Source: Bacteroidota bacterium (GTDB lineage: Bacteria > Bacteroidota > Bacteroidia > AKYH767-A > OLB10). From it: a stretch of DNA of 64,000 bases. A model generated the notes under the pieces. The model was not told the origin of the DNA. It saw only the letters and a list, made by a program, of their open reading frames with translations, and ran no database searches. Made by a program: the position numbers and the translations under genes. Positions 1-64,000 of this stretch are shown piece by piece. Location: contig JBJOND010000001.1 in NCBI GenBank assembly GCA_046052065.1, positions 19,194-83,193 of the forward strand, written 5' to 3'. Position 1 is the first letter of the stretch, and each line of letters begins with the position of its first letter.

Positions 1-88
1 GGGACGATGGATTCGGAACAGGTGGTGCCGATAGCTATCGGTACACCAAATAAAAAACGCTACAATTATGTAGCGTTTTTTATTTAAA

Positions 89-490
89 TTATTTATTCTC
101 CTGACACAATTCAATCAGCACACCGTTGGTTCCTTTCGGATGTAAAAAACATACGAGCTTATTATCAGCACCTGGCTTAGGCTCTTGATTTAATAAAACA
201 AATCCTTCGCCTTCCAATCGTTTCATTTCTGAGCGTATATCTGCTACATCAAAAGCAATATGATGAATGCCCTCTCCTTTCTTTTCAATAAATTTTGCAA
301 TAGGCGAATCAGGGTTTGTAGCAACTAACAACTCAATTTTATTTTCTCCAATCTGAAAAAAAGAAGTATTTACACCCTCTGATTGCACTTCTTCCGTTTT
401 ATAATGCGCTTGTCCGAACAACTTTTTAAATAGCTCATTCGAATTATTTAAATCTTTTACCGCAATACCTATATGTTCAATTTTTAACAT
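89..490 (-). CDS. VOC/glyoxalase-fold protein, methylmalonyl-CoA epimerase-like
   Basis: The N-terminus MLKIEHIGIAVKDL with later HHIAF and LHPK motifs is typical of the VOC epimerase family. The ORF track runs upstream to 595, but the internal ATG near 490 gives the canonical N-terminus. Overlaps the rhomboid gene stop by about 14 bp. Confidence 0.6.
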   Translation of the reverse strand: MLKIEHIGIAVKDLNNSNELFKKLFGQAHYKTEEVQSEGVNTSFFQIGENKIELLVATNPDSPIAKFIEKKGEGIHHIAFDVADIRSEMKRLEGEGFVLLNQEPKPGADNKLVCFLHPKGTNGVLIELCQENK

Positions 491-1211
491 CATTATCCGT
501 TGAATTTGTTTTGTAAATATAATTAACTGTTGTTGATGGATTGTCGTTAGCTGAATCGGATTTTTCAATTGGTTTATTATCTTCAACATCAACATTCCAA
601 TATTCTTCCTCGTGCACTTCTTCTTCTAATTCCCAATCATAAACTGGTCGTTGTACTCCTGTTTTACGATAATACCAGGCCATTAATAATCCTGCAGCAC
701 CACCAAACAAATGCCCTTCCCAACTAATGCCTTGCAAGAAGGGCATTAAGCCCCATACCATACTTCCATATAAAAACACAACTAATAACGAAATGGTCAT
801 GGTTGATTTTTCTTTTTTAAATACACCGGTGAAAAATAAAAAAGCAGCAAGTCCATAGATGATACCACTTGCACCAATATGGTAATTTGTACGTCCGCCT
901 ATCCATAACCATATTGCATGCAGTAACCAAATTTGAAGGATTACACGATAAGCTATATCACGATGAAAAGTAAACAACAAAAAACCTAACACTAACAATC
1001 CTGCACTGTTAGAAATCAAATGTTCCCAATCGCCATGCACGAAAGGGAACGTAATAATTCCAGTTAACGCATCTATATTACGAGGCAATAAACCGTATTT
1101 TGAAAAATGTAGATGATAGTTGACCTCTACTCCTTTTATAATCCATAAAAGCATTACAAAAAGTAATGAAGGAATAAAATTTTGAAGTAAAAGTTTCTCT
1201 TCTTTACGCAT
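477..1211 (-). CDS. rhomboid family intramembrane serine protease
   Basis: Polytopic membrane protein with the GxSG-like motif HIGASGIIYG and a conserved His in a later TM helix. Acidic C-terminal tail. Confidence 0.7.
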   Translation of the reverse strand: MRKEEKLLLQNFIPSLLFVMLLWIIKGVEVNYHLHFSKYGLLPRNIDALTGIITFPFVHGDWEHLISNSAGLLVLGFLLFTFHRDIAYRVILQIWLLHAIWLWIGGRTNYHIGASGIIYGLAAFLFFTGVFKKEKSTMTISLLVVFLYGSMVWGLMPFLQGISWEGHLFGGAAGLLMAWYYRKTGVQRPVYDWELEEEVHEEEYWNVDVEDNKPIEKSDSANDNPSTTVNYIYKTNSTDNDVKN

Positions 1212-1219
1212 TTATTCTA

Positions 1220-2764
1220 TCAAGGCTTTATCAACTTTCGGAATGCTTGCACATTTCCGTTTTGATCTTCAATGCGTAGTAAATAAAAACCAGCATCGTA
1301 GTTACTTGTATTTATCTGATAGTTGTTTTTAAATTCGGTATTATTCACCAACTGACCAGTAGCAGTATACACTTTCAGAATGTATTGACCTGCTTTAGCA
1401 ACGTCAATGTTTAATAAATCACTCATCGGATTAGGATAAACATTTAATCCGAATTGATTATTGTCTTGCAGAGAAGAAATACTCGTACAAATAATATTTC
1501 CAGTATTCGTTGCAGCGTTGAATACATTATTTACCTGCGTTAATACATTAGTTGTTCCTGAAATTAATGCATGAGGAGTTGATGCATTTGAAGTCACCGT
1601 ATTGTTCGTTAGAGCAATTGTACTCATATTACAGGTGATTCCAGCTGAGTCTGTCTTAACAGCAAAAATATTTGTCGACGAAGAACTGCCTACATAACCT
1701 ACCAGCAAATAACCACCATCAGTCGTTTTTATAAATGAGTTAAACTTCGATTGCACATAACCTGTTGGAAGATATTTATTCACCCAATAAACTAATCCTG
1801 ATTGATCCACCTTAAAAAATAACGCTGATGTATATCCGTTTGAAAGCGATTCAGCATTTGCTGCAATTACATAATTTCCATAGCCTATCTGATAATCGGT
1901 TGTGATTTTAACACCATTTAAATTATTACCTGATAACTTATATTTCTTATTCATCAATATTGTACTCAACGAAGAATCATAACGCGTAACAACTAATGAA
2001 CCTCCTGTTGGTCCGCCAAAATCTCCAGCCGACATAATAACAGTTTTTCCATCAAAATCTTTATAACTATCAATCGAATAAATTCCCATTGCCGTAGATG
2101 GATTTGCCAGAATAGCATTATTGGTATCAACAATACATGTTAGATTAGCTAAACGATTAAACGAAAATCGTCCGTCACCTAAATACGATGCTTTATAGTA
2201 AGGACTAGCAAACTGATTCGTATTTAAATGAAACTCGCTAAGTATGGTTCCAGCTGTATCTAAATAAGTAATTGATGGTTTTGCAGCACCTCCAATTGCT
2301 GTTGTTCCTGTTACAACATATTTATCATTACTCAATTGAAAAACGCTATTACCATAATCGTTACCACCCGTAACACCATATCGTTTGAACCAGATTAAAT
2401 TTAAATCAGGAGAAAACTTCGCAAGAAAAATATCATTATCTGTTGTAGATGCCCGATAGTATCCTGTTACTAATAGTTCTCCCGTATTGGTAATATTCAT
2501 TGCAATCGGAACAGCAGTAACGTTTGAGCCCAATTTACTTTGAATAGTATTTCCATTCTGATCTAGCTCTGTTAATGAAAAATTAAAATCGTTTCCTCCC
2601 GTATACACTGAACCTAACACAATAAAATGTCCGTTGCTGGTTTCAACTGCTGCAATGCCTTCGTTATAGCCCGTCTGACCTAATACAATTCGCTCAACAA
2701 ATTGACTGTAGGAGAAGTTAGAGCATAGTACAACGATAGCAAATAATGTAATAATTCTTTTCAT
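1220..2764 (-). CDS. secreted protein with T9SS type A C-terminal sorting domain
   Basis: Signal peptide MKRIITLFAIVVLCSNFSYSQ at the internal ATG (the track start at 2842 is an N-terminal extension). The C-terminal roughly 80 aa (LNVYPNP...YLLRIEDQNGN) match the Por secretion tail. Confidence 0.6.
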   Translation of the reverse strand: MKRIITLFAIVVLCSNFSYSQFVERIVLGQTGYNEGIAAVETSNGHFIVLGSVYTGGNDFNFSLTELDQNGNTIQSKLGSNVTAVPIAMNITNTGELLVTGYYRASTTDNDIFLAKFSPDLNLIWFKRYGVTGGNDYGNSVFQLSNDKYVVTGTTAIGGAAKPSITYLDTAGTILSEFHLNTNQFASPYYKASYLGDGRFSFNRLANLTCIVDTNNAILANPSTAMGIYSIDSYKDFDGKTVIMSAGDFGGPTGGSLVVTRYDSSLSTILMNKKYKLSGNNLNGVKITTDYQIGYGNYVIAANAESLSNGYTSALFFKVDQSGLVYWVNKYLPTGYVQSKFNSFIKTTDGGYLLVGYVGSSSSTNIFAVKTDSAGITCNMSTIALTNNTVTSNASTPHALISGTTNVLTQVNNVFNAATNTGNIICTSISSLQDNNQFGLNVYPNPMSDLLNIDVAKAGQYILKVYTATGQLVNNTEFKNNYQINTSNYDAGFYLLRIEDQNGNVQAFRKLIKP

Positions 2765-2765
2765 T

Positions 2766-4058
2766 TTAATCGAGTTTATATTTTTTAAGATATTTTCTAT
2801 AAAGTTGTTCCTGAATATTATCCAAATTAATTTCTTTTCCACGGATATACGCTGACGTTACTATACTTGACTTCATATCAAGGATATCACCGGTTGAAAT
2901 AATTAAGGTGGCATCTTTTCCGTCTTCTAAAGAACCAACTGTTTTATCAATTCCTAAAATACGAGCAGGATTCAAGGTAATTGTTTGTAAAGCTTCTTCT
3001 TTTGTAAGTCCATAGCTCACTGCCTGTCCCGCTTGGAAAGGTAAATTTCGATCTTTCCAGAATCCTTCATCTGTGATTGATACATCTATACCCTTTTTCA
3101 TCAACAAGGAAGGCAGCTTATAAGGTAAGTAAACATCTTCATCATCACGACGTGGTAAGTTCTGTGTCCTTTCAAGAATAACAGGTATGTTGCGCGATTT
3201 TAATTCATCGGCTAACATCCAAGCATCGGCAGCACCACATAAAACCATACGCACTTTATAAATTTCGCAAAACTTGATAGCTGCTAAAATATCTTTTGCA
3301 AAGTTGCATCGCACATACAATGTTTTTGTATGGTTAAACAAGCCGCGCATAGCTTCTAAATTCTGATTTATTACTTCAGGATTTTTAGTAGTGGAATATA
3401 CTTTTGCATTATCAAACAAGGTTGTTAAATCCTGCATTTGCTTTGCCGATCTTTTCATTTGCTCTTCTTCTGAATCTGCCCACGAAGCTTTGATTATTTG
3501 TGTTGATGGAAAATTTAACCAGATGCCTTCATCAATTTTGTAAGCTGCATCTTCATAATTCCAAGCGTCCAATTCTACTACTGATGATTGACCAGATATT
3601 AATCCACCTGTTGGAGCAACTTGCGCTAGTAAAATTCCATTTGAGCGTACGGTAGGAGTTACTTTTGAATCCGTATTATAAGCAATGATAGCTCGTGATG
3701 ATGGATTGACATTTCCTACTTCATCATAATCATGCGTTGCACGAACTGCTTCAATTTCATTTATACCTAATACGGTATTCATTGCTATTAATCCCGGATA
3801 AACATGTTTACCATAAATATCTATGATGGTATCAAACGCGGTACGAGCTGGCTTAAATCCTTTACCATCCATAATAAAAGTAATCTTGCCTTGCGCAATA
3901 CCAATTGCACTTTGCTCTATGACAGTTCCATTTCCAACATGTGCAATACCACCTAACAATAAAATTCTTTTGGTTGCTGTATCTGCAGGTGTTGGATTCT
4001 GCGCAAAACTACTTGATGAAACAAGCAGCGAAACACCTAAAACTATTTTCTTAATCAT
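2766..4058 (-). CDS. amidohydrolase family protein (secreted)
   Basis: Signal peptide MIKKIVLGVSLLVSSSSFAQ at the internal ATG. Metal-dependent amidohydrolase fold motifs. The start lies 1-2 nt from the stop of the upstream amidohydrolase. Confidence 0.65.
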   Translation of the reverse strand: MIKKIVLGVSLLVSSSSFAQNPTPADTATKRILLLGGIAHVGNGTVIEQSAIGIAQGKITFIMDGKGFKPARTAFDTIIDIYGKHVYPGLIAMNTVLGINEIEAVRATHDYDEVGNVNPSSRAIIAYNTDSKVTPTVRSNGILLAQVAPTGGLISGQSSVVELDAWNYEDAAYKIDEGIWLNFPSTQIIKASWADSEEEQMKRSAKQMQDLTTLFDNAKVYSTTKNPEVINQNLEAMRGLFNHTKTLYVRCNFAKDILAAIKFCEIYKVRMVLCGAADAWMLADELKSRNIPVILERTQNLPRRDDEDVYLPYKLPSLLMKKGIDVSITDEGFWKDRNLPFQAGQAVSYGLTKEEALQTITLNPARILGIDKTVGSLEDGKDATLIISTGDILDMKSSIVTSAYIRGKEINLDNIQEQLYRKYLKKYKLD

Positions 4059-4059
4059 A

Positions 4060-7000
4060 TTAATGCGGTAGTTGTTCTTTATTGTTACAGTGATTAAACT
4101 CTTCCATTTTAAACGATGGCTTACCCATATTAGCACCCTTGCCTTTTTCATCCAACGATTTATTCATTAATCGTGTTTTCTCCTGATGCGCATTTATAAC
4201 CATCTGCTCTTCTTCTTTCACATCATAATAGCAAATGCCATCTACAAATGTTTTCTGAACCTTTGCGTAAATACTTAGAGGATTACCATCCCAGATTACG
4301 ACATCCGCATCTTTACCTTCTTTGATACTTCCTACACGATTATCGATGTGTAATAAAATTGCAGGATTAAGAGTGACGAATTTCAAAGCATCCTCTTCAC
4401 TCACATTACCATACTTTATTGCCTTTGCTGCTTCCTGATTTAAACGACGAGCCATTTCAGCATCATCACTATTGAGGGCTGTTACTATTCCCATATCATG
4501 AAGAATGCGAGCGTTATGAGGAATTGCCTCAATCACTTCAAACTTATAAGCCCACCAATCGCTGAATGTAGATGCCCCAACTCCATGCTTTTTCATTTTA
4601 TCCGCTACTTTATAACCTTCAAGGATATGTGTAAAGGTGTTAATTCTAAAATTAAAAGTATCTGCCACATGCATTAACATATTTATTTCTCCTTGCTGAT
4701 AACTATGACACGTAATAAATAGTTTCTTATTTAATATATCGGATAATGCTTCGAGCTCTAAATCTTTTCGAGGCATTTGTAATTTACCACCCGATTTATT
4801 GTAATTGGTCCATTTGTTTTGATATTCTCTTGCTCTGGTAAATCCATCCATATACACTTGCTCAACGCCCATTCTCGTTTGTGGATAACGAATTGTGTTC
4901 ATATCGCCCCAGTTCGTTTGTTTTACATTTTCTCCCAATGCAAATTTGATAAAGCTATCAGCGCCTTCAAACTTCATTTGCTCTGCATTCATACCCCAAC
5001 GCAACTTAATTAATTCTGTTTGTCCACCAATCGCATTCGCACTTCCATGTAACAGATGCGAAGTAGTAACTCCTCCAGCTAATTGTCGGTAGATATTGAT
5101 ATCATCTGGATTAATAACATCGCCAATTCTTACTTCGGCCGTAATCGTTTCTGTTCCTTCATTTACATCACCCTCAACAGCAATATGGGAATGTTCATCA
5201 ATCATACCCGCCGTTAAATGCAAATTGGTTCCATCAATTATCTCCAAACCTGAAAGCTTTAACATCTTTTCATCAATGCTTCCAACCTTAGTAATCTTAC
5301 CTTTAAAAATAAGTACATCCGTGTTTTTCAAAATCCCTTCTTTTTCGTTAGTCCATACCGTTATATTTTTAATTAAAACCGGATGTTCTAATGGAATACT
5401 CTTTCTTCCAAAGCCAGATAAAGGATAAGTTAACTCTGCTAAAGCAGGAGCATTACTATTTGTTTTGTTTGAAGCACTGTCTTTCTTATCAGTAAACGAG
5501 GCAGTTTGTTTTGCCGACCATACAGTCCACTCTCCATTGTTATTTTGTAATTGACCTTTGAATTCGTGATTGATATTATCAAACTGACCATTTAAACGTG
5601 TATAGCCCTTTCCTTTTACAGGTTCAAAGCGAAAAGTATACTGCAAGATATCTTTTACGAATTCTACTTTCACTTTTACAGTATCAATACTTATGGTAAC
5701 TTCTGGTTGCGATTTATTACCCGAAATATCCATTTGATAATTGTTCCCTTCTGCGGTTTTTAATTCATATACTCCACGAATATCTATAGAATCATCTTCA
5801 TTAATTACATAACGCTCGCCACCTATCCAGTTTTCTAACAAGACCCCTTCTTTAGTAAATACATCACCGCTACAAATCAGAAAATTAGCGAGCATATCTT
5901 TTTTAATTGCTCCCGTCTGATTATCGATTTTCAAAAGTTTAGCTGGCGTAAGAGTCAGTGCCTTTAATAACTTCTGTGAAGTCAATCCTGTAGATGATAG
6001 TCGTTGTAAGTTCTTTGCAAACGCTTTAGCATCCTTACATCCCGACAATGTTATACAATAGTTTACGTTGGCGCTATCTAAATAATATAAGTTATAAGGT
6101 GCGTAATCCCATTTTTTCAAATCTGCGAGTGAAACATTAGCAGCATCAAACGGATTAGAAACATCAAACCCTTCAGGGAAGTTAACTGGAATAATTAAAC
6201 TTGCTCCTGTTGCTTTAATATCGTTCAATCGCAAATACTCATCACCTGCGCCTTTCAAAATATATTGCACGCCAAATTCATCTCCTAATCGATCTGCTCT
6301 AAGTAATGAGCGATAATTATTTACTTCAAAAATCTGCGGTAATAATTGCAAATCATTCCAAGCCGTCAACGATAAATTATTGTCGCGCTCCTTTACAGTT
6401 TTATACCAAGAGGCATCCAAATACGTCTGGCGCAACAAAGCAATAGTGCCCATTAAGGATGAAGGATACTCTTGTGTTGAGCTACCTTTATTAAATGAAT
6501 ACATCGCAGCAACTTTTTCTTTAAATAGCTGAACACCTTCGTCTTTTTTACCTAACAACACAAACGCTGCAGAACCACGAGCAATTCCATCATTTTGAAA
6601 AGTAAGCACTGAGCCAAATCCGATATTACGTATTTCACCCGCCTTTTTATCGTCTATAACAAAATTAGTAGATGCATTATACTCGGCTTTAATTGCCTGA
6701 TTCCAACTAAATGCTCCTTTGGTTTGCGTATTATATTGCGGACCTCTAACACGATCGTTTCTTTTAACTTCAGGTTGACCATAATTGGAATAAATATCAA
6801 TAAACGAAGGAATGATTCGCTTGCCTTTTAAGTCATAAATGACTGCATCTGATGGCACAGGTATATTATTACCTACGGCAATTATTTTGTTAGCCTTGAT
6901 AATAAGTGTGGCGTCAGTTAAGATTGTTTTATCATCCTGCCAGATCTCAGCATGCGTAAATGCATAGGTAAAAACCCTTGGATCTGATAGGGCTTGTGTA

Positions 7001-7074
7001 GGCTGGGCCGATTGTGCAAGTAATTGCGATACAGGCCAAATAATAGTGAATAAGAATGTTAGTATTTTCTTCAT
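4060..7074 (-). CDS. large amidohydrolase family protein (secreted, 1004 aa)
   Basis: Signal peptide MKKILTFLFTIIWPVSQLLAQ. Amidohydrolase-like segments in both the N- and C-terminal halves (GMIDEHSHIA, HVADTFNFR). Tandem with the 431-aa amidohydrolase. Confidence 0.65.
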   Translation of the reverse strand: MKKILTFLFTIIWPVSQLLAQSAQPTQALSDPRVFTYAFTHAEIWQDDKTILTDATLIIKANKIIAVGNNIPVPSDAVIYDLKGKRIIPSFIDIYSNYGQPEVKRNDRVRGPQYNTQTKGAFSWNQAIKAEYNASTNFVIDDKKAGEIRNIGFGSVLTFQNDGIARGSAAFVLLGKKDEGVQLFKEKVAAMYSFNKGSSTQEYPSSLMGTIALLRQTYLDASWYKTVKERDNNLSLTAWNDLQLLPQIFEVNNYRSLLRADRLGDEFGVQYILKGAGDEYLRLNDIKATGASLIIPVNFPEGFDVSNPFDAANVSLADLKKWDYAPYNLYYLDSANVNYCITLSGCKDAKAFAKNLQRLSSTGLTSQKLLKALTLTPAKLLKIDNQTGAIKKDMLANFLICSGDVFTKEGVLLENWIGGERYVINEDDSIDIRGVYELKTAEGNNYQMDISGNKSQPEVTISIDTVKVKVEFVKDILQYTFRFEPVKGKGYTRLNGQFDNINHEFKGQLQNNNGEWTVWSAKQTASFTDKKDSASNKTNSNAPALAELTYPLSGFGRKSIPLEHPVLIKNITVWTNEKEGILKNTDVLIFKGKITKVGSIDEKMLKLSGLEIIDGTNLHLTAGMIDEHSHIAVEGDVNEGTETITAEVRIGDVINPDDINIYRQLAGGVTTSHLLHGSANAIGGQTELIKLRWGMNAEQMKFEGADSFIKFALGENVKQTNWGDMNTIRYPQTRMGVEQVYMDGFTRAREYQNKWTNYNKSGGKLQMPRKDLELEALSDILNKKLFITCHSYQQGEINMLMHVADTFNFRINTFTHILEGYKVADKMKKHGVGASTFSDWWAYKFEVIEAIPHNARILHDMGIVTALNSDDAEMARRLNQEAAKAIKYGNVSEEDALKFVTLNPAILLHIDNRVGSIKEGKDADVVIWDGNPLSIYAKVQKTFVDGICYYDVKEEEQMVINAHQEKTRLMNKSLDEKGKGANMGKPSFKMEEFNHCNNKEQLPH

Positions 7075-7166
7075 TGTAGGGTCGAAGTTGCTTTACGAAG
7101 GTAATAGTTTTACCCAATCAAATATATGATGGTTAAAAATCTATTAACCATCAATTGTCAGATATT

Positions 7167-8693
7167 ATGGCTTCGTTGAAACAAACTGCTGAACCTCTTT
7201 TGAATCTACATCGCATTCCTAAAACGAAGCAGGCGGTTGAGCACGTTCGAATGAAGTTATCTGAGAACAAAAGCGAAGAGGCAAAGTCGTTTATTAATAA
7301 ATTGCTGGAGCTTTATTTAACGAGCCCCGGATTTAATGCCTTGCAGCTGTCTAAAGTTCGCATCAAACGCATGAAAGCAGATCATTATCGTGAAATGCTC
7401 CTATCTCTAGATGAAGAACTTAAATCGATATTAATAGAAGGGGAAACGAATTCATCAAATGCGACCAAAAAAGAGTCTACTGGTGAATTACATAGCCATG
7501 TAATCAAATTAACAGAGGACCTTGCTATTCATCCCACTTACTCTATGCAAGATGAAGCGCAGGAATTTGAAGAATTATTAATAAGCAAAAACGAACCAGA
7601 GTTATTATTATACCTTTTCAAAACGAGTCGTGCTTTTTATAAAAAAGCAGTTACTAAAGAAAAGACTCGTGATTTTTTAAGTAAGTATGAAACCGTTTTT
7701 AATCAGTCGAAAAATAATTTCTTACGAACGTACTATGGATTTATCCTTGATACGTTAGAACAGGATTTATTTACAGGTATATTAAAAGCAAATGAAGCAG
7801 AAGATCTTTTTAAGAATCTTGAACAACTACTACTTGAAGAATCATCAGAGGAAAACAAAGAAGAACTCTTATTAAACATTCTTAGATGTGGTGCCTTATT
7901 CCCAAATACTACAGAGATTCTAAAATCGTATATAAATGCAGCAGAGGAATTGCTGCAAAACAACGATCAGTTATCAGCAAGCAACAAAATCGTATTTAGC
8001 AGTTTAATTGCACTTTATTCTTCAACGGCATCCAAGTCCTATCGAATAAAATTACTGAACGATGCAGAAAGTTTATTAGAGGAAGAAGACACTGCTCAAA
8101 AATCAAAATTAAAAATCAATAAAGGAATTGTGCATTTGCATTTTGGAGAATTTGATGAAGCCAAGAAAAACTTCAATGCTGCAGAACACCTGATTTTTAA
8201 AACATCCTGGAAGAATATTGAAAGGAGGAATTCGTGGAAGGATATATGCTATTGGAGGAAATTCATTTTTGCAGAGATGATTTTAAGTAAAGATGTAATG
8301 TACAATCCTACGATGTTTAGCGATTTACAAAAAATCATTCACGATACTATGCAGGATTTCCAAGGACAATTTCAGTTAAAGTCTGAGATTGAAGCCATGC
8401 AGAATTTTGTTAGTCATAAATGGAATGATGCTATCGAAAAATACAAACTCGCCAATCAATATTATGATGCTCCGCATTATCCATTCGATTATTATTTTAA
8501 TCAGGCTATGATTGCTATCCTGACAGATAAAAAGGAAACAAAATTTATTACTAAATTAAAATCATCCGAGAGCTTGTTTTTTTCTACGACTGCTATTTCG
8601 ATTCTAACAAATGCAAAAATGTTTTTCAAAGAAAATAAATCATCCGAAATTTATCAGGTTGACCAATTACACGAAAACAATAAACATTTATAA
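7167..8693 (+). CDS. hypothetical protein (helical, cytoplasmic, Glu/Leu-rich)
   Basis: The ORF-track start at 7155 is a TTG. The first ATG gives MASLKQTAEPL. No recognisable catalytic motif, and no signal peptide or TM segment. Confidence 0.4.
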   Translation: MASLKQTAEPLLNLHRIPKTKQAVEHVRMKLSENKSEEAKSFINKLLELYLTSPGFNALQLSKVRIKRMKADHYREMLLSLDEELKSILIEGETNSSNATKKESTGELHSHVIKLTEDLAIHPTYSMQDEAQEFEELLISKNEPELLLYLFKTSRAFYKKAVTKEKTRDFLSKYETVFNQSKNNFLRTYYGFILDTLEQDLFTGILKANEAEDLFKNLEQLLLEESSEENKEELLLNILRCGALFPNTTEILKSYINAAEELLQNNDQLSASNKIVFSSLIALYSSTASKSYRIKLLNDAESLLEEEDTAQKSKLKINKGIVHLHFGEFDEAKKNFNAAEHLIFKTSWKNIERRNSWKDICYWRKFIFAEMILSKDVMYNPTMFSDLQKIIHDTMQDFQGQFQLKSEIEAMQNFVSHKWNDAIEKYKLANQYYDAPHYPFDYYFNQAMIAILTDKKETKFITKLKSSESLFFSTTAISILTNAKMFFKENKSSEIYQVDQLHENNKHL

Positions 8694-8762
8694 TCGCTCT
8701 GACATCAACTAATTTTCTGTTACTTTACAGAATTGCAAATTGTTTAAGCACTAAAACATCCA

Positions 8763-9434
8763 ATGAATTTATCCAACAGAAAAGATATCATCTTTGTCAT
8801 CCTGGCAGGGTTCTTTATCACTAATGCAATTGTAGCCGAATTAATTGGTGGTAAGCTCGTAGAATTCTTTGGATTGTTCACTCAAAGTATCGGAATTATT
8901 CTTTGGCCGGTCGTGTTTGTAATGACCGATTTAATCAATGAATACTATGGGAAAAGTGGCGTAAGAAAACTAACATTCATTACAATTGGTTTAATTATCT
9001 ACACTTATTTTATCCTCACGATTGGCCTCAACTTAAATGCAACTTCTTTTAGCCCCGTAAATGATGCAGCATTTAAAACGGTATTCGGACAAAGTCAGTG
9101 GATCATTGTTGGTAGCATCATCGCCTTTTTATGCTCACAATTAGTAGACGTTTATTTCTTTTGGGTATTCAGAAAAATGACGAACGGAAAAATGATTTGG
9201 TTCCGAGCAACAGCCAGCACAGTGATAAGCCAGCTCTTCGATACCTTCATTGTACAGTTTATTGCCTTTGTTCTACCTGGATATTGGTCGTTTGATGAAT
9301 TTCTACACAACGCAGCCATTGGCTATGTGTTCAAATTAATGATAGCAGTTGCATTAATTCCGATGATTTACATCCTGCACAATGTAATTAGCAGATACAT
9401 GCATCCAGAGCTTAAAGAAGCTGCTGGCAACTAA
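8763..9434 (+). CDS. queuosine precursor transporter (VUT/YhhQ family) membrane protein
   Basis: 223 aa with about 6 TM helices. Length and hydropathy pattern match the YhhQ/DUF165 family. Confidence 0.5.
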   Translation: MNLSNRKDIIFVILAGFFITNAIVAELIGGKLVEFFGLFTQSIGIILWPVVFVMTDLINEYYGKSGVRKLTFITIGLIIYTYFILTIGLNLNATSFSPVNDAAFKTVFGQSQWIIVGSIIAFLCSQLVDVYFFWVFRKMTNGKMIWFRATASTVISQLFDTFIVQFIAFVLPGYWSFDEFLHNAAIGYVFKLMIAVALIPMIYILHNVISRYMHPELKEAAGN

Positions 9435-9458
9435 GAGAAATATCAACTATTAGTTTTA

Positions 9459-9887
9459 CTAATCAACTGTTGCAATCACTTTTAATTCGATTGCAATCGG
9501 TGTTGGCAAGCAATTAATCTCGCAAGTAGTTCTACAAGGTAAATTATCTTTGAAGTATTCTGCGTAAATACGATTGTATGTTTTGAAATCGTCTTTCATA
9601 TTCGTAAGAAAAACAGTCACGTCTACAATTTTATCCCAGCTTGAACCTGCATCTTCTAAGATATAACGAATATTACGAAATACAGAATGACATTGAGCTT
9701 CGATATCGTAAGAAGTAATATTTCCATTCTCATCTAATTCAACACCGGGAATTTTCTTTTCTCCTCTTTCACGAGGACCAACACCAGATAAAAACAATAA
9801 ATTTCCTACACGACGAGCATGAGGATATAAACCTACTGGCTCAGGTGCCTTTGATGAATTAATTCGGTTCGTAGAGTTGTCTGTCAT
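9459..9887 (-). CDS. RidA/YjgF family protein
   Basis: 142 aa. Conserved EPVGLYPHARR, GNLLFLSGVGP and VDVTVFL motifs of the RidA family. Confidence 0.75.
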   Translation of the reverse strand: MTDNSTNRINSSKAPEPVGLYPHARRVGNLLFLSGVGPRERGEKKIPGVELDENGNITSYDIEAQCHSVFRNIRYILEDAGSSWDKIVDVTVFLTNMKDDFKTYNRIYAEYFKDNLPCRTTCEINCLPTPIAIELKVIATVD

Positions 9888-11469
9888 TTTCTTTGATAAG
9901 TTTTAATTGAACATCTAAATCCCAGTTAGCACGAACAGTAAATAAATCTGTTAACCATACTTTCTCGGGTTGTTTTTTATTTAATAGGGCTTGCGATAAT
10001 TGCTGATTGTTATCTTCATCATCAACTACTCGGATAAAATATTTTCCAGGTGTCACATAATCAAAATGGAATTCGTTTATCGATTGCCCTTTTAAAAGTC
10101 GTTGCTGGCTAACCACATGATAGTCGCTGTTGAGCAATTGAATTAAATACGGATTACTATTTACTTTATACTCAAGATGTGCAATAATATTTCCTGAATG
10201 TTCACGATCAGCGAACGAAATATAAATTTGCATACTATCATTTTTATTTCCGTAAATATCCTGAATAGTTTCTTTTGGCAACATCAATTGATATCTTTCT
10301 CCACGGGCAAATGAATAGTTGTTTAATCGCAATTTGTTTGGAGCTTCTTCAGAAAAATAAATCGAATCTATCAAAATAGTATCCTTAAATAGCAAAGCGG
10401 GTACTTGCATCTTTTCTAACGGATGATTACTAATTAATCGTAATGTATCAGAAGTAGTTTGAATATTCTTCCATTCGAAATTTAATGAATTTGATTTTTT
10501 TTCACTGAAGTCAATTTGCAACGTATCGTTTACATTTTTACCATCAGTAATTAAAAACTGCACTTCTTTAATTGATGAATCTTTCAAGCTAATGAAAAGT
10601 GAATCGCCATTTTGAGTTGGCAAATAATAAAAATCTTTATCGGAATACTTATTTCCAATATCGCTGCAATTTAATTGCACTGGAAGATTATAAACCACTA
10701 ATGCTGTAGTTCTATCAAGCAAACTAGATTTTACCAAACGAATTTCTTTCGGAGCTTGTTTAAAAGTGTAGATATTGACTTCGTCATTAATTGGTAAATC
10801 AAGTAAACTACTTATAAATCCAACTGACTCATCGCTATCTGCTAAATAATTATTGTTTTTATCATCAACAGCAACGATATAATAACTTCCTTTTTTCAGA
10901 TTGTTGATTTTGAAAAACCCATTTTCATCTGTTTTACCAAAATAAGTAGGCTTCTCTTTTAAGACTTCCTCTAAATTACTGCGATCAACTATTTCGTATA
11001 GCAATAAACTATATTTTGCACAAGGCTTTAATGTCTCCGCCTCTTTTACAATTCCTTTGATAACTAATGAATCAATTGAATCACCTGTTGAAAATACATA
11101 TCGGATGGTATCGTTTACATTTCCTTCATGAACATCTGCAATAGCTTTTCCAAAATTTATTGCATACGTCGTATTTGATTGCAATAGACTATCAAACGTA
11201 ATAACTACCGATTTTTTATACGCCTTTATTGTTGGAGCCTTTGCAGGAATAGGTGAAATTAAAATCTGACTAGAAGCATCATTCAGTTGTACATATTCGT
11301 CAAAATTCAAAGTTATTTCTGATGCATTAAAATTCACAGAGTTGTTTTCAGGAATTGAATTTAGAAGCTGAGGTGGCACCTCATCTTTAGCACCACCAGT
11401 AGGCAATACTTTATTCGCGCACGACGAAATAAAAATCAAAATTACAATCCACCAACAACTGTATTTCAT
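9859..11469 (-). CDS. hypothetical lipoprotein
   Basis: Lipoprotein signal MKYSCWWIVILIFISSCANK. The start overlaps the GAF gene stop by 4 nt and the stop overlaps the RidA start, so it is likely co-transcribed with them. Confidence 0.5.
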   Translation of the reverse strand: MKYSCWWIVILIFISSCANKVLPTGGAKDEVPPQLLNSIPENNSVNFNASEITLNFDEYVQLNDASSQILISPIPAKAPTIKAYKKSVVITFDSLLQSNTTYAINFGKAIADVHEGNVNDTIRYVFSTGDSIDSLVIKGIVKEAETLKPCAKYSLLLYEIVDRSNLEEVLKEKPTYFGKTDENGFFKINNLKKGSYYIVAVDDKNNNYLADSDESVGFISSLLDLPINDEVNIYTFKQAPKEIRLVKSSLLDRTTALVVYNLPVQLNCSDIGNKYSDKDFYYLPTQNGDSLFISLKDSSIKEVQFLITDGKNVNDTLQIDFSEKKSNSLNFEWKNIQTTSDTLRLISNHPLEKMQVPALLFKDTILIDSIYFSEEAPNKLRLNNYSFARGERYQLMLPKETIQDIYGNKNDSMQIYISFADREHSGNIIAHLEYKVNSNPYLIQLLNSDYHVVSQQRLLKGQSINEFHFDYVTPGKYFIRVVDDEDNNQQLSQALLNKKQPEKVWLTDLFTVRANWDLDVQLKLIKENDRQLYEPN

Positions 11470-11966
11470 GCAAGCGACTCTTTATACAATGTTTGAACAA
11501 TTGAAATCACCTTCGATAAATAAATCGCATCAACTTCATCAAAACTATTTAACGATTCACTATCGATATCTAAAACCATTCGCACTCTATCGTCAACAAT
11601 TACTGGCAATACAATTTCTGATTTTGATAAAGAACTACATGAGATATGTCCGGGAAATTCATCTACATTGGGAACAATAATTACTCGTCCCTCCATCCAA
11701 GCTTTTCCACATACACCCTTGCCATAAAAAATACGCGTACAAGCAATAGGACCTTGAAATGGACCCAACACGAGCTCTTCCGCTTTCACAAAATAAACAC
11801 CTACCCATAAATGATTAAAAGTACTTTTTATGATGGCAACTATATTTGAAATATTCGCAATGAAATCTGTTTCCCCTTTTACAATTGCTTCCACTTGAGG
11901 TAACATTACTTTGTATTGCTCCTCCTTTCCAAGTTCTTTTGATGCTATGATTAAATCTTCAGCCAT
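11466..11966 (-). CDS. GAF domain protein (free methionine-R-sulfoxide reductase-like)
   Basis: 166 aa, single GAF domain. The conserved Cys triad context (GPIACTRIFYGKGVCGKAW ... HISCSSLSKSEIVLP) is typical of fRMsr/YebR. Confidence 0.6.
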   Translation of the reverse strand: MAEDLIIASKELGKEEQYKVMLPQVEAIVKGETDFIANISNIVAIIKSTFNHLWVGVYFVKAEELVLGPFQGPIACTRIFYGKGVCGKAWMEGRVIIVPNVDEFPGHISCSSLSKSEIVLPVIVDDRVRMVLDIDSESLNSFDEVDAIYLSKVISIVQTLYKESLA

Positions 11967-11989
11967 TGTTGCAAAGATATTAATCTTTA

Positions 11990-12691
11990 CTATTCTGCAT
12001 AGGCGATTGTAGCTATTGTCACCTTACATCCGTCAATCTTATTAAACAACTGCACACATGCTGCCAGCGTACTTCCAGTCGTCATCACATCATCGACTAA
12101 TAACAGATGTTTGTTTTTTAATTCAGATGCCTTACTGACTTTAAAAACGGTGGCTACATTTTTAAAACGTTCAAAGCGGGATTTTTTAGTTTGGGTTGCA
12201 TTATTCTTCACTCGCTTAAGGCAGTTTTTTAAAACAGGTTTGTTTAATTGTTTCGATATACCCTCGGCAAAACATAATGACTGATTATATCCTCTCACTT
12301 TCATTTTCTTTTTGTGAAGCGGAATTGCAATAATATAATCGATTGAGTGAAGTTTGTTTTCTGCCATTAATTCTGCGGCGTATAGCGAGCCAAGCTTCTC
12401 ACCAATTTCTGGATTTTTCTTGTACTTCAACGTATGCAATAAACGCTGTATTCTTCCTCGCTTCTGAAAATAAAAAAATGCAAACGCAGCTTCTACCATT
12501 ACCCTTCCCCAAAATTGTTTTTCCATCTTGTTATTCGCAAAACGATGGAAATTAGTCCTTGGTAATCCCACAATGCAATTTGTGCAAATTACATTTTCTC
12601 CTCTGAATAATAGTTCTCCGCATGCGAAACAAATAGCCGGATAGAAAATGGCTAACGAATCTAATAGATAGGTCTTAATTAATTTTAACAT
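11990..12691 (-). CDS. ComF family protein (phosphoribosyltransferase domain)
   Basis: N-terminal double CxxC zinc-ribbon (CFACGELL...CTNC) and a C-terminal PRTase motif LLVDDVMTTGSTL. Confidence 0.65.
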   Translation of the reverse strand: MLKLIKTYLLDSLAIFYPAICFACGELLFRGENVICTNCIVGLPRTNFHRFANNKMEKQFWGRVMVEAAFAFFYFQKRGRIQRLLHTLKYKKNPEIGEKLGSLYAAELMAENKLHSIDYIIAIPLHKKKMKVRGYNQSLCFAEGISKQLNKPVLKNCLKRVKNNATQTKKSRFERFKNVATVFKVSKASELKNKHLLLVDDVMTTGSTLAACVQLFNKIDGCKVTIATIAYAE

Positions 12692-12747
12692 GCAACAAAA
12701 TTAATTGCTGCATACCTGATTAAACGACAATAAACATTTACAATCGT

Positions 12748-13956
12748 TTAATTAATATCGCCGTAATCTTCTATTTGAAAATTCAGATTATTAGGATAAC
12801 GCTTGTAATGCATTTGCTTTACAAGTCCTGAAAGAATTGCACGAAACTCCTGGATATTATTTTTATTGAGTGCCGATATAAAAACGGAAGTTAAATTTTC
12901 TTTAGCCACCCACAACGACTTAAATTCATCGAGTGAAATATTTTCTTTTGTAAGCGGCGTTAAATCATCTTCTTCTTTGGGAACAAAACGATAAGCATCT
13001 ATTTTATTAAACACCATTAATATTGGTTTATCAATTGCGCCAATATCACCCAGCGTTTCATTCACTACTCGAATATGTTCTTCGAAATTATTATGAGAAA
13101 TATCTACAACATGAATAAGTATGTCTGCCTCTCTTACTTCATCCAAAGTTGACTTAAATGATTCAACCAAATCATGTGGCAACTTACGAATGAATCCAAC
13201 AGTATCTGATAATAAAAATGGGATAGTATCTAAAACTACTTTTCTTACAGTTGTATCTAATGTTGCGAATAATTTATTTTCAGCAAAAACATCACTCTTG
13301 CTAAGCACATTCATGATAGTGCTTTTTCCAACATTAGTATAACCTACTAAAGCAACACGAATTATTTCCCCTCTTCTTTTTCGCTGTGTTGAATTTTGCT
13401 TGTCTATGTCAGATAGGCGTTCCCGTAGTTTGCTTAGCTTATCTCTAATTACCCTTCGGTCAGTCTCAATTTCTGTTTCTCCCGGACCACGCATACCAAT
13501 ACCTCCACGTTGCTTCTCGAGATGTGTCCACATTCGGGTTAATCGAGGTAACAAATATTTATACTGTGCTAACTCAACCTGCGTTTTTGCTTGAGCTGTT
13601 CGTGCACGCTTTGCAAATATGTCGAGAATTAATGTTGTTCTATCAAGCACCCTACAACCTATTACTCTTTCAATATTCTTAAGTTGCGAAGGTGTAAGCT
13701 CATCATCAAATATGGCTATCTGAATATCATTCGCTTTGATATAAGCTATAATCTCTTCGAGCTTCCCTTTACCAACAAATGTTCTAGTATCGGGCGAATC
13801 TAATCTTTGAATAAAACGCTTTACCGTAGCAGCGCCGGCCGTTTCAGATAAAAAAGCGAGCTCATCAAGATATTCATTTACCTTTTCGGCATCTTGAAAG
13901 CGGGTTATTAATCCAACGAGTATTACACGTTCGGTAATCGGTGCTGTAGATATCAA
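12748..13956 (-). CDS. hflX: GTPase HflX
   Basis: N-terminal HflX domain followed by a GTPase with G1 GYTNVGKST, DTVGF and NKID motifs. The track start is a TTG with no in-frame ATG nearby. Confidence 0.85.
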   Translation of the reverse strand: MISTAPITERVILVGLITRFQDAEKVNEYLDELAFLSETAGAATVKRFIQRLDSPDTRTFVGKGKLEEIIAYIKANDIQIAIFDDELTPSQLKNIERVIGCRVLDRTTLILDIFAKRARTAQAKTQVELAQYKYLLPRLTRMWTHLEKQRGGIGMRGPGETEIETDRRVIRDKLSKLRERLSDIDKQNSTQRKRRGEIIRVALVGYTNVGKSTIMNVLSKSDVFAENKLFATLDTTVRKVVLDTIPFLLSDTVGFIRKLPHDLVESFKSTLDEVREADILIHVVDISHNNFEEHIRVVNETLGDIGAIDKPILMVFNKIDAYRFVPKEEDDLTPLTKENISLDEFKSLWVAKENLTSVFISALNKNNIQEFRAILSGLVKQMHYKRYPNNLNFQIEDYGDIN

Positions 13957-13977
13957 TTCTTATTTTCTCCTCAAATA

Positions 13978-14430
13978 TTAAAACCAGCCACGTCCAATTC
14001 CATCTGCGCGGAAAGGCCAAGGCATTGCTGCAATTATTACTAATAAAGCCAATCCAAACCAAATTAAAACTTGCTTGTACTTACCAGCATCCGTATCCAT
14101 CTTTTTAGAACGAATATTACCGATTGTGATAAAAACGATGGCAATTATCATCATTGAAATATGCTCCACAGTCCAATAACGTAATGCTGTGGTTTTCATT
14201 GTAACAGCCATATTACTAAAATTTTGAGACCATCCTCTTGAAACATATAAAATAATTCCTATTACTAACTGCAAATGCGCGGCAATCATCGTAAATAAGG
14301 TACGTTTTCTATCGCTTGGAGTGTAAGGATTTTTGCCTGACGTACTCATAGCTGCTTTAACAATCGATACAATCATTAAAAGCAATAATGCCCATCTTAA
14401 GAATGAATGAAGTTTAACAATGAATTCCAT
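13978..14430 (-). CDS. hypothetical membrane protein (4 TM)
   Basis: 150 aa, four hydrophobic helices. Sits directly downstream of hflX. Confidence 0.4.
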   Translation of the reverse strand: MEFIVKLHSFLRWALLLLMIVSIVKAAMSTSGKNPYTPSDRKRTLFTMIAAHLQLVIGIILYVSRGWSQNFSNMAVTMKTTALRYWTVEHISMMIIAIVFITIGNIRSKKMDTDAGKYKQVLIWFGLALLVIIAAMPWPFRADGIGRGWF

Positions 14431-14586
14431 AGTTTTTTTTGGTTAAGTCTTCAAAAATACGAAAACAATAAAATGCTTTCCAAAATAATGAAAGATAGTT
14501 ATGACATATTTATGACTATGAACGATTCATTTAAAGAATAATCGTAAATGAGGTAGCGTTTTATTGAAAACCAACAACAATTAGTT

Positions 14587-15408
14587 ATGAATCTTTTTAA
14601 AAACAATTGGGAGAGTCCGAGTTCAGATGCTAGGATTTCAACGGTATTTGCTAATCGTAATCAAAATTTTGGTGCTTATGTACTTCGTCGAGATTATGAT
14701 CAAACAATGATTCGAGCATTCATAATAACGATGCTCGGTGTGCTAGCATTATCCTTTGCTCCGCTAATTAAAAACTATTTTTTTTCTGAACCCGTAAATC
14801 ATTTATCAGCCAATAAAGAAATAGTTGTAGAAATGATTACACCCGATACTCCTGTTCAACCTGAGGAACCAAAAAAACCAGAAAATAATCAACAGCAACC
14901 TGAAGCCAGCACAGTGCGAGATGTCATTCCTATTGTAGTTAATCATACTACCGCAGATACCACTCGTACCCAAAATGAATTATTAAACTTAAATACAGGT
15001 TTAACAACTACCAATGTTGACACCACCAATAAAGATCCAAATACAAATGGAGGTACAGGAAATAATAATAACACGAACACTAACAACAATTCTGTATTTC
15101 ATGGCTGGGTAGAGGTGATGCCTGCATTTCCGGGTGGAGAAAGTGAGATGATGAAATTTCTTGGCAACAATCTTAAATATCCAGAAAGAGCGAAAGATGC
15201 AGATGCACAAGGAACAGTGTTGATTTCATTTGTTGTCGATAAAGAAGGGAATATATCTAACCCAATTATCAAACGGGGAATTGGCTTTGGTTGTGGGGAA
15301 GAGGCCATCAGAGTAATAGAAAAAATGCCGGCATGGTCGCCAGGCAAAATGAACGGGCAAGCTGTAAATGTGGAATATGTATTGCCAATTCGGTTCACAT
15401 TACGATAA
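14587..15408 (+). CDS. energy transducer TonB
   Basis: N-terminal TM anchor, a Pro/Gln-rich then Asn/Thr-rich linker, and a C-terminal TonB domain (VMPAFPGGESEMMKFLGNNLKYP...GQAVNVEYVLPIRF). Confidence 0.7.
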   Translation: MNLFKNNWESPSSDARISTVFANRNQNFGAYVLRRDYDQTMIRAFIITMLGVLALSFAPLIKNYFFSEPVNHLSANKEIVVEMITPDTPVQPEEPKKPENNQQQPEASTVRDVIPIVVNHTTADTTRTQNELLNLNTGLTTTNVDTTNKDPNTNGGTGNNNNTNTNNNSVFHGWVEVMPAFPGGESEMMKFLGNNLKYPERAKDADAQGTVLISFVVDKEGNISNPIIKRGIGFGCGEEAIRVIEKMPAWSPGKMNGQAVNVEYVLPIRFTLR

Positions 15409-15486
15409 GTTTGAATGTGTTTTTTATTCTAACGGATGTAACAGTCCGTTTTTTTATGCCCTTAATTTTCACATCTCATAATTATC

Positions 15487-15494
15487 TATTTTTG
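15487..15494 (+). promoter_or_regulatory. Bacteroidetes sigma-A -7 box TATTTTTG (TAnnTTTG)
   Basis: Matches the TAnnTTTG consensus about 14 nt upstream of the ATG of the M1 peptidase gene. Confidence 0.4.
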
Positions 15495-15507
15495 AAAAAA
15501 ATATCCT

Positions 15508-18096
15508 ATGAAAAAGTTAGCCATCGTTTCCATTTTATTTCTTTTCGCATGTAAATCGCAAAAGCCAGTAACAGAAACAATGTTATCTGAAACACTTCCA
15601 GAAGTGACTGTGCAAGCACCTACTTTAAATGATTATCGTGCAACGGTTACAAAGTCGTTTGATTTAATACATACCAAACTAGATGTGAGTTTTGATTGGG
15701 ATAAGCGTTACTTAATGGGAGAAGCAACTATTTCGATGAAGCCTCACTTTTATCCTGCTGCAACAATTTATTTAGATGCAAGAGGAATGGAAATTAATCG
15801 TGTTGCAAGCATCAATAACAAGGATACTTTAAATCTTAATTATAGCTATGGCAATGATACGATCACTATTAAACTTGGAAAGGAACTAACGCGTGACGAG
15901 AAAATTACGGTTTATGTAAATTATATCGCAAAGCCTGATGAATTATCGAAGGTAGGTGGCAGCGATGCAATCAGCAGCGATAAAGGATTATATTTTATTA
16001 ATTCCGATGGAAAAGAAAAAGATAAGCCTAAGCAAATATGGACGCAAGGTGAAACACAAAGTAATTCAGTTTGGTTTCCAACAATTGATGTTCCCAATCA
16101 AAAAACAACTCAAGAGTTAAATATTACCGTTGCGAATAATTTTAAAACACTTTCAAACGGATTATTAGTTAAGAGTATTACGAACGCTAATAATACACGC
16201 ACTGATTGCTGGAAAATGGATTTGCCTCATGCGCCTTATTTATTCATGATGGCTATAGGTGAATTTTCTGTTGTAAAAGACAAATGGAGAGATCGCGAAG
16301 TAAGTTATTATGTTGAGCCAAAATATGAAGTAGACGCAAGAGCGATATTCGGTAACACGCCTGAAATGATGGAGTTCTTTTCTAAAACAATGGGAGTAGA
16401 TTATGCATGGCCGAAGTACAGTCAGGTGGTTGTTCGCGACTATGTAAGTGGTGCAATGGAAAATACTTCAGCAACTATTCACGGAGAATTTGTTCAACAA
16501 ACAAAGAGAGAGATGATCGACAGAAATAATGAGGATATTGTTTCACATGAATTATTTCATCATTGGTTTGGCGATTTAGCTACATGTGAGTCGTGGTCTA
16601 ATTTGCCATTGAATGAATCGTTTGCTACTTATGGAGAATACCTTTGGAATGAATACAAGTATGGTCGTGATATAGCCGATATTGGATTAGAAAGTGATTT
16701 GAAAAGCTATCTCGATGAATCAAAAATGAAACAAGAACATCTGATTCGTTTTTACTATGAAAACAGAGAGGATATGTTCGACCGACATTCGTATGCAAAA
16801 GGTGGAACTATTTTGCATATGCTAAGAAAATATCTAGGAGATGATGCCTTTTTTGCAGGATTAAAATTATATCTTAAAAATAATTCTTTCAAGAGTGCAG
16901 AAGTACATGATTTACGATTAGCTTTTGAAGAAGTAACGGGTGAAGACTTAAACTGGTTTTTCAATCAGTGGTTTTTGAATCAAGGTCATCCAAAGCTTGC
17001 TATCAATTATAATTGGAATGCAGCTACAATGACACAACAAATTACTGTAGAGCAATTACAAGATTTAACTACTACCCCATTGTATAAACTTCCGGTTAAT
17101 GTCGACTTTTATTTTGCAGGAACAAAAAACAGCGAACGAATTGTTATAACTGAAAAGAAGCAAACCTTCAGCTTCCGATATCCTTCAAAGCCATTGGTTG
17201 TAAATTTTGATGCAGAAAAAATGTTGACGTGTTCAAAAACAGATGAGCATACGGAAGAAGAATGGATCACTCTCTTTAATAATTCAAAACTTTATCTTGA
17301 TAAAAAGGAAGCGCTTGAACATTTGAATAAACTTACATGGAATGAAAAAATCGCAACCGTTTTCCGTAAAGCAATCAACGACAGCAATAGAAAAATCAGG
17401 GCGTATGCAATATCGAATATTGATTCGCTTTTATCATCAGCAGACTCAACCGTAATTGGCGAAGAATTATTAAAAATTGCTAACGACACAAAAATCAATT
17501 CTTCAGTAAGAGTAATTGCTATTTCAAAAGTATCTAGACTTTCTTTAAACGGAAGAGTATCTGCTATGCAAAACGCATTGTGTAATGATAGTTCCTATAA
17601 CGTGATCTCAGCATCTATCGAAGGAATAGCAAAGAATGACTTGAAAGAAGCTTTGAAAAAAGTAAAACCTTTCGAAAGCAGCACAGATGAAAATATTGTA
17701 GAAGTAGCAACTGATTTCTATTCAAATTACGGCGACGCGACAGCAGCAGAGTTTATGTTAAATTCGATTAATCAGAATGTGAATTATGGCACATTAAACA
17801 ATGTTATTACCTACTTGAAAAATCAAGAAGATCTTTCAACAATCAAATTATTTACGAAACGATTTTCTGAGATTGGAAATGAAACAAGTGATAAATACAT
17901 CAGAATGTTTTGTATTCAAGGGTTATATGCTGCTAAAAATAAATTAGAGGCTAGTACTGAAACTTCAACCGTTGAAAAAGAGAGAATAGTTAGAGAGCTT
18001 GAAGTTGTTACTCAATCAGGGAATCAGTTAATTGAAAAGGAAACCAATGAAGATTTGAAATTTTACTACAAAACCTATTTCAAGTTTTCTAAATAA
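15508..18096 (+). CDS. M1 family metallopeptidase (aminopeptidase N-like), secreted lipoprotein
   Basis: Lipoprotein signal (LFLFAC). GAMEN exopeptidase motif, and HELFHHWFGD...E(18)E zinc-binding HEXXH-E motif. Confidence 0.85.
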   Translation: MKKLAIVSILFLFACKSQKPVTETMLSETLPEVTVQAPTLNDYRATVTKSFDLIHTKLDVSFDWDKRYLMGEATISMKPHFYPAATIYLDARGMEINRVASINNKDTLNLNYSYGNDTITIKLGKELTRDEKITVYVNYIAKPDELSKVGGSDAISSDKGLYFINSDGKEKDKPKQIWTQGETQSNSVWFPTIDVPNQKTTQELNITVANNFKTLSNGLLVKSITNANNTRTDCWKMDLPHAPYLFMMAIGEFSVVKDKWRDREVSYYVEPKYEVDARAIFGNTPEMMEFFSKTMGVDYAWPKYSQVVVRDYVSGAMENTSATIHGEFVQQTKREMIDRNNEDIVSHELFHHWFGDLATCESWSNLPLNESFATYGEYLWNEYKYGRDIADIGLESDLKSYLDESKMKQEHLIRFYYENREDMFDRHSYAKGGTILHMLRKYLGDDAFFAGLKLYLKNNSFKSAEVHDLRLAFEEVTGEDLNWFFNQWFLNQGHPKLAINYNWNAATMTQQITVEQLQDLTTTPLYKLPVNVDFYFAGTKNSERIVITEKKQTFSFRYPSKPLVVNFDAEKMLTCSKTDEHTEEEWITLFNNSKLYLDKKEALEHLNKLTWNEKIATVFRKAINDSNRKIRAYAISNIDSLLSSADSTVIGEELLKIANDTKINSSVRVIAISKVSRLSLNGRVSAMQNALCNDSSYNVISASIEGIAKNDLKEALKKVKPFESSTDENIVEVATDFYSNYGDATAAEFMLNSINQNVNYGTLNNVITYLKNQEDLSTIKLFTKRFSEIGNETSDKYIRMFCIQGLYAAKNKLEASTETSTVEKERIVRELEVVTQSGNQLIEKETNEDLKFYYKTYFKFSK

Positions 18097-19069
18097 TAAA
18101 ATTACTATAGACCCAATTAGCAATTATAATTAGCAATAGTAATTCCTGGTAAAATATTTTTTTGCCATCTAGAAAGTAGTAAGCGATAATAGCTGAAAAA
18201 GGAATTATCAATAGCATATAACATTGTACTCCTATATGCAATGTAAATGGTATTGTCAAAATACTAATTAAGGTAAATAGTAAAAGTATTTGTTGGCATA
18301 ATCGTGACTTTGTTACATTCTTCAAATAGTTATTTCTTATTTTCATCAACGATAAAATAAAAACAATAGATAACAGAATTGCTGAAGGAAGTTGCTTAGC
18401 AAGATGGAAATTGGATAATACAAAGGTTGTTGTAAAACTACTTTTATATTGATTGATAAAATTAAGAAGGCTACCATTTAAAAAATACCCTACTAATACT
18501 ATTGAAAGTGGAACAATCAATCCAATCAATCCGATTGACAAGTCACGCCAGTTAAGCGGTTTTAAAATCGCAACGCCAATAAAAAATAACAAAACAAAAA
18601 ATGCAGCTGGAGCATATAGCAATGCTACAATTGCAATTAATAATGCTACATCAAATGTTGCTCCCATTGCCTTCTGATTTTTGTACAATGAAAATATTTT
18701 GTCGAGCACGAAAATGAAAACTGAATTAATAAGTAGCAAAGGAGAAAATTGTAAAAAATCGACAAATTGGGTTGAAAAAACCAGGTAAAATAGTGCTGGC
18801 AACCACGATTGCTTAAAGAAAATCTCATGCTTGTTTAAGGTGTAATTTAAATGCAATGCTTGACTCGTTACTAATACGAAAACGATTGTTACAACAAGCC
18901 AATGGTTTAATCCGTGCACCCCGTTTGTCATATTCTGAAAGAAAATAGTCCCATTATCTACCCATTGAGGCTCGCGCAAAAACCCGAAAACCACATTGAT
19001 AACTATTGAAAATAAGACAATTAGAGCAATTGGGTAAAATTGGGTTGATCTAAATATTCGAACTAACAT
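18089..19069 (-). CDS. hypothetical polytopic membrane protein
   Basis: 326 aa with about 9 predicted TM helices and no catalytic motif recognised. Converges on the peptidase gene with an 8-nt overlap. Confidence 0.45.
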   Translation of the reverse strand: MLVRIFRSTQFYPIALIVLFSIVINVVFGFLREPQWVDNGTIFFQNMTNGVHGLNHWLVVTIVFVLVTSQALHLNYTLNKHEIFFKQSWLPALFYLVFSTQFVDFLQFSPLLLINSVFIFVLDKIFSLYKNQKAMGATFDVALLIAIVALLYAPAAFFVLLFFIGVAILKPLNWRDLSIGLIGLIVPLSIVLVGYFLNGSLLNFINQYKSSFTTTFVLSNFHLAKQLPSAILLSIVFILSLMKIRNNYLKNVTKSRLCQQILLLFTLISILTIPFTLHIGVQCYMLLIIPFSAIIAYYFLDGKKIFYQELLLLIIIANWVYSNFII

Positions 19070-19136
19070 ATTTATCTAAAGTAAACATTTTTTTAATTAT
19101 AAGAATTTGTACATTTGCCTATCAAAATTTAACAAC

Positions 19137-19322
19137 ATGAACTCAATTATTTACGGATTCGCTGATATTTGTACTGCTGCATTCAAATTTTTACCTCCAA
19201 TTGGAGCTATGGTTAATTGGTTATTCGGAATAACCGCTACTGTAGGAATTGTTTTTTGGTTAAAATATGATTCAAGTGTTAGCCGTGGCGGAAAAAACTA
19301 CATGGCTGATAAAGGAGAATAA
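19137..19322 (+). CDS. small hypothetical membrane protein
   Basis: 61 aa from the internal ATG (MNSIIYGF...). One or two TM segments. Followed by a strong terminator. Confidence 0.3.
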   Translation: MNSIIYGFADICTAAFKFLPPIGAMVNWLFGITATVGIVFWLKYDSSVSRGGKNYMADKGE

Positions 19323-19348
19323 TCTTAAAAAATACATTGTTTAGAAAA

Positions 19349-19379
19349 CCTGTAGTATTCCTTACTACAGGTTTTTTTT
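19349..19379. terminator. bidirectional rho-independent terminator
   Basis: Stem CCTGTAGTA / TACTACAGG with an 8-T run on the + side and an A-run on the - side. Lies between convergent genes. Confidence 0.6.
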
Positions 19380-21708
19380 ATCGATATATCATCAATTTCG
19401 TTGTGCAACGAAATTGCCCCGTAGTATCAGCTGAATAAACAATGTAGACTCCTGATTTAACCTTCTCCCCTTTTAAATTTCTACCATCCCAAATAGCTTG
19501 GCCTCCCAGCGACGTCCCTTCAAAGACCAATCCTCCACTCACATCAGTAATTTTAATTGTGCCATTTGATATTACTCCTTTAACCGCAATATCGCCATCA
19601 TATCCAACCGTAACAGGATTAGGATAAACAATCAAATCACCACAGTTTTCTTTTTCCCCAGGCACCGCATCACTTTGGTAACTTAATAAACCTTTCTCAG
19701 TACCAATAAACACTTCTCCCGTTACATCATTAATATTTAAAGAGGTAATATTATTTGAAAACAACGGACTATTGTCGGTTGTAAAATGTTTGATTTGATT
19801 TTGTCCATCGGCACTAAGTAAATATAAACCTGAACTTTCGGTGCCCGCCCATTTTCTATTCGCGCCATCAATTGCAATGATTGTTACTACATCGGTAGCC
19901 AATAAATACTGATAAGAATTATCCTGTTTAATCAAGATTTGCTGAGGAGTAATACTTGGAGGATAAAAAATATAAACACCCTGATCTGTTCCTGCCCAAA
20001 TAGTACCGTCTAAATCTTTTTGAATTGTTCGTACTCTATTAGAACCAAAGTCTACAACATCGTATTCATCATCAGTAGTATTATCAATTGTTCGGTTATC
20101 GTTAAATACCAAGATGCCGTCTTTCCCACCTACGTTCTCAAAAAGTGTTAACCACTTATATCCGTTTTGATCGATTATAATATCACCACATTTTGAACTA
20201 CTATTTATACTTCCAGGAAAAGTAAAACCTTTCCACTGGCCATCCGACTTCCTTACATTCAAAACGTTTAAAACGCCTGCATTTGAAACCCATAGGTTAT
20301 TGTTATCATCGTAGACAATACCATGCACTTTCACCTGACCTGGATTTCCTACTTGCTGTGTTAATGAACTATTGCTATTTCGATATAGGGTTACTGCCTG
20401 CCCGTTATTAACCTCTAACAACCCTGGTCCGGAAGCGCCCACAAAAACATGATTGCTGTTGGAAGGGTCTATAGCAATAGAAACATTATCATAAAAATTA
20501 TAGGTGCCAAAAAACGGAGTTTGAGAGGAAAGGCCATCATAGGTTTTCCATTCACCATCTTTAAATGTAGAAAATCCGTTATACCCATACTGATTAGACC
20601 ATGCTCTGTTTTTAGGACCATGTGTCATCCATAACTGACCTCCTTTAAATTCCAAATCATTACTCCCTGAACTGAATGGCCCTTGAGGCATTACAGTGGT
20701 ATATGAACCATTACTTCCTGAAAATAAACCTTTATTGTTGTCACCAACCCAAAAATTTCCGTTACGATCTTTTATCGCTGTTCGAAAGGTAGGATCCCAA
20801 ATTTGGTTTGTTGAAACTACATTATACAAACTCAAATTACTATCAAAAAACAATGCAGAATCATCAGTAACTAAAACTAAATTATTTTGCGCCACTTGTA
20901 TATTCTTTAAAGGTGCTAAATTTTTCATTTCTAACGGTAAAGAATATCCCCAGCTACCATTGTTATACGCTAATAGTGTATCGGACGCTACTTTCGAATA
21001 ATTAAAAAACAACACCTCATTATAGTTTAATGCAAAATTAAAATTACCTTGACTATTGTTATCATTATAAATATTGGTCCAGTTAGCACTGTTAGCCAAT
21101 AGCGGGTTCGACTTGCTCGCTTTATAAATACCATCTTCAGCTGCTGCATACAATGAAGTAGCATCAAATGTTACCTGAAAAACTTCTGATGTACCAGTGG
21201 CTCCCACATAATACGTATCTTTTACTTCTTTACGTTGTAAGTCTAAAACAACAATTCCAAATCCACAACTTACATAAGCATATCTCCCATCAATGCTAAC
21301 TGAATTAATTCGTTTATTCCCTGGAATATCTTTTCGTTTAATATCAGATATGTTTAATACAGAATTATCATCATAAAGCAAATCGATATTGGTAGATGAA
21401 TAGGCAATGACTAATAATTTATAACTATCTGAATAAGCAATATCAGAAATTCCAAAATCGCTTAGCCCATTTAATTTCGATTTTCGTTCAATTGTTTTTT
21501 CCGTTAAATCATAACTATAAAAGCCGTCATCAGTTGCACAATAAATTTTACCATTCCCTTCCAATACTTTCTTTGCATGAATATAAGGCAAGTGCTCTCT
21601 CCAGTTACCTATTTCAAAATTTTGCGCGCTGATCCAAGTTGGATAGCAAAGCATCAAAACAAATATGATGGAGGTTATTATTCTGCTTAAACTTGTTGTT
21701 GTTTGCAT
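19378..21708 (-). CDS. PorZ-like T9SS component/cargo (beta-propeller repeats plus type A CTD)
   Basis: 776 aa with a signal peptide. Repeated propeller-like (Y/F)-rich blades, of the kind annotated as two-component regulator propeller. The C-terminal T9SS sorting domain is VYPNPVT...GVYIVYSADTTG. Confidence 0.5.
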   Translation of the reverse strand: MQTTTSLSRIITSIIFVLMLCYPTWISAQNFEIGNWREHLPYIHAKKVLEGNGKIYCATDDGFYSYDLTEKTIERKSKLNGLSDFGISDIAYSDSYKLLVIAYSSTNIDLLYDDNSVLNISDIKRKDIPGNKRINSVSIDGRYAYVSCGFGIVVLDLQRKEVKDTYYVGATGTSEVFQVTFDATSLYAAAEDGIYKASKSNPLLANSANWTNIYNDNNSQGNFNFALNYNEVLFFNYSKVASDTLLAYNNGSWGYSLPLEMKNLAPLKNIQVAQNNLVLVTDDSALFFDSNLSLYNVVSTNQIWDPTFRTAIKDRNGNFWVGDNNKGLFSGSNGSYTTVMPQGPFSSGSNDLEFKGGQLWMTHGPKNRAWSNQYGYNGFSTFKDGEWKTYDGLSSQTPFFGTYNFYDNVSIAIDPSNSNHVFVGASGPGLLEVNNGQAVTLYRNSNSSLTQQVGNPGQVKVHGIVYDDNNNLWVSNAGVLNVLNVRKSDGQWKGFTFPGSINSSSKCGDIIIDQNGYKWLTLFENVGGKDGILVFNDNRTIDNTTDDEYDVVDFGSNRVRTIQKDLDGTIWAGTDQGVYIFYPPSITPQQILIKQDNSYQYLLATDVVTIIAIDGANRKWAGTESSGLYLLSADGQNQIKHFTTDNSPLFSNNITSLNINDVTGEVFIGTEKGLLSYQSDAVPGEKENCGDLIVYPNPVTVGYDGDIAVKGVISNGTIKITDVSGGLVFEGTSLGGQAIWDGRNLKGEKVKSGVYIVYSADTTGQFRCTTKLMIYR

Positions 21709-21789
21709 AGGCTACTAAATTAAACATATTCTGATTATCATAACATAGCTTTACTTTAGGTTTATCACTGAAAAAAGGAAATAAAAAGT

Positions 21790-21797
21790 TAATTTTG
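21790..21797 (+). promoter_or_regulatory. -7 box TAATTTTG upstream of aspS
   Basis: TAnnTTTG match 28 nt upstream of the aspS ATG. Confidence 0.4.
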
Positions 21798-21824
21798 TAG
21801 CGCAACTATTTAAGCGTTTAAACT

Positions 21825-23564
21825 ATGTTAAGATCACATACCTGCGGAGAATTATCATTAGCCAATCAAGGGATGGAAGTTACATTATGTGGATGGGTTC
21901 AAAAATCAAGAGATTTAGGTGGCCTCACATTTATCGACCTTCGCGACCGCTATGGATTAACACAGCTCGCTTTTAACATGGATGTTAACGCTGATTTGTG
22001 CACTGCAGCTAGGAAGCTAGGAAGAGAATTTGTTATCAAGGCTTCTGGAATTGTTAAAGAACGTGAAAGCAAGAACACCAAAATTCCAACAGGTGAAATT
22101 GAAATTATTGTTTCGTCTTTTGAAGTTCTTAACGAAGCAATTACTCCACCTTTCACTATCGAAGAACAAACAGATGGCGGGGATGATTTAAGAATGAAAT
22201 ATCGCTATCTCGATTTACGTCGCTCAAATGTTAGAGCTAATCTAGAGCTGCGTCATCGAATGGCCATTGAAACAAGAAACTACCTGGATGCGCAGCGATT
22301 TTTAGAAGTAGAAACTCCTGTCTTAATTAAATCGACTCCCGAAGGAGCAAGAGACTTTGTGGTACCATCACGTATGAACCAAGGGCAGTTTTATGCACTT
22401 CCACAATCGCCTCAAACATTTAAGCAATTATTAATGGTAGCAGGATTCGATCGCTACTATCAGATTGTAAAATGCTTCCGCGATGAAGATTTACGAGCAG
22501 ATCGTCAACCAGAGTTTACACAGATTGACTGTGAGATGAGCTTTATTGAAAGAGAAGATATTCTTCAAACCTTTGAAGGCTTAGTGCAACATTTATTTAA
22601 GAAAGTAAAAGGAGTTGACATCGGAACATTACCACGCATGAGTTATGCAGATGCCATTAAGTATTATGGATGCGATAAACCTGACACACGTTTCGAAATG
22701 AAATTTGTGGAGTTAAACAATGTTGTAAAAGGAAAAGATTTTAAAGTGTTTGATGATGCCGAATTAGTAGTTGGTATTAACGCTAAAGGTTGTGCAGAGT
22801 ACACGCGCAAGCAATTGGATGAGCTTACAGATTTCGTAAAGAAGCCACAAATAGGTGCAACAGGATTAGTTTATGCAAGAGTTAATAATGACGGTACAAT
22901 CAAATCGAGCGTAGATAAATTTTATGATGCTGAGTCCCTGCAACAATGGGCTACAACTATGAACGCTGTTGCTGGTGATTTGATTCTCATTTTAGCAGGA
23001 CCAGCAAACAAGACACGCAAGGCGATGAATGAACTCCGATTAGAAATGGGTACACGATTAGGATTAAGAGATAAAAATACATTCAGTTGCTTATGGGTTG
23101 TCGACTTCCCTTTACTTGAGTATAATGAAGAAGTCAATCGTTATTTTGCAATGCATCACCCATTCACATCTCCACTTCCTGAAGATATGCCACTGCTGGA
23201 TTCCGATCCGGGCCAAGTGCGTGCCAACGCTTATGATATGGTAATTAACGGAGTTGAAGTTGGTGGTGGTTCAATAAGAATTTATAATAAAGCATTACAA
23301 GCTCAAATGTTCTCTTTATTAGGTTTTACGAAAGAAGAGGCACAAGAACAATTTGGATTTTTAATGAACGCATTCGAATTTGGTGCTCCTCCACACGGTG
23401 GAATTGCATTCGGATTCGATAGAATATGTTCTTTATTTGGCGGATCAGAAAGCATTAGAGATTTTATTGCATTCCCTAAAAATAATAGCGGACGTGATGT
23501 AATGATTGATGCACCATCAGTCATTCACGATGAACAATTAAAAGAATTGGGAATAAAAATTTAG
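21825..23564 (+). CDS. aspS: aspartate--tRNA ligase
   Basis: 579 aa. N-terminal OB anticodon-binding domain and class II motifs ([25 protein letters not shown]). Full-length AspRS. Confidence 0.95.
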
Positions 23565-23569
23565 ATATA

Positions 23570-23605
23570 AAAAAAGCGACAAGAAAATGTCGCTTTTTTA
23601 TTTTA
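23570..23605. terminator. bidirectional rho-independent terminator
   Basis: A-run, stem AGCGACA / TGTCGCT, then a T-run. Lies between the convergent aspS and a small T9SS gene. Confidence 0.6.
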
Positions 23606-23950
23606 TTTGATGGTGATTCTTCGTGATACTAAACCATTATCAGTTTGTATTTTAAGGAAGTAATATCCTGCTTTTTTATCTTCGAGATTGATTGTGTATA
23701 CCTTTCCATTAGCATGCTCAGCTTCAATTTCTGCCACTTTATTTCCTAATAAGTCGAATACAGCAACTACGGGACTTTCATTTTGTGATTCAGATAATTT
23801 AATATTGATTATTCCGTTAGATGGTTGTGGATAGATTGAAATCTCACTAATTGTATTGCTAATTCTTGAATTATCGTCTGTTTGACCAAAAGTGCTGATT
23901 GAAAAAACACAAAAGAAGAGAAGGATTGGGAAGTAGAACTTTGCTTTCAT
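23603..23950 (-). CDS. small secreted protein consisting essentially of a T9SS type A CTD
   Basis: 115 aa with a signal peptide. The rest resembles a Por secretion tail (ISIYPQPSNG...YFLKIQTDNG). Confidence 0.5.
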   Translation of the reverse strand: MKAKFYFPILLFFCVFSISTFGQTDDNSRISNTISEISIYPQPSNGIINIKLSESQNESPVVAVFDLLGNKVAEIEAEHANGKVYTINLEDKKAGYYFLKIQTDNGLVSRRITIK

Positions 23951-23994
23951 AAGTATTATTTTTTGATACTATTTAAATAACAATAACCTTGCCG

Positions 23995-24558
23995 TTATTT
24001 GTTATTATAGGTATTCATCGTAAGTGCAAGTCCCGCACTCACAAAACTCTTAATCATTTCTACCGCTGTTTCTACTCGAGGAGCAAGGTCTATGCTCTCT
24101 GTGGTTGTCCAATGCCCGAGCACATAATCCACCTGCTTACCTTTTGGATAATTATTCCCAATTCCAAATCGTAAGCGGGCAAATTGTTCCGTCTGCAAGC
24201 ATTCAATAATATTGGTTAATCCATTATGACCAGCTGCACCACCAGAAGGCTTCATTCTTAAAGTCCCGAAAGGTAGGGCAAGGTCATCGGTAACAACTAA
24301 GAGGTTTTCCTTTGGAATCTTTAGCTCTTGCAGCCAGTATCTGATTGCTTCACCACTTAGATTCATATAGGTTGTAGGTTTAATAATGGACACTTGTCGC
24401 CCTTTAAGTTTACCCTCAGCGATCCACACCTTTTTACCTGATGAAAAATCGGTATCTAATGATTTTGCTAAAGCATCGGCCACATCAAATCCAATATTAT
24501 GTCGTGTATGGACATAATCAGGTCCTATATTTCCTAATCCTGCAATTAAATATTTCAT
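23995..24558 (-). CDS. pth: peptidyl-tRNA hydrolase
   Basis: Canonical N-terminus MKYLIAGLGNIGPDYVHTRHNIGF at the internal ATG. The track start at 24597 is an extension. Confidence 0.9.
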   Translation of the reverse strand: MKYLIAGLGNIGPDYVHTRHNIGFDVADALAKSLDTDFSSGKKVWIAEGKLKGRQVSIIKPTTYMNLSGEAIRYWLQELKIPKENLLVVTDDLALPFGTLRMKPSGGAAGHNGLTNIIECLQTEQFARLRFGIGNNYPKGKQVDYVLGHWTTTESIDLAPRVETAVEMIKSFVSAGLALTMNTYNNK

Positions 24559-24625
24559 GATTGAGTAAAAATACGAATAGAGGAGCGCTTTGGGCACCCC
24601 TCTATTGCTATATTATGAAGCTATA

Positions 24626-25204
24626 TTATTTTTTAGATGCTTCAGCTGCTTCAGCAGAAACATTACGAGTCATGTTTACGCTTACAATTACGTTAGCTGG
24701 CGACTCTAATAAAGTTAAATCTGATAAATTCAAATCGCGTACACGAATAGCATCACCGATTTTCATTGGAGAAATATCCACTGAAATAAAATCAGGCAAG
24801 TTAGCTGGTAAAGCTTTCACCTTTAAACGGCGGTACTTAGTTACCAATTTACCTCCCATCTTTACACCTTCAGAAGCTCCAGTTAATTTCACAGGAATGC
24901 TCATTGTTACAGGCTTATTATCAAACACCTGAAGGAAATCAGCATGAATGATAACATCCGTTACAGGATGATATTGAACATCCTGAATAACACATTGGTA
25001 CTCTTTTCCATCAACTGATAATTTCACCATGTGAACATCAGGAGTGTAAACAAGTCCTTTGAAAGATGATAAATCAGTAGAGAAATGAACTTGTTCTTCT
25101 CCACCATAAAGTACGCATGGAACCATTTCGCTACCACGAAGATTTTTTACCTCTTGCTTAGAGATGTTCGTGCGCTTTGCTCCATTAATTTCAATCGTTT
25201 TCAT
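24626..25204 (-). CDS. rplY: 50S ribosomal protein L25/general stress protein Ctc
   Basis: 192 aa. L25/Ctc N-terminal domain plus a C-terminal extension. The conserved order pth-rplY-prs supports the call. Confidence 0.85.
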   Translation of the reverse strand: MKTIEINGAKRTNISKQEVKNLRGSEMVPCVLYGGEEQVHFSTDLSSFKGLVYTPDVHMVKLSVDGKEYQCVIQDVQYHPVTDVIIHADFLQVFDNKPVTMSIPVKLTGASEGVKMGGKLVTKYRRLKVKALPANLPDFISVDISPMKIGDAIRVRDLNLSDLTLLESPANVIVSVNMTRNVSAEAAEASKK

Positions 25205-25215
25205 TTGGGTAATAA

Positions 25216-26151
25216 TTATTCTTTTACAAATAGTGAACTTATAGACTCATATGCATACACCCTCTGAATTGCTTTTGCAAACAATGCTGATGTAGATAAT
25301 TGTTTAATTTTTGTTGATTCTTTCCTAAGTGGGATTGTATCACAAACCACCAACTCAGTAAGATGTGAATTTTCTACTCTTTCATAAGCTGCGCCACTAA
25401 GAACTGGATGTGTGCAGAAAGCACGAACAGATGCTGCACCTGAATCTATTAATAACCCAGCTGCCTTAGTTAAAGTTCCCGCTGTATCAATAATATCATC
25501 AACTAATATTACATCTCTTCCTCTTACATCTCCAATAACGGTCATACTTTCAATCTCATTTGCTCTTTTACGATGCTTATCAATAATAGCCATATCGGCA
25601 TTAAAATAAGAAGCATATGTACGAGCGCGGTGAACACCTCCCATATCAGGAGCACAGATAAGCATATTTGGCAAATCTAAACTCTTGATGTAAGGAACGA
25701 AGATGGCTGAAGCATCCATATGATCAACAGGGACATCAAAAAATCCTTGAATCTGAGGAGCATGTAAATCCATTGTCATGATTCGGGTAACTCCAGCAGC
25801 CGTAAGTAGATTAGCAACTAATTTTGAGGCAATTGCAACCCTGGGCTTATCCTTACGATCGCTTCTTGCGAATCCGAAATAAGGAATAACTGCTGTAATA
25901 TAATGCGCCGATGCTCTTTTAGCAGCATCGATTAATAACAATAATTCAAATAAATTATCCGTAGGCGAAAAAGTACTTTGAATAATAAACACGTCACATC
26001 CACGAACACTCTCATCGAATGAAGGTGAAAACTCTCCATCGCTAAATCTAACTACCTGCAAATCACCAAGGTCAGCACCATAATGACTCGCGATTTGTTC
26101 TGCAAGGTACTTCGATGCTGTACCACCAAATATTTTAACTTGACGTGCCAT
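25216..26151 (-). CDS. prs: ribose-phosphate pyrophosphokinase
   Basis: 311 aa. PRPP synthetase motifs (DLHAPQIQGFFD, VDDIIDTAGT). Confidence 0.95.
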   Translation of the reverse strand: MARQVKIFGGTASKYLAEQIASHYGADLGDLQVVRFSDGEFSPSFDESVRGCDVFIIQSTFSPTDNLFELLLLIDAAKRASAHYITAVIPYFGFARSDRKDKPRVAIASKLVANLLTAAGVTRIMTMDLHAPQIQGFFDVPVDHMDASAIFVPYIKSLDLPNMLICAPDMGGVHRARTYASYFNADMAIIDKHRKRANEIESMTVIGDVRGRDVILVDDIIDTAGTLTKAAGLLIDSGAASVRAFCTHPVLSGAAYERVENSHLTELVVCDTIPLRKESTKIKQLSTSALFAKAIQRVYAYESISSLFVKE

Positions 26152-26524
26152 AAGTTGATTTGGGCTTGTTTTTTAGGGATGCAAAGAAAAGAAAAATATA
26201 GCTTAAGTCAAAGAGAATTCACAATCAATTGTTAAAATCCTGGAAGAAAATTTAAAAATTGGTTTATACTTGTTTAGTACTTGATTTCAAATGGTTAACT
26301 ATTAATAATTAAAAACATTTGGTTAGGCATAGGGATTTCCCTAATTTAGCCATCCCAAAACAATTAGAAGATAAAGTTTAATTGGTTGTCAACATGTTAG
26401 CCAACCCTCTGAATGGTTAACAATTGACAAGGTCGTAAAAGTGAGAGAGTTTTTTTTGTTACAAAACACGAACAATGAGCGCGACACCAAATTAAATGAT
26501 GTTGAGAGGATGAAATAACAAACT

Positions 26525-26608
26525 GCCCGGGTGGCGGAATTGGTAGACGCGCTGGTCTCAAACACCAGTGATAGCAATATCATATCGGTTCGACCCCGAT
26601 CCCGGGTA
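26525..26608 (+). tRNA. tRNA-Leu (anticodon CAA)
   Basis: Acceptor GCCCGGG/CCCGGGT. Anticodon stem CTGGT/ACCAG with loop CTCAAAC. Long class II variable arm and T-loop TTCGACC. 3' CCA not encoded. Confidence 0.85.
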
Positions 26609-26772
26609 CGTAGTTTTTATTCCTTCAACGAATCCTTAATTTTTCACGTCAAAGACTTTTAAAAAATGGCATGAAACTGTCATTTTCTTAATGTGAAAAT
26701 TTATTGATTACCTGTGCGTTTGCGTTTTGTAAAAACCGATTGAGATTAGCGACTATAGATTAGCGAACACTT

Positions 26773-27789
26773 ATGAAACTACTAAAAACCTCCGTTCCTT
26801 TATGGCTTGTTATAATTATTGTCGCAGGACTTGGTTCAACATCAATCTTTTCAATACTTGCATTTAAAAGTCGTAGCACAGAGCCAATAAGCACCAATTC
26901 ACCTAGTAATAATTGTGGAATTATTCATTATAATTCTAGCAGGCACGGCGCTTTTACACGTCCTTTAATCATGGCCGACAGTCCTAATGAAAGTGTTGAG
27001 CTATTCGACTTAAAAAGTAATTTTACTGAAGCCATCAATGCCGCAAGTGCATCCGGAAGTGTTAGTTCTGCTTCTGTTTATTTTCGTGATTTAAACACAG
27101 GAAAATGGATTTCGATTAATGGAAACGAACAGTATTCTATGGCGAGCATTATGAAGTTAGTGGCCATGATGTACCATTTACGTGTAGATGAAGTTAAGCC
27201 TGGCTGGTTAAATCAAAAAATCCTGGTTCAGAAAAGTCTCATAGTTGATAACATTCAAACGCAAGAAGGCCCTGAATTAGTCTTAGGAAAAGCCTACACC
27301 ATAAAAGAACTAATCATTTACATGATTAAATACTCTAACAACAATGCAACAGCACACTTAAACTCTTTCATTGACTTTAACGATTACAAACTTTTCTTTT
27401 CTGATATCGGACTTCCATTACCTGACCCTAAAGCAACCGACTACACACTAACAAGTGGTCAATGCAGTCGTTTTTTACAAGAACTTTATAATTCTTCTGT
27501 ATTAACTAATGAAAATTCCGAATTTGCTTTATCGCTACTAACTGAATCTGTATACCGAGGAGGATTATTAAGAAATATTACTGATAAGGATATTAAAGTA
27601 GCCCATAAATTTGGAGAACGTTTTTATCCTAACTCCTGTCAAATACACGAAACTGCTATTTTCTATACAAATGACAATCCTTTTCTCATTACTGTTTTAA
27701 CCAATGGAAAAGACACAGCACAAGAAGCTGCTTTAATTGGAAAAATTGGAAGTATTGCTGCCGATTACGCTAAAAACAAGTTGAACTAA
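26773..27789 (+). CDS. class A beta-lactamase-related serine hydrolase (degenerate motifs), N-terminally membrane-anchored
   Basis: SxxK as SIMK. SDN is replaced by SNN, and KTG by KFG. N-terminal TM helix. Flanked by tRNA-Leu and tRNA-Arg. Confidence 0.55.
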   Translation: MKLLKTSVPLWLVIIIVAGLGSTSIFSILAFKSRSTEPISTNSPSNNCGIIHYNSSRHGAFTRPLIMADSPNESVELFDLKSNFTEAINAASASGSVSSASVYFRDLNTGKWISINGNEQYSMASIMKLVAMMYHLRVDEVKPGWLNQKILVQKSLIVDNIQTQEGPELVLGKAYTIKELIIYMIKYSNNNATAHLNSFIDFNDYKLFFSDIGLPLPDPKATDYTLTSGQCSRFLQELYNSSVLTNENSEFALSLLTESVYRGGLLRNITDKDIKVAHKFGERFYPNSCQIHETAIFYTNDNPFLITVLTNGKDTAQEAALIGKIGSIAADYAKNKLN

Positions 27790-27865
27790 GTAAGCATTCC
27801 TGTTTTTAAAATTTTACTTTTGCACTGCATGTAGGAAACTGCATTGCTTTAATTTTAAAATTTTA

Positions 27866-27927
27866 CTGCACCCGTAGTTTGCTTCGACGAAAGCTCAGCA
27901 CGGCGTAATTGGATAAAATGGCAGAAA
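27866..27927 (+). pseudogene. tRNA-Arg 5' fragment (pseudo-tRNA remnant)
   Basis: GCACCCGTAGTT is identical to the first 12 nt of the downstream tRNA-Arg. A 27-nt insertion follows, then AATTGGATAAAATGGCAGA (one mismatch to the D-arm and anticodon-stem start), then divergence. A more degenerate copy (GCACTGCATGTAGG) lies at about 27823. Confidence 0.5.
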
Positions 27928-27949
27928 TTAAATAGTAAATAAAAGCACT

Positions 27950-28026
27950 GCACCCGTAGTTCAATTGGATAGAATGGCAGATTCCGGTTCTGTTGGTTGT
28001 GGGTTCGAATCCCGCCGGGTGCACCA
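27950..28026 (+). tRNA. tRNA-Arg (anticodon CCG), CCA encoded
   Basis: Acceptor GCACCCG/CGGGTGC. Anticodon stem GCAGA/TCTGT with loop TTCCGGT. T-arm GTGGG TTCGAAT CCCGC, followed by A and CCA. Confidence 0.85.
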
Positions 28027-28476
28027 GTAAGCAAAAAATCAAAAAGACGAAGTCAAGAAATAAAGCTGTTGCGAATTATGCTTGCATAAATGAGCATAAA
28101 GTTTTGTTTCGCGCAGACTGAAAGGATGCTCTTGATTTTTTATTTCCCACTTGGCTAGGTGGGAAGAACGCAGTTAATCCCGCCGGGTGCACCAGTAAGC
28201 AAAAAATCAAAAAGACGAAGTCAAGAAATAAAGCTGTTGCGAATTATGCTTGCATAAATGAGCATAAAGTTTTGTTTCGCGCTGACTGAAAGGATGCTTT
28301 TGATTTTTTATTTCCCACTTGGCTAGGTGGGAAGAACCGAGTTAATCTCGCCGGGTGCACTAGTAAGCAAAAAATTAAAAAGGCGAAGTCAAGAAAAAAT
28401 GCTTGTGCGAACTAAGCTCGCATAAATAAGCATAAAGATTTGTTTCTTGCAGACTGAAAGGATGCTTTTAATTTTT
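28011..28476 (+). repeat. three tandem 168-bp direct repeats, each beginning with a 19-nt copy of the tRNA-Arg 3' end
   Basis: Unit starts at about 28011, 28179 and 28347. Units 1 and 2 are near-identical, and unit 3 is roughly 85% identical and truncated. The core is AATCCCGCCGGGTGCACCA (unit 3 has AATCTCGCCGGGTGCACTA). Each unit holds the hairpins TATGCT..AGCATA and CCCAC..GTGGG. Confidence 0.8.
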
Positions 28477-28721
28477 TACTTCTTAATCAAATAAGAGTCG
28501 ATCCATATTGAGTCGGACTCTAAAGAATACTTTTTATAATTGGCTGTTTTCTTAAATCTCCTCATTGCTTCTAAAGTATCTTGATGCATCATTTTAATTG
28601 ATTCCACGCTTACGACTGTATAATCCTCAATGGTTTTAGAATAGTGAATTACAAATTCATATTTTGGAGACTTACATGAAATAAAAACACAACAAAAGAT
28701 AAACAATGTTAATTTTCTCAT
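28476..28721 (-). CDS. small hypothetical lipoprotein
   Basis: 81 aa. Lipobox FISCKSP after a signal peptide. Confidence 0.4.
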   Translation of the reverse strand: MRKLTLFIFCCVFISCKSPKYEFVIHYSKTIEDYTVVSVESIKMMHQDTLEAMRRFKKTANYKKYSLESDSIWIDSYLIKK

Positions 28722-28838
28722 ATTACTTTTAACAAATAACAGCGTTTAAAAGTATCAAAAAAAACAATCTGCGTATTATAAGATTGAAAAGCACCGATAG
28801 AATTATTTTCTACTTTAGAACATTAATAATTATTATTT

Positions 28839-29372
28839 ATGAAAAACATTTTATCTGCACTAGGACTCCTTTTATTTGTGATATACACCTCAAGTTGTAG
28901 TCATCAAATTAAATCGTATGAAATTAAAGATCAGTTATCCTTTGATTGCCCTGTTAAAATTGACACTGCACCAGAACTGTTTACTATTTTAAAATCAATT
29001 AATAAAAATATCGTTTATTTCGGTGTGATTAACAACAACGATAATCGCTATATGCTATCAGTAGCAAAGTATACAGCTGACGAACCTACAACCATCGATA
29101 CCGCTTTTTTTGATTTTACTGCGAATGAAGTCCCCGACAATAAAATGGGCGAATATCAGATTTTAGGTGCGGGAAAATACGTGAAAGATAACTACACTTA
29201 CTTCCGTAAAATAAGTTGCACCAACGGAACTATTTTAAATGTGATGTTTTATCTGATGAAAGAAAATAAGAGCAATTACTTATTTGAATTCAAAATGACC
29301 GGCTCCATCGATCAAAAAGATTTTATGGTTGATGTATTGGAAAAAACAGTAAGTAGTGTGGAGTGTGAGTGA
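28839..29372 (+). CDS. hypothetical lipoprotein
   Basis: 177 aa. Signal peptide plus Cys (YTSSCSHQ). Confidence 0.45.
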   Translation: MKNILSALGLLLFVIYTSSCSHQIKSYEIKDQLSFDCPVKIDTAPELFTILKSINKNIVYFGVINNNDNRYMLSVAKYTADEPTTIDTAFFDFTANEVPDNKMGEYQILGAGKYVKDNYTYFRKISCTNGTILNVMFYLMKENKSNYLFEFKMTGSIDQKDFMVDVLEKTVSSVECE

Positions 29373-29379
29373 CCCCTTC

Positions 29380-29961
29380 TTACTTCCCCTTCTCCTCCTT
29401 CCACATTTCAGCAGCGAGCGTTAGTTCATTGTACCATTCTTCTCCGTACTTGCGTGTCAGTGATTCTTTCAAAAATTGATAGACCGGAACTTTTAAACTC
29501 TTACCTAACTTACATGCTGGTGCACAAACATCCCAACGGTCGTAATTTAATGCATCGTAGTTTTTAAGTTTTTTAATACGCACAGGATACAAATGACAAG
29601 AGATAGGTTTCTTCCACGGAATTTGTCCATCATAATAGGCCTTCTCAAATGCACACTTCGCAATGCCATTTTCAAAAATAGTATAAACACATTCTTCGTT
29701 TTCATTAATCAAGGGAGTTACCCATTCGCCTTCATCATCTTTCACATATAAGCCTTGCTCTTCGATACTTTTTATTCCCTTCTTCTGTAATAAAGGCTTT
29801 ACAATAGGATAGTATTTATCGATTTCTTTTAACTCCGATTTATCGAGGGGAGCACCATAATCGCCTGCAATGCAGCACTCGCCTTTGCACTTATTTAAAT
29901 CACATACAAAATGTTCTTCCAGCAGCTCCGTAGAGATTAATGTCTTGCCAATTTCAATCAT
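29380..29961 (-). CDS. Cys-rich DUF3109-like protein
   Basis: 193 aa with CxxxC..CC and several more conserved Cys (CDLNKCKGECCIAGD ... CHLYP ... CAPAC). Confidence 0.5.
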   Translation of the reverse strand: MIEIGKTLISTELLEEHFVCDLNKCKGECCIAGDYGAPLDKSELKEIDKYYPIVKPLLQKKGIKSIEEQGLYVKDDEGEWVTPLINENEECVYTIFENGIAKCAFEKAYYDGQIPWKKPISCHLYPVRIKKLKNYDALNYDRWDVCAPACKLGKSLKVPVYQFLKESLTRKYGEEWYNELTLAAEMWKEEKGK

Positions 29962-30014
29962 AATTGTAAAATTAGATAATCCTACAGTATTTTCGTGTTA
30001 CGATCAATAAAATC

Positions 30015-30022
30015 TATCTTTG
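30015..30022 (+). promoter_or_regulatory. -7 box TATCTTTG
   Basis: TAnnTTTG match 16 nt upstream of the ATG at 30038. Confidence 0.4.
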
Positions 30023-30037
30023 CAAAAAATATTTTTT

Positions 30038-30550
30038 ATGTTGAAAGCTAAAACAGCCTCTGAAAGTCTTGCAATACACACCGAAATTGTATTGCCTAAC
30101 GACACCAACACTTTAGGAAATTTAATGGGAGGTCGTTTGTTGCATTGGCTCGATATCACTGCTGCTATTTCTGCTCATCGTCATTGCAACCGAGTAGTTG
30201 TTACAGCATCAGTAAACAATGTTTCTTTTAATCAGCCAATAAAACTAGGAGATATTGTTACACTACAAGCAAAGGTTTCCAGATCTTTTAATTCTTCGAT
30301 GGAAGTTTTTATTGATGTTTGGGTTGAAGACAATATGAATAGTAAGAAAGTAAAATGTAACGAAGCTATTTATACGTTTGTGGCAGTTGATCAGATTGGT
30401 CGACCGATACATGTGCCTGAGCTTTTGCCTGAAACAGACGAAGAGAAACAACGCTTTGCAGGTGCTTTACGCAGAAGACAATTATCGTTGATCTTGGCAG
30501 GAAAGTTAAAGCCAGAAGAGGCGAATGAGCTAAAAGCTTTATTTATTTAA
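30038..30550 (+). CDS. acyl-CoA thioesterase (hotdog fold, YciA-like)
   Basis: The track start at 30020 is a TTG. ATG at 30038 gives MLKAKTASE. The hotdog thioesterase signature is NTLGNLMGGRLLHWLD. Confidence 0.7.
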   Translation: MLKAKTASESLAIHTEIVLPNDTNTLGNLMGGRLLHWLDITAAISAHRHCNRVVVTASVNNVSFNQPIKLGDIVTLQAKVSRSFNSSMEVFIDVWVEDNMNSKKVKCNEAIYTFVAVDQIGRPIHVPELLPETDEEKQRFAGALRRRQLSLILAGKLKPEEANELKALFI

Positions 30551-31531
30551 AAAACGGATAGCCACTTCCGTTAGTTCAGGAACAGAAATTTTATTCATGC
30601 AATCAAAGTGTCCCTTTGGACATTTTGCAAATCCTATTTTTGAACAAGGACGACAGCCGACTTCTTTTGTTTCTGCAATAAAACTATTCGCATAATTAGA
30701 AGGCATATAAGGTGTCATTCCAAAAGCAGGAACCGTATTTCCCCAGATAGAAATAATATTGCGATTATACGCTGATGCAATATGCATCATACCTGTATCG
30801 TTGGTGATGACTAGTTTGGCTTGTGAAACAACTGCAGCCGATTGCAATAAGCTAAACAGACCACAGGCATTGAACACAGTAGCGCCACAAGCATCTGCTA
30901 TTTCTTGACCTGCAGCAAAATCATTTTTATCTCCTACAATTACCACCGGAGAATTAATAGCCTTAACCGCTTCAATCCATTTAGCTGCAGGAAATCTTTT
31001 TGTAGCGTGATTAGCGCCAATAACTGCTGTCCAATAGCCATTCGTAAATGATGCTGGCAAAATTTCCTGATTTGATTTTATAGTAGCATCTACATAGAAA
31101 TCTAATCCTTCGCCATCGTTGATAACTCCTAAATGTTCTACCGTTTTCAAATAACGATTCACAATATGAATAGCAGGCATGCGATTTATTTTCAAATTCA
31201 CGAGCAACCACTTTTCAAAATTCAATTTGTTAAATGAAGTAGATTTAACCTTTAACTTCGATTTGATTCTCCACGTGCGCAAATTAGTATGCAAGTCGAT
31301 GATCTCATCAAATTGTTCTTTCTTTAGAGCAGGAAGTACATCTTTTAGTGAGCCATCGGTTGTCCAAACTTTATCAATATTTGGATTATTTCTCACTACT
31401 GATTCAAAATTTTTCTTCGTCAGAAAATGAACCTCCGCATTAGGAACCTGCTTTTTTAGCATTCGAACAACGGGAGATGTCAAGACAATATCTCCAATAG
31501 AACTAAAACGAATGACTAAATATTTTGGCAA
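30539..31531 (-). CDS. glycosyltransferase family 9 (LPS heptosyltransferase-like)
   Basis: N-terminus LVIRFSSIGDIVLTSP and a C-terminal GT9 region GNDTGMMHIA. Apparent TTG start. Confidence 0.75.
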   Translation of the reverse strand: MPKYLVIRFSSIGDIVLTSPVVRMLKKQVPNAEVHFLTKKNFESVVRNNPNIDKVWTTDGSLKDVLPALKKEQFDEIIDLHTNLRTWRIKSKLKVKSTSFNKLNFEKWLLVNLKINRMPAIHIVNRYLKTVEHLGVINDGEGLDFYVDATIKSNQEILPASFTNGYWTAVIGANHATKRFPAAKWIEAVKAINSPVVIVGDKNDFAAGQEIADACGATVFNACGLFSLLQSAAVVSQAKLVITNDTGMMHIASAYNRNIISIWGNTVPAFGMTPYMPSNYANSFIAETKEVGCRPCSKIGFAKCPKGHFDCMNKISVPELTEVAIRFLNK

Positions 31532-31614
31532 GGCATTATTATTTTAAACAAAGATACTTTTTATCTCTTAAAATCGATTTTCGGGAGTAAAGGAAAATGC
31601 AGTAATTTTACAAC

Positions 31615-32382
31615 ATGCAATTAGTAGATACCCATTTACATTTATACGCTGAGGAGTTTCATGACGATAGAAAGCAGGTGATTGATGCAGCCATTCAAAA
31701 TGGTGTAACGAAAATGCTTTTGCCAAACATCGATAGCGGTACAGTATATTCGATGTTACAACTTTGCAATGATTACCCAGAGAATTGTTTCCCAATGATG
31801 GGATTACATCCTTGCTATGTAAATGATACGTTTGAGAAGGAATTAAAACAGGTAGAAATAGAGTTAAGATCAGGAAAGTATTACGGTGTTGGCGAAATTG
31901 GGATGGATAAACATTGGGACTTAACGCATATTGCTGAACAAACAAAAGCGCTTACAAATCAATTAATCTGGGCCTACGAAATGGAACTTCCTGTAGCCTT
32001 GCATACGCGCAATTGCACTGCTGATGTAATTGACATCATTCAGCAATTAAACATCAAAGGTTTGAAAGGCATCTTTCATTGCTTTGGCGGAACCTACGAT
32101 GAAGCGCAACAAATTATTGACATGGGCATGTACTTAGGAATTGGAGGTGTTGTGACCTTCAAAAACAGTGGGCTCGATGAAATAATTAAAAATGTAGATT
32201 TAAAAAATATTGTATTAGAAACGGACGGCCCCTATTTAGCGCCAGTACCGTTCAGAGGCAAAAGAAATCAGCCAGCATACATAACACATGTAGCAGAAAA
32301 AATTGCCGACTTAAAGCAATGTGGACTCGAAGAAGTAGCCACAACAACTACCGCTAATGCAGTAACCCTATTTGGACTATGA
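31615..32382 (+). CDS. TatD family hydrolase
   Basis: VDTHLHL plus the conserved His/Glu/Asp metal ligands of TatD DNases. Confidence 0.85.
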   Translation: MQLVDTHLHLYAEEFHDDRKQVIDAAIQNGVTKMLLPNIDSGTVYSMLQLCNDYPENCFPMMGLHPCYVNDTFEKELKQVEIELRSGKYYGVGEIGMDKHWDLTHIAEQTKALTNQLIWAYEMELPVALHTRNCTADVIDIIQQLNIKGLKGIFHCFGGTYDEAQQIIDMGMYLGIGGVVTFKNSGLDEIIKNVDLKNIVLETDGPYLAPVPFRGKRNQPAYITHVAEKIADLKQCGLEEVATTTTANAVTLFGL

Positions 32383-33389
32383 AAAAAATATTAGTGATTT
32401 ATACAGGTGGAACAATTGGAATGATAAAAGATAGTTCCAATTCACTTAAGCCTGTGAACTTTGGAAAAATTACTGAACGCGTTCCAGAATTAAAACAATT
32501 CAATTGTTCAATATCGCATTTTACTTTTAAAAAGTTGATTGATAGCAGCAATGTCACACCTGAATTTTATATAGCATTAGCAGAAACGATTGAAAAGAAT
32601 TATAAAGCGTTTGATGGTTTTATTATTTTACATGGAACCGATACGATGGCATACTCAGCATCGGCATTAAGTTTCATGCTTGAAAATTTAAACAAGCCTG
32701 TAATCTTTACTGGGTCCCAACTACCGCTGGGGGCTATCCGAACAGATGCAAAACATAATTTGATAACAGCAGTAGAAATTGCTGCTAGCGAAGTGATAAT
32801 TCCAGAAGTGTGTATTTATTTTAATGACCAACTTTTCAGAGGAAACAGAGCAGAAAAGTTTTCAAGCTCGCAATTTGATGCATTTCAATCGTTGAATTAT
32901 CCAACGCTTGTAGAGGCAGGAACCAGCTTGCAATACAATCATAAATTTATTAGTAAAAAATCAAGCAAGAAATTAATTGTACATAAAAAGCTAAATCCGA
33001 ATATTGGACTCGTAAGAATTTTTCCAGGCATAACAGGTAATTGGTTGGAGCATATTTTTAGTGTTGAAGGATTAAAAGCAGTGGTATTAGAAACCTATGG
33101 CAGTGGTAATGCTCCTACAGCTGAACCATTTTTAAAAACATTGAAATCGGCTATTAATAAAGGTATTATTATTTTAAACGCTTCTCAATGTGCAGGAGGG
33201 AAAGTAGAACAAGGCAAGTACGAAACAAGCAATAAGCTAAAAGAAATGGGTGTGATTAGCGGAAGTGATATCACTACGGAAGCTGCGCTAACGAAATTGA
33301 TGTATTTATTCGGAAGATATCCGAATCAAAAAAAGAAAATTGAAGCAGAACTTATTAAGGATTTAAGAGGAGAAATGAGCAAAAATTAA
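32379..33389 (+). CDS. ansA: L-asparaginase, type I
   Basis: The TGGTIGM threonine motif and HGTDTM. 336 aa, cytoplasmic. 4-nt overlap with tatD. Confidence 0.85.
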   Translation: MKKILVIYTGGTIGMIKDSSNSLKPVNFGKITERVPELKQFNCSISHFTFKKLIDSSNVTPEFYIALAETIEKNYKAFDGFIILHGTDTMAYSASALSFMLENLNKPVIFTGSQLPLGAIRTDAKHNLITAVEIAASEVIIPEVCIYFNDQLFRGNRAEKFSSSQFDAFQSLNYPTLVEAGTSLQYNHKFISKKSSKKLIVHKKLNPNIGLVRIFPGITGNWLEHIFSVEGLKAVVLETYGSGNAPTAEPFLKTLKSAINKGIIILNASQCAGGKVEQGKYETSNKLKEMGVISGSDITTEAALTKLMYLFGRYPNQKKKIEAELIKDLRGEMSKN

Positions 33390-33416
33390 ATTCAACACTT
33401 GCACATTTTTAACATC

Positions 33417-34871
33417 ATGAAAATTAGAATTAATCAGTTCGTTAGATTACTTTTATTAAGTACTCTTTTCATCAGTTCTTGCAAACTCCATAGCGAATTG
33501 CCAACTATAATTACTGAAGAGATTCCAGTTCCTGTATTAGAATCTTCGATTATACAAATTCCGGTTGAGGTAAATCTGCAGCCAATCATCAACTTTGCAA
33601 ATTCAAAAACTGACAAAGTAATTCGCAATCCTGAATATCCAAACTTTTCTACGTTTGAAGGCGTGGAAGGACCAAGAGCTAATTACGATGTTTTAATTGG
33701 AACCTTAACTGGCTCTATGCAAGGAAATAATTTCAACGTTGGAACAACGGCCGCATATGGCATAGCTGGCGACTACTGCTCAGAAATCGTTTGGGGCAAA
33801 TGCATACATCCGCGCATTCCATTTTCTTGCGGCACAAATGGAGAGGGAAAAAGAAAGGTAAAAATTGGATTTTCATCGAAGGTAGATATTACATCTTCTT
33901 ATGGATTAAAAACACAGACTGTTGTTTCGGAAGTAACACCGATTGATCCTTGCAAAATGACCTTCCTGAAAATTGACATGACGAATAAAATTATGGAAGC
34001 AATGCGTCCATCATTAAACGACTGTGCAAAGTTTATCGATGAACAAAGTAAAGCGACCAACTTTAAATCGCTTGCGCAAGAGGCATGGAAACAACTATGG
34101 ACACCGATAGATATTGATGGCTTTGGATTTTTATGTATCAGCCCAAATGAAATTAGTGTTAGTCAATTGAATGGTCAAGGGCAAAAATTAAAATTCAATA
34201 TTGGACTAAAAGCTAATCCGAAATTTACGCTTACAAAAGATTCGACATTAAAAACTCCCGCATTACCAGCATTAAAAACAAATGCTAAAAACAATTCAGA
34301 ATTTGTTTTTAATATGCCGATTATAAGCAGTTATACTGATTTAACAAATCACTTGAAAAAAAATTTCAATGAAAAAACGTTTAAGTCGGAAGACGGCAAA
34401 CAGACAATTTTAATTCACGACCTTTCGATTGTTGGGAAAGGGAACTCAACAATTGTTTTAGAAATGAACTGTGATTTAAAAATAGGCATCAAGAATTTTA
34501 ATGATGCGACTTTAATCTTTACCATAAAGCCTTTTTACGATAGCAAAAATCAAATGCTTGAACTCCGCGATGTACAATTGCAGTCTGATAAAAAGCATTT
34601 GTTATTACAAGCAGGCACAGAACTTTTTCAGAAAGTAATCGCGAAAAAAATTCAAGAATATGGCAAGACCGATTTTAAACCAATATTAGAATCAAATAAA
34701 AAATTGATTTCCGATCAATTACATAAACAGCTTGATAAAAACACTACGCTCAACGGGCAAGTGAACAACTTAAAAATTTTAGGTGTATATCCGTCAGAGA
34801 ATAATTTAATCATACACACACAAGCCATAGGCGTTTTGAATTTAAAAATGAGTGATTATAGTTTTGAGTAA
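33417..34871 (+). CDS. hypothetical lipoprotein
   Basis: The track start is a TTG. ATG gives MKIRINQFVRLLLLSTLFISSC, a lipoprotein signal. No catalytic motif. Confidence 0.45.
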   Translation: MKIRINQFVRLLLLSTLFISSCKLHSELPTIITEEIPVPVLESSIIQIPVEVNLQPIINFANSKTDKVIRNPEYPNFSTFEGVEGPRANYDVLIGTLTGSMQGNNFNVGTTAAYGIAGDYCSEIVWGKCIHPRIPFSCGTNGEGKRKVKIGFSSKVDITSSYGLKTQTVVSEVTPIDPCKMTFLKIDMTNKIMEAMRPSLNDCAKFIDEQSKATNFKSLAQEAWKQLWTPIDIDGFGFLCISPNEISVSQLNGQGQKLKFNIGLKANPKFTLTKDSTLKTPALPALKTNAKNNSEFVFNMPIISSYTDLTNHLKKNFNEKTFKSEDGKQTILIHDLSIVGKGNSTIVLEMNCDLKIGIKNFNDATLIFTIKPFYDSKNQMLELRDVQLQSDKKHLLLQAGTELFQKVIAKKIQEYGKTDFKPILESNKKLISDQLHKQLDKNTTLNGQVNNLKILGVYPSENNLIIHTQAIGVLNLKMSDYSFE

Positions 34872-34915
34872 TCAGGCTTTTTGGGGTGCTTGAGAAGAAT
34901 TGAAGGCAAGCAAAA

Positions 34916-35012
34916 ATAGAAGCTTAATTTACTTGCCTTGCTTCGTCCTATCATTTTCATTTACGTCGTAAACGATTTAACATATTAGAGATTCGCTGCG
35001 CGCTTCTCATGC
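34916..35012. repeat. copy A of a roughly 95-bp direct repeat near tRNA-Ser
   Basis: Roughly 85% identical to copy B. Shared core TTTTCATTTACGTCGTAAACGATTTAA(C/A)ATATTAGAGATT(C/T)GCTGCGC. Confidence 0.7.
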
Positions 35013-35045
35013 GAAAAAAAAATTTTCAAAAATGCAAGTGAATTA

Positions 35046-35064
35046 GCGGAGACGGCGAGATTTG
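35046..35064 (-). other. 17-18-nt copy of the tRNA-Ser 3' end (att-core-like fragment)
   Basis: GCGGAGACGGCGAGATT is identical to the 3' terminal acceptor/T-arm segment of the tRNA-Ser gene at 35306-35397. It lies about 240 bp downstream of the tRNA on the same strand. Confidence 0.6.
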
Positions 35065-35093
35065 CTTCACACATCTAGTTAGGAGGGATGCTT

Positions 35094-35190
35094 AATTCAC
35101 TTGCTTGTGCTTCGCACTAATTATTTTCATTTACGTCGTAAACGATTTAAAATATTAGAGATTTGCTGCGCACTTCTCGTAATGGGGGAA
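35094..35190. repeat. copy B of the roughly 95-bp direct repeat
   Basis: See copy A. The two copies are 178 bp apart. Confidence 0.7.
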
Positions 35191-35305
35191 GCTTCAAATA
35201 AGCATAACATGCGCTTTGCACATTTATTTTTTTAATCCATATAATCGCTCAAATAAATTTGGCGATATCTGTCATAAAAAAACAGAAAAACTGGCTTATG
35301 CTTAT

Positions 35306-35397
35306 TTGGCGGAGACGGCGAGATTCGAACTCGCGATACCCTTTTGGGGTATACACACTTTCCAGGCGTGCTCCTTCAACCACTCGGACACGTCTCC
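35306..35397 (-). tRNA. tRNA-Ser (anticodon GGA), CCA encoded
   Basis: Reverse complement reads GGAGACGTGTCCGAGTGGTTGAAGGAGCACGCCTGGAAAGTGTG...GCGAGTTCGAATCTCGCCGTCTCCGCCA. Anticodon loop CTGGAAA, long variable arm. Confidence 0.85.
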
Positions 35398-35543
35398 GTA
35401 AGGAGTCGCAAAAGTATGAATTATATTGCGATAAACTGTTCAAGAATTGATTTGACATTGATTGAGTGCTTTTTTATTTACATAAAATTAAAACCTTCTT
35501 TAATGGTATTTTATATTTTTGATTTTCTTAGTAATCCATCTGA

Positions 35544-36485
35544 ATGAAATCATTTTTACTTTCTCTTCTTATTTTATTTTCAACTATTATTTGCTTTGCT
35601 TCTGAACCTACAGATTCTGCAAAAAATCATATCCCTTACAAAGAATGGGAAACTGAGTTCAAGCTTAAGAATGGAATTACGCTGACCTATAATCGTCCTA
35701 AGCTTTTCGATTTCGCCACTAAAGTACCGAAAGATATGTGGGGCTTTTGCAAGTATTCTTTCAATAAAAAAAGTTTGCCAGGCTTGCTAACTATTGCTCT
35801 GACATCGGCAATTTTAATTAATAATGATCAAGCCATCATAGATGAAACACAACGATTCTGCGACCGAATTAATCTAGCAAGAAGCAGCTCATACAACAAT
35901 GTATTTGCTCCAAAGCTACAAGGACAAAGAGTGAATATTATTAGCATCCCTCAAAATTTAAACACCGTATTTTATACACTTGGACAAGGATATCCTGCAT
36001 TATTATTAGGAGGAGGAATTTTTTATTATGGTATTCGTCATCATGATATACGCGCGGTTAGCACAGCATCTCAACTAGCAGAATCTTTTATTGCTATGGG
36101 TGTTGCTACGCAAGTAGTGAAACGTATAACAGGTAGGCAAACACCTATACGCTCTACGCAACCTGGAGGCAAGTGGACTCCTTTTCCTCCGTTTATGGAT
36201 TATCAAAAGAATACTCCATCTTATGATGCATTTCCTTCTGGACATTTAGCAACTGTGATATGTGCTGTAACAGTTTTATCAGAAAATTATCCGGAGAAAA
36301 AATGGATTAAACCCGTAGGCTATGCGATTGGCGGATTAGTTGCTTTTTCAATGCTTAACAATGGCGTTCATTGGGCTGGTGATTATCCTTTAGCATTTGG
36401 AATAGGATATGGATTTGGGAAAGTAGTGGCTGCATCATCGAGAAAAATAGAAGGCAAGAAAACGAAAAAGTTATTTAACTTTTGA
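35544..36485 (+). CDS. PAP2 family phosphatase (secreted/membrane)
   Basis: Signal peptide. PAP2 motifs KRITGRQTP, PSGH and a downstream histidine. Confidence 0.7.
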   Translation: MKSFLLSLLILFSTIICFASEPTDSAKNHIPYKEWETEFKLKNGITLTYNRPKLFDFATKVPKDMWGFCKYSFNKKSLPGLLTIALTSAILINNDQAIIDETQRFCDRINLARSSSYNNVFAPKLQGQRVNIISIPQNLNTVFYTLGQGYPALLLGGGIFYYGIRHHDIRAVSTASQLAESFIAMGVATQVVKRITGRQTPIRSTQPGGKWTPFPPFMDYQKNTPSYDAFPSGHLATVICAVTVLSENYPEKKWIKPVGYAIGGLVAFSMLNNGVHWAGDYPLAFGIGYGFGKVVAASSRKIEGKKTKKLFNF

Positions 36486-36487
36486 GG

Positions 36488-37210
36488 CTAATTCGAATTC
36501 ACTTTATTCGATAAAATCTTGTCGAATCTGGTTAATAATTCAGGATCACTCTTCACCCCTTTTTCAATAGCCCATAACACTAACTCTAGTGAAGTCTGAC
36601 AACCTATAATACGATATATCTCTGAGCGATGAACACTGGTTGTACGATCTGACAAGTACAGAATTTCTGCAATGGTTTTATTTTTAAATCCGTGTGCCAT
36701 TAAAAAAACAATCTCAATGTAATTTTTATGATGAAGCAATTTTTGATAAACATCATCGCCTTTTAACGACTTAAACATTTTAATACGCGCGTGTACCAAC
36801 TCACTATTTTGTCGTGAATAATAACGTTCACCATTAAGTACTTTATTGATTGCGCGTGCCAGCTCCATTTGATTGACCGATTTGTCTAGATACCCTTCAA
36901 CACCCAAATTATGTACTTTCAAAATATGTTCTTCGTCTTTGCGATGCGTTAAGACAATTATTTTAACGTCTGGATAATGTTGTCTAACTCCTTTGATTAA
37001 CTCTATACCATTTTGTGGAGATAAATCTATCTCTGTAATGACAATATCAATATTAACTTTTGAAAGTTTATCGCAGGCATCTACAAAGTCAGATGAATAA
37101 TGTACAACTACACTTTCCCAGATATCCTTAATTGCGGATGCAACACCACGACGATAAAATGGATGATCATCGACTAGCAAAATTGAAAATGTAGAAATCT
37201 CAATAGGCAT
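36488..37210 (-). CDS. response regulator transcription factor, LuxR/NarL-type HTH (orphan)
   Basis: N-terminal receiver domain (LLVDDHP ... EIDLSPQNG ... KIIVLT) and a C-terminal LuxR HTH (IAEILYLSDRTTSVHRSEIYRIIG). No kinase gene adjacent. Confidence 0.8.
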   Translation of the reverse strand: MPIEISTFSILLVDDHPFYRRGVASAIKDIWESVVVHYSSDFVDACDKLSKVNIDIVITEIDLSPQNGIELIKGVRQHYPDVKIIVLTHRKDEEHILKVHNLGVEGYLDKSVNQMELARAINKVLNGERYYSRQNSELVHARIKMFKSLKGDDVYQKLLHHKNYIEIVFLMAHGFKNKTIAEILYLSDRTTSVHRSEIYRIIGCQTSLELVLWAIEKGVKSDPELLTRFDKILSNKVNSN

Positions 37211-37372
37211 TTAGGCAATTTACAATTTATTCTCTGAAAATAAATACATTTTATAAACTTTATTCGACCAAAATGAATAATTTTTAACAATGTCAGATAA
37301 CCATACTTAAGAGATAAAATAATTTAAAAAGGAATACTTGCATTGTTAATAAGCAGCATATTAATAAAAACA

Positions 37373-37400
37373 AAGAGGCCCGGAACACCGAGCCTCTTCA
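37373..37400 (-). terminator. rho-independent terminator after gcvH
   Basis: 9-bp stem GAGGCCCGG/CCGAGCCTC with one mismatch, followed on the minus strand by CTTTGTTTTTATT. Confidence 0.5.
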
Positions 37401-37418
37401 AAACAAATTAATTTTTTA

Positions 37419-37799
37419 TTAAGCGCCGATTAAAGCACCATATGCAGCTGCATCCAATAAATCACTCAATTGTGAAGCATCTGAAATTTTTATTTTTACC
37501 ATCCAGCCTTCGCCGTAAGGATCTGAATTGACTAACTCAGGATTGCCTTCTAATGCATCATTCAATTCTAATACTTCTCCTGTTAAAGGCATGAATAAAT
37601 CAGAAACTGTTTTAACTGCTTCTACTGTTCCGAACACAGCTTCTTTATCAACTGACTCACCAACTGTTTCAATTTCTACGTAAACGATATCACCCAATTC
37701 ACTTTGAGCAAAGTCAGTAATTCCGATAGTAGCAATGTCGCCATCTACGCGAACCCATTCATGGTCTTTTGTGTACTTTAATTCTGATGGAATATTCAT
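37419..37799 (-). CDS. gcvH: glycine cleavage system protein H
   Basis: 126 aa. The lipoyl-lysine motif context is [10 protein letters not shown]. Confidence 0.9.
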
Positions 37800-37828
37800 A
37801 ATGATTTAATTTTTTACAAATTTAATTT

Positions 37829-40800
37829 TTATTGTGATAATGAGAAACGAATTTCGATTCCAGTGTTAATATTTGATGTTGGATATGAGGTAGAGATAAC
37901 AGGAGTATTGATTGTTTGCTCGTAGAAGAATCGCATATTCAACTTATCACTTACAGCATAATCTGCTGCTGCTTTAATAGAATACACATTCAATCCAGCT
38001 GTTGGCGTATTAACTCCCTCTAACAATCTTCTAATGATAGTCGAATTTCTCCTTGCACTAAAATCGGCAGTTAAGTTTAGTCCGCTACCATTAGCATTCT
38101 TAGCTATATTAAATGGCAATTTAAACTTTGTTAAACGATAGCCGAACCCTATTGTAATTTCATTACCTTTCACTTCAGTGACCTGAACACCTGCATACGT
38201 CAATGATACATTTCTGTCACGCTTGAATTCAGCACGTGTTTGGATATTATTCTTCCAGGTAACATCAACTCCGATTAACGGAGCGAACTGTTCAACTAAC
38301 GAAACTTGTCCGAATTCACGAGCAGGAATAAAGTTACCGCTGACATCCTTTACAGTTGGATATTTCCCATCGATATAATTCAGGTTTCTATTAAAGCTGT
38401 TAACATTAAATGTTGAACGATAACTATGTGTTAAGCTGACATTATTAAACACTTTCTTAAACAAAGGTAACTTACTCAAGCCATCATAAGTAACCCGCCA
38501 GTTAGGCAATGGAATCTTTGAGAAAGGCGTAAGCTTAACATCGTTTGGCGATTTGCCAGTATAGGCCGAAATAAAGGCCAGCGTTAACACATCTTGCTGT
38601 GTACCACTATAACCATCATTGTAAATAATTCCAAAGGTGTCTGGTGCAGCAAAGCCAACTGAGTTAATATTTAATATTGCTAAACGTTCAGAAATTATTT
38701 TACGGTTTTTTGAAAACTCTTCAAATACAGCGTTGGAATACGTTGTTGGATCATCTTTAACAAAGGCTGTATTAATTGAAATAGTAGAAATACTAAAGTT
38801 TCCTGTTTCTGTTATACTTTGTGAATCAAAACGGGATCCATTCCAACGGAAGAATTCTGAATTATTTCGAGTGAATTGTCGAGTAGCATTCAATTCAATT
38901 TTAAATCCATCAAACGGCTCAATTGAACTTCTTCCTGTAAAATTCTGATTGTAATTTCTAGCAAATGAGTTATTCAAACTTGTATCGGTAGTAATCCATT
39001 TTCCATTCACAGCCTGTGGACGAATATCTTGTTGTGAACCAAATCCAAATGCGAATCCTGGTGAATTACGATCTAAATCTTGGCCTAACAACTGAGAGTA
39101 ATTTGTATATCCCGGTAATACGGTACCGTTAGTCTCACTATAAGTAAATCCTACCGACCTAACACCCATAATCATTTTTCCAATGAAACGCACACCATCA
39201 GGAATTGCTTTGGGCTGCTTCACTTTTGGCGCTTTCATGCCTGGAATTGAATCCTTCGGATTTTTAGGAGGTTCATTTTTAATTCCCGCTTTCTTCGGAG
39301 GTTTAGGTGAATTTATTTTTTTAAGGAAAGGGACTTTATTGTAGAGCGTTGTCAATACAAAGTTTCCATTAACCTGTTTGGTATTTGAATTCTGTATAGT
39401 ATTTCCTGTTCTTGGATCTACTCCGAATGAACCCGAACTATCTTGCACAAACTGCCCCGATTGCCAACTATAGTTAAATCCGTATTTCACATTCACCGAT
39501 ACCCAGTCTGTTAGAGGGAATTTATTTAATGGTACCTGATAAGAAACATTACCCGCTTGAGTATATTGCTTATTTCTCCCTAAGAAAAAGTTCTTTCCAA
39601 AAATATTGCTCTTGATAGAATCTTTGTCTTCCTGTGTATCGATACGTCCTTCAGGCTCATCAATTATACCGTAATTATTAGCATTGAAGTCAAGCTTAAT
39701 CGATTTTGTAATGTCATATTTAAAGTCGTATATACGACGCATATCAAAATTCTTGTTGAAGAATGTATCACGAACAATATCAGAATAACCAGTGTTGTTA
39801 CGGAATAATTTTTCACCATAGATGCGTTGCGCATCCATCCTGAAATTCATAGCAGTTGGAACAAGATTAATATTTAAATCTTTAACCAACTTTAAGTATT
39901 TAGAATTCAAGAACGCTACTTTTGAAAATGGACTGATATACTTTGGAGTTGTATTGAAATTATATCCTATAGCACCTCTATGCGTTTTAATAATATCATA
40001 TTCGATATTGATATCGCGGTGTAATACTTCATCATAGCCATAAGTGAAGTTAAAGTTTTCAATATCGTACAATTTAGCTTTCGCAGTTCCACTTCTATTC
40101 TTTTTAACGTTAGTAAAATTGATTCCTTTCGTTCTTGTATAATCTTGCGAGCGCTTCTTAAATTCTTTTTTCTCCGCAGCTGTTTGATTATTCGCTACTG
40201 CATCGGCATATGGCACGTCTTGATCTAATGGATCAAATTGCGGATTATTAATTACTGTACCATAGTTTACATACATTGGAATATCAAGGTTCGCTTTTTC
40301 TGGCAAGAACTTTCCAAGATATAAAGTAGAAGTTGCGTTGAAAGAAGTTTCTGCACTTCTTCGACGTTCGCTTACCTTTTGCTCGATTGTACCAAATCCT
40401 ACCGACTTATGCGTACCCGTTAAAGCAACGTTACCAATATCGGCAAGCTTTGCGGTTACACGTCCTGTAGCCGCCCAACCACCCTTACGATCGAAATCTG
40501 TTAGACGTAATTCGTTTACCCAAACCTCCGCGCATTTCGACGTACCATCATCGCCGTTAGGGTCTGTTGGATCACGCTTAGGATTTCTAACACCCACCAT
40601 AATTGTTCGAACACTACTTAACGAAGGATTACCTTTTACTGATAATGTATTTCTTCCACCTACATCACTTTCAGAATATAAACTTGTAATATTTATTGCC
40701 CCGCTCGAATTATCTATTGCAGTATTACGAGCTAATTTTAGATTTACAAACTTTTCTAAATCAAGGTCAACATTATTTGCTAGTGGCCATATAGCATATT

Positions 40801-43800
40801 GATCCGTAGAACCCCATGGTGTTATCTTCAATGGTACTTCGTACTCATAATAATTCTCAGTAAAGTCGTTACCAAAACGAATAAAAACGGTGATGTCATC
40901 ATTCTTTAAATCATCTGCAGCACCAAAAGATTCTGCATGAATGAACATTTTTACTTTTTTATACGCACGTAAATCAAGTCCGAGATTTTTAAATGCTGCA
41001 CGGGCATCACCATCTTCTAAATCACATACTCTTAACGATAATGATTGTTCGTTCAATCGTTGTAAAGTAGTAGAACCAATATTTATTTCTTGTTGAATAT
41101 CTGGAGGTAATACATAAGGCACTGGCGTTCTGTTTCCATTCTCTTCGATACTTACTGAAGAAACATCGAATGTGCCTAAGTTAGGATCACCTGGAATTAC
41201 TTCTCCGGGAGTATACATATTGTATGCATACTTTCTCCATTCGCCACGCAAGAATTCCAATTTAGCAAAACGTAATGTCATTGGCTCACTAAAGCCTGTC
41301 ATGAATGAACGGATAAAAGTAATTGTATTGAATCCATCAATATCACCATACTTAGTAATATTAGGATTAGCACCCTGAACATCACGAATAGGAATTTTAA
41401 ATTGATACCAAGTAATATCTGTGTTTGTTGAATTAGGTAATGAAACGTTACGTGTAATTTTATCGACAATAAAGTTTCTTCCTACTTCCATATCACCAGG
41501 TCGTAATGAAACACGATATTCATAAAACTGTTCTGAACCTTCCTGGTTAAAATCTTTATTTACATCTTCTACATCTGGAATTGTTGTTGCAGAAGTTGTA
41601 TACGATTCGTTAATTTGATTATCAGTAGGTGAATTTCCGTCGGGATGACTATACTCTTTGTAACGATCTAAGATGCTCTTTTGCAAATTGTCATAATCGG
41701 TGCCTCTATAGTAATGATAGTTATCTGAAGAAGGATCGGATAGCGCTTGCTGATATGCTGTTGGAGAAACATTAATACTTAAGGTATTTAAATAGTCCTG
41801 AAAAATAATCGACTCTTGTCCGTTTCTCACACCATCTAAACCAACATCTTGATATTGTCGTGCATCGGGATTATTATCGAATGCATAAATAATCGGTGGT
41901 TGTGTTTTTGGAGTAAAACCCCATACTGTTTTGTTTGAAGTTGATGTATCACCAGTTGATGATAATCCATTTTCATATTCTAATTTACCATCCTTCAAAA
42001 TATCTTCACTGATATTTCCAAGATTAAAATATAAATCACCACCCGTTGTATTTTGACTATTGCTATTAAACGGATCCATCATCCAAAACTGAATGAACTC
42101 AATATTGGCTGCTTCGAAATCTGTCGACTCAATACGACGCATAATACCACCCCAGCGAGTTTCAGGATCTAACAATTTACCATCTGCATCAACACCTGAT
42201 GAAAAGGCTGTTGGTAAAACATCATAGTTATAAGGACCTCTTTCTTCTGGGAAAAATGACATATTCATCACAGGAAGAATTACCGTTTGACCTTGAGGTG
42301 CTTGTTTATTCGGGAAAATTTCTTTTTCAGGAATCTGACGAACTAGGTGATTAGAAATATCGTTGTTAGTAATATGGGCAGGCGTTACACCACTTTGATT
42401 TCTGTAAAATAAAGGATCAATAATATACCAGGAGAATCTACTTCTATTAAAACCATAGGCTGTAGTAACTGAATCTAATCTAGCTTCAGCAAAACGGCTT
42501 TGTGGTGTTGAGGCTAACGACCATGCACCTACGTTAGTTTTTAAATCAATGGTAGTTTGACTTCCTTCAAAATCATCAATATAAGCTGTACCATTTTTTC
42601 CGATAGCTCGATTATTTCCTGGGATCAAATCTGCAAACTCTCCACTTACAGTAATTTGTGATGGCGATTTAGTTGAGATTCCAGGTAATTTATCAATCAC
42701 CTTTGTTAGCCATCGCGATTCACGCTTCCATGTTCCGTCAACACCCCAAATGGTATTAGCAATTGGCTCATCACCAAAGTTTACTTTCTGCGTGATCGGT
42801 CTTTCATTTAAACGCATGATAGTACCACCCAACACTAAATCTTTATTGACTACATAATCGAAACGGGAACCAAAAAGAGTTTTTGACTGAATGCTGAATA
42901 AGGAATTACTTTCTAAATTAATATTAATTGCCTGACCAGAGTTTAAAATACTTTGATTAATAATCTTAACTCGACCTAAATTGTAATCGACCGTGTAGTC
43001 AACATTTTCTACCAAAGGAATTCCGCCGGCAGTAACCTTTACTGAACCTTCAGGAATATTTAATTGATTCAATGGAATATCTGAACCGAACTTACTGGAG
43101 TAACTTCCTTTCAAACTAAACTTATTCTTTTCAGGAAATTGTAAGGCAACTGTTTTTGTAGAGTCATATAACACATCGTACGCATATACATCAGCGTTAG
43201 TCTGACTAACAAACTGACTTCTCAAGTATCCCCCAAAAGGTTCACGAACCGGGAATATAATTCGTCCGCTATTGCTATAGATAGTTACTCCTTCAATAAA
43301 ATCATATTCTCCATCTGGACGAGGGTCGTTATTGACATTTAATTTATCAAGGTTGAATAAACGATTTAATGCTTTTGCATAAACATTAGGTTCGGATGGA
43401 GCGACAGGAATATAATTTAAACGATTTCCGATTGTATCTACATAAAACAAAACATTTAACTTGAAATCTTTCTTATCAATTTGAAATCCTCCTAAAGCAT
43501 AAACGTTCTTCATCATTAAGTCCCACAGAGGAAGCTTCGTATTTGTAATACGACCTTTTAATAACTTCAACATTAAAACCTTTGGAGGTTCTATACCTGC
43601 AGTTGTTAATTCACCAACACGAAAGACCTGACCACCAACAGCATATTCATATGCTACTGCTAAAACTTCATTTGTATTTAGCGCCTGATTAAGTGAAATG
43701 TAACCTAATCGCGGATTAAAAGTATATTCATTGGTATTTAACTTTCTTGCATTTTGTACAACCTCATAATCGCGTGATGCAGATAAATACGGGATAGAAG

Positions 43801-45061
43801 CCATCGTATTTTGCACCGAGTTAATATCACGTATAGAAGGATAATTATTTAGTACGTCTTGATAAAGCGTGTTCGAAAGTGTATCTGATGGATAAAAATT
43901 CCCTGAACCTGGAATAGCTGGGTTGTATGGAGCGCTCTCTGCCAAATCAGTAAAGCCTACAACTGTTCTTGTATTATCAGTAGAGTTGTTCTTATTGGTT
44001 ACCCATACTTCTAAGCGTGTAATGTTAACAGTAGAATTAATAAAAGGAAGATCCTTTAAGGCATTATCATAATTATCTTTAAAATAGTTTGCTAAGTAAT
44101 AATGCTTATTAGCTTCATACTGATCTGCCGAGATATCGAAGTTGGTAGTTGTTGCACCTCCTTTCACTTCGATATTAGAAGCCTTTCCTTTTTGTTGTGT
44201 TAGGATAGACGTTACCGTTAGCTTACCAAATTTCAATTGTGTTTTTAATCCGAATAAACTCTGACTACCTTGAATCAACTGCGTGTTCAAAGGAAGACTA
44301 ACATTACCAGCTTCTAACTTCTGAATAATTTCATCTTCGTAGCCTGTATATTCTAATTTAATTTGATTTTCAAAATCGAAACTTGCTTCGGTGTTATAAT
44401 TGGTAGTAATCTTTAACTTCTCTCCGATATTACCAATCACGTTCATTTGAATTCGTTCTTTGAAATCAAATGTAGTATTACGTCTTTGTCGCTCTGGTAA
44501 AGTAGGGTTATCATAACGACTAATATTCAAACCGAAGCTTAAAGCAGCAGAACCCTGCGGACGAATATCGATTGTATTACCTCCGAATATTCTATTAAAT
44601 GCTTCGCCCCCAACATAGAGTTTTGGAGCAAATCCTTTTCGTTGCGATAAACTTTCTTCGTTTGATTTCTTCTTCCAATAATCCTGAGTGCTCTTCTTGA
44701 ATTGAGATTCTTTAAACTCCTCAAAAGTCATGTAACTTGGACTTCTGAAATTTATATCTCCCATCTTTTCGAATATATCGTATTCACGATTATCAGGATT
44801 GTATTCGACAGTGGTTTTTATGTTAGAAGGATAGTTAAGGTAGAGCGGACTTAAACCAGATTGTGAACTGTAAGCGTCGGCATAGCGATCATTAAATGGG
44901 TATCGCAACATTACAGAACCACCACCTGTTGTAGGAGTATCACCTGGTAAAATGAAATAACTTTCGTGAATCTCGGCAAAAGCTGGGCTGTCTGATAAAA
45001 TCAGGGCAACAACAATCAACATCCCGAGCAAAACAGAAATATAAAACCGGATACTTTTCAA
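37829..45061 (-). CDS. sprA: T9SS outer-membrane translocon / cell-surface protein SprA
   Basis: 2410 aa with a signal peptide and an enormous beta-rich protein. The length and the ruvA-sprA-gcvH gene order are typical of Bacteroidota SprA. The start is TTG, or the ATG at codon 14. Confidence 0.85.
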   Translation of the reverse strand: MKSIRFYISVLLGMLIVVALILSDSPAFAEIHESYFILPGDTPTTGGGSVMLRYPFNDRYADAYSSQSGLSPLYLNYPSNIKTTVEYNPDNREYDIFEKMGDINFRSPSYMTFEEFKESQFKKSTQDYWKKKSNEESLSQRKGFAPKLYVGGEAFNRIFGGNTIDIRPQGSAALSFGLNISRYDNPTLPERQRRNTTFDFKERIQMNVIGNIGEKLKITTNYNTEASFDFENQIKLEYTGYEDEIIQKLEAGNVSLPLNTQLIQGSQSLFGLKTQLKFGKLTVTSILTQQKGKASNIEVKGGATTTNFDISADQYEANKHYYLANYFKDNYDNALKDLPFINSTVNITRLEVWVTNKNNSTDNTRTVVGFTDLAESAPYNPAIPGSGNFYPSDTLSNTLYQDVLNNYPSIRDINSVQNTMASIPYLSASRDYEVVQNARKLNTNEYTFNPRLGYISLNQALNTNEVLAVAYEYAVGGQVFRVGELTTAGIEPPKVLMLKLLKGRITNTKLPLWDLMMKNVYALGGFQIDKKDFKLNVLFYVDTIGNRLNYIPVAPSEPNVYAKALNRLFNLDKLNVNNDPRPDGEYDFIEGVTIYSNSGRIIFPVREPFGGYLRSQFVSQTNADVYAYDVLYDSTKTVALQFPEKNKFSLKGSYSSKFGSDIPLNQLNIPEGSVKVTAGGIPLVENVDYTVDYNLGRVKIINQSILNSGQAININLESNSLFSIQSKTLFGSRFDYVVNKDLVLGGTIMRLNERPITQKVNFGDEPIANTIWGVDGTWKRESRWLTKVIDKLPGISTKSPSQITVSGEFADLIPGNNRAIGKNGTAYIDDFEGSQTTIDLKTNVGAWSLASTPQSRFAEARLDSVTTAYGFNRSRFSWYIIDPLFYRNQSGVTPAHITNNDISNHLVRQIPEKEIFPNKQAPQGQTVILPVMNMSFFPEERGPYNYDVLPTAFSSGVDADGKLLDPETRWGGIMRRIESTDFEAANIEFIQFWMMDPFNSNSQNTTGGDLYFNLGNISEDILKDGKLEYENGLSSTGDTSTSNKTVWGFTPKTQPPIIYAFDNNPDARQYQDVGLDGVRNGQESIIFQDYLNTLSINVSPTAYQQALSDPSSDNYHYYRGTDYDNLQKSILDRYKEYSHPDGNSPTDNQINESYTTSATTIPDVEDVNKDFNQEGSEQFYEYRVSLRPGDMEVGRNFIVDKITRNVSLPNSTNTDITWYQFKIPIRDVQGANPNITKYGDIDGFNTITFIRSFMTGFSEPMTLRFAKLEFLRGEWRKYAYNMYTPGEVIPGDPNLGTFDVSSVSIEENGNRTPVPYVLPPDIQQEINIGSTTLQRLNEQSLSLRVCDLEDGDARAAFKNLGLDLRAYKKVKMFIHAESFGAADDLKNDDITVFIRFGNDFTENYYEYEVPLKITPWGSTDQYAIWPLANNVDLDLEKFVNLKLARNTAIDNSSGAINITSLYSESDVGGRNTLSVKGNPSLSSVRTIMVGVRNPKRDPTDPNGDDGTSKCAEVWVNELRLTDFDRKGGWAATGRVTAKLADIGNVALTGTHKSVGFGTIEQKVSERRRSAETSFNATSTLYLGKFLPEKANLDIPMYVNYGTVINNPQFDPLDQDVPYADAVANNQTAAEKKEFKKRSQDYTRTKGINFTNVKKNRSGTAKAKLYDIENFNFTYGYDEVLHRDINIEYDIIKTHRGAIGYNFNTTPKYISPFSKVAFLNSKYLKLVKDLNINLVPTAMNFRMDAQRIYGEKLFRNNTGYSDIVRDTFFNKNFDMRRIYDFKYDITKSIKLDFNANNYGIIDEPEGRIDTQEDKDSIKSNIFGKNFFLGRNKQYTQAGNVSYQVPLNKFPLTDWVSVNVKYGFNYSWQSGQFVQDSSGSFGVDPRTGNTIQNSNTKQVNGNFVLTTLYNKVPFLKKINSPKPPKKAGIKNEPPKNPKDSIPGMKAPKVKQPKAIPDGVRFIGKMIMGVRSVGFTYSETNGTVLPGYTNYSQLLGQDLDRNSPGFAFGFGSQQDIRPQAVNGKWITTDTSLNNSFARNYNQNFTGRSSIEPFDGFKIELNATRQFTRNNSEFFRWNGSRFDSQSITETGNFSISTISINTAFVKDDPTTYSNAVFEEFSKNRKIISERLAILNINSVGFAAPDTFGIIYNDGYSGTQQDVLTLAFISAYTGKSPNDVKLTPFSKIPLPNWRVTYDGLSKLPLFKKVFNNVSLTHSYRSTFNVNSFNRNLNYIDGKYPTVKDVSGNFIPAREFGQVSLVEQFAPLIGVDVTWKNNIQTRAEFKRDRNVSLTYAGVQVTEVKGNEITIGFGYRLTKFKLPFNIAKNANGSGLNLTADFSARRNSTIIRRLLEGVNTPTAGLNVYSIKAAADYAVSDKLNMRFFYEQTINTPVISTSYPTSNINTGIEIRFSLSQ

Positions 45062-45176
45062 AACTATTAATTCTCAGATATTAGTTGGCCTTTAGGGCTC
45101 TAAGTTAATAAATTACTGAAAATACAGATACAGAAAGCATGATTTTACTCTCTGAAACGGTATTTTTCCTGCCTCA

Positions 45177-45764
45177 TTATAGATAATTGAGTGATGCTTT
45201 TATTAAATCCTCCACTTTTGCATCATTCCCCAATTGTTTTTGCGCGGATAAAAGTGCTTTTTCAGCACTTGCTCTTGCAAATCCTAGCGTCATAAGAGCA
45301 ATCAACGCTTCTTCTCGGCTGGTATTGTGTAGGGATGATAAAATTGTTGTAGAATTAGGACTTAACTTATTAACTTTATCTTGAAGATCTATAATAATTC
45401 GTTGAGCAGATTTTGCTCCAATCCCTTTCACTTTTTGAAGCGTAGCTGCGTCGCCCTTTGAAATAACAGATCGTAACTGATCAGGCGCAAGGCTCGACTG
45501 AATAATTCTTGCTGTTGAAGCCCCTACACCACTGACATTCAATAATTCACGAAACATCAAACGCTCGTCTTCATCAGCAAATCCAAACAGTAATTGGGCA
45601 TCTTCACGAACAACCTGATGCGCAAAAAGCTTAAACTGTTTTACATCTTTTATGGCCGTATACGTGTAAAGTGATATTTGCAGAAGGTACCCAACACCAT
45701 TGCAATCAATCGTTACATGCGTTGGGGTCAGATTTTCAATCTTACCATTAAAGTAATCGTACAT
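45177..45764 (-). CDS. ruvA: Holliday junction branch migration protein RuvA
   Basis: 195 aa. N-terminal OB domain, helix-hairpin-helix pair (LLNVSGVGASTA, KVKGIGAKSA) and a C-terminal RuvB-binding domain. Confidence 0.9.
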   Translation of the reverse strand: MYDYFNGKIENLTPTHVTIDCNGVGYLLQISLYTYTAIKDVKQFKLFAHQVVREDAQLLFGFADEDERLMFRELLNVSGVGASTARIIQSSLAPDQLRSVISKGDAATLQKVKGIGAKSAQRIIIDLQDKVNKLSPNSTTILSSLHNTSREEALIALMTLGFARASAEKALLSAQKQLGNDAKVEDLIKASLNYL

Positions 45765-45798
45765 GTAAGCAAAAATAAGATTTTTTCGAGTGCAAAAA

Positions 45799-45831
45799 TG
45801 AAAAAAGGGGGCCGATTAATCAACCCCCTTT
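45799..45831 (-). terminator. rho-independent terminator after maeB
   Basis: Stem AAGGGGG/CCCCCTT with a 12-nt loop. On the minus strand it is followed by TTTTTTCATTTTT. Confidence 0.55.
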
Positions 45832-45853
45832 ATCGCTAAAACCTTTACTATTT

Positions 45854-48154
45854 TTATTCCTTTACAAATGATTTTTCCGTCGGCAAAGGTGCTTGAGGAA
45901 TTCTTGTTTGAGCATCAACAACTGCAATGGTAATCATGTTCACGATTTCGCGTACTGATGACCCCAGTTGAAGGATGTGCACGGGCTTTTTCATTCCTAA
46001 CAAAATTGGACCAATAGCTTCAGCATCTCCTACTGTCTGTAATAATTTGTAAGCAATATTTCCAGCATCAAGATTGGGAAATATGAGTGTATTTACACCT
46101 GTTTCTGCAAGGTCGCTAAATGGAAAATTGTCTTTTAGCAATTGCTGATTGAAAGCGAAATTAGCTTGCAATTCGCCATCTACTACCAATTCAGGATGCT
46201 TCGCGTGTAAAATCTCTACTGCCTTACGCATCTTAATGGCGCTATCAGTATTTGATGATCCGAAATTCGAGTACGACATCAGTCCAACTCGAGGTGCAAT
46301 ATTAAATCGACGTACAGCCGCTGCAGTTAGTAAAGTTATCTCCACAATTTCTTCAACTGTCGGATTGATATTAATTGTAGTATCAGCAAAAAACACAGGG
46401 CCATCTTTCGTAATCATAATATACATTCCTGCCATTTTTGATACTTCTGACATAGTACCAATCACCCTAAGTGCAGGCTTTATTGTCTCTGCATAATTAC
46501 GTGTCAAGCCACTAATAAGTGCATCAGCCATTCCTGTTTCTACCATCATTGCACCGAAATAATTTCGCTCTTGCATGATTTTTTTTGACTCGTACAAAGT
46601 AAATCCACGGCGCTTTCTCTTCTGATAAAACAACTCCGCAAAATTTGCTAAAATTTCAGGTTCCTCTCTAGGATTAATAACTGTAACATCCTCTAGTCGC
46701 AAATTATGCTCTTTAATTAGCGCAGCAATTTTTTCTTTATTGCCCAATAAAATTGGATGAGCAACTCCATCTTCTTTAACAATTTGTGCCGCTTTCAGAA
46801 TTTTATAGGTATCTGCCTCAGCAAATACTACACGTTGAGGATTCTGCTTTGCTTTATTGGTAATAACACGAATTAACTTATTATCAAGCCCAAGTCGCTT
46901 CTTCAATTCACTCTCGTAAGCTGTCCAATTGGTAATTGGTTTTTGTGCAACACCCGACTCTATAGCGGCCTTTGCTACAGCTGGAGAAATGGTATGAATT
47001 AAACGGGGATCGAGTGGCTTCGGAATAATATAATCACTCCCGAAACTGATATTTCGCTGATTGTAGGCTAGGTTAACTATTTCTGGAACAGGCTCCTTTG
47101 CAAGTTGTGCAATAGCATGCACTGCTGCCAATTTCATTTCTTCATTAATTTGGGTAGCACGAACATCCAATGCACCTCTGAAAATAAAAGGAAAACCAAT
47201 TACATTATTTACCTGATTAGGATAATCTGAACGACCAGTAGCCATTATTACATCTGGACGCGCAGCAATTGCGTCTTCGTATTTTATTTCCGGATCAGGA
47301 TTAGCCATTGCAAATACGATAGGCGTATCCGCCATTGATCGTAAATGTTCTCCTTTAAGGATATTTCCTTTTGATAAACCGATAAAAACATCTGCATTAT
47401 GTAAAGCATCTTCAAGAGTATGAATATCGCGCTTAGTAGCAAATTTGGTTTTATGTATATCGAGATTATCTCTATCGGCACGGATTACACCCGTGCTATC
47501 CAGCATTACAATATTTTCAATATTTGCTCCTAATGAAACAAATAAACTTGTACAAGAAATAGCAGAAGCGCCAGCACCATTTACAACGATGCGTACTTCA
47601 TTGATTTTTTTATTAGCAATTTCTAACGCATTAATTAGTGCAGCGCCTGAAATAATAGCCGTTCCGTGTTGGTCATCATGCATCACTGGAATTTTCAGCT
47701 CTGCTTTCAGACGTTTCTCTATCTCAAAACATTCCGGGGCTTTAATATCTTCGAGATTAATTCCGCCAAAAGTTGGAGCAATTGCTTTAACAGTTTTAAC
47801 AAAATCATCTACATCTGTTTGATCAATTTCGATATCAAACACATCGATATCCGCAAAAATTTTAAACAACAAACCCTTACCCTCCATAACAGGCTTTGAA
47901 GCTTCTGCACCTATATTTCCTAATCCCAGTACGGCCGTTCCGTTAGAAATAACAGCTACTAGGTTTCCTTTAGCGGTATACTTATAAACGTCTTCTGGAT
48001 TCTTTTCTATTTCTAAACAAGGAGCAGCAACTCCTGGAGAATAGGCTAATGCTAAATCGCGCTGAGTACTTGTTGGTTTACTTGGTACTACTTCAATCTT
48101 TCCTGGTCTCCCCGACTCGTGATAATCAAGAGCCTCTTGTTTTAAATCTGGCAT
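45854..48154 (-). CDS. maeB: NADP-dependent malic enzyme (malic enzyme plus PTA-like domain)
   Basis: 766 aa. N-terminal malic enzyme NAD(P)-binding region and a C-terminal phosphate acetyltransferase-like domain. The N-terminus [22 protein letters not shown] is typical. Confidence 0.9.
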
Positions 48155-48310
48155 ATCTTTCCTCTAAATTGTTTGATTTACGAAGATACAAAATACGTTT
48201 ATAGTATACACACAGACAATACTTGAAAAATAGGTAACAAATTGATTCTTGAATGTATAAAAAAAGGCCAGAATAAAATCTGACCTTTCTAAATTATTTA
48301 AGATGTATTC

Positions 48311-49021
48311 TTAACGATGAGAAACAACCAACTTATGACTGTTTCTTACTTTGTTTTCTGAAACATAAGTAGCAATATATAATCCTGATTTTAAATCAGC
48401 TGTATTAACAACCAAACTGCCATTTTTACCTGTCACATCGTATGTTCTCACTAAAGAACCCAACATATTATATATATATAACTTATCGTTGGATGAATTA
48501 GATGCAAGATTATATGTAAAAACAGTAAATTGATCAGCAGGATTTCTTAAAGGTTTTGACAAACCAAATGATTCAGTTGCATCGTTTAAACCTTGTGTAC
48601 AAAACGCAAAGTCTAATGTAAATCCTGTTGAATCTGCAGGATTATTTTGATCATAAAAACGATAATGAATTGATGCAGTTCCGCAATTACCATTAGGTGT
48701 TACTTTCGCATCAAATGTAGATTCGCGACCACCTGCAGAAATAGGAGTTGTATAGGTTGTAATGGCAGTTCCTGGAGGATTACAAAAAGCACCAAAACAA
48801 AATAGCTCGTACATCCCAGCTGGAAGGTTGTTTATCGTGCGCTCAACAACAATATCAACTGGCGTTGTACCATTGTTATCTAAACGAGCGGTAGACTCTA
48901 AAGTATTGGTATTGCTAGGATCAGAAACCACTAAATTATAATTAGACAAAACTAAATTTTGCCCGAAAGATAAAATTGTAGACCCCGTTAAAATAAAGAT
49001 TACTAGTAATGCTTTTTTCAT
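48311..49021 (-). CDS. secreted protein with T9SS type A CTD
   Basis: Signal peptide. The C-terminus is KLYIYNMLGSLV...GLYIATYVSENK. Confidence 0.55.
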   Translation of the reverse strand: MKKALLVIFILTGSTILSFGQNLVLSNYNLVVSDPSNTNTLESTARLDNNGTTPVDIVVERTINNLPAGMYELFCFGAFCNPPGTAITTYTTPISAGGRESTFDAKVTPNGNCGTASIHYRFYDQNNPADSTGFTLDFAFCTQGLNDATESFGLSKPLRNPADQFTVFTYNLASNSSNDKLYIYNMLGSLVRTYDVTGKNGSLVVNTADLKSGLYIATYVSENKVRNSHKLVVSHR

Positions 49022-49181
49022 TTTAAGTGTATTTTTAAAATTCTAATCTTGTTTTGGAAGGGTAAATTTAGGGAATATATGTTCAAAAAAGAAATATTTT
49101 ATCGAATTGGCTCATAATAAATAGGTTTTTTCTATTTTAGACACTCTTAAAAATAAATCAAACCCTTTAACTCTAATAATT

Positions 49182-51044
49182 ATGCGTAAAATTTACTCTT
49201 TAATTACTTGTTTAATGTTTTCAAGTGCAGTATTTAGCCAATCACAGCGCTTAGTATTGTTCGAAGAATTTACAAGTGAAAACTGTCCGCCATGCGCTGC
49301 AGTTAATGGACCACTTAACGATTTGTTGAATCTAAACGGAAACGAAGTGGTATCAATTAAATATCAAAACAATATCCCATCTGCAGGACCAATGTATGGT
49401 CATAATTCAGCAGAAGTGAACACAAGAATGACATATTATGCGAACAATTATTCGCCTAATGGTATTTTAGATGGCAATGTTTACAATGACCAACCTGTTA
49501 CACTAACACAAGCCGACATCAGCAACCGTTATGGGGTAACATCTCCATTTACAATTAGCATTTCTCATGCTATTAATGGAACATCAGTAGATGTTACAGC
49601 TGTTGTAAAAATGACTGGCAGTATTTCACCTGCTGGATTGTTTGCTCGTTTTGCAATTATTGAGCGAAATATATATTTCCCTGCTGCTCCGGGATCAAAT
49701 GGAGAAAAGCATTTTGAAGGTGTAATGAAAAAAATGTTACCAAATGCTGCAGGAACTGCTTTACCGTCTACAATGGTTCAGGGTGATTCTGTAGTTTATA
49801 ACTTCTCATGGACAATGGCAAACGTTTACAATCAGGTTCAAATAGCAGCAGTTGGATTTGTACAAGACGATGCAACGAAAGAAGTTCATCAAGCAGGATA
49901 CAGCCGTACTTTAATTCAGAATGACGCTGGTATCACTTCTGCTCAGGTAAATTATTTAAATTGTGATACGATTGTTACTCCAACTGTGAATGTATACAAC
50001 TATGGAATTGCAGATTTAACATCTTTAGATATCCTTTATAAAGTTGATGCTGGAACTAACCAAACTTATAGCTGGACAGGAAATATCCCTTCTGGTGGAT
50101 CAAGTTTAATTACATTACCATCATTAACTGTAGCAGCTGGAGCTCACACTATCACTACTGCAACTTCGAATCCTAATGGTAGCACAGATCAAGATGCATT
50201 TAATGATTCAAAAGTTACCCCAGTTTTAATCGCAGCAGCACCGATTGCGACTCCAATTGTTCAAGGATTTACAACAGGAGCATTCCCTCCTGCTGGTTGG
50301 GCAAGATATAATCCAGATGCAGGCTATACTTGGTCACGTGTTGCTGCTGGTGCAACAGGAGCTAATGGTTCTGCAAAAATTGATTTTTACAATAGCACAG
50401 GAGGACAAATAGATGATTTATACTTACCTCAATTCTCTTTAGTTGGTGCAAGTAATGCATTCTTAACTTTCTATGTTGCTAAGGCAAGATATAGCGCAGC
50501 ATATAATGATCAGCTAGAGTTTAACGCAACTACAGATTGCGGCACATCATGGAATTCACTTTGGGCTAAATCCGACAATACAGGTTTAACAACTAATACA
50601 GTTGCACAAACAAATGCATGGACACCAGTTTCTGCATCTGCAACAGATTGGAGACAAGAAACTGTTGACCTTAACCCTTTATTAGGTCAAAGTAACATCA
50701 TTGCTAAGTTTTCAGCACTAAGTGGTTACGGTAATAATGGATATATTGATGATATCAACATTACACAAAACGTTGGTGTAGGCGAGAATGCTGTAACAGA
50801 AACTATCAGTGTATTCCCAATTCCTTCTGCTGGTAATGTAAGCTTGACATTAAATAAATTAAATGTAACTTCATTCACACTTGTAGTTACTGATATGGCT
50901 GGTAAAACAATTTCAAGAGAAGAAAATGTTGCTAACAATGGCACTTTAAATGTTGACCTTTCGACTCTAGAAAATGGATCATATTTAATCAACATTGAAA
51001 CACCAGGACAAAAAATTGTTAAAAAAGTAATTTTAGAGAAATAA
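49182..51044 (+). CDS. Omp28-like thioredoxin-fold protein with T9SS type A CTD
   Basis: Signal peptide. The N-terminal region LFEEFTSENCPPCA has a CxxC and resembles the Omp28-related family. The C-terminal roughly 80 aa form a Por secretion tail (ISVFPIPSAGN...YLINIETPGQ). Confidence 0.55.
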   Translation: MRKIYSLITCLMFSSAVFSQSQRLVLFEEFTSENCPPCAAVNGPLNDLLNLNGNEVVSIKYQNNIPSAGPMYGHNSAEVNTRMTYYANNYSPNGILDGNVYNDQPVTLTQADISNRYGVTSPFTISISHAINGTSVDVTAVVKMTGSISPAGLFARFAIIERNIYFPAAPGSNGEKHFEGVMKKMLPNAAGTALPSTMVQGDSVVYNFSWTMANVYNQVQIAAVGFVQDDATKEVHQAGYSRTLIQNDAGITSAQVNYLNCDTIVTPTVNVYNYGIADLTSLDILYKVDAGTNQTYSWTGNIPSGGSSLITLPSLTVAAGAHTITTATSNPNGSTDQDAFNDSKVTPVLIAAAPIATPIVQGFTTGAFPPAGWARYNPDAGYTWSRVAAGATGANGSAKIDFYNSTGGQIDDLYLPQFSLVGASNAFLTFYVAKARYSAAYNDQLEFNATTDCGTSWNSLWAKSDNTGLTTNTVAQTNAWTPVSASATDWRQETVDLNPLLGQSNIIAKFSALSGYGNNGYIDDINITQNVGVGENAVTETISVFPIPSAGNVSLTLNKLNVTSFTLVVTDMAGKTISREENVANNGTLNVDLSTLENGSYLINIETPGQKIVKKVILEK

Positions 51045-51055
51045 TCTCGTTTTAA

Positions 51056-51082
51056 AAGGGACTCTTCGGAGTCCCTTTGTTT
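51056..51082 (+). terminator. hairpin terminator
   Basis: Stem AGGGACTC/GAGTCCCT with a TTCG loop, followed by TTTGTTT. Confidence 0.45.
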
Positions 51083-51093
51083 AAATACCCATT

Positions 51094-51600
51094 ATGAGAA
51101 AGCTATTAATCTTAGTAACAGTATCGTTAATTAGTAATTTATCTATTGCACAATCTACAGCTACAAAAACGGATGTAGGACATACCATCGTAAAAACACT
51201 AGAAGGTAAAGATTTCAATACGGCCGATATTTCAAATGATGGAAAACCATTCATTATTGATTTTTGGGCAACATGGTGTAAACCATGTGTAGCTGAGTTA
51301 GATGCAATTAATGAGAACTATACACAATGGAAAGAAGAGACTGGAGTAAAGGTTTTCGCTGTTTCTATTGATGATAGTCGTTCAATGAGCCGAGTTGCAC
51401 CCTATGTAGCAGGTAAAGGTTGGGATTACACCATTCTATTGGACCCAAATGGAGATTTCAAAAGAGCAATGAACGTAAATTCTGTTCCTCATACATTTTT
51501 GTTTGATGGGAATGGAAAGCTAGTTGCGCAGCATAATAATTACTCAGCTGGAGATGAAGACAATCTTTTAGAAGAAATAAAAAAACATTCGGGTAAATAA
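51094..51600 (+). CDS. TlpA-like thiol-disulfide oxidoreductase (secreted thioredoxin)
   Basis: Signal peptide and the redoxin motif FWATWCKPCVAE. Confidence 0.75.
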   Translation: MRKLLILVTVSLISNLSIAQSTATKTDVGHTIVKTLEGKDFNTADISNDGKPFIIDFWATWCKPCVAELDAINENYTQWKEETGVKVFAVSIDDSRSMSRVAPYVAGKGWDYTILLDPNGDFKRAMNVNSVPHTFLFDGNGKLVAQHNNYSAGDEDNLLEEIKKHSGK

Positions 51601-51622
51601 TTACTTTAAATTAAATAAATTC

Positions 51623-51660
51623 GGGAACTTAACCATAGTTAGGTTCCCGTTTTTATTTTT
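51623..51660 (+). terminator. rho-independent terminator
   Basis: Stem GGGAACTTAAC/GTTAGGTTCCC with one mismatch, followed by TTTTTATTTTT. Confidence 0.55.
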
Positions 51661-51678
51661 GCACCTCAATTAACCAAA

Positions 51679-53316
51679 ATGAATACACTATTACGAATTA
51701 CAGTCATGTGTATGGCGTTCGCTGCAACCACGCAAAATTTACGTGCTCAGCAATCAAACGTCATGTCAAACATTACAGGTAATTTTGAAGTCAACTCTCA
51801 ATATTATCAGCCGGATAGCGCAATCCTTGCACCAGATGTTCCAGAAAAATTATTAAGCAATGGTTTCTTTAACCTTAATTATGAATCGGGAAATTTTAAA
51901 GCAGGTCTTCGTTACGAAAGCTACTTGAATGCTTTACAAGGGTTCGACCCCAATTACCGCGGTAGTGGCATTACTTATCGTTTTGCTCAATTTTCGAAAG
52001 ATGAAATCACCATTACTGTTGGGAATTTTTATGATCAATTCGGAAACGGATTAATTTTCAGAAGTTATGAGGAAAGAGCATTAGGAGTGGATAATGCAAT
52101 GGACGGATTACACATCAAGTATAACCCTTACAAAGGAATTGTGTTAAAAGGATTTGTCGCTGAGCAGCGTAATTTCTTTGCTAAAGGGCCTGGTATTGTA
52201 CGAGGATTTGATGGAGATATCCAATTGAATGATGTATTTGAATCGTGGGCAACTAAGAAACTTCGGTTAGGCGTAGGTGGTAGCTTTGTGAGTAAATATC
52301 AAAAAGATAATAGTCCGACAAGAATACTTCCTGAAAACGTAGGCTCTTATGCATTTAGAACTAATATTATTTATGGTAATTGGTTGGTGAATGCAGAATA
52401 TGCAGGTAAGATAAACGACCCATCTATTGTAAATAACTTCATTTATAAAAATGGAGAGGCCTTATTGGTGAATATTAATTATGCTAAGAAAGGATTTGGA
52501 GCACAAGTATCGGGTAAAAGAGTTGACAATATGAACTATCGCTCAGATCGTGGCGCAACTGGAAATAGTTTGTTCATCAATTATCTTCCGGCAATCAATA
52601 AACAACTAACATATCGATTAAGCACCTTGTACCCTTTTGCGACACAACCAAACGGCGAAATGGGAGCAGCGGGTGAAATCTATGTAAACTGTAAACCTGA
52701 AAGTGCACTTGGTGGAAAGTATGGAACTAAACTAAGTTTGTCCGCTTCCGCTGTTAATGACATTCAGCGCACGGCATTAAGCAACGATACATTGGGGTAT
52801 ACTTCCAATTTTTTGGGGATTGGAGATAATCGCTATTATCAGGATGTCAATTTTGAGTTAACCAAAAAATTATCAAAAAGCGACAAGATAATTTTTACGT
52901 ATATCTATCAGATCTATGACAAAAATGTTATCGAAGGAAAAATAGGAGAAAAACAAGTAACTTCTCACATTGCAGTATTCGAATATTTGCACAAATTCGA
53001 TTCAAAGCATAGCATCAGAACAGAACTTCAGCATTTGCAAACAGAAGAGGACAAAAAGAATTGGGCAATGCTTTTAGTTGAATACAGTGTTTCGCCAAAA
53101 TGGATTATAACAGTATTTGATGAATGGAATTATGGCAATTATAAAAAAGACCAGCAAATACATTACTATAATGCAAGTATGGTCTATACGAAAGGTCCTA
53201 CACGAATTGGATTAGGCTATGCTCGTCAGCGTGCAGGATTATTATGCGTTGGAGGGGTATGTAGATTTGTACCCGCAAGCAACGGATTTAATGTAACAGT
53301 TACAAGCAGATTTTAA
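51679..53316 (+). CDS. predicted outer-membrane beta-barrel protein (hypothetical)
   Basis: Signal peptide ending in AQQ. Alternating amphipathic strands and a C-terminal ...TVTSRF aromatic terminus. Confidence 0.45.
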   Translation: MNTLLRITVMCMAFAATTQNLRAQQSNVMSNITGNFEVNSQYYQPDSAILAPDVPEKLLSNGFFNLNYESGNFKAGLRYESYLNALQGFDPNYRGSGITYRFAQFSKDEITITVGNFYDQFGNGLIFRSYEERALGVDNAMDGLHIKYNPYKGIVLKGFVAEQRNFFAKGPGIVRGFDGDIQLNDVFESWATKKLRLGVGGSFVSKYQKDNSPTRILPENVGSYAFRTNIIYGNWLVNAEYAGKINDPSIVNNFIYKNGEALLVNINYAKKGFGAQVSGKRVDNMNYRSDRGATGNSLFINYLPAINKQLTYRLSTLYPFATQPNGEMGAAGEIYVNCKPESALGGKYGTKLSLSASAVNDIQRTALSNDTLGYTSNFLGIGDNRYYQDVNFELTKKLSKSDKIIFTYIYQIYDKNVIEGKIGEKQVTSHIAVFEYLHKFDSKHSIRTELQHLQTEEDKKNWAMLLVEYSVSPKWIITVFDEWNYGNYKKDQQIHYYNASMVYTKGPTRIGLGYARQRAGLLCVGGVCRFVPASNGFNVTVTSRF

Positions 53317-53320
53317 TGAT

Positions 53321-54181
53321 ATGATAAAGCATTTAAAAATATTCATACTTAGCACTACGCTCATCTTTGGTTTTCTTTTCTTCGGATGCGATAAAATAGA
53401 AGGGCCATATGGAATCAATAATGGAACCACTCCAACTGATACCACTTCAGATACTATTTTCAGAAAAGTGCTGTTAGAAGATTTTACTGGACATACCTGC
53501 GCTGCATGTCCAGCTTCACACGTTGAAGCTAAACGACTACATGATATATATGGCGAGCAATTAGTTGTGCTTGGCATACATGCTGGATATTTCTCATGGC
53601 CACAAAATGCGCCGTATCAAAGCAATTTTCAAACTGCAACGGGCACAACTATCACAACTGATTTTAATTTAATTAATTTGCCTTTCCCTAAAGGAATGGT
53701 AAATAGGCTTTATAAACCAGCTACCTCCACTCAATATATCTTCGATTGGCCAGATTGGGAAACAACGATTGATACTATTTTACAGCGACCAGCTGATGCA
53801 GGAATTGATATTGCAAATTCATTTAGTACAACCGATAGTATGATGACCGCTACCATAGATATAAAAATGATGAATGATTATTTAAATCCTATTAGCTTAG
53901 CTGTTTACTATGCTGAAGATAGCATTGTAGCTCCTCAAAAGAACGGGGCTGTTGATGTATTAGATTATATTCATCGTCATGTTTTAAGAGGATCTTTTAC
54001 TGGAGCGTTTGGAGAAACAATTGGAAACAGCGCAACTGCAGGTCAGGAATTAAATAGAACCTATTCAACTAAACTTACACCTGCAAATGCGAATGTTAAT
54101 CAGGTGTATATATATGCTATTCTTTTTGATAATGTAACACGTGAAGTAATTCAGGTAGAAGAAAAGAAATTAATTCAATAA
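53321..54181 (+). CDS. Omp28-related outer-membrane lipoprotein (thioredoxin-like CxxC)
   Basis: Lipobox FFGC. The motif LLEDFTGHTCAACP parallels the N-terminus of the 620-aa protein at 49182. Confidence 0.55.
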   Translation: MIKHLKIFILSTTLIFGFLFFGCDKIEGPYGINNGTTPTDTTSDTIFRKVLLEDFTGHTCAACPASHVEAKRLHDIYGEQLVVLGIHAGYFSWPQNAPYQSNFQTATGTTITTDFNLINLPFPKGMVNRLYKPATSTQYIFDWPDWETTIDTILQRPADAGIDIANSFSTTDSMMTATIDIKMMNDYLNPISLAVYYAEDSIVAPQKNGAVDVLDYIHRHVLRGSFTGAFGETIGNSATAGQELNRTYSTKLTPANANVNQVYIYAILFDNVTREVIQVEEKKLIQ

Positions 54182-54205
54182 TTTTAATCAGACATAAAAT
54201 TTGCA

Positions 54206-54233
54206 AGCCTCTTCATAAGAAGGGGCTTTTTTT
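54206..54233 (+). terminator. rho-independent terminator
   Basis: Stem AGCCTCTTC/GAAGGGGCT followed by a 7-T run. Confidence 0.55.
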
Positions 54234-54349
54234 GCAACTAACAATTTGCTGTTAATTGCTAAACGTTTGTAAACGGATAATTGGATTTTGCTGAAATAGT
54301 TTTGCCTCATCAGTTCATCAATTTAAATATCCTTTCAAAAAACAAAAAC

Positions 54350-54805
54350 ATGAAAAAACAAATCTTAACACTATTCATGATGCTATCCATCGTGAATACG
54401 CTTCCAACAAAAGTAGAAGCAGCAAACGAAACATCTACTTGTGTTCGTCCTCCAAAAATTCACCTTGTAATTGTAATGGGCAAACCAAAATACGATTGTG
54501 AAATCTTCCCAGGTATTTGTTTATTCCTTTATGGCACTTTCGACCGTACTAATCCACTATCGGCTGGCACATATGCTTCCTATGAGAACAATACGCTACA
54601 AATCGAAATTCAAAAAAATGAAATCAGTGAATCACTGGATAAAAAGCTTCAAGAGCAATCCGTTTTTGACTTAGAAAATGAATATGAAATTCCAGATGAT
54701 ATAAGCAAAGACCTTGGCAGCGATACACGTATAATTCTTGAAACAGGCAATTATGAAATACAAGATAACGGTGAAAGTTATATCATAAACATTCGTTGCC
54801 GATAA
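54350..54805 (+). CDS. hypothetical secreted protein
   Basis: Internal ATG gives MKKQILTLFMMLSIVNTLPTKVEA, a signal peptide. Four Cys, no known motif. Confidence 0.4.
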   Translation: MKKQILTLFMMLSIVNTLPTKVEAANETSTCVRPPKIHLVIVMGKPKYDCEIFPGICLFLYGTFDRTNPLSAGTYASYENNTLQIEIQKNEISESLDKKLQEQSVFDLENEYEIPDDISKDLGSDTRIILETGNYEIQDNGESYIINIRCR

Positions 54806-54813
54806 AATAATTC

Positions 54814-54878
54814 CAGACCCGTAAGTCTGATTCTTTGTTCTTGCCAACCCCGGGGGCTGAGCCCGTAAGCTCTCCCCC
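54814..54878 (+). other. twin hairpins with identical CCCGTAAG loops
   Basis: CAGACCCGTAAGTCTG and GGGGCTGAGCCCGTAAGCTCTCCCC, about 25 nt apart in the intergenic region. Confidence 0.4.
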
Positions 54879-54898
54879 TCCTTTATATATAAACACCT

Positions 54899-55501
54899 AT
54901 GAAAAACGCAATTATTATTTCTAGTTTGTTATTCTTTACTAGCTGTACTAAAATGCTCATGCGCGCAAATGGTTTTAAAACGCCTAGGTATGAATCAGAA
55001 GAAAGAATAAATTCATTTGCCCAAACGAATCAGATTGATGAAGGAAAAATCGTTTTTTTAAATGACACTACTGAACAAAAGAAGATGCTGAAATTATTTT
55101 CTAATTCCCCAGGAATTATCATTGCTGATTCGGCTTGGAATCGTTTGAATTTTCAAAACAAAAAAGAGAACTGCGCTGCCCCTGTTGAAAATCTTCTAAT
55201 GAACTTATGCAATATTCAACCTACAAATATTTACTATACTGATTCAAATTTAATTGCATTCAGAAAAAGTAAAGCATTTTACAAAGCCATTCAAAACAAA
55301 CCATCATCCGCTCATTATATATTCTTTTTATGGAATACATCGATGGGCAAAAACATTAAAAAGATTAAAGCTTGGGAAAACACCTTGATAAAACATGCGA
55401 ACTGTGATTATCAAACTTTTTGGATTAATTGCGATTACATGGCTAATTGGTATAGCGTCAAGCCTGGTAAAAAAATTCGATACAAGGTCGACAGAAAGTA
55501 G
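54899..55501 (+). CDS. hypothetical lipoprotein
   Basis: Signal peptide plus Cys (LLFFTSC). 200 aa, Cys-containing. Confidence 0.4.
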   Translation: MKNAIIISSLLFFTSCTKMLMRANGFKTPRYESEERINSFAQTNQIDEGKIVFLNDTTEQKKMLKLFSNSPGIIIADSAWNRLNFQNKKENCAAPVENLLMNLCNIQPTNIYYTDSNLIAFRKSKAFYKAIQNKPSSAHYIFFLWNTSMGKNIKKIKAWENTLIKHANCDYQTFWINCDYMANWYSVKPGKKIRYKVDRK

Positions 55502-55570
55502 TTTTTCAGATTATTACTTTAGGCTGAACTATTTTAATGCTTGGTTGTTTCGTAAATTAAGTGTTTAGCT

Positions 55571-55578
55571 TACCTTTG
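55571..55578 (+). promoter_or_regulatory. -7 box TACCTTTG
   Basis: TAnnTTTG match 38 nt upstream of the acyl-CoA dehydrogenase ATG. Confidence 0.4.
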
Positions 55579-55616
55579 CGCCTCACAGCGAAAAAGCTGA
55601 ACAAAACATTATAACT

Positions 55617-56795
55617 ATGGCAAAAGATCGTTTTCAATCGCACGACTATTATTTAATGGATGAATTGCTTACGGATGAGCACAAATTAATCCGTGATGCT
55701 GCCCGTGAATGGGTTAAAAGAGATGTTTCTCCAATCATTGAAGATTATGCTCAAAAGGCGGAATTCCCGACACAAATCATCAAAGGACTTTCTGAAATTG
55801 GTGCATTTGGGCCTTATATTCCTACCGAATATGGTGGAGGTGGTCTCGATCAAATTTCTTATGGTTTGATTATGCAAGAGATTGAAAGAGGAGATTCTGG
55901 CGTTCGCTCTACTGCATCAGTACAAAGTTCTTTGGTTATGTATCCAATCTATACGTTTGGTACTGAGGAACAAAGAAAAAAATATCTACCTAAGTTAGCT
56001 TCTGGAGAATGGATGGGTTGTTTCGGATTAACGGAGCCTGACCATGGTTCAAATCCTGCGGGAATGGTTACCAATTATAAAGATGCTGGTGACCATGTAA
56101 TTTTAAATGGAGCTAAAATGTGGATTTCAAATGCTCCATTTGCTGATGTTGCTGTAGTTTGGGCAAAAGATGAAAATGGTGATATCAGAGGATTAGTTGT
56201 AGAAAGAGGAATGGAAGGATTCAGCACTCCTGAAACACATGGAAAATGGTCATTGCGTGCAAGTGCAACCGGCGAATTAGTTTTTGATAACGTAAAAGTT
56301 CCTAAAGAAAATATTTTCCCAACTGTTAAAGGTCTTAAAGGCCCTTTAAGTTGTTTGAACTCTGCACGTTATGGTATTGCATGGGGTGCAATTGGAGCAG
56401 CATTAGACTGTTATGATACAGCCTTAAGATATTCTCAGGAGCGTAAACAATTTGGTCGTCCGATTGGTGGATTTCAGTTACAACAAAAGAAATTAGCTGA
56501 AATGATTACTGAAATCACGAAAGCACAATTATTAACTTGGAGATTAGGTGTATTGAAGAATGAGAATCGCGCAACGCCGGCTCAGATTTCAATGGCAAAA
56601 CGAAACAATGTAAATATGGCAATTCAGATTGCAAGAGAGGCTCGTCAGATGTTAGGAGGAATGGGAATTACAGGCGAATATCCGATTATGCGCCACATGA
56701 TGAACCTTGAAAGTGTAATTACTTATGAAGGAACACATGATGTGCATTTATTAATTACGGGTATGGATGTTACTGGATTTAATGCCTTTACCTAA
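55617..56795 (+). CDS. acyl-CoA dehydrogenase family protein (glutaryl-CoA dehydrogenase-like)
   Basis: 392 aa. ACAD N-terminal, middle and C-terminal domain motifs (GLTEPDHGSNPA, YEGTHDV). Confidence 0.85.
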   Translation: MAKDRFQSHDYYLMDELLTDEHKLIRDAAREWVKRDVSPIIEDYAQKAEFPTQIIKGLSEIGAFGPYIPTEYGGGGLDQISYGLIMQEIERGDSGVRSTASVQSSLVMYPIYTFGTEEQRKKYLPKLASGEWMGCFGLTEPDHGSNPAGMVTNYKDAGDHVILNGAKMWISNAPFADVAVVWAKDENGDIRGLVVERGMEGFSTPETHGKWSLRASATGELVFDNVKVPKENIFPTVKGLKGPLSCLNSARYGIAWGAIGAALDCYDTALRYSQERKQFGRPIGGFQLQQKKLAEMITEITKAQLLTWRLGVLKNENRATPAQISMAKRNNVNMAIQIAREARQMLGGMGITGEYPIMRHMMNLESVITYEGTHDVHLLITGMDVTGFNAFT

Positions 56796-56929
56796 AATCT
56801 CATTGTGTTTTACAAAATTTTAAATTCATTTTTAAAATTGATTGTAACCATTTATAGGTAGTTCAGTTTAAGTCGTCAGTTATTTATCGGGGTATTTAAA
56901 TTTTTCATATGTTTGCCCCACAATTAAAA

Positions 56930-57000
56930 GGTCGTGTGGCCGAGCGGTTAGGCAGAGGTCTGCAAAACCTTGTACAGCGGTTCAAATCCGCTCGCGACCT
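56930..57000 (+). tRNA. tRNA-Cys (anticodon GCA)
   Basis: 71 nt. Acceptor GGTCGTG/CGCGACC and discriminator U. Anticodon stem GAGGT/ACCTT with loop CTGCAAA. T-arm AGCGG TTCAAAT CCGCT. Confidence 0.8.
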
Positions 57001-57003
57001 CAA

Positions 57004-57040
57004 AAATCCCTGGTTGAATTCAACCAGGGATTTTTATTTT
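57004..57040 (+). terminator. rho-independent terminator after tRNA-Cys
   Basis: Perfect palindrome ATCCCTGGTTGAATTCAACCAGGGAT followed by TTTTTATTTT. Confidence 0.6.
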
Positions 57041-57254
57041 GTAATCTCCTGAGAATACCAAGATGTATTTAGTCATGCTCAGCAAGCATAAAACGCATCC
57101 GAATAAGCATTTTTAAACTCCTAAAATTCATTAGAAATTAGCTTATCATTGTCACTAAAATATTATGTATTTTTCAAGGGAAATCAATTGATTTTTACTT
57201 ACTTTGACATCCCTAAAACAACCTTTACAAAACCACAACCTTACTAACTAGTTT

Positions 57255-60200
57255 ATGAAAAAACTACTACTTGCAGTTTTCTGCTGCATAGGTGCATTTT
57301 TGATGACCTCTCAAACTGCATCAGCGACTCACTTAATGGGTGGTAATATGACCTATGAATTTTTAGGTCTTAATTCAGGTACTGGATTATATGATTATCG
57401 TGTTACACTAAAAATTTATCGATTATGCGACCCAGGAAGTTCGCAATTACCAACCAGTACGTCATTGGGAGTTTATCAGGACAATCCAGGTAATCCGGCT
57501 TTGAAACAACGTGTTGCCCTTGCAACATTAAACCTTATATCTCAACAAGCGATCGTACCTCCTAACGCTGGGGCTAGCTGTTCTTTTGCTCCGAATGTTT
57601 GTGTTGAAGAAGGAGTTTATCAAACGACTGTTTCTGTTCCTGCAAATACTACAGGATACTATTTCATGGCCGATCGTTGTTGTAGAAATAATAACATTGA
57701 TAATTTAAGCAACCCAGGTGCAACTGGTCAATCGTATTATGCATACGCACCAGATCCATCTATCGATAACAATTCTCCAACCTTCGCTGTACCTCCGGTT
57801 CCATTTATTTGTGCAAATGATACTGTAAGTATATTAAATCAAGCAATTGATGTAGATGGTGATTCATTAAGCTATGCATTCGTTACTCCATTTGCAGGTA
57901 TTTCAAGCTCAGGTAACCCAAACCCACAAGCACCTACGAATTATACATGGCCAATTCCTACCGTTAACTACGCGACTAACTTTAGTAACACTACACCGTT
58001 TGGATTAAATAGTTATGCGGCTATGGACCCTGCAACAGGTTTAGGTGTTTATGTTTCTCCAAACCAAGGTTACTATGTTGTTGCGATTGAAATTAGCGAA
58101 TATCGAAACGGTGTATTAATCGGCGTATCAAGATTAGATATTCAGATTATTGTTATTACGTGTCCTACTAACCCAGCGCCAGCCATAGCAAATAATCAAA
58201 CAACTTACACCATACAAGAAGGTCAAACACTTTGTTTTAATGTAGGATACACAGACCCTAATGGAGATAGTTTATTTTTAACACATACTGGAGATATTTT
58301 TAATTCTACCCTTGTAAATCCAACTGCTACTTTACCAAATGTATCGGGCGATTCTGTAATAAGCGCTCAATTTTGCTGGTCAACTTCATGTAATCAAGGA
58401 AGAACAACTCCATACCAATTTTCTACTTCTGCAACAGATAATGGTTGCCCTGCTAAAGTCACAAATACAGTTTACACCATCAACGTATTAAACACACAAG
58501 CACCAACCGTAATGAATGGGCCTGATACCTTGTGTTTAAATGCTGCAACAGGTGTTGCTTATTCAGTTTCATCAACATCTGGTTATACTTATCAATGGTT
58601 AGTTACTAACGGAACACAAATTTCAGGAACAAACACTGCTAGTGCAGGCGTTACATTTTCGAATACAGGATTAGCAACGGTGAGTGTAGTTGCATTAAAT
58701 CCTTTTGGTTGTCCTTCTGACACACTTAGAAAAACTGTCTTTATTAAACCACAACCAACTGCCGCAGCTGGAACAGATGTTTCATTTTGTTCAGGTGGTT
58801 CGGCTACGTTGGGAACATCAACTACGAGCGGATATACTTACTCTTGGTCGCCAGCAACAAACCTAAGTAATAGTACTTTATCAAACCCTGTTGTAACTAT
58901 TAACAATACAGGTACTACCCCAACATCAACAACTTATATTGTAACATCTACACTTAATGGTTGTACGAATAAGGATACTGTAGTAGTAACTTCAAATCCA
59001 TTCCCTGTTGCCAATGCTGGTAACAACACATCTATCTGTAGTGGTGCAAGTGCACCGTTGGGAACATTATCAACAGCTGGATATACTTATTCTTGGACTC
59101 CAGGTTCAGGATTAAGCAACAATACGGTTTCAAATCCGGTATTCTCATTGACAAACACCGGAAATACACCAGACACTTTACAATATGTTGTTTTAGTTGC
59201 AAATGGATTTGCATGTAGCACAACAGATACTGTTCAGGTTGTAGTAAGACCTGTACCAACTGCAGTAGCAGGAAATGATTTAATTTTTTGCTCGGGAGCT
59301 AGTGGAACAGTTGGTTCAAGTAGTACAAGTGGCTATACTTACAGTTGGACACCTTCAACAGGATTAACTGCTCCTACAGGAAGTAGTTCAACAGTAACAT
59401 TAACAAACACAACTACGGCTAATGATACCGTTAGTTATATCTTAACTACAACATGGTTTGGATGTACTGCAAAAGATACAGCTAAAGTTATTGTTAAGCC
59501 TATTCCCACTGCAAATGCAGGAAATAACTTGTTCTTATGCTCTGGCGTAAATGGTCAGATAGGATCTATTTCTACTAGTGGTTATAACTATACTTGGACA
59601 CCTACGACAGGATTAAGCAATCCAAATTTATCGAACCCAACAGTTTCTTTAACCAACAATGGAATCACAACAGATACTATTTTCTATTTTTTAAATACTG
59701 ATTTAGCAGGTTGTCAGAATAATGATACTGTTCGAGTTGTTGTTGCTCCAGTACCAACTGCAAATGCTGGTTTAGATCAAACTTATTGCTCTGGGCAAAC
59801 TGTTACAATTGGTAGTGCAACTACAAGTGGATATTTATATTCATGGTCACCTGCAGCAGGATTATCAACACCAACTAATAGTACATCTACTGTAACACTA
59901 ACAAACACAAACACGGCTAATGATACCGTTAGTTATATCTTAACAACTACATGGTTTGGATGTATCGACAAGGATACCGTTAAAGTAATTGTTAAACCTG
60001 TTCCGACTGCTAATGCAGGAAACAACTTGTTCTTATGCTCTGGCGTGAATGGTCAGATAGGAACAATTTCTACGAGTGGATATGCTTACACTTGGACACC
60101 AACAACAGGATTAAGTAATCCATCTGTTTCTAATCCTGTAGTTTCATTAACAAACAATGGATCTACAACAGACACCATTTTCTATTTTTTAAATACTGAT

Positions 60201-63200
60201 TTAGCAGGTTGTCAAAATTTCGATACAGTTCGAGTAGTTGTTGGTCCTGTACCAACTGCAAATGCAGGAATAAATCAAACTTATTGTTCAGGACAAAGTG
60301 CGAGCATAGGAAGCTCTTTAACATCGGGGTATACGTATTCATGGTCACCAGCAACAGGATTAAATAGCACTACTATTTCTAATCCTACTTCAGCAGCCAC
60401 CAATTCAGGTAATTCTCCAATAACAATAACCTATTCTGTAATTGCTACATGGTTTGGATGTAAAGACACTGCAACGGTAGATGTTACTATTAAACCGGTA
60501 CCAGTATCTATTGCTGGAACTAATCAGTTATTATGTTCAGGAAACACGGTTCAACTTGGAGGCACAAGCACTAACAGTTACACCTACACGTGGACACCTG
60601 GAACGAATTTAAGTGATAGCTTGATTTCTAATCCAACATTAACCGATGTAACAACAGGACTAACACCTGATACATTATTTTATTCTGTCACAACAGAATT
60701 AAATGGTTGTACTTCTTCAGATACTGTTCAAGTTGTTCTTAGTCCTGTACCTACAGCTCAAGCAGGAAATGATATTACCTTCTGCTCAGGACAATCAGGA
60801 ACTATTGGTGACTTATCAATTTCAAATTATAATTATTCTTGGTCGCCAGCAACTGGTTTGAGCAATGCTACTAATTCTTCTACTTCAGTATCATTAACCA
60901 ATAATACTACAGCTGTTACTACAAATAACTATGTACTCACAACTAACTTATTTGGTTGTATTGATAAAGATACTGTTGCTGTAAATGTAAAACCATTGCC
61001 AGTTTCAGAAGCAGGTGCAGCAGTTTCATCGTGTGATGGCGATACAGTTGCAATCGGAACAAGCGCTACTAGCGGTTACGCATATGTATGGACACCTGCT
61101 ACAGGCTTGTCAAATAATACATCATCTACAACACAAGTTTATATCAGTAATACAGGCTCAACAGCTTCAACGGTTTACTATACAGTTACTACAACATTGA
61201 ATGGGTGTACTACATCAGACAGTGTAGCTGTAACTTCTAATCCACTTCCAATTGTAATAGCACAAGCTGCTCCTGCTGCGATTTGCTTCGGACAATCAAC
61301 TAGCATTACGGCTTCAGGTGCTTCATCTTACAATTGGGTTGAATTAGCAAATCCAGGTGTTTCAATCGGAACCGGAGCTACATTATCAATCACACCTCAA
61401 ACAAACACTACTTACGTTGTAGAAGGAACAAGTTCTGCTAACTGTATAAACTACGATACCATTACTATTACAGTTAATCCACTACCAACCGTTCAAATAC
61501 TATCATCATCTACTGACCTATGTAATGGCGATACATTAACATTAACTGCAAGTGGGGCTAACACCTATAACTGGGTTGATTTAGCTTCTGGTAATTCATT
61601 AGGAAGTGCCTCAACAATTAGTGTATTCCCTTCTGCTAATGCTAGCTATGCATTAGTTGGAACTGATGGTAACTCTTGCGTAAATTCAGATACCATTCTA
61701 GTTAATGTTAACCCTGCACCAACAATCAATGCGATAACAGGAACACTATCTGTTTGTCCAGGTGCTAGTGGCGTACAGTATTGGGTATTAAATCCCAATA
61801 CTACATCGACATATAATTGGGGCATAACAAATGGAGCGATTACCGCAGGCCAAGGCACGGATACGATCAGTATCGATTGGCCAGGAATTCAAACAGCAGC
61901 TTTCGTATCAGTTATTGAAGTAACCGATTTAGGTTGTCCTTCTGACTCAGTTCAGTTACCAATTAACATTAACGTAGTATTAGAACCAATCGCGCCTACA
62001 GGTGCAAGTACACTATGTGCGGACCTTGCGCAAGGAATTACTTACTCTACTACTAATACACCAGGCTCAGTTTATACATGGCATGCACAAGGTGGATCAA
62101 TAGTAAGCGGAGACGGCACAAGCAATGTGACTGTTGACTGGAATGTAACTGGTCCGCAGACAGTAGCTTTGTGGTATGATGAAAACAGTATTACAATTGA
62201 TACCGTTTGTGCGGGTGTTTCAGATACTTTATATGTTACTATTAATCCAATACCGGTTACAAGTACAATCACAGGAAACAATGCAATTTGTATTGGCGAC
62301 TCTGGAACATTCAGTGTTGCAAATACCGTTGGAAGTACTTACAACTGGAGTATTACAGGTGGAACAATAAATGGAACGTCAACTACAAATACAACATCAG
62401 CAACATTAACAACAGTACCAGGCGCTACTATCACTGTTCAAGAAACCAATACTTACGGTTGTATAGGAACACCTACAACATACAATGTAACAGTAAATCC
62501 GCTTCCTAACGCTGAGGCAGGTACGAACGTCACAATTTGTAATGGAACAACAACCACTTTAAATGCTAGTGGTGGCACCTCGTATGCTTGGACAAACAAT
62601 AGCACATTAGATAACTTAACGATTGCCAATCCTATTGCTAACCCTTCTGCAACTACTACCTACTACGTTTTAGTTACTGATGTAAATGGTTGTAAAAATT
62701 CTGATAGTGTAACAGTTGTAGTTAATCAATTACCAAATGTTACCGTTAGTAACAATACAGCTATTTGTATTGGCGCATCAACTCCAATAACTGCTTCGGG
62801 AGCAAGTATCTATAGTTGGTCTCCATCAACTGGATTAGATAACGCAAATATTGCCACTCCAACAGCTAATCCTACAAGCACTACTACCTATACTGTAATT
62901 GGAACTGACAACAACGGATGTTCTAATTCTAATAGCACAACAGTTACGGTTAACCCACTTCCAACAGCAGTTGTATCAAGCGGTGGAAATATTTGCAATG
63001 GAGGAAGCGTCAATTTAACGTCGAGTGGTGGTACATCATACAGCTGGACACCTTCAACAGGATTAAATAATGCAACAATTGATAACCCTATTGCATCGCC
63101 AACAACAACTACTACGTATACAGTAACTGTTACAGACGCTAATGGATGTACTGATGATGATCAAGTAACTATTAATGTTAACGACCAACCAATTGCTGCG

Positions 63201-63710
63201 TTTGCAATTGATACTGCAATAACGGTTGTAGGTTGTGAAGGAGTAGAAATTACATTGATCAACAATAGTACGTTTGCATTAAATTACGAATGGAACTTTG
63301 GTGATGGCAGTACATCTACAGATGCTAATCCTTATCACGTATTTGCATTTGGCTCATCAAACGGTATCACATTAGTAGCTTATAACAATCAATGTTCAGA
63401 TACGTTGGTTACGCCATTTAGTCCTGGTCAATTAGCTGATTACTTCAGCAATATTCCAAATATCTTTACTCCTAATAATGATGGCATCAACGATTGTTTC
63501 AATCTTGGAGAAAATACTAAGTTTGAAGATTGCAGTTCTTGGGAAATCTATAATCGTTGGGGAACTAAAGTATTTACTAGCAGTACTGCACAAACATGCT
63601 GGAATGGAAAGAAAGATAATACAGGAGAAGATCAACCAGCAGGAACTTACTTCTACATTTTAAAAGCAGGCAATGCCGATTACAAAGGAACGGTAATGCT
63701 GAATCGCTAA
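57255..63710 (+). CDS. giant repeat-rich surface protein with T9SS type B (gliding-motility-associated) C-terminal domain; SprB-like adhesin candidate
   Basis: 2151 aa with a signal peptide. About 12 or more tandem Thr/Ser-rich repeats of roughly 80 aa (…TANAGN..F.CSG…GYTYSWSPATGLS…). The C-terminus NIFTPNNDGINDCF...YFYIL matches the type B CTD. Confidence 0.8.
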   Translation: MKKLLLAVFCCIGAFLMTSQTASATHLMGGNMTYEFLGLNSGTGLYDYRVTLKIYRLCDPGSSQLPTSTSLGVYQDNPGNPALKQRVALATLNLISQQAIVPPNAGASCSFAPNVCVEEGVYQTTVSVPANTTGYYFMADRCCRNNNIDNLSNPGATGQSYYAYAPDPSIDNNSPTFAVPPVPFICANDTVSILNQAIDVDGDSLSYAFVTPFAGISSSGNPNPQAPTNYTWPIPTVNYATNFSNTTPFGLNSYAAMDPATGLGVYVSPNQGYYVVAIEISEYRNGVLIGVSRLDIQIIVITCPTNPAPAIANNQTTYTIQEGQTLCFNVGYTDPNGDSLFLTHTGDIFNSTLVNPTATLPNVSGDSVISAQFCWSTSCNQGRTTPYQFSTSATDNGCPAKVTNTVYTINVLNTQAPTVMNGPDTLCLNAATGVAYSVSSTSGYTYQWLVTNGTQISGTNTASAGVTFSNTGLATVSVVALNPFGCPSDTLRKTVFIKPQPTAAAGTDVSFCSGGSATLGTSTTSGYTYSWSPATNLSNSTLSNPVVTINNTGTTPTSTTYIVTSTLNGCTNKDTVVVTSNPFPVANAGNNTSICSGASAPLGTLSTAGYTYSWTPGSGLSNNTVSNPVFSLTNTGNTPDTLQYVVLVANGFACSTTDTVQVVVRPVPTAVAGNDLIFCSGASGTVGSSSTSGYTYSWTPSTGLTAPTGSSSTVTLTNTTTANDTVSYILTTTWFGCTAKDTAKVIVKPIPTANAGNNLFLCSGVNGQIGSISTSGYNYTWTPTTGLSNPNLSNPTVSLTNNGITTDTIFYFLNTDLAGCQNNDTVRVVVAPVPTANAGLDQTYCSGQTVTIGSATTSGYLYSWSPAAGLSTPTNSTSTVTLTNTNTANDTVSYILTTTWFGCIDKDTVKVIVKPVPTANAGNNLFLCSGVNGQIGTISTSGYAYTWTPTTGLSNPSVSNPVVSLTNNGSTTDTIFYFLNTDLAGCQNFDTVRVVVGPVPTANAGINQTYCSGQSASIGSSLTSGYTYSWSPATGLNSTTISNPTSAATNSGNSPITITYSVIATWFGCKDTATVDVTIKPVPVSIAGTNQLLCSGNTVQLGGTSTNSYTYTWTPGTNLSDSLISNPTLTDVTTGLTPDTLFYSVTTELNGCTSSDTVQVVLSPVPTAQAGNDITFCSGQSGTIGDLSISNYNYSWSPATGLSNATNSSTSVSLTNNTTAVTTNNYVLTTNLFGCIDKDTVAVNVKPLPVSEAGAAVSSCDGDTVAIGTSATSGYAYVWTPATGLSNNTSSTTQVYISNTGSTASTVYYTVTTTLNGCTTSDSVAVTSNPLPIVIAQAAPAAICFGQSTSITASGASSYNWVELANPGVSIGTGATLSITPQTNTTYVVEGTSSANCINYDTITITVNPLPTVQILSSSTDLCNGDTLTLTASGANTYNWVDLASGNSLGSASTISVFPSANASYALVGTDGNSCVNSDTILVNVNPAPTINAITGTLSVCPGASGVQYWVLNPNTTSTYNWGITNGAITAGQGTDTISIDWPGIQTAAFVSVIEVTDLGCPSDSVQLPININVVLEPIAPTGASTLCADLAQGITYSTTNTPGSVYTWHAQGGSIVSGDGTSNVTVDWNVTGPQTVALWYDENSITIDTVCAGVSDTLYVTINPIPVTSTITGNNAICIGDSGTFSVANTVGSTYNWSITGGTINGTSTTNTTSATLTTVPGATITVQETNTYGCIGTPTTYNVTVNPLPNAEAGTNVTICNGTTTTLNASGGTSYAWTNNSTLDNLTIANPIANPSATTTYYVLVTDVNGCKNSDSVTVVVNQLPNVTVSNNTAICIGASTPITASGASIYSWSPSTGLDNANIATPTANPTSTTTYTVIGTDNNGCSNSNSTTVTVNPLPTAVVSSGGNICNGGSVNLTSSGGTSYSWTPSTGLNNATIDNPIASPTTTTTYTVTVTDANGCTDDDQVTINVNDQPIAAFAIDTAITVVGCEGVEITLINNSTFALNYEWNFGDGSTSTDANPYHVFAFGSSNGITLVAYNNQCSDTLVTPFSPGQLADYFSNIPNIFTPNNDGINDCFNLGENTKFEDCSSWEIYNRWGTKVFTSSTAQTCWNGKKDNTGEDQPAGTYFYILKAGNADYKGTVMLNR
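59400..60398 (+). repeat. recent intragenic tandem duplication (2 x 498 bp, about 90% identical) inside the adhesin gene
   Basis: ACAAACACAACTACGGCTAATGATACCGTTAGTTATATCTTAAC... at about 59403 recurs at about 59901. The long identical runs include TTTTCTATTTTTTAAATACTGATTTAGCAGGTTGTCA. Confidence 0.75.
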
Positions 63711-63728
63711 TAATTTATAACTAATTGA

Positions 63729-63758
63729 AACGGAGCCCAAAAAGCTCCGTTTTTTTTT
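63729..63758 (+). terminator. rho-independent terminator after the adhesin gene
   Basis: Stem ACGGAGC/GCTCCGT followed by a 9-T run. Confidence 0.6.
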
Positions 63759-63830
63759 AACCTTTTTTATTTGATTTCGTAGAACGTCCGAATTGAAAGA
63801 GTGAAATACACTTTCAAAAGGATAAAAGCT

Positions 63831-64000
63831 ATGAATAAATTTAAATCACGAACCTTCAGAATGATCGATAAAAAAATCGAAAGTTCTTTTTTTATTGTTT
63901 TAGCGGTCGCTATTCTCAGCGTATTTATTAGCTATTATGTTATCAAAACTAATCAGGATAAAACAGCGGAATTAATCAACAAAACAAATCCAACGCTTTT
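63831..64000 (+). CDS. hypothetical membrane protein, 5' part only (continues past the window end)
   Basis: ATG at 63831 gives MNKFKSRTFRMIDKKIESSFFIVLAVAILSVF..., with one TM segment visible. Not in the ORF track because it is truncated by the window. Confidence 0.3.
   Translation, partial: MNKFKSRTFRMIDKKIESSFFIVLAVAILSVFISYYVIKTNQDKTAELINKTNPTL

What the first reader, a model, noticed from the sequence alone, without database searches (positions are those of the whole stretch)
34900..35400. The tRNA-Ser(GGA) locus shows the same architecture: a duplicated 17-nt tRNA 3' end 240 bp downstream plus two roughly 95-bp direct repeats
On the minus strand, the intact tRNA-Ser at 35397-35306 is followed by copy B of a roughly 95-bp repeat (35190-35094). 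Next comes an exact 17-nt copy of the tRNA 3' terminus, GCGGAGACGGCGAGATT, at 35064-35046, then copy A of the repeat (35012-34916). Each segment therefore reads att-core, spacer, repeat. This is the same logic as at tRNA-Arg, which suggests one recurrent mechanism or element family using both tRNAs. Both loci also share a short inverted motif near the att core, TTATGCTT ... AAGCATAA. I rate that similarity as weak.
Basis: seen in the sequence. Interest (0 to 1): 0.55.

Follow-up and report, generated by a model that had tools for sequence, protein, structure and literature searches.

The report
Hairpin-module array trailing tRNA-Ser gene
Downstream of a serine tRNA gene in an uncultured freshwater Bacteroidota genome lies a fast-rearranging array of conserved hairpin modules carrying a stray copy of the tRNA's last 17 bases; it looks like a mobile-element scar, but it has no integrase, sits only at this locus, and is more likely a structured tRNA trailer amplified by recombination.

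Summary
tRNA-Ser(GGA) lies at 35307-35397 (minus strand). An exact 17-nt copy of its 3' end lies at 35046-35062. A 92-nt direct repeat (88% identical) lies at 34919-35008 and 35087-35178. tRNA-Arg(CCG) has a parallel layout, 168 bp x 2.8.

Comparison with about ten syntenic relatives changes the reading. The region is built from a few hairpin modules (X, T1, H) joined by a conserved C-rich linker and a 21-23-nt palindrome (M2).
- Module order, copy number (1-3) and orientation differ between close relatives.
- The modules are 80-92% identical, against 36-62% for four-fold-degenerate sites in the flanking genes.
- T1 and the Arg hairpin show compensatory base changes.
- Six C-GNA-G mini-hairpins sit in the arrays, all on the tRNA-sense strand.
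- The array stays downstream of the tRNA even after an inversion.

No recombinase domain was found in the window. The modules occur nowhere else in any DNA searched. The Arg and Ser units share no significant sequence.

Best reading (about 0.45): these are conserved structured 3'-trailer modules, amplified and shuffled by unequal recombination whose junction lies in the T-loop. The main rival (about 0.25) is an integrase scar or miniature element. Function was not tested.

The parts
35307..35397 (-). tRNA-Ser(GGA), intact. A Bacteroidota-type -7 box (TACTTTTG) lies just upstream.
   Evidence: ARAGORN; Rfam 54.5 bits; sequence read.
35309..35325 (-). Core 1: the 17 nt AATCTCGCCGTCTCCGC, running from the T-loop AAT through the T-stem 3' strand, the acceptor 3' strand and the discriminator to the first C of CCA.
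35196..35307 (-). Module X: a 112-nt extended hairpin that starts at the last base of the tRNA. Closing stem AAATAAGCATAA / TTATGCTTATTT. The 17-nt apex GCCAAATTTATTTGAGC (35247-35263) is identical in the window, L003 and L006.
   Evidence: RNA fold -33.1 kcal/mol, z = -4.5. 80-86% identical to X of L003 and L006. Alignment A2.
35158..35195 (-). C-rich linker plus palindromic junction motif M2 (GAGAAGTGCGCAGCAAATCTC), centred on a GCGCAGC mini-hairpin.
35087..35178 (-). Direct repeat copy B. It combines the right part of M2, small hairpin H (35118-35157), mini-hairpin GTGCGAAGCAC (35107-35117) and arm J (35090-35104).
   Evidence: blastn 88% over 92 nt. Homologous to the unit present 1x in L013 and 3x in L007/L008.
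35057..35089 (-). C-rich linker plus a degenerate M2 (TAGATGTGTGAAGCAAATCTC) that runs straight into core 2. This is the junction between trailer sequence and the tRNA 3' end.
   Evidence: (repeat D2).
35046..35062 (-). Core 2: the displaced exact copy of the 17-nt tRNA 3' end. It lies within the interior (roughly 44-nt) region of a hairpin closed by arm J and the T1 left arm.
   Evidence: Fold of 35030-35125: -27.9 kcal/mol, z = -4.3.
35002..35045 (-). Truncated module T1: left arm TAATTCACTTGCA plus an A/T-rich segment. It is fused at a shared GAGAAGC to the next M2. In L003, L007, L013, L014, L016, L017, L103 and L108 the full 113-nt T1 hairpin directly follows the tRNA.
   Evidence: Covariation in T1.
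34919..35008 (-). Direct repeat copy A: M2 at 34988-35008, hairpin H at 34949-34987, and a degenerate mini-hairpin and arm.
34903..34939 (-). Terminal hairpin formed by the end of copy A with the conserved flank TTTTTGCTTGCCTT. It may be the terminator of the convergent DUF4403 gene (33399-34871, plus strand).
   Evidence: Fold. The flank is conserved in all window-type relatives.
27950..28026 (+). tRNA-Arg(CCG), the parallel locus.
28008..28482 (+). Arg trailer array: 168 bp x 2.8. Each unit is the 19-nt tRNA 3' end, a conserved multi-branch hairpin of about 115 nt, then CCCACTTGGCTAGGTGGGAAGAACGCAGTT. Cores lie at 28008-28026, 28176-28194 and 28344-28362.
   Evidence: TRF. Alignment A1 with 5 compensatory pairs and 94.4% of cells paired. 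Coordinates.
27868..27925 (+). Pseudo 5' half of tRNA-Arg (acceptor, D arm, anticodon stem 5' strand) with an insertion of about 27 nt in the D loop. It lies between the TACTTTTG -7 box (27815-27822) and the real tRNA. L006 and L103 carry two copies.

Best explanation
**What it is.** The 430 bp downstream of tRNA-Ser(GGA) is a locus-bound array of a few conserved hairpin modules (X, T1, H), joined by a C-rich linker and a short palindrome (M2). It is found only in one genus-level lineage. It is most likely the transcribed, structured 3' trailer of the tRNA gene.

**How it formed.** The array grows, shrinks and reshuffles by recombination between its own repeated parts. One class of events has its junction in the tRNA T-loop, where the 3' arm of M2 (AATCTCG) is identical to the T-loop/T-stem. 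Such an event places a displaced copy of the last 17 nt of the tRNA inside the trailer (core 2). Recombination between the two 17-bp cores then removes or restores the 263-bp block between them. The tRNA-Arg locus shows the same process in its simplest form, a 168-bp tandem duplication.

**Shown:**
- the anatomy of the array
- its variability between relatives
- module conservation well above neutral sites
- compensatory changes in T1 and in the Arg hairpin
- strand-specific mini-hairpins
- co-orientation with the tRNA after an inversion
- no recombinase domain detected in the window, and no copies elsewhere

**Inferred:**
- that the modules act as RNA, for example as a released trailer RNA or as a processing, stability or termination element of the pre-tRNA
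- that the junctions arose by microhomology-mediated or pseudo-att recombination rather than by insertion of foreign DNA
For: 1. Relatives share the modules in different orders.
- Window: tRNA-X...core2-T1. L003, L016, L017, L095: tRNA-T1...core2-X. L103: tRNA-T1...core2*-T1.
- L006 and L019 have X first and no core 2. L013 has one copy of the repeat unit and L007/L008 have three.

2. The modules are conserved well above neutral sites.
- X is 80-86% and Arg unit 1 is 89-92% identical between the window and L003, L006 or L018.
- The comparison values are 36-62% at four-fold-degenerate sites and 58-60% in the adjacent tRNA-PAP2 spacer.

3. The hairpins show covariation.
- T1: 39 pairs, 96.4% of cells paired, 8 pairs changed on both sides, 0 of 500 shuffles as high, about 30% paired when the partners are slid.
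- Arg hairpin: 38 pairs, 94.4% paired, 5 pairs changed on both sides, at most 4 of 500 shuffles as high.
- The mini-hairpin GTGCGAAGCAC becomes GTCCGCAGGAC in L108.

4. The signal is strand-specific.
- The tRNA-sense strand folds with z = -6.2, the antisense strand with z = -2.75.
- All six C-GNA-G mini-hairpins in the arrays are on the tRNA-sense strand. That is 6 in 1,062 nt where 0.30 are expected, P about 8e-7, or about 3e-4 if counted as 4 independent sites.
- By my count from the tables, G-U exceptions outnumber A-C exceptions by 13 pair columns to 3.

5. The array is tied to the tRNA transcription unit.
- X and T1 start at the last tRNA bases.
- In L017 and L103 the tRNA is inverted and the array moved with it.
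- The only -7 box at the Arg locus lies upstream of the pseudo 5' half.

6. The Arg locus points to duplication rather than foreign DNA.
- The units are homologous to the native last unit at 82-87%.
- L103 carries the pre-junction motif ...GGAGATAATC with no tRNA piece after it.

7. No mobile-element partner was found.
- No recombinase among 28 window ORFs or the syntenic gene tables.
- No module copy elsewhere.
- Nothing in viral, phage or plasmid collections.
Against: - No expression data: transcription through the array is inferred only.
- X shows conservation but no covariation.
- The two 95-nt repeat copies are not unusually stable on their own (z = -1.9 and +0.3).
- One A-C intermediate occurs in a T1' copy of L006.
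- Both breakpoints inside the tRNAs fall exactly where tyrosine integrases of tRNA-targeting islands cross over (from my recollection of Williams 2002): the T-loop for the two 3' copies, and the anticodon stem/loop border for the Arg 5' pseudo-half.
- Presence or absence of the block between the cores among close relatives is also what an excising mini-element would give.
- C-GNA-G loops are best known as DNA mini-hairpins (PMC13037366), which would favour single-stranded DNA over RNA.
- Complete genomes of the lineage could not be searched, so copies elsewhere or a recombinase acting in trans are not excluded.
Confidence: 0.45

Rival explanations
1. Integrase scar or miniature element. The two 17-bp cores are attL and attR left by a tRNA-targeting integrative element, or by a non-autonomous, CIME-like mini-element moved in trans. 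Only its att-proximal arms remain. The array records successive integrations, deletions and tandem accretion.
For: - The direct repeat is an exact copy of the tRNA 3' end starting in the T-loop, at the same position at the Ser and Arg loci.
- The Arg 5' pseudo-half ends at the anticodon stem/loop border.
- The block between the cores is present in the window and absent in L007 and L013.
- Module order is swapped between lineages.
- Toxin-antitoxin cassettes sit in the same trailers in relatives: DUF4160/DUF2442 at Ser in L006, L019 and L095, and HipBA at Arg in L003 and L016.
- Partial tRNAs as relics of old integrations are well documented (10.1101/2020.12.28.424599; PMC4383910; PMC9897764).
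Against: - No recombinase domain was detected in the 64-kb window or in the syntenic loci.
- The 246 bp between the cores is non-coding and made of the same modules as the rest of the trailer.
- The Arg units are homologous to the native trailer.
- The modules occur only at these loci.
- No phage, plasmid or viral contig carries the junction.
- The modules are conserved with compensatory changes across lineages whose silent sites are near saturation, unlike decaying scars.
- The toxin-antitoxin cassettes have no att-like repeats at their borders.
Confidence: 0.25
2. Neutral repeat-prone spacer. The hairpin-rich DNA next to highly transcribed tRNA genes simply suffers replication slippage and unequal crossing-over. 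The modules and the 17-mer have no function.
For: - Copy-number variation of 1-3 units, mosaic junctions at short shared strings (GAGAAGC, AATCTCG), an inversion and deletions in close relatives.
- A more distant relative, L102, has an unrelated 57-bp x 8.3 tandem array after its tRNA-Arg.
Against: - Module identity of 80-92% against 36-62% at four-fold-degenerate sites and 58-60% in the neighbouring spacer.
- 8 and 5 compensatory pairs in T1 and the Arg hairpin.
- Strand-specific mini-hairpin enrichment.
- Among 56 tRNAs in 1.17 Mb of Bacteroidota loci, only these two tRNAs of this clade carry such copies.
Confidence: 0.15
3. Single-stranded-DNA recombination sites. The palindromes and GNA mini-hairpins are folded-DNA sites for a recombinase or HUH enzyme encoded elsewhere, in the manner of integron attC sites or IS200/IS605. 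That would make the trailers tRNA-anchored cassette arrays able to capture small cassettes such as the toxin-antitoxin pairs.
For: - GCGNAGC-type loops are classic stable DNA mini-hairpins found at single-strand initiation sites (PMC13037366). They are enriched and strand-specific here.
- The toxin-antitoxin cassette of L006 and L019 joins the array exactly at the centre of an M2 palindrome: CGAGATGTGCG|ACAAAG.
- X and T1 behave as alternative cassettes between the same left (core) and right (linker-M2) anchors.
Against: - No such enzyme was found nearby.
- There is no second half-site at the far end of the toxin-antitoxin cassette.
- The arrays keep their orientation relative to the tRNA, not relative to replication: Arg and Ser lie on opposite strands 7 kb apart, and the inversion carries the array along.
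- There is no dispersal.
Confidence: 0.08

Closest known systems
attL/attR direct repeats of tRNA-targeting genomic islands, prophages and tycheposons (Islander database PMC4383910; 10.1101/2020.12.28.424599)
   Same: There is an intact tRNA plus a displaced exact copy of its 3' end in direct orientation. The identity block starts in the T-loop. The block is present or absent between close relatives. Small cargo (toxin-antitoxin genes) sits at the same loci in relatives.
   Different: There is no integrase, no cargo and only 246 bp between the copies. The intervening DNA is made of the same conserved, structured modules as the rest of the trailer. At the Arg locus the 'element' is homologous to the native flank.
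CIMEs (cis-mobilizable elements: att-flanked ICE derivatives lacking recombination genes; recalled from the Streptococcus thermophilus literature, not checked here)
   Same: A segment flanked by att-like sites without its own recombinase, at a tRNA-type site, possibly in tandem.
   Different: Known CIMEs are kilobases long and derive from identifiable ICEs. Here the unit is 168-263 bp, no parent element was found, and mobility was not shown.
tRNA 3' external transcribed spacer RNAs (for example 3'ETS-leuZ of E. coli; from memory)
   Same: A functional RNA would be made from the trailer of a tRNA transcript. Here the trailer modules abut the tRNA 3' end and have conserved, covarying structure.
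   Different: No expression or processing data exist here. The trailers are modular, tandemly amplified and include copies of the tRNA 3' end. There is no sequence relationship and no Rfam match.
REP/BIME palindromic units and MITEs
   Same: Imperfect palindromes in intergenic DNA between convergent genes, arranged in arrays whose copy number varies between strains. X and T1 have 12-13-bp terminal inverted repeats.
   Different: REPs and MITEs are dispersed in many copies. These modules occur only at one locus each in everything searched.
Integron attC arrays / CALINs
   Same: An ordered series of imperfect palindromes of 50-140 nt that may act when folded, with cassette-like exchange.
   Different: There is no integron integrase, no ORF cassettes between sites and no R/L box consensus. 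The array is anchored on a tRNA 3' end.
DNA mini-hairpins GCGNAGC / GCGNNAGC (Kimoto and Hirao 2026, PMC13037366)
   Same: Repeated C-GNA-G or GCGAAAGC loops with 3-4-bp stems: GTGCGAAGCAC, TGCGCAGCA, GACGAAGTC, AACGCAGTT, and GCGAAAGC in the Arg leader.
   Different: Those hairpins are known from phage and plasmid single-strand origins. Here their role, and whether they act as DNA or RNA, is unknown.

Membership tests
tRNA-targeting integrative element (island or prophage) | Tyrosine (or serine) integrase gene within or next to the att-bounded segment | tested here: not met
   There is no ORF between the cores. Pfam scans of 28 window ORFs found no recombinase. None is present in the gene tables of the syntenic loci.
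tRNA-targeting integrative element (island or prophage) | Direct repeat of the tRNA 3' portion bounding the element, with an intact tRNA at one end | tested here: met
   17 of 17 nt exact at 35309-35325 and 35046-35062. At the Arg locus, a 19-nt core appears three times.
tRNA-targeting integrative element (island or prophage) | Foreign cargo between the att sites, with an empty site in relatives | tested here: inconclusive
   Empty-like states exist (L007, L013, L006 and L019 lack core 2). The 246 bp between the cores is non-coding and made of modules native to the trailer.
CIME / miniature cis-mobilizable element | Excision or integration catalysed in trans by a cognate integrase | not testable with these tools
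   No genome-wide recombinase inventory and no read-level data were available.
REP/BIME or MITE | Many dispersed copies per genome | tested here: not met
   blastn of the window against itself, motif and nhmmer searches of 1.2 Mb of loci and a JGI metagenome scan (two syntenic hits only).
Integron / CALIN | attC sites separating ORF cassettes; an IntI integrase for full integrons | tested here: not met
   No ORF cassettes between the palindromes and no integrase.
Xer/dif site or IMEX array | 28-bp site with inverted XerC and XerD arms around a 6-8-bp spacer, near the GC-skew switch | tested here: not met
   Only an 11-mer resembling the XerD arm (ATATGTTAAAT versus TTATGTTAAAT of the predicted Chitinophaga pinensis dif, PMC3025954 supplement). 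There is no inverted left arm, it is absent from L003-type arrays, and there is no skew switch.
Known RNA family (Rfam 15) | Covariance-model match at or near the gathering score | tested here: not met
   Only the tRNAs match. All other hits are far below their gathering scores.
Paralogous or decayed tRNA gene remnant | Similarity to the tRNA beyond the duplicated 3' block | tested here: not met
   Smith-Waterman against shuffles gives p = 0.18-0.97 for Ser and Arg. There is no second tRNA hit at E < 5.
Type I toxin-antitoxin repeat (small hydrophobic ORF plus structured RNA) | Conserved small ORF under purifying selection | tested here: not met
   The 22-aa ORF in the Arg units has mostly non-synonymous differences. 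Its stop is lost in L016 and L018 and its start is lost in the last unit.
tRNA 3'-trailer-derived structured RNA | Conserved secondary structure with covariation, on the tRNA-sense strand, contiguous with the tRNA | tested here: met
   covariation; strand asymmetry; co-inversion.
tRNA 3'-trailer-derived structured RNA | Co-transcription with the tRNA and a stable processed product | not testable with these tools
   No transcriptome data are available.

The most novel reading that the evidence does not exclude
The trailers of tRNA-Ser(GGA) and tRNA-Arg(CCG) in this freshwater Bacteroidota lineage are tRNA-anchored cassette arrays. A recombinase encoded elsewhere would recognise a T-arm-like hairpin (stem equal to the cognate T stem, enlarged loop carrying a C-GNA-G mini-hairpin). 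It would exchange, amplify and capture short structured cassettes (X, T1, H) and occasionally gene cassettes (toxin-antitoxin pairs) at the tRNA 3' end. This would be an integron-like system without a linked integrase, whose cassettes are functional RNAs.
Probability: 0.1. Interest if true: 0.75.

Novelty: new variant of a known kind. Interest (0 to 1): 0.45.

Why it matters
A displaced tRNA 3' end is routinely read as proof of a past integration, and island finders rely on it. Here the same signature sits inside a conserved, covarying, strand-specific hairpin array that never leaves its tRNA. That suggests such 'att scars' can also arise from, or be kept within, functional tRNA trailers. If the modules are stable RNAs, they would be an undescribed class of lineage-specific trailer RNAs in abundant freshwater Bacteroidota. 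If a recombinase drives the shuffling, they would be a very small cassette system. In either case the locus is a sharp strain-level marker, and it appears to break metagenome assemblies: several contigs end inside the array.

Tried and rejected
1. Phage or plasmid attP partner.
- Viral-contig scans for M2, for J and for the non-tRNA contexts of both cores gave only chance coding hits or a phage tRNA.
- blastn against phages and plasmids found nothing.

2. Dispersed MITE or REP family. The JGI metagenome scan gave two syntenic contig ends only. nhmmer profiles hit only the syntenic trailers.

3. Decayed paralogous tRNA, or a tRNA 3' half extending upstream of the core: not significant.

4. Arg and Ser units as one sequence family: not significant. 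The anchored 15 nt before AAT share 9-10 of 15 positions by eye. This was noticed post hoc and is left as a lead.

5. dif/Xer site. Only an 11-mer resembling the XerD arm. No left arm, no skew switch, and it is absent in relatives.

6. Small ORFs or a type I toxin: not conserved as coding sequence.

7. Canonical terminators or sigma-70 promoters: at chance level. An antisense TAAATTTG box at the X apex is conserved, but a transcript starting there would run antisense through the tRNA with no clear downstream target.

8. Clean site-specific borders for the toxin-antitoxin cassettes (DUF4160/DUF2442, HipBA): none found.

9. The loop pattern G..CG.AG..A in hairpins elsewhere. The only hit outside the arrays was one chance terminator in L092. 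The pattern was derived from the data, so this test is circular.

10. Rfam at relaxed thresholds: nothing.
Full report
**1. The observation**

ARAGORN and Rfam place tRNA-Ser(GGA) at 35307-35397 on the minus strand. The 17-mer AATCTCGCCGTCTCCGC runs from the T-loop AAT to the first C of CCA. It occurs exactly twice, at 35309-35325 and 35046-35062. About 0.04 matches are expected by chance even with three mismatches allowed. The match extends to 20 nt with one mismatch. The direct repeat is 35087-35178 versus 34919-35008, 88% identical over 92 nt.

tRNA-Arg(CCG) at 27950-28026 is followed by a 168-bp x 2.8 tandem repeat, and each unit starts with the last 19 nt of the tRNA. A pseudo 5' half of tRNA-Arg carrying a D-loop insertion lies upstream at 27868-27925.

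**2. Context**

The window has 35.7% G+C and carries housekeeping genes of a Chitinophagales-like Bacteroidota: SprA, GcvH, PorZ, T9SS sorting domains, AspRS and others. No recombinase or transposase domain appears in the 28 ORFs scanned. The Ser array fills the gap between the tRNA and the 3' end of a convergent DUF4403 gene. A PAP2 gene diverges from the tRNA on the other side.

**3. Relatives**

Homologues of the PAP2 and Glyco_transf_9 genes brought in syntenic loci from freshwater MAGs and metagenomes, with PAP2 64-92% identical. Reading all the trailers in tRNA orientation shows a small vocabulary of parts:
- **X**: a 112-nt hairpin closed by AAATAAGCATAA / TTATGCTTATTT.
- **T1**: a 113-nt hairpin closed by TAATTCAMTTGCA / TGCAAKTGAATTA, containing the mini-hairpin GTGCGAAGCAC.
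- **H**: a short hairpin that shares its right part with T1.
- **Linker and M2**: a C-rich linker followed by a palindrome, CGAGATGYGCGYAGCRAATCTCG.
- **Core**: the tRNA 3' piece, which sometimes follows M2.

The arrangements differ between relatives:

| Locus | Arrangement after tRNA-Ser |
|---|---|
| Window | tRNA-X-M2-H-M2-core2-T1(truncated)-M2-H |
| L003, L016, L017, L095 | tRNA-T1-M2-core2-X... |
| L103 | tRNA-T1-M2-core2*-T1 |
| L006, L019 | tRNA-X-M2-(T1'-M2)x2, no second core, then a DUF4160/DUF2442 toxin-antitoxin pair |
| L013 | tRNA-T1-M2-H |
| L007, L008 | As L013, but with three H units |

In L017 and L103 the whole block (promoter, tRNA, array) is inverted. A more distant relative, L102, has a plain terminator after tRNA-Ser. 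After its tRNA-Arg it has an unrelated 57-bp x 8.3 array. Several metagenome contigs end inside the array.

**4. Is it junk?**

Four-fold-degenerate sites of the flanking genes are only 36-62% identical between the window and L003 or L006. The tRNA-PAP2 spacer is 58-60% identical. By contrast X is 80-86% identical and Arg unit 1 is 89-92% identical.
- T1 (five distinct sequences): 39 pairs, 96.4% of cells paired, eight pairs changed on both sides. None of 500 column shuffles reached these values, and about 30% of cells pair when the partners are slid.
- Arg hairpin (eight sequences): 94.4% of cells paired, five pairs changed on both sides.
- X is conserved but shows no covariation.

In the window itself, X folds with z = -4.5. 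The hairpin that encloses core 2 (arm J pairing with the T1 left arm) folds with z = -4.3. The two 95-nt copies are not remarkable on their own.

**5. Strand and linkage**

The tRNA-sense strand of the Ser array folds far better than the antisense strand (z = -6.2 versus -2.75). C-GNA-G mini-hairpins with stems of at least 3 bp occur six times in the 1,062 nt of the two arrays. The remaining 62.9 kb holds 18, so 0.30 would be expected in the arrays. All six lie on the tRNA-sense strand. These are the GCGNAGC-type loops known as very stable DNA mini-hairpins (PMC13037366), so DNA versus RNA remains open.

Three points tie the arrays to the tRNA transcription unit rather than to replication:
- The Ser and Arg arrays lie on opposite strands 7 kb apart, each co-oriented with its tRNA.
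- The inversion in L017 and L103 carried the array along with the tRNA.
- X and T1 begin at the last bases of the tRNA.

At the Arg locus, the only Bacteroidota-type -7 box lies upstream of the pseudo 5' half.

**6. Origin of the 17-mer**

At the Arg locus the units are homologous to the native last unit. L103 has the pre-junction motif (...CCCACTTGGCTAGGCGGGAACAACGGAGATAATC) with no tRNA piece after it. The junction is therefore best explained as a tandem duplication joined at AATC.

At the Ser locus, M2 occurs several times without a core, and its 3' arm AATCTCG equals the T-loop/T-stem of the tRNA. L103 shows the simple product (T1...core-T1). The other arrangements follow from deletions between cores and exchanges between shared anchors.

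An integrase using the T-arm and a T-arm-like pseudo-site would give the same products. It would also explain why the breakpoints fall at the T-loop and the anticodon loop. I cannot separate the two possibilities.

**7. Searches for a mobile partner, all negative**
- Viral-contig scans.
- Phage and plasmid blastn.
- JGI metagenome scan, which returned two syntenic contig ends only.
- Motif and nhmmer searches of all held DNA.
- Rfam.

The Arg and Ser units are not significantly similar in sequence. Among 56 tRNAs in 1.17 Mb of Bacteroidota loci, only these two tRNAs of this clade carry such copies.

**8. Verdict**

The 'recurrent element family' reading is only partly supported.

The most economical account is a conserved, structured tRNA trailer that is amplified and reshuffled by recombination, with one junction type in the T-loop. 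I give this about 0.45. The main rival, at about 0.25, is an integrase scar or mini-element. Function is inferred, not shown. I rate the finding a new variant of known kinds, with moderate interest.

Noticed in passing
window 27868-27925 (also L006 1-125, L103 320-480): Upstream of tRNA-Arg lies a pseudo 5' half of the tRNA (acceptor, D arm, anticodon stem 5' strand). About 27 nt are inserted in the D loop, including a GCGAAAGC mini-hairpin. It sits between the TACTTTTG -7 box and the real tRNA. L006 and L103 have two tandem copies, and it is roughly 85% conserved by eye between relatives.
   Followed up: partly
L102 3817-4291 and 4290-4338: In a more distant relative, tRNA-Arg(CCG) is followed by a canonical terminator and then a perfect 19-bp-stem palindrome. 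Its loop is GCACGAAGTGA, and its right arm shares GACTCCCTTC with the tRNA T-loop/T-stem. After that come 8.3 tandem 57-bp units, each with a TTCCGAAGGAA mini-hairpin.
   Followed up: partly
L006 6489-6987; L019 about 2936-3530; L095 about 290-840; remnant in L003: A DUF4160/DUF2442 toxin-antitoxin-like gene pair sits at the distal end of the tRNA-Ser array in some relatives. It joins the array at the centre of an M2 palindrome. L003 keeps only the cassette leader.
   Followed up: partly
L003 1-1506; L016 (reverse-complement coordinates 3793-5600): An HTH/HipA (HipBA) module plus a 77-aa ORF replaces the second half of the Arg trailer and the two small ORFs found in the window (28476-28721 and 28839-29372). 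There are no att-like borders.
   Followed up: partly
L017 1700-2085; L103 6220-6615: The promoter, tRNA-Ser and proximal array are inverted relative to the window, so the tRNA points toward PAP2. In L017 the distal breakpoint lies at the apex of hairpin X. In L103 it lies just beyond a T1 left arm.
   Followed up: yes
window 28090-28158 and 28258-28326: Each of the first two Arg units carries a 22-aa hydrophobic ORF (MSIKFCFAQTERMLLIFYFPLG) on the tRNA-sense strand. Differences between relatives are mostly non-synonymous and the stop is not conserved, so it is probably not coding.
   Followed up: partly
window 59394-60297: A 498-bp x 1.8 tandem repeat (85% matches) lies inside the 2151-aa ORF at 57255-63710. 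It is presumably a repeated domain of a large surface protein.
   Followed up: no
window 34988-35008 plus 34976-34987; 35158-35178 plus 35146-35157: The sequence after M2 in both window repeat copies (ATATGTTAAAT / ATATTTTAAAT) matches the XerD arm of predicted Bacteroidota dif sites at 10 and 9 of 11 positions. There is no inverted left arm and no GC-skew switch, so I judged it chance.
   Followed up: yes
L001, L002 (Logan contigs of the window's own strain), L009-L012, L014, L095, L096, L108: Short-read metagenome contigs repeatedly end inside tRNA-Ser or inside the array. This is consistent with repeats or strain heterogeneity at the locus.
   Followed up: no
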